From Chiloscyllium plagiosum (taxonomy: Eukaryota), in contig NC_057753.1 in the NCBI RefSeq assembly GCF_004010195.1, forward strand, positions 3,852,632 to 3,872,631: 20,000 nucleotides of DNA, read 5' to 3'. A model generated the notes under the pieces. The model was not told the DNA's origin, did not search any database, and worked only from the letters and a program-made list of their open reading frames with translations. Of the stretch, positions 1 through 20,000 are shown piece by piece; the first letter of the stretch is position 1, and each line of letters starts with the position of its first letter. Both the position numbers and the translations under genes were made by a program.

Positions 1-475
1 AGTTCTGGACTGAGCTGCTCAGCGTGAGAGCTGGCCACTCCCCTTTACAATAGACAATAGGTGTGGGAGTAGGCCATTCTGCCCTTCGATCCTGCACCAC
101 CAGTCATTATGATCATGGCTGATCATCCTCAATCAGTATCCTGTTCCTGCCTTATCTCCATAACCCTTGATTCCACTATTCTTGAGAGCTCTATCCAACT
201 CTTTCTTATACGAATCCAAAGACTGGGCCTCCACTGCCCTCTGGGGCAGAGCATTCAGCACACCTAATTTTGCAGGTTACTTCTAAAATATAAAAGCTTT
301 GGCCAAAAGTCTCATTTATTCTCATAGAAAATAAAAGGCCTCTCAGAGTCTTGTTTTCACCTCTGTACGAAACTAGCCACCTCGGAGCCATTTTTGACCT
401 CTTTGGAAAAAAAAGGACAGCGTATTCTTGAGGAAAGGAACAACTTTAAGAAAAAAAGGGACCAGCTTTGTGACA
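1..475 (-). mobile_element. LTR-like repeat (same family as the solo LTR at 10378-11460), running off the left edge and interrupted by a CR1 fragment
   Basis: Read on -, it starts TGTCAC at 475. With the CR1 insert removed it reads aagcttttatattttagaagtaacctgcaaaatt...aaaggggagtggccagctctc, matching aagcttttaagttttaaaaaataacttgcacaattgaaggggagtggccagttctc at about 10475-10530. Confidence 0.55.
47..256 (-). mobile_element. CR1/HER1-type LINE 3' end (5'-truncated)
   Basis: The reverse complement encodes the CR1 ORF2 C-terminus (NALPQRAVEAQSLDSYKKELDRALKNSGIKGYGDKAGTGY*), followed by a 3' UTR and a (ctattgt)2 tail. It is near-identical to the copy at 17061-17335. Confidence 0.9.
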
Positions 476-1394
476 GGCGTGCTCTTTGAATCTTTTAATA
501 GACTTGACGCAGTCTACCTTTTTTGATTAACATAGGAGACACAGGAATTGATGATGGGTCGTAAAATGGATGTAATGCCACAACCAGGCCTTCCATAGTC
601 CTGTTGAGTAACACAGCAAGCTAAAGGAGGACAGAGGTCTTTTACTGTTCCTATACTGATATATTACTTTTACCAACCCTAAATTCATGTAACTGCTGAT
701 GCAAGACTTCTTTTTCCTCTACTCTCTGCAATTGTCAGTGTCCCAAGTTGCTCACATCTTCACTGCTTTATCCACAAGAAGGGGGGCATCATAATTGGTG
801 AAAATCATTCTAATATCTATCTTTTTTTCAAATATCTAATTAGGACGCATTAATCAATTATTGCCCGGAGTTATATAACATAAAGTATCACAATGTACAA
901 AAGGGCTTTCTCAGAGGGACACCTCATCATTTACGAAACTCAATTATTCAGACCCGCTCAGAACACCCTCAGTAATTCTTAAATCACGAGTATGCAGTGT
1001 CACCCACACCTGAACTGTGAACTTGCAGGAACATTAATTTCTCATTCACTCTCTGACATTTCACAATGGTTTTGAGCAAAATAACTTGTCGATTCCAACA
1101 GTGAAGGGTATTATGATTTGTTGGAAGGAAAACAATTGGCTCCTCTGTGATATATAATCTGTGTTTGTTTGAATTCATTTCTACAACAATTTTGCAATTT
1201 CTGTTATCTGATTGCATTAAGGTTCTCGATATTTCTTTGTTAATATGTTGTTTTTCTATGTGTCTTTGATGTCATTTTTTTTTTGGTTGTGATGTGAGCT
1301 TGATTTCTTCTTCTCCTCTATTGGTTCCTATTACGCTATGTTGCCTTACTATTACATTGTTAATTTGAAATTTGAGATAAACATGTTTTGTATA

Positions 1395-1521
1395 AAAGAT
1401 TGTAAAGGGATATGGGGCAAATTCAGGTAAATGGAGTCAGGCCACAGATACACCATGAGTTAATTGAATGGCAGAACAAGTTAAAGGGACTGAATGGGCT
1501 TCTCTTGTTCCTATATTCCTA
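1395..1521 (+). mobile_element. Old CR1 LINE 3' tail fragment
   Basis: aagggatatggggcaaattcaggtaaatggagt...ccatgagttaattgaatggcagaacaag...gactgaatgggcttctcttgttcctatattcct resembles the ORF2 end and 3' UTR of the other CR1 copies in the window. Confidence 0.65.
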
Positions 1522-1752
1522 TTATGACATTTACCTCCTTGATTTTTAATCTCCGATGCTATTTCAGGAAATCGATGTTCTGAGGTTAAAGGGTAATTGT
1601 CAACTTAACATTATAACTCAATACTTGAAGTTTAACAAAGAAGTCTGCAAAACCTATTACTATGTTGGCATTTGAAGTAGTGGTATTCTTGTTCTCGTTC
1701 ATAGCCTCTCCTCTCTCCTCCTCCTCTCCCATTCTCTCCCTTGGTATGACAG

Positions 1753-2684
1753 CTAACTTAGCAGTGATTGTAATTCTGTCTCGAAGCCGATGTGGTCTCA
1801 CTGGGTGTATCACGTATTACCTGGTTTCTATGGCGGTGGCAGATCTTCTGGTTATGATAACAGCTGTAATATTAAACCGGATTGCTGGGATTTATTTCTC
1901 ATCCAGTTTCCTGTCGATCACACCCGTGTGCAGTGTTCGTTCCGTATTAAATCTTACAGCAATTGACAGTTCTGCGTGGTTAACGGTAGTCTTCACCATG
2001 GATCGATTTGTATCTATTTCTTGTCAGAAGCTGAAAATAAAATACTGCACCAAGAAAATGGCATCACGCATTATAGGAACCGTGTGCATACTCAGCTGCG
2101 TAAAAAATATCTTTATCTATTTTCAATTGGAACCTCAATACATAGTTGACAATCTACAATGGTTCTGTAACATAAAAGATATAATTTATACCTTTCCAGC
2201 ATGGATCGCTTATGGCTGGATACGTTCCATATTAACCCCTTTTCTCCCATTCATTGTGGTTTTGCTGCTCAATGCTCTGACTGTCAGACACATTCGAGCG
2301 GCCAACCAAGCACGTAGGAGACTTCGGACCCAGAGCAATGGTGTGAATCTGATTGACCCAGAGATGGAGAAGCGGAGAAAGTCCATTGTTTTACTCTTTG
2401 CCATCTCAGCCAGTTTCATCGTGTTGTATTTGTTGTCTTTTATAACGGTACTTTATGTCCGAATAGCAAACACAACGTATTCCTCAGGTTCAGATAACCG
2501 CAATTATATATTCATTCTCCAACAATGTGGGTATATGCTTCAATTATTGAGCTCCTGCGTCAATCCTTTTATATATACTGGGGCCCAGAGAAAATTCAGA
2601 GATGAGTTAAAGAATGCAGTTGGATACCTCCTTGTATATTTCGTCAGACCATTTCGTTTTTGCAAATCGAATAAGTCAACATGA
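1753..2684 (+). CDS. Class A orphan GPCR, GPR139/GPR142-like (gene 1), main coding exon; first exon not found in the window
   Basis: Open frame with hydrophobic 7TM segments and rhodopsin-family motifs: TM1 N (ANL), TM2 MAVADL, TM3 Cys (PVC), MDRF, ECL2 WFC, TM5 FLPF..LLLN, NPFIY and helix 8 KFR. A pyrimidine tract and gacAG acceptor (1751-1752) give a phase-1 entry G|CT AAC, the same junction as gene 2. The upstream part of the 1662 ORF is probably intron. Confidence 0.9.
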
Positions 2685-2944
2685 ACTCCTATTGTTTTGC
2701 ATTATATTCCATTCTTAGCTTGCAATTTAATTTCCTACTTTCAAGATGCACTTGCCTTATTCAATGCATAAATTTAAGAGTGTAGTTATAGAGGAAATAA
2801 GTGTGGAATCATGGTATTCTGCTCATTATGTCTGGTCCATCATCCACTCGATTACAGCTGGTCATCTATCCTAATGCCATTGTCCTGCCCTATCGCAGTA
2901 TCTTTTGATTCTTTTCATCTTATGGAAATCTATCCCCCGTATGA

Positions 2945-3322
2945 GGTGGCTTGGTTCTTAGCATTGCTGCCTCACAGGGCCAGGGACCCGGGTTCAATTC
3001 CAGCCTCGGCGGCAAGATTAGAGTGGTGCTGGAAAAGCACAGCAGTCAGGCAGCATCCCAGGAGCAGGAAAATCGACCGTTCCCCCTTCATCAGAAATCC
3101 AGCCTCGGACGACTGTCTGTCTGGAGTTTGCACATTCTCCCCATGTCTGCGTGGGTGTCTTCCCACAATCCCAAGATGTACAGGCCAGGTGTCCAAGGAT
3201 GTGTAGGTTGGGTGCATTAGCCAGGGCAAATGCAGTGATGGGGTTGGCGGATACGTTGCTCTTTGAAGGGTCCGTGTGGACTTGTTGGGCCAAATGGCCT
3301 TTTTCCACACTGTAGAGATGCT
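2945..3322 (+). mobile_element. HE1-type tRNA-derived shark SINE, interrupted at 3010-3097
   Basis: A-box-like ggtggcttggttcttagc, B-box ggttcaattcc, central tggagtttgcacattctccccatgtctgcgtggg, and CR1-like tail gggccaaatggcctttttccacactgtag. Confidence 0.85.
3010..3097 (-). mobile_element. Short Penelope-like terminal-repeat fragment inserted in the SINE
   Basis: Inverted match to 4385-4477. Flanked by an 11-bp direct duplication tccagcctcgg (2999-3009, 3098-3108). Confidence 0.8.
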
Positions 3323-3725
3323 AAATTTAAAAAGAAACTTGGAGAATATGAACAGGCTTGGTCGCATCGGTGGAGAGATAACAGAATTCACGATTTCAGT
3401 TCCGTGACTCTTCTTCCACAGATTCTCCAGCAGCTTTAGTACCACTTTTGTTTCAGATTTTCAGTATCCGCAGTTCTGCATTTTACTTAGAGAGAACCAT
3501 CGATTTCGGTCTTGAAGATATTGAGTAGTTGACAATATACAGCCCTTCTGTGGTACAGAATTGCAAACAATTGCTGTCAAAGACTGTGTTCGCTGATTGA
3601 GTCATCGCTAGTTTGAAACTTTTTAGACAGGAACCAGCAACTTGGGGTGAATGTGCGCTGTCGTCCTGTATGGGACAACTACTTCATACCCAGCATACAT
3701 TGAATATATTGACCCAGCATACATT

Positions 3726-4477
3726 GACTACCTGGTCAGGTCCACGCCCCCCTACGACCCACCCTCCCATCCTGGCACTTGCCACCGCAGGAATTGTAAA
3801 ACCTGTGCCACACCTCCTCCCTCACCTCCATCCAAGGCCCTAAAGGAGCCTTCCACATCCATCAAAGTTTTACCTGCACATCCACTAATATCATTTATTT
3901 TATCCGTTGCTGCCGATGCGGTCTCCTCTACATTGGGGAGACTGGACGCCTCCTAGCAGAGCACTTTAGGGAACATCTCCGGGACACCCGCACCAATCAA
4001 CCACACCGTCCCGTGGCCCAGCATTTCAACTCCCTCTCCCACTCTGCCGAGGATATGGAGGTGCTGGGCCTCCTCCACCGCCGCTCCCTCACCACCAGAC
4101 GCCTGGAGGAAGAACGCCTCATCTTCCGCCTCGGGACACTTCATCCCCAGGGCATCAATGTGGATTTCAACAGCTTCCTCATTTCCCCTTCCCCCACCTC
4201 ATCCTAGTTTCTCCGGACTTGTCCGACCTACCCAGCTCCTTTTCCACCTATCCACTCCACCCTCTCCTCCCTGACCTATCACCTTCATCTCCTCCCCCAC
4301 TGACCTATTGTACTCTATGCTACTCTATCCCCACCCCCACCCCCCTCTAGCTTATCTCTCCACGCTTCAGGCTCTCTGCCTTTATTCTGATGAAGGGCTT
4401 TTGCCCGAAACGTCGATTTTGCCTGTCCTCGGATGCTGCCTGAATTGCTGTGCTCTTCCAGCACCACTGATCCAGAA
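3726..4477 (+). mobile_element. Penelope-like retroelement 3' fragment: GIY-YIG endonuclease plus terminal repeat
   Basis: Frameshifted translation CHRRNCKTC...FTCTSTNIIYFIRCCRCGLLYIGETGRLLAEHFREH...PVAQHFNS..H...EEERLIFRLGTLHPQGINVDF contains the GIY-YIG motifs. 16-bp duplication catacattgaatatat at 3694-3709 and 4478-4493. Confidence 0.92.
4384..4417 (+). ncRNA. Minimal type I hammerhead ribozyme motif in the Penelope-like terminal repeat
   Basis: CTGATGA (4387-4393), extra A, stem II GGGC-TTTT-GCCC (4395-4406), GAAA (4407-4410), then CGTC, giving a palindromic ACGT and a GUC cleavage triplet. Stem I is only about 3 bp (att/gat). Confidence 0.7.
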
Positions 4478-6443
4478 CATACATTGAATATATGCTTATC
4501 CTTTGAGCAGCAAGATGGTCTTTTCAAGAAGTTTTTTTTTAAGATTGTACTTTTTAATCTCTTGGTTCGTCTTGTGTTATCATCGAGTTAAACTGAAGAG
4601 TAAAATCCTGTAAAAGGTCAATGAATCTCACTGCCTTTACTTAAGGGTAGAACCCTAAAAAATTGTCCTTGCTCATCATTTCTCCCCACTTCCTGTCGTT
4701 CTTTCTTGTGTTGTTTTTGTTTTAACATTCGTCTTCCATTTCTTATTCGTTTCTTCCTCTTTCTTCCCCTCCTCTTCCTTTTATCTGCACCTCCTCCTTT
4801 TCTTCCACCTCCCCCTCACCCTACTCCGGTGCAATTCGAGCACAAAACTGTTGGGTTTATATGGCACAGCGCCTAACACTACCAAAGGGGAAAGAAAATG
4901 TCTAACTGGAGCATCGAAGAGTCAGAGATCTACAGCACACACACAAAAAGTCAATTGCATCCATCTCGTCAAAATAAAAGTGAGGAAAAGGTGATATGGA
5001 ACTCTGCAGCTACCTATCTTTTTATAGAATTTTTAACGTCTGCTAGTATGTTATCGTCCAATTATTTGTGTCTTATATGTTATAATGTCTTGGATTTAAT
5101 CCATATTTGCTGCATGCGGAACACCAGCCAATGGGTGCCACACTTTATTACAATGCAGATGGATCAGAAACAAAAACTAATTTAAAAGTAGACTGAAATT
5201 TCCAAATAGTTGCAGTTCCCATTGAGGGGATAGATCACTTCGTTAATACCAATGCCTTGAATGTCAAGCTAAGATCAAGACTTAACTAGTTATCTAGCTC
5301 TGTCACTTCCATTTAGCAACACCACAAGGATGCATGTCACGCTGATGCATTAATTTAGTATAGATTTAGTACACTTGCTTCGTCAGACCAACATTTATAT
5401 TTTGTGAAAAACTTAGAAAAAGCAATAAGATTCCATCCAAAAGCAATAAATAATGCTACAAATTATAGTTTTATTTCATTGTTTAGAATTTTTAAATGAG
5501 GCATCGAAATCAAAGTTCAGGAAGCAAGCACACATACCAAAAGAAAATTGCACTTTGTTGGCACCACCAGAAGATTAACTTTGGTTCTGCTTATATTTCC
5601 TCTTGATGTAACATTCTATTTTTCTCCTGTTTATAATGAAGTCTCCCAAATCTAAATGTTGTCTGGAAATGAATTAATGCACAATTGAGCTATTAGAACA
5701 ATGGATTAGAAATAAAGCCAAGGAAAAAATCGTAAGGTGGATATCTTAGACAAAAGAAATACACATACACAAATGTAAGAAAAATTGCAACAGATAAACA
5801 CTGGGAGGGCTAAGTAGCATCCATAGAAGAATCCATGATTTAATAGAGCTTCTCTGTCTAGTGTAAAGTGATATGCTAATATGAACTTGCTGACTCTGAG
5901 TGTAAAGGGCAAAAGTGAGAACACTTCTGGGAGAAGTTGGTTCACTCACCATAATTGAGAGGGAGTAGGAGAGTGGACTCTCCTTGTTTTTCATTGCTTC
6001 TTTTAAATTGCTCTTCCTCTATTTCTGATTCTTTCCATTCTTCTTCTGCTTCTCCATGTTTATCTCCAACTCCTTCTTCTCCACTTCCCCGCTGTTGCTA
6101 CCCCTGTGCAACTCTGGCATTAAAGCTATGGATTGGTATGATACATCCTGTAACATTACAAAGGAGTGTAAAAAAAAAACTCACACAGTAAAGAGCTGTC
6201 CAACTGAGGAGTCATGGAGAATAAGAAGTACTGGGAAAGGACTCTCAGCTTATTTCACCCATGCCAGCCAAAAGCAACAGCGAGAAAAGAATGGTATGAA
6301 ACTCTCCAGCTACACATTGTGGAGGGGAGTTTAATGCACTCTCAACATCTACTTTGAGCTATCATATAACTAAAGGATAACTGATAACATCTAATACTGT
6401 ATGTCTTTCGCGTTTTTGATGACTTGGATACAAGGCAGGCATG

Positions 6444-6540
6444 GCCAAGATTAGAGTGGTGCTGGAAAAGTACAGCAAGTCAGGCAAGTGCAGGAAAATC
6501 GACATTTGGGGCAAAAGCCCTTCATCAGGAATGCCTCCTC
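6444..6540 (-). mobile_element. Short Penelope-like terminal-repeat fragment
   Basis: Inverted match to 4385-4477. 13-bp duplication caaggcaggcatg at 6431-6443 and 6541-6553. Confidence 0.85.
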
Positions 6541-6651
6541 CAAGGCAGGCATGCCGCAGGCCAAATGCCACACACAAGATATAAAACTTTAATGCAACAC
6601 AAGACTGTATTGTATACTGTCTCTACTATATATAGTGATATGACTGAACTA

Positions 6652-7381
6652 TACTGTAAATGGAAGAGCCTTGGGAAAAGTTGATGGGCAGAGAGATCTA
6701 GGAGTTCAGGCCCATTGTGTCCTGAAGGTTGCTGCACAGGTGGATAGTGGTCAAGAAGGCATATGGTATGCTTGCCTTCATCGAACGGAGTATTGAGTAT
6801 AAGAGCTGGCAAGTCCATGTGAACATTGTACAAGACATTGGTTCAGCCGCATTTAGAATACTGTGTACAGTTCTGGTTGCCACATTACCAAAAAGATGTG
6901 GACGCTTTGGAGAGGGTGCAGAGAAGGTTTATGAGGATGTTGCCTGGGATGGAAGGTGCTGGCTATGAAGAGAGGTTGAGTAGGTTAGGTTTGTTTTCAC
7001 TAGAAAAAAAAGGAGATTGAGGGGCACCTGATTGAGGTTTACAAGTTCATGAAGAGTGGATAGAGACAAGCTTTTTTCTCAGGGTGAATGATTCAATAAC
7101 GAGAGGTCTGGCGTTCAAGGTGAGAGGTGAAAAAGTTGTGATATAGGCGGCAAGTACTTCACACAGAGGGTGGTAGGTGCCTGGAATGCGTTACCAGCAG
7201 AGGTGGTAGAGACAGGCATGGTAGATTCATTTAAGGTGTGTCTGGACAGATGCATGAGTCGGTGGGGAACAGAGGGATACAGATGCTGAGGAATTGGGCG
7301 ACAAGTTTAGACAATGGATTTGGATCGGCTCAGGCTTGGAGGGCCCAAGGGCTGTAAATTTACTTTGTTCTTCTTTGTTCT
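6652..7381 (+). mobile_element. CR1/HER1-type LINE 3' fragment (decayed ORF2 C-terminus and 3' UTR)
   Basis: VVKKAYGMLAFI.RSIEYKSW, YKTLVQPHLEYCVQFW.PHYQKDVDALERVQRRF.RMLPGM...YEERLSRLGLFSLE, FTQRVVGAWNALP, and tail (tttgttct)n. Confidence 0.93.
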
Positions 7382-7646
7382 AAGTCAATCTATGTGCAAC
7401 AGGTGCACACGGAAATTTCCAAACAGTTGCACATATCATCGAAGGGGTATCACCCTGTTAGTATCAGTGCCTTCAACGTTGACTTGTGATCAGGGCTTTA
7501 TTGGAACCGTCACTGTCCAGCTTTGAGATTGCCTGTTAGCAACATCACAGGCTAAAAAATGTAATTCAGGCTATAGGTATAGATGTACGACTGTTTCTTA
7601 ATAATACCAGGGCTTACATTTTATGATAGAGGAAAGACAAACATTT

Positions 7647-7879
7647 GAGACAGAAACAGAAATTGCTAGAAGAGCTCAGCAAGTCTGGCAACATCTGTGA
7701 AGAGAAATCAGAGTTCACGTTTTGGGTCGAGTGAGACTTCTGAGAAAGGATCACTCAACCCAGAACGTTAGCTATAATTTCTCCTCACAGATGCTGCGAA
7801 GACCTGTTAGATTTTTTTCCCCAGCTACTTCTGTTTTTTTTTTGTCTTTGATTTACAGCATCCTTTCTGTTTTTATTTG
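7647..7879. mobile_element. Fold-back (inverted-repeat) element made of two Penelope-like terminal-repeat halves
   Basis: Left arm aaacagaaattgctag...gtctggcaacatctgtgaagagaaat...gttcacgttttgggtcgagtga pairs with right arm tcactcaacccagaacgtta...atttctcctcacagatgctgc...cagctacttctgttt. Duplication gacaaa(c/t)attt at 7636-7646 and 7880-7890. Confidence 0.75.
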
Positions 7880-9282
7880 GACAAATATTTAAATTATGCC
7901 AAAGCAATTTAAGGATTTTAAAAGATCATTGCTTTCTATGGTTAATCGGAATAATTAAGGGAAGGGTCGAAATTATAGTTCAGGAAGCAAGTGAGCAATA
8001 CATTACCAATTCAGCGAAATTACACTATGATGTTACCACTTGAAGAAATATTTTGGTTCTGTCTAATTTTGCTCTTGTTACAATGTTTTATTTTCTCCTG
8101 TCCGTATTAAGTTAAACAAAACTAATTGGTAGCTGGTAGTGAGTTGAGCTCCTAGAGAAAAAAATCAGAGATCTAAATAAGACGTGAAAAAATGTAATGT
8201 ATTTATCTTAGAAAAGGTTTACATTAATTACAGGAAAAAAAACAGAAAAATACTGGTAGTACTCATAACACGCGCAAACGAATTTATGATTCGTTGGAGC
8301 TTCTCTGGTCAGTGAAAATATACTAACTACAGGCTCTCTGATGCTGGCAGAGTACAGAGGGTGGTCGTAGAAGTGACTGAGGGTGACTCTGGGAAAAGTT
8401 GGTATGCTCACCATAACTGAGAAGGGGATTGTATCGGACTTGGTGGTCAAAAGAAGCAAGAGCATCCAAAAGCAGGCGGTAGTGAGAAGTAACTGAGGAG
8501 GATTGCGGTAGACTCAGCTCGCTTACCACAACTGAGAGGGGGCTCGCAGAGGTGCTAGTGCTGACAGGAGGAGGCATGTTAAACAGATGGCGGGAATGGG
8601 AAAGGGCTGGAGCGGATTCGGGGAGACGTCAGTCACTCAACACAACACAACACAGAATGGGACCACAAAGACATGGTGCCTACAGGAGCAAGAGTATTTA
8701 ACAGGGGGCAGTCATGACTGAGGAGGATCAGTCACTCACATGGTTCAGAAGGGGATCGTGGAGAACCTGGCAGTCAACAGGAAGGAGACGGTGCACATCC
8801 GGTGGTTGTGGTTCATTGGGAAACAACTTTGGGATGGGCAGCTTGGAGGACCGACAGGATCAGCTTCAGGAGTTAGGGAGTAGGTTGAAACACAGGACCC
8901 CAGGCGTAGTCATGTCAGATATCCTGCCTGTGCCATAAAATTCACCATTTAGTTAAAGGCAGATCAGGGTGGTAAATACATGGATGGAAGAATGACGCAG
9001 AGGGGAGAAGTGTGGATGTTTTGGACAGCGAGATCACTTTTGTGAAAGAAGAAAGCTGTTCAGAAGGAATGCACTTTACCTGAGCTGCAATGGAACTAAT
9101 CTCCTGGCTGAGAGAGGAAATAGTGTGGTAGTGATGGGTTTAAACTTGTAAAGCAGGAGCCCAGGGTGATTAATGCGCCTAGTTTTTCAAGTGCTAGTGA
9201 GGTCAAAATACAGAAAATGGGAATGGGGAAAAGGAAGTGATGAACTACTTAAGTGTTGACAGTGAACAAAGTATGAGTTGCC

Positions 9283-9465
9283 TTGCATCTACCAATCACA
9301 TTCTCAGCTATCTTGCCCCCAGCCCCACCCCTCACCCTCCTATTTATCTCTCAGCCCCCTTCTCTCCCTCACCCCTGATGAATGGCTTTTGCCAAAATGT
9401 CGATGCTCCTGCTCCTCGGGTGTTGCCTGACCTGCTGTGCTTTTCCAGCACCACTCTTTTTGACT
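9283..9465 (+). mobile_element. Penelope-like terminal-repeat fragment inserted in the old CR1
   Basis: C-rich tract followed by ctgatgaatggcttttgccaaaatgtcgat...gcctgacctgctgtgcttttccagcaccac, homologous to 4300-4470. Confidence 0.8.
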
Positions 9466-10594
9466 AGGTGGATATGACACAGAGGGTGGTTAAAGGAGAA
9501 CAGTACTGGATACCTGGCATCTCAGGTTACAAGGCTTTTAGTAGAAACATGCAGATTTAAAAAAAGAGGGGATGTGACAGTCTTGGTCAATGAATGAATG
9601 TGATGTAGTTTCTGAAATAAAATCTGTATGGTTGGAGGTGAGAATTAGGAAGGTCGCTGTGATCTTCCCACAAAGTAGGGAGGAATTAGAAGACAGAAGA
9701 CATTTGTGGGCAGATTGTGGAAGCCTGCTCAAGAGGTAGGGTTGTGATAGTTGCTGCTTTTAATAACATGGGGCATGGAGGGGGAGAAATACCTGCAAAG
9801 TATGCGGAAGGTCATTCTGCAACCCTACTTTTACAGTACTACAAGGGAGAGAGCTATACCTGCTCTGATTCTCAGTAATGAGGCAGGACAAGTGCAGAAC
9901 CTTGGATTGGGGAAGCTTTTGGGAAATACCAGTCAATGTAATAAGATTCAATATTCAACTGGAAAAGGATCACAATCACTCAAGGATTAAACTCCCAGAC
10001 TGGAAAAGGGCAGAGTTTTAGGGGTCTAAGATTGAACTGGAGCACATTGATTGGAAACACATCTTGGTGGACAATGCAATCGATTAAAAATGGGCTACTT
10101 TCAAATAGAGATGAATAGGATGAAAAGTGGGTCTTTACCAATGAGAAATAAATAAGTGGCATCCAAATCAGAAGACTAAGAATGTTAATGACAAAACAAG
10201 GAAGAGAAAGAAGGTACATGATGCATATTGGAATAATAATAGCAACAGAATTAAGGAAAAGTATCTTGAATACAGGGGAGAGACAAAGGCTGGAAAAAAC
10301 AAAGGCTAAGAAAAAACTTAAGGAGAGATTGGCAGGCTGTGCTAAAACAGTCAAATATTTTTCAAATATATTATTAGTGTGATCATACTGCTCCTTTAAC
10401 AGAATTGTGTTATTTTGTTTTCAAAATTATTTTACGACGCAAGTTCCAAATTGTCTGGCTTGATCTACTTGAAGAAGCTTTTAAGTTTTAAAAAATAACT
10501 TGCACAATTGAAGGGGAGTGGCCAGTTCTCCCAGCTCAGCTTCACTCTGGCTTGGTTTGGTTTGAGTAGTCTGCCTGTTCAGAAAAAGCAGTCA

Positions 10595-11103
10595 ATCGGA
10601 AGGATGTTGTGAAACTTGAAAGGGTTCAGAAAAGATTTACAAGGATGTTGCCAGGGTTGGAGGGTTTGAGCTATAGGAAGAGGCTGAACAGGCTGGGGCT
10701 GTTTTCCCTGGAGCGTCGGAGGCTGAGGGGTGACCTTGTAGAGGTTTATAAAATCATGAAGGGCCATGGATAGGGTAAATAGACAAAGTCTTTTCCCTGG
10801 GGTGGGGGGAGTCCAGATCTAGAGGGCATAGGTTTAGGGTGAGAGGGGAAAGATATGAACGAGACCTAAGGGGCAACTTTTTCACGCAGAGGGTGGTGCA
10901 TGTATGGAATGAGCTGCCAGAGGAAGTGGTGGAGGCTGGTACAATTACAACATTTAAAAGGCATCTGGATGGGTATATGAATAGGAAGGGTTTGGGGGGA
11001 TGTGGGCCGAGTGCTGGCAGGTGGGACTAGATTGGGTTGGGCTATCTGGTCTGGGTTGGACCGAAGGGTCTGTTTCCATGCTGTACATCTCTATGACTCC
11101 ATA
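10595..11103 (+). mobile_element. Young CR1/HER1-type LINE 3' fragment inside the solo LTR
   Basis: RKDVVKLERVQKRFTRMLPGLEGLSYRKRLNRLGLFSLERRRLRGDL.EVYKIM and RGNFFTQRVVHVWNELPEEVVEAGTITTFKRHLDGYM, with tail ctctatgactc. Confidence 0.95.
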
Positions 11104-11161
11104 ATTGGTTTGAGGCTGCTGGTCCGAGAAACAGCTCATGGAAGAAGGTGTTCCATGCTGA

Positions 11162-11193
<32 letters not shown>
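11162..11193. repeat. (CT)n microsatellite within the LTR
   Basis: ctctctctctctctttctctctctctctctct. Confidence 0.9.
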
Positions 11194-11547
11194 GTTTGCT
11201 TGTACCTTCTATGCCAATGGGGTGTTATGGGATTGTTGCAAGTAGTTGCAACAGCATCGTTCAGTTGGGGTAATCTGTTAGGTCTTTGGATAGGTTAAGT
11301 TCTTCTATATTCAGTTCTCTTTTGTTCATGTTTCATTTGGTAATCTTGGTAATATTCTTAAAACTAAGCGGTCAGACTAGTTGCATCACTTCTGGGATAA
11401 AACAACTAGCAAAAGTTATTTCTTAAGATGTTTTGAGGGGGTCTGGCTTGGTCTGTCACATTAGTGAAAGATGAGCGAAGCATAAAGCGGGGTCCATAAG
11501 GATCAAGGAAGGTAAACCACTCAGTGAATCAAAGGATATGGCAGAGG

Positions 11548-11864
11548 GGGGAGTTGGCTCAGTGGTTAACACTGCTGCCTAACAGCACCAGGGACCCAAA
11601 TTAGATTCCAGCCTCGGATGACTGTATGGAGTTTGCAAATTCTACCTTTGTCTGCATGGGTTTCCTCCCACACTCTAAAGGTGTGCAGTTTAAGGTGAAT
11701 TAGCCATGCTAAATTGTCCACGGTATTCAGGGATGTGTAGATTGGGTGCATTAGTCAGGGTTTAAATGTAGGGGGATGGGTCTGGATGGGTGACTCTTCG
11801 GAGGGTCGCTGTGGATTTGTTGGGCCACAGAGCCTGTTTCCACACTGTAGGGATTTTATGATCT
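11548..11864 (+). mobile_element. HE1-type SINE
   Basis: A box tggctcagtggttaac, degenerate B box agattccagcc, HE1 core tggagtttgcaaattct, and tail gggccacagagcctgtttccacactgtagggatt. It interrupts the host CR1 between MAE and NEY-like codons. Confidence 0.88.
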
Positions 11865-12189
11865 ACTAATGAATATTGTGTTCCCATATTTATAAACTAG
11901 AAGATTTTGACTGTGGCCCAGGTGAAAATGTGGGTGTTGGCTAACTGAGCAGTATAATGATAAATAAAGAAATGTTAAAAAGGCTGTTAGCAATCCACAA
12001 AGGAAAGTCACCAGGCCCTGGTGGGTTGCATCCTAGATTGCTGAGAGAGTTCAGGCAGAACATTGCTGGTGCTGTTGACAGAAATTTCCAGGCTTCTATG
12101 AACATAACATTTGTCCTGAGCAACTGGGGATTTGAAAATATGATGTCATTTTTTAGGAAGGTGGAAAAGGATAACACTGCTTTTAGCGT

Positions 12190-12350
12190 AAATGAAAATC
12201 AAATATCAACTGGGTGAAGCTAAGATGGAGGACTACTTATGTACCAAACAAAATAAGCTGTAAGTTATAGGACCAAGCGATTCCACTGTCAACAGATCAG
12301 ATGTAAGCTATGCAATTGAAATTCTGTGCGGCTCCGAAGAGTGGTAGTAC
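12190..12350 (+). mobile_element. Internal fragment of a second, CR1-group shark LINE family
   Basis: tcaactgggtgaagcta...ggactactt...aagcgattccactgtcaacagatcagatgtaagctatgca resembles, from memory, a common shark LINE ORF2 linker. Not database-checked. Confidence 0.45.
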
Positions 12351-12814
12351 TTTACATAAAAAGATCAATAGTAGTGTGAAGATATCAGAAGCATTCAACT
12401 GGTAGCAGACTTTTGTGCAATCAGGAGTGATGACAAGGTGATGTAAAGACAAAGGATGGGTCTAAACATAGAGAAACATGAAGAACACTGGACAGCAAGA
12501 AAAATAGGTTTGGGGATGGGAGTGAAAGAGAAGCTTATGGGTGGATACTGAGGGCTTAGTATAGTATAATGCACAGATAACTATATGAAGAGCTGGGGTA
12601 AGCTTAAAAGCAAAGCGAATGCACGAGAAAGTATTGGTCGATATAAAAAAGGAAAAGTCGGCATCTTTTTTAAAAAATAAATGTATAGTTATATAAAAAT
12701 CAAGGCGATAAAAAGTGAAAGAACTATGTTGGAAATCAGAAAGGTAACATTGTGTGGAACCAGAAGAGGTGAGCATGGTCTCCATGGTTACTTTACATTA
12801 GTACACTGATGCTG

Positions 12815-13155
12815 AGAAGCAGCAGTGCGTACTCTCTACAAGGTGAAACACCCACATTCCGCAGAAGCACTTCCCATATCCATGACCACTAGAGCCAAGA
12901 GCAGCAGATACCTGGGAATACCACAAACTGCAAATCCTCCACCAAGTCACTTGTCATCTCAACTTGGAAATATGTGACTGTTCCTTTTGTGGTTTTGGGT
13001 CAATTATTTTGGAATCTTCCCCCCCCATTGCATTGCGGGTTTACATGCAATGGTTGATAAAAGCAGCTCACCACCACCTTCTCAAGTGCCTCTGGGCACC
13101 GACTATAAATGCCAGTCCATCCAGCGACCCTCATGTCCATTGAGTGAATTGAAAA
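12815..13155 (+). mobile_element. 3' end of a CR1-group LINE (second family)
   Basis: gcagcagatacctgggaataccacaaactgcaa...acttggaaatat...tggaatc...gcagctcaccaccaccttctcaag...ataaatgc...gagtgaattgaaaa, a recognisable shark LINE ORF2 end and 3' UTR. Confidence 0.75.
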
Positions 13156-13418
13156 CGATGTGAAATATTAGCAGTTAACCTCCAGAAAGAGGGATGCTAG
13201 TGGGTTTAGCAATCTTGAAAGTACATGAATCTGCAGGCCTGGATGTGATATATCTTTTGGGAGGTAAGGGAAGTGATATTTGAGTCTCTGGAAATAACTT
13301 GCAGATTATCAATGCCAGAAGACTAAACGTTAGGACCCTGGAAAGTATTGAAGCTCAGGGGGAATTTTGTGTGCGTATCCAGAGACCCCAGAAGATATTC
13401 AGGCAGTAGATAAGGTCG

Positions 13419-14123
13419 TGTAATATTAGTCTAAAATATCTTTACCGTATCTTTAAGGTTTGATCCAAAATGAATGCAAGAAAACACATGCACTTTGATA
13501 TGAAACAATTTTATTAGCTTTATATACTTTAGATATATGCAAACTAAAAGTGAATTTATTAGCTTAAACCACTTCAGGCATATTCAACAAGAGAGTCTTA
13601 CGTTCTTTCCCTTATTGAGGGTCCCACAGTGACAGCTCGCACTCAAGAGCTCGATCTCAATTTCGCAACATTCGTGAACTCAGTCTGATGGTGAAGTCCA
13701 TGAAACTGTGAAAAGTTGCCAATATTTATAGTGCATTGAATTTGATGTTATGTGCTGGATTGCCTCTTCTGAGTATTATTCTCAAACATTTCTCTGTGCT
13801 TGGTGATCATAAGCAAGTCCAGGTACCGCTGCAAAACAGCCTACTTCCACACCAAGACCGCCGCCTTGCACAATGTGGGCAAAAGTGAGGACTGCAGATG
13901 CTGGAGATCAGTGTTTAGATTAGAGTGGTGCTGAAAAAGCACAGCAGGTCAGGCAGCATCCGAGGAGCAGGAAAATCGACGTTTCGGGCAAAAACGTCGA
14001 TCTTCTTGCATAATATCCTCCACTCTCGTTACTTTCCAGTCTTCATCAATTCCTTTATTGCCATCTCCACCTAACCCTTAATAATATGGCTTTTGGATAT
14101 CACTTTTGGATTCACACACTGCA
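13419..14123. mobile_element. Candidate old solo LTR
   Basis: Begins TGTAATAT and ends ACACTGCA (TG...CA, imperfect inverted ends). Flanked by ggtcg / ggtgg (4 of 5 match). It interrupts the CR1 at its gataaggt(g)g segment. Confidence 0.45.
13877..14004 (-). mobile_element. Penelope-like terminal-repeat fragment with fold-back junction
   Basis: aaagtgaggactgcagatgctggag...agagtggtgctgaaaaagcacagcaggtcaggcagcatccgaggagcaggaaaatcgacgtttcgggc. Degenerate 12-bp duplication at 13865-13876 and 14005-14016. Confidence 0.85.
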
Positions 14124-14257
14124 GGTGGCTGAAAGTGTTTTGGGAATATTTGATATGATGAGCTGCAGCACAGAGTGTTATGCTGGAACTGTATAAAATG
14201 CTTGTTACAGGTGCAATTGAGTTGTCCTTTCATGATAGGAATGGTCTCACATTTAGG

Positions 14258-14355
14258 AATTCCTGATCAAGGGTTTATGCCCGAAACGTCAAGTCTCTTG
14301 CTCCTCGGGTGCTGCCTGCCCGCTGTGCTTTTCCAGCACCACACTCTCGACGCTG
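14258..14355 (+). mobile_element. Penelope-like terminal-repeat fragment (hammerhead core mutated to CTGATCA)
   Basis: ttcctgatcaagggtttatgcccgaaacgtc...gctcctcgggtgctgcctg...ctgtgcttttccagcaccacactc. Confidence 0.85.
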
Positions 14356-15176
14356 AGTTACTGAACAGTTTATTACACGCATACTGATTTTTCTCACTGC
14401 TGTGATGGAATGATTAAACTCGAGGTAGAAAGTTACAAATTCTGCAGCAAATGTCAAAAGATTATCTTGTGTATTAGGTATAAAGTTACATTTTTTTTCC
14501 CAGCTGTCAAGCCCTGAGTGGATGCCTACCTAGTGTATGTAATGATTCACTCAGATATAGCGAATTTTGCGACCACTAAATAAAATCTTAATTGAGACGA
14601 ATTATGAAGGACTGCATAATGCTGAGTTTCTTGGGATAAGTACTCACTGATGCTTTGTAACGTCTTCCCAAGCCACTGCTGGGGTGCCTGGAACTCCGAC
14701 ACAGTTTGTTCTAAATGGTCGCATTCAGCTGATTTGTCCGTGTCATCATGATGGGCAATTAGATCAATAGTCATAAGGTCTGCAATGTGTGTGTTTTATT
14801 GCATGCAGTGGTGGAAATTTATGTTGTACGTCAGGGAAATGAAAACCAGTGGCAAAATGCCGAGAAGCCGTTGATACATGATGTGGACTGGGAAAGTAGG
14901 TAAGCAGAGGAACAGGCCAAAGGTGTCCCCTGAGTAAAAATGTATCCCATTAATGTTTGCCCAAGCCAAGAAATCGAGCCCCAAATGATAAATCATCAGA
15001 TAGATGTATTTTCATCTCATCTCTCCGCTCTCCCTTACAGGACTGCAGCAAGGGAATCCACACAAGCACATCAATTCCCAGGAGGAACAAAATAATTGCT
15101 AATAGTGCATGTGGAACAATTGCCCCGTGTCATCCATGTGGACAGATCCAATTAATATACTGGCTGGTATCATGCT

Positions 15177-15415
15177 AGTAGATTAGATTACTCACAGTGT
15201 GAAAACAGGCTCTTCGGCCCAACAAGTCCACACCAACCGTCCAAGAAGTAACCCACACAGACCCATTCCCTTAACTAATGTCCCTAACACAACGGGACAA
15301 CTTAGCATAGCAAATTCACCTGGTCTGCACACCTTTGGACTATGGGAGGAATCCCACTCAGCCCGAGGCTGGAATGGAACCTGGCAGTGCTAACCACCAA
15401 GCCACTGTGCCACCC
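15177..15415 (-). mobile_element. HE1-type SINE with internal deletions
   Basis: Reverse complement: gggtggcacagtggcttggtggttagcactgcc...ggttccattccagcctcggg...gggccgaagagcctgttttcacactg followed by a (tctaa)n tail. Confidence 0.85.
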
Positions 15416-15802
15416 GTAGTTAGAGCTTACAACCCAGCAAAGACAGCATGGACAGAGACATATACATAACAGATGCAGGCAGTGAAGGAGGATGGTGAAT
15501 CTCCAGACACCACTATCCCAGACTAAGTAGCATTATTCGGTACATTAATGACAGAGATCAACGTTTTTCTTTTAGGTGTTAATTAAATCAGAAGAAATGG
15601 GGTTAGTGTGGTCATCAGTGTTGGGTTAGATGGTCAACCAAAACTTAACTCAACATTGAGCCACCTTTAATGCACAGAATGGCCTTCTCCCATGTTATTC
15701 CATTCACATGAACATTTAAAAGCACGCTGGACGTTAGCTATATGAGACACAGGCAAGAAAATCACAGGATACAAAATAGCTTGAAATTCACATTAGACTA
15801 TT

Positions 15803-16692
15803 TTATTTCCAAAACTTAAATATTTTAAGGGGCTGAATGAACAGATCAGCCAACCTGGCTCGGAATTTACTCTGGGTCGCAGCATAAATAAATGGGTTGA
15901 CACAAGAGCTCAACAACTGAAGCATGTATCCAGTTTGGCGGAGGATGTAAATAGAGCCAAGGGAGTAGGTGACTTTCACAATTCGGACATAGATGTTCGT
16001 TATCAATAATGGTAGGTATAACAAGATGAAACTGCCCGAGATTGTAAAGAGCAAAATAATGGAGTGTCTCCGCTTCTCCATCTCAGGATCACTTTGGTTC
16101 TCCATGTTCTTTTGGGCACGGAGTCTGTTGCGGGCTTTATTGGTCATGAGTATATACCTGACAGTCAGAGCATTGAGCAGTAAAATAAGCATGGATGGGA
16201 GAAAAGTTGTTAAACTGGAAGTAATAAAGTCGTATGCAATCCATCCTGGTAGCATATAAATTTCTGTTTTTAAGTTGCACAACCATGGTACATTGTCAAC
16301 AATGTACTTGGGCTCCATTTGAAAATATAGAAAGACATTTTTCACGAAAGCTAGCACAGACAAGATTCCTATTACTCGTGCAGCTACCTTCTTGGTGCAA
16401 TATTTTATTTTCAACTTCTGGCAAGAAATGGCTACAAATCGATCAAAGGTGAAAGCTACTGTCAGCCAGGCAGAACTGTCAATGGCTGCAAAGTTTAAGA
16501 CAGAACGGACACTGCATACAGGAGTGATTGACAGGAAGCTGGAGGGGAAGTAGATCCCAGCAATTCGATTTAATATTACAATTGTGACAATGACCAGGAA
16601 ATCAGTCGCTGCCATAGACACCAGGTAATAAGTGATGCATCCAGAAAGACCACATCTTTTTTGAGACAGGATCACAATCACAGTCAAGTTAG
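15803..16692 (-). CDS. Class A orphan GPCR, GPR139/GPR142-like (gene 2), exon 2
   Basis: Open frame with ANL, MAATDF, PVC, FDRF, WLC, FLPS..LLLN, LYLP, NPFIY and KFR. A pyrimidine tract and ttgcAG acceptor (16694-16693) give phase 1. Joined to exon 1 this is 960 nt, or 319 aa plus stop. Confidence 0.92.
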
Positions 16693-17060
16693 CTGCAATG
16701 TTGAGGTGGGGTGCGGGATGGTGGGGGAGGGGAAAGAGGGAGAGCGAGATCAGTGGAATAATAGTTATGTTGCCAATTTGATTCCAAGCAAAATTATACA
16801 TTTTCCAGAAATACGTACAAAATTTAAAACTTATTGCAAGGAACACAATTGAGAAATTATCCATTATGTTAGAGAGAGCTGATTCTGGGGCTTAAAATTA
16901 TCATCTCATTAATAGACACCATATTAAAATAACAATATCATGAAGCCAGTCAGAAGGCAGGATATCATAGACACATTGAAAGCTACGTGGATTTGTCTAA
17001 TGCACATAAAAAGCAAGGAAGTATAAAAAAATTAATGAACCAGAGGACACAGCATAAAAA

Positions 17061-17335
17061 AGGGGTAGGCCATTTAGGACAGAGATGAGGAGAAACTTCT
17101 TCACCCAGAGAGTGGTGGGTGTGTGGAAGGCTCTGCACCAGAGGGCAGTGGAGGCCCAGTCTCTGGATTCGTTTAAGAAAGAGTTGGATAGAGCTCTCAA
17201 GGATAGTGGAATCAAGGGTTATGGAGATAAGGCAGGAACAGGATACTGATTGAGGATGATCAGCCATGATCATAATGAATGGTGGTGCAGGCTCGAAGGG
17301 CAGAATGGCCTACTCCTGCACCTGTTGTCTATTGT
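17061..17335 (+). mobile_element. CR1/HER1-type LINE 3' end in the intron of gene 2
   Basis: GRPFRTEMRRNFFTQRVVGVWKALHQRAVEAQSLDSFKKELDRALKDSGIKGYGDKAGTGY*, then 3' UTR and ctgttgtctattgt tail. Confidence 0.93.
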
Positions 17336-18540
17336 AAGGAAATTACAAAACAATCAACATATTTGCTGCAATGAGCGACATTTTATATTATATTTCCAAC
17401 AGCATGAAAATGGGCACATTCCCAGTGAATGATTGTAAAATCTTTCACTGTTGGAAAATACCGAAATCACATTCTTCAACAGGGAAAAGAAACAATGGCT
17501 TGTGGGCACAATAAAGCCAGCTCTTCAGATAATATTCAAGTTCAATTTTATGTGTTGATCTGAACCATTCAAAATAGCACATACCTGTTCTCGTTCATGG
17601 GAAGGCTGTCCTAAAATGCGGCATAATCTCCATGTTATACAGCACTGACAAAAATAAAATGATCTTTGTCCTTTATTATACTATTGAAGTAAGGACCTTG
17701 TAAATTTGATGCACGAGATCTCAGACCGACTACAGCTACACTCAATATGGGGAATATAGTGAATATGGGAATAGTTCCAGTCACTCCCAGGAGCCAAGGA
17801 AAATTCTGCTTATAGCAGTCATCAACTTAGTGCACTCAGCAGTGGTGGGAGTTGAGTAGGAGAGCTATTCAGATGTATTGAACGCTGAAAGTGAGGAACT
17901 GAAACACTGTGCTCTTGGGGTGAACATCATTCATCCACTCAAGCATAATCAGAGCAATGCCAATATATCTGACAGCATCTCGTTGCCGATTCACACCCCT
18001 TCAGTAAGTTTAGTCACTATGATTGCACATGGAATGATTAAACGGTACTGTCCTTTCAAACAATGATTCTGTTGTGGAAATTATATGCACATTTTCAAGT
18101 TCAACATCAGCACAAATTTATGTTTAGATCATGATGAAACTGTAATGATGAACCATAGCAATAATGGAAATAAAACAGTAGAACTTCAGACGCACAGTGT
18201 GTGGATTCATCAACAGAATCAGTTTTACATCACAATTAGCTTCGACAATTTATAGACAATTGATACTCAACAACATAGTGGAATTGCATATGCACAATAG
18301 AATGTGTATTTTGATTTATCCACCATTAATGACATTGATATAATACTTACACTTAGACTGTTAGATATCAGTGGTGAGTGTGAAAAATTATTAAATTTCA
18401 GCAAATAAGTCACCTACCACAGAGACAATACAACATTAAAGGCAGCAATTTATAGTCATAGAGACCTGCAGAATGGAAAAAGGCCCTCCAGTGCACTACA
18501 TCTGAGCTATCAAAACCAACTGTCCAGCTATTCTATTCAG

Positions 18541-18640
18541 TTCTGGAGAAGGGTGACCGGAATTGAAACATTATCTCTATATTCTCTATATGCATGGTGC
18601 CACACCTGCTCAGTTTCTCCAACAATGTGTTTTTTTTTTA
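18541..18640 (+). mobile_element. Decayed Penelope-like terminal-repeat half
   Basis: ttctggagaagggtgaccggaattgaaacatta...cctgctcagtttctccaacaat resembles the right arms at 7738-7840 and 19000-19075. Confidence 0.55.
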
Positions 18641-18894
18641 ATTTTTCTTTCTCATCCCATTTTCCGGTAATTTCATGAAACTACGTAGGTAAAAAGGAAG
18701 TAATATGATGTCAACCTGAAGAGCTGACAACACTTGTACCAAAGAATATTGTCAGTAAATGAAAACGATCATAATGTTAAGATAAACCAATACCTTAAAG
18801 TTAGGAAATGAAACTTTAACTGAGAATGAATTGCAACAGTTAAGCAATGCACATTATACCAGTGTCGGAGAAAACAATATAAAACAACGAACTG

Positions 18895-19075
18895 GGATAC
18901 TGGAAATCTAAAGAAGAAAAAGCAAGCGTGGCTGGAGAAACTCAGAAGACCTGGCAGCATCTGTAGAGGGAAAAGCAGAGTTAACATTTCCAATCCAGCG
19001 AAGAAAGGTCATTGGAGTCGAAACATTAACTCAGTTTTCTCTCCACAGGTGCTGCCTGAGCTGGTGCCTTTCTCT
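18895..19075. mobile_element. Fold-back Penelope-derived element (same type as 7647-7879)
   Basis: ggcagcatctgtagagggaaaagcagagttaacatttccaatcca pairs with tggagtcgaaacattaactcagttttctctccacaggtgctgcc. Confidence 0.7.
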
Positions 19076-19184
19076 CGGGTCAAATACTATATGGAAGGTG
19101 GAGGTGATCTCGTGGTCACTGGAGAAAGTGATACTCCCTCCAAAAAACGATTCTCTTAGTTAGTAATCAACCACAATAGTTTAC

Positions 19185-19254
19185 CTGGCACCCCAATAAC
19201 TGCTATGACAGGATAGCAAATGGCAAACACCAGGCCTCTCGTTACTCCATGCAT
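19185..19254 (-). CDS. GPR139-like gene 2, exon 1 (N-terminus and first half of TM1)
   Basis: gaaATGC... encodes MHGVTRGLVFAICYPVIAVIGVP plus G, then donor CCAG|gtaaac. Its 70 nt (phase 1) match the exon 2 acceptor and rebuild GVPAN, equivalent to GLPAN in mammalian GPR139 TM1. Confidence 0.9.
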
Positions 19255-19305
19255 TTCTGTCCAATAAAAAGAGCACCTTCTGGGATTTCTTGAGAAAAGG
19301 ACTCC

Positions 19306-19312
19306 ATTTATA
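19306..19312 (-). promoter_or_regulatory. Candidate TATA box of gene 2
   Basis: TATAAAT on - about 52 nt upstream of the exon 1 ATG. No transcript evidence. Confidence 0.45.
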
Positions 19313-19869
19313 CATGAATTCCATCTTCAGGGACATAATTAGTTAATTTGAGATTTTACATTTATTTACACGTTGTTATGAGCAGAGCACAGCAGCAGCG
19401 CCTAGGGTGTTTTTTTTTTAATTGAGTTGATTTGTTTTTTTCGCCTATGATGTCTGGCACAACCCCAAAGTGGAAAAAAAATGGAGACTACCGAATTACT
19501 CAAATTATAGTTCTTTGCAAAATCCATTCCTATCTGAATATTGGGATCACTCCAAATCAATGCTGTTTTAGGTTGCAAAGAAAACCATACATTTCCTCCC
19601 TTTGTTGTTCAGGAGCATTTTGTCACTCTGATCACTGAACAGCTGAAACAAGTTCCATTCAATATTGATGAGATACACTGAAGCATCTGTTCCTCCAGAC
19701 CACTGACATGACTAAATTCAGGGCAGGCTGATACATGATGTTGGGATTTCATTCAGAAGAGCAGGATACAGATGGAATTGAAGGTGTATTCAGTGCCATA
19801 AGATCGAGTTCATCATGGTCAAATTTAGTGTGGACGAATCTCGCTTAAAAACCTTAAGTACTGTGTGGA

Positions 19870-20000
19870 CTTGGAGAAATCATGCACATGGATAGCAGTG
19901 AATTGAGGGGTGCATAGGTTGTTATTTTAGTTTGCATTCGGATTAATCCTCAGCACAACATCGTGGGCCAAAGGGCCTGTTCTGTGCTGTACTTTTTCTA
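19870..20000 (+). mobile_element. CR1 LINE 3' tail fragment
   Basis: gcacatggatagcagtgaattgagggg...cagcacaacatcgtgggccaaagggcctgttctgtgctgtactttttcta. Confidence 0.75.

What the first reader, a model, noticed from the sequence alone, without database searches (positions are those of the whole stretch)
1753..19254. Convergent pair of apparently intact GPR139-like orphan receptors: a candidate expanded shark chemosensory family
Seen: two paralogous 7TM genes, tail-to-tail, 13 kb apart, with the same intron position and phase and open frames despite heavy TE decay around them. Hand alignment gives about 80 differences over about 278 aligned residues. Established: mammalian GPR139 and GPR142 are single-copy receptors activated by aromatic amino acids, and cartilaginous fishes have very few OR genes. 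These proteins share GPR139 landmarks (G.PAN, S.WLTV.FT.DRF, LLLN, KFR) but differ too much to be the orthologue. Inference: local duplication, compact two-exon structure and a minimal N-terminus look like a birth-and-death sensory or ligand-surveying receptor repertoire whose function I do not know to be characterised.
Basis: partly seen in the sequence, partly recalled or inferred. Interest (0 to 1): 0.75.

Follow-up and report, generated by a model that had tools for sequence, protein, structure and literature searches.

The report
Shark-expanded receptor family, diversified pocket
These two shark genes belong to a large family of cell-surface receptors that multiplied in sharks, rays and chimaeras and vary most where they bind their signal, as smell receptors do, but where they are active and what they detect is untested.

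Summary
Both genes are real class A GPCRs. Gene B is complete (319 aa); gene A's exon 1 lies outside the window. They are 68% identical and under purifying selection (dN/dS 0.22).

They are not GPR139 orthologues. They sit in a family expanded in sharks, rays and a chimaera: 1,881 hits, and 71 of the best 120 are from one horn shark, 53 on one contig. The family's sister (100/99) is a gene with one cluster per species in amphibians and sturgeon, so the family is not without bony-vertebrate kin.

Pocket positions evolve 2.3-2.5 times faster than other transmembrane positions in the family, but only 0.3-0.7 times as fast in the low-copy relatives. GPR139's key pocket residues are absent. This is the pattern of a ligand-diversified repertoire.

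Expression was not measured, so a chemosensory role is inferred (about 0.45).

My paper searches found no description of the family. The scan noted it twice before on other DNA (unchecked notes).

The parts
1705..1752 (+). Polypyrimidine tract and AG splice acceptor of gene A; its exon 1 is upstream of the window
   Evidence: Sequence; no exon-1 match on this strand upstream
1753..2684 (+). Gene A exon 2: TM1 (from 1.49) to stop, 309 aa open frame
   Evidence: Pfam 7tm_1 E 1.1e-22
15666..15671 (-). Candidate ATTAAA poly(A) signal of gene B, about 130 nt after the stop
   Evidence: motif only, use not shown
15803..16692 (-). Gene B exon 2: 295 aa to stop; ECL3 is 5-6 residues shorter than in most relatives, as in Hemiscyllium P0004
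   Evidence: Pfam 7tm_1 E 5e-21; seven-helix AF2 model, pLDDT 86.3
16693..19184 (-). Gene B intron, 2,492 nt, GT-AG, phase 1, inside TM1
19185..19254 (-). Gene B exon 1: ATG, short N-terminus and start of TM1 (23 codons plus 1 nt)
   Evidence: matched by 92 of the family proteins in tblastn, best E 3.6e-9
19307..19312 (-). TATAAA box about 55 nt upstream of gene B's ATG
   Evidence: Sequence; motif only, promoter activity not shown

Best explanation
The two genes are members of a chondrichthyan-expanded repertoire of class A GPCRs from the wider GPR139/142-related clade. SHOWN: jawed vertebrates have a conserved low-copy gene (type A, seen here in amphibians and sturgeon) with a nearly invariant pocket. 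Its chondrichthyan sister group multiplied into tandem clusters before sharks, rays and chimaeras split, and kept multiplying within lineages. The copies kept the seven-helix core, the C3.25-ECL2 cysteine pair and the intracellular motifs, but diversified the pocket and lost the basic 6.51 residue. INFERRED: each copy binds a different small, water-borne or tissue-borne ligand (amino-acid derivative or short peptide) inside the helical bundle and signals through a shared G protein (Gi/o or Gq, to PLC). The most likely use is a chemosensory array expressed sparsely in sensory cells facing the outside: olfactory microvillous neurons, or solitary chemosensory or taste-type cells.
For: Family size and clustering: 1,881 of 3,803 candidates at E<=1e-3. 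Of the 120 listed, 119 are named and all are sharks; 71 are Heterodontus, 53 of them on one 59.5-Mb contig. Rays and Callorhinchus also have members. Tree: the family (93/92) is sister to type A (100/99); the AU test rejects joining it to type B, p 0.002. Pocket/other-TM rate ratio is 2.31 and 2.54 in the family (p<1e-6), 0.30 in type A and 0.69 in type B (p 0.18); the contrast holds against outer non-pocket positions. Cross-species nearest pairs differ at 7/100 pocket and 70/556 other sites; same-species pairs at 63/425 and 226/2363; Fisher p 0.014. Known chondrichthyan olfactory repertoires are small: mean 43.8 genes, range 20-62 (PMC10869828, passages).
Against: There is no expression or ligand evidence. 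Pocket diversification marks any ligand-diversified family, including immune and somatosensory ones. The window's own pair shows only a mild excess (9/25 pocket against 36/139 other), and 3 of B's 15 differences from its Hemiscyllium relative are pocket sites. The orthologue contrast rests on 4 pairs. The 25 pocket positions are a recalled standard list, fixed after I had seen column profiles, so the test was not blind. V2Rs already label sparse neurons in the catshark nose (PMC10116579, passages). Catshark OR genes are expressed mostly outside the nose (PMC11979771 section 13), so receptor-like anatomy does not predict tissue.
Confidence: 0.5

Rival explanations
1. An immune or epithelial surveillance repertoire, working like formyl-peptide or mast-cell MRGPR receptors (recalled analogy), that detects microbial or damage-derived molecules.
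For: It predicts the same pocket diversification. One catshark cluster lies by an integrin alpha-X-like gene: a fused model and neighbouring accessions on the same 98-Mb contig.
Against: No 'receptor 139', 'capa receptor' or 'sex peptide' row appears among the 8,645 bamboo-shark marker rows of an immune single-cell atlas (PMC11372145, supplement searches). This is weak evidence: sparsely expressed paralogues would not pass marker thresholds.
Confidence: 0.2
2. A somatosensory-ganglion or central neuronal repertoire for endogenous or irritant peptides, an MRGPR-like expansion of a neuromodulatory receptor.
For: The wider clade is neuropeptide-related: GPR139/142 are sister to protostome MIP, FMRFamide and proctolin receptors (PMC8557429, passages). 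The fold search returns peptide receptors.
Against: Dozens of pocket variants per genome are hard to match with endogenous ligands. The fold hits are generic class A matches with similar scores.
Confidence: 0.15
3. A reproductive repertoire (testis, sperm or gamete and pheromone recognition).
For: Fast pocket change after duplication fits this. Several catshark v2r genes and or2 are testis-enriched.
Against: No direct evidence was found. The pair is under strong purifying selection.
Confidence: 0.08
4. Largely neutral amplification in duplication-prone regions, with redundant or decaying copies.
For: The surroundings are rich in repeats. 26 of 115 anchored database models lack the usual exon 1 by my pattern test. 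Some models are fused to neighbouring genes.
Against: dN/dS is 0.22 at dS about 0.95. The change is concentrated in the pocket rather than spread evenly. Cross-species pairs keep their pocket.
Confidence: 0.07

Closest known systems
Human GPR139 (PDB 7vug, 9m42) and its sister GPR142
   Same: Best solved-structure match by sequence for gene B (E 1.6e-9), the family profile, and the type A and B profiles. Databases give most members the automatic label 'probable GPR139'.
   Different: The family profile scores GPR139 only 63.9 bits, against 211 for type A, 193 for type B and 129 for an amphioxus protein. GPR139's D2.61, E3.29, E3.32, R6.51 and N7x38 (PMC12775434, passages) are N, S, N, L or S, and Y in the window genes. 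The family keeps C3.25, which GPR139 lacks in the alignment. No GPR139 or GPR142 sequence was in my trees.
Type A low-copy orphan of amphibians and sturgeon (e.g. XP_069092602.1 Pleurodeles, RXM35349.1 Acipenser)
   Same: Sister group of the family, 100/99. Same short N-terminus; shares the TM3, ICL2 and ICL3 motifs.
   Different: One 90% cluster per species in 20 amphibians plus sturgeon. Pocket 96% identical, with K6.51 and N7.39 in 22 of 22.
Type B low-copy orphan (XP_005988539.1 Latimeria); possibly one of the GPR210A/B orphans of Rinne et al. 2019 (PMC6504862)
   Same: Same wider clade. Its exon-2-only models break at the same TM1 site. It keeps GPR139-like E2.61, D3.29 and R6.51.
   Different: An out-paralogue: sharks have their own type B gene. 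Identity with GPR210 is not tested; the paper's text gives only Ensembl ids and its supplement did not hold them.
Vertebrate chemoreceptor families OR, TAAR, V1R/ORA, V2R/OlfC, T1R, T2R
   Same: Works like them in pattern: large clustered repertoire, lineage-specific turnover, pocket variable between paralogues and steadier between species.
   Different: Not a member by sequence: Pfam gave only 7tm_1. None of 82 complete models has an N-terminal glycosylation sequon, which ORs have (recalled). Sensory expression is not shown.

Membership tests
Class A (rhodopsin-like) GPCR | 7tm_1 domain, seven helices, N1.50, D2.50, DRx, P5.50, NPxxY | tested here: met
   TM3 reads DRF; W4.50 is absent; 6.48 is Y; P6.50 is present in B only.
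GPR139 orthologue | Closer to GPR139 than to other lineages; single copy | tested here: not met
   63.9 bits to GPR139 against 129-211 to type A, type B and amphioxus proteins; dozens of copies per shark. Judged by profile score, not by a tree containing GPR139.
GPR139 orthologue | Pocket residues E3x32, R6x51, N7x38, D2x61, E3x29 | tested here: not met
   None of the five is kept in either window gene; R6.51 in 5 of 120 near-family rows.
GPR139/GPR142-related clade (broad) | GPR139 is the nearest solved human receptor; groups with GPR139-like orphans | tested here: met
   The margin over TRHR is modest for the family profile (63.9 against 50.6 bits) and larger for type B (94.1 against 62.5 for NTSR1).
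GPR210A/B (Rinne 2019) | Orthology to the named coelacanth Ensembl proteins | not testable with these tools
   The ids could not be resolved to sequences.
Birth-and-death receptor repertoire | Many clustered paralogues with lineage-specific expansion | tested here: met
   53 of 120 listed clusters on one Heterodontus contig and 12 on one Rhincodon contig. Physical spacing within those contigs was not seen.
Birth-and-death receptor repertoire | A pseudogene fraction | not testable with these tools
   No whole genome is held; protein libraries omit pseudogenes.
Chemosensory receptor family | Pocket variable among paralogues and conserved among orthologues | tested here: met
   only 4 cross-species pairs, and the pocket list was recalled.
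Chemosensory receptor family | Sparse expression in chemosensory cells | not tested
   No read data were obtained; the catshark atlas supplement was unreadable.
Chemosensory receptor family | Activation by environmental chemicals | not testable with these tools
   Needs a heterologous assay.
Odorant receptors (OR) | OR Pfam match and N-terminal glycosylation sequon (recalled features) | tested here: not met
   Only 7tm_1 at E<=1e-3; 0 of 82 complete models with a sequon.

The most novel reading that the evidence does not exclude
This is an unrecognised olfactory receptor family of cartilaginous fishes, larger than their OR, TAAR, V1R and V2R sets combined. It arose by co-option of a neuropeptide-type GPR139-related receptor that stayed low-copy in amphibians and sturgeon. 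That would overturn the view that sharks smell with about 40 receptors and add a new class of vertebrate chemoreceptor.
Probability: 0.35. Interest if true: 0.92.

Novelty: new variant of a known kind. Interest (0 to 1): 0.72.

Why it matters
Sharks have large olfactory organs but the smallest known olfactory gene set among the vertebrate groups surveyed (mean 43.8 genes; PMC10869828). One subfamily of this family already gives 71 clusters in one shark. If the family is expressed in the nose, the small-repertoire puzzle is an artefact of counting only the known families. Whatever the tissue, it is a large vertebrate receptor family hidden under an automatic 'probable GPR139' label. Its low-copy sister gene in Xenopus and axolotl gives a tractable way to find the ancestral ligand. 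Existing catshark tissue RNA-seq could test the main question directly.

Tried and rejected
No whole genome is held, so copies, clusters and pseudogenes in this species could not be counted.

Sequencing-run search: no RNA holder listed. No read depth was obtained, so expression and the splice joint stay open.

Metagenome contig scan: 139 pattern matches, none confirmed. Rfam: 0 matches.

An olfactory-promoter O/E-type motif (recalled) occurs near gene B's start, but the window has 32 matches against 41.5 expected by chance, so it was rejected as evidence.

Foldseek did not separate GPR139 (rank 17) from other peptide receptors. The ESM Atlas top clusters are 'probable GPR139', Chordata; a lead only.

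A DOI recalled for Syed 2023 fetched an unrelated paper, which was not used. The catshark atlas supplement was too large to read and may bear on expression; bioRxiv supplements are closed.

GPR139 and GPR142 sequences did not come up in any search that returns sequences, so they are missing from the trees.

Rejected readings: GPR139 orthologue; OR; recent local duplication; short N-terminus or two-exon layout as signs of a sensory role; family with no bony-vertebrate counterpart.

Full report
OBSERVATION. The window holds two long 7TM frames, tail to tail, 13,118 nt apart. Gene B (minus strand) has exon 1 at 19254-19185, a 2,492-nt GT-AG phase-1 intron and exon 2 at 16692-15803, giving 319 aa. 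A TATAAA lies about 55 nt upstream and an ATTAAA about 130 nt downstream. Gene A shows only its acceptor and exon 2 (1753-2684); its exon 1 is not in the window, and no poly(A) hexamer was found in 2685-3400. The exon-2 products are identical at 202 of 295 residues, with dN 0.21, dS 0.95 and ratio 0.22. Both pass Pfam 7tm_1. The AF2 model of B has seven helices, pLDDT 86.3. tblastn with the 122 proteins then held found no third copy.

FAMILY. Gene B's exon-2 protein hit 1,881 of 3,803 candidates at E<=1e-3; only the best 120 were listed, so the rest are not verified as family. Of the 120, 119 are named and all are sharks: Heterodontus 71 (53, 10 and 8 on three contigs), Rhincodon 16 (12 on one contig), Stegostoma 6, Heptranchias 5, Pristiophorus 5, Hemiscyllium 4, and 12 from five other species (tally). 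The best hit is a Hemiscyllium protein at 94%, so the source is probably a bamboo or epaulette-type carpet shark (inference). A 40-row profile run on the 50% library gave 136 proteins at E<=1e-30 and 769 at E<=1e-10. I looked up 16 of the divergent family representatives: 15 are named sharks, rays (Hypanus, Leucoraja, Rhinoraja) or Callorhinchus, and one had its organism cut off.

RELATIVES OUTSIDE CARTILAGINOUS FISH. The same profile found full-length proteins of salamander (211 bits), coelacanth (193), teleosts (174 and 122), a caecilian (104) and amphioxus (129). Human GPR139 scores 63.9. The salamander protein (type A) hit 25 of 1,675 candidates: 20 amphibian clusters, each headed by a different species, one sturgeon and four chondrichthyan family members; no teleost or amniote appeared. 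The coelacanth protein (type B) hit 145 of 1,739. The 120 listed span three sharks, sturgeon, bichir, bowfin, teleosts, amphibians, turtles and squamates, mostly one cluster per named species. Both searches are word-limited and 90% clusters can hide recent duplicates, so 'low copy' is an inference.

TREES. A quick tree of 74 rows and a careful tree of 33 rows place the chondrichthyan family (93/92) as sister to type A (100/99). Type B, type C and amphioxus lie outside. An AU test on 21 rows rejects family plus type B, p 0.002. Half of the 32 unnamed full-length representatives, most near hits and most type A and B rows were left out for size. GPR139 and GPR142 were not available for the tree, and the root is one long unnamed protein. 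In the 74-row tree A and B are not sisters; B pairs with the Hemiscyllium protein. Rinne et al. 2019 name GPR210A/B orphans near GPR139/142 in coelacanth, gar and fishes (PMC6504862; passages and one supplement search). Types B or C may be these, untested. Thiel et al. 2021 place GPR139/142 as sister to protostome MIP, FMRFamide and proctolin receptors (PMC8557429, passages).

POCKET. GPR139's pocket residues (PMC12775434, passages) are not kept in either window gene. A basic residue at 6.51 is present in 22 of 22 type A and 90 of 90 type B rows, but R is in only 5 of 120 near-family rows. I compared 25 standard pocket positions (recalled list, chosen) with 139 other TM positions. Rows were de-duplicated at 92% and capped at 60: near 60 of 120, divergent 54 of 63, type A 21 of 22, type B 60 of 90. 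The pocket/other rate ratio was 2.31 (p 3e-7) and 2.54 (p 9e-8) in the family, 0.30 (p 1e-5) in type A and 0.69 (p 0.18) in type B. Against the 52 outer non-pocket positions the ratios were 1.79, 1.91, 0.34 and 0.67. Near family and type B have similar overall TM identity (0.71 and 0.68) but pocket identity of 0.49 and 0.76. Among reciprocal nearest pairs, 4 cross-species pairs differ at 7% of pocket and 13% of other sites, and 17 same-species pairs at 15% and 10% (p 0.014). Against this, the window pair itself shows 9/25 against 36/139, and B differs from its Hemiscyllium relative at 3 pocket sites among 15 differences.

FEATURES THAT DO NOT DISCRIMINATE. Types A, B and C and the amphioxus proteins have equally short N-termini. 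Many type B models break at the same TM1 site as the family's, indirect evidence that the intron is ancestral. None of 82 complete family models has an N-terminal sequon.

EXPRESSION AND LITERATURE. Expression of these genes was not measured. One Chiloscyllium plagiosum member has four RefSeq accessions for one protein, which hints at transcript support. No family label appears among the bamboo-shark immune-atlas markers (PMC11372145, supplement searches). The catshark atlas lists no GPCR in its top 50 brain-plus-olfactory genes, which is neutral because V2Rs are missing there too (PMC11979771, sections 11 and 13 read). Searches (GPR139, GPR142 or 'receptor 139' with shark, elasmobranch, chondrichthyan and expansion terms) returned no description of this expansion; one search matched 3,839 papers, of which 40 were listed, none with GPR139. 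Term searches inside PMC10620051, PMC6368271 and PMC13113109 showed nothing on it. The library lacks most subscription papers. Two unchecked notes of this scan describe the same family in other genomes. My trees qualify one note's 'only in sharks, rays and chimaeras': the expansion is, but the lineage is not.

VERDICT. The family is the chondrichthyan, multi-copy, pocket-diversified counterpart of a conserved low-copy orphan, not GPR139 itself. It works like a chemoreceptor repertoire in evolutionary pattern. Membership among chemosensory receptors is open until expression and ligands are known: about 0.45 for external chemosensation, 0.35 for olfaction in particular. Interest 0.72.

Noticed in passing
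window 5450-5960 and 7920-8430 (+): An old duplicated non-coding block of about 500 nt, roughly 70% alike, in the spacer between the genes; no long shared frame was seen. Origin unexplained.
   Followed up: partly
window 45-264 and 17118-17337: A 220-nt inverted pair at 95%, one copy upstream of gene A's exon 2 and one in gene B's intron. Probably two young copies of a LINE 3' end (inference).
   Followed up: no
window 3800-4207 (+): A 135-aa frame with a weak GIY-YIG match (E 0.0045, below the Pfam cut-off); likely the end of a Penelope-type retroelement.
   Followed up: partly
window 14650-15100 (+): A non-repeat-looking stretch with a GTAAG donor-like site near 14899 and a pyrimidine-rich AG near 15040. 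All frames carry stops; not identified.
   Followed up: partly
P0217 group (amphibians, sturgeon): The type A orphan has an almost invariant, basic pocket (R2.61, K6.51, K6.55), suggesting one conserved acidic ligand. It was not found in teleosts or amniotes.
   Followed up: partly
P0207, P0193, P0106: Database models fuse family members to integrin alpha-X-like, SCN1A-like and ZNF595-like genes. These are probably annotation errors, but they mark the clusters' neighbours.
   Followed up: no
P0226 group: Type B is present from sharks to turtles and squamates, labelled GPR139 or GPR142 although distinct; no bird or mammal was among the 120 rows listed.
   Followed up: no
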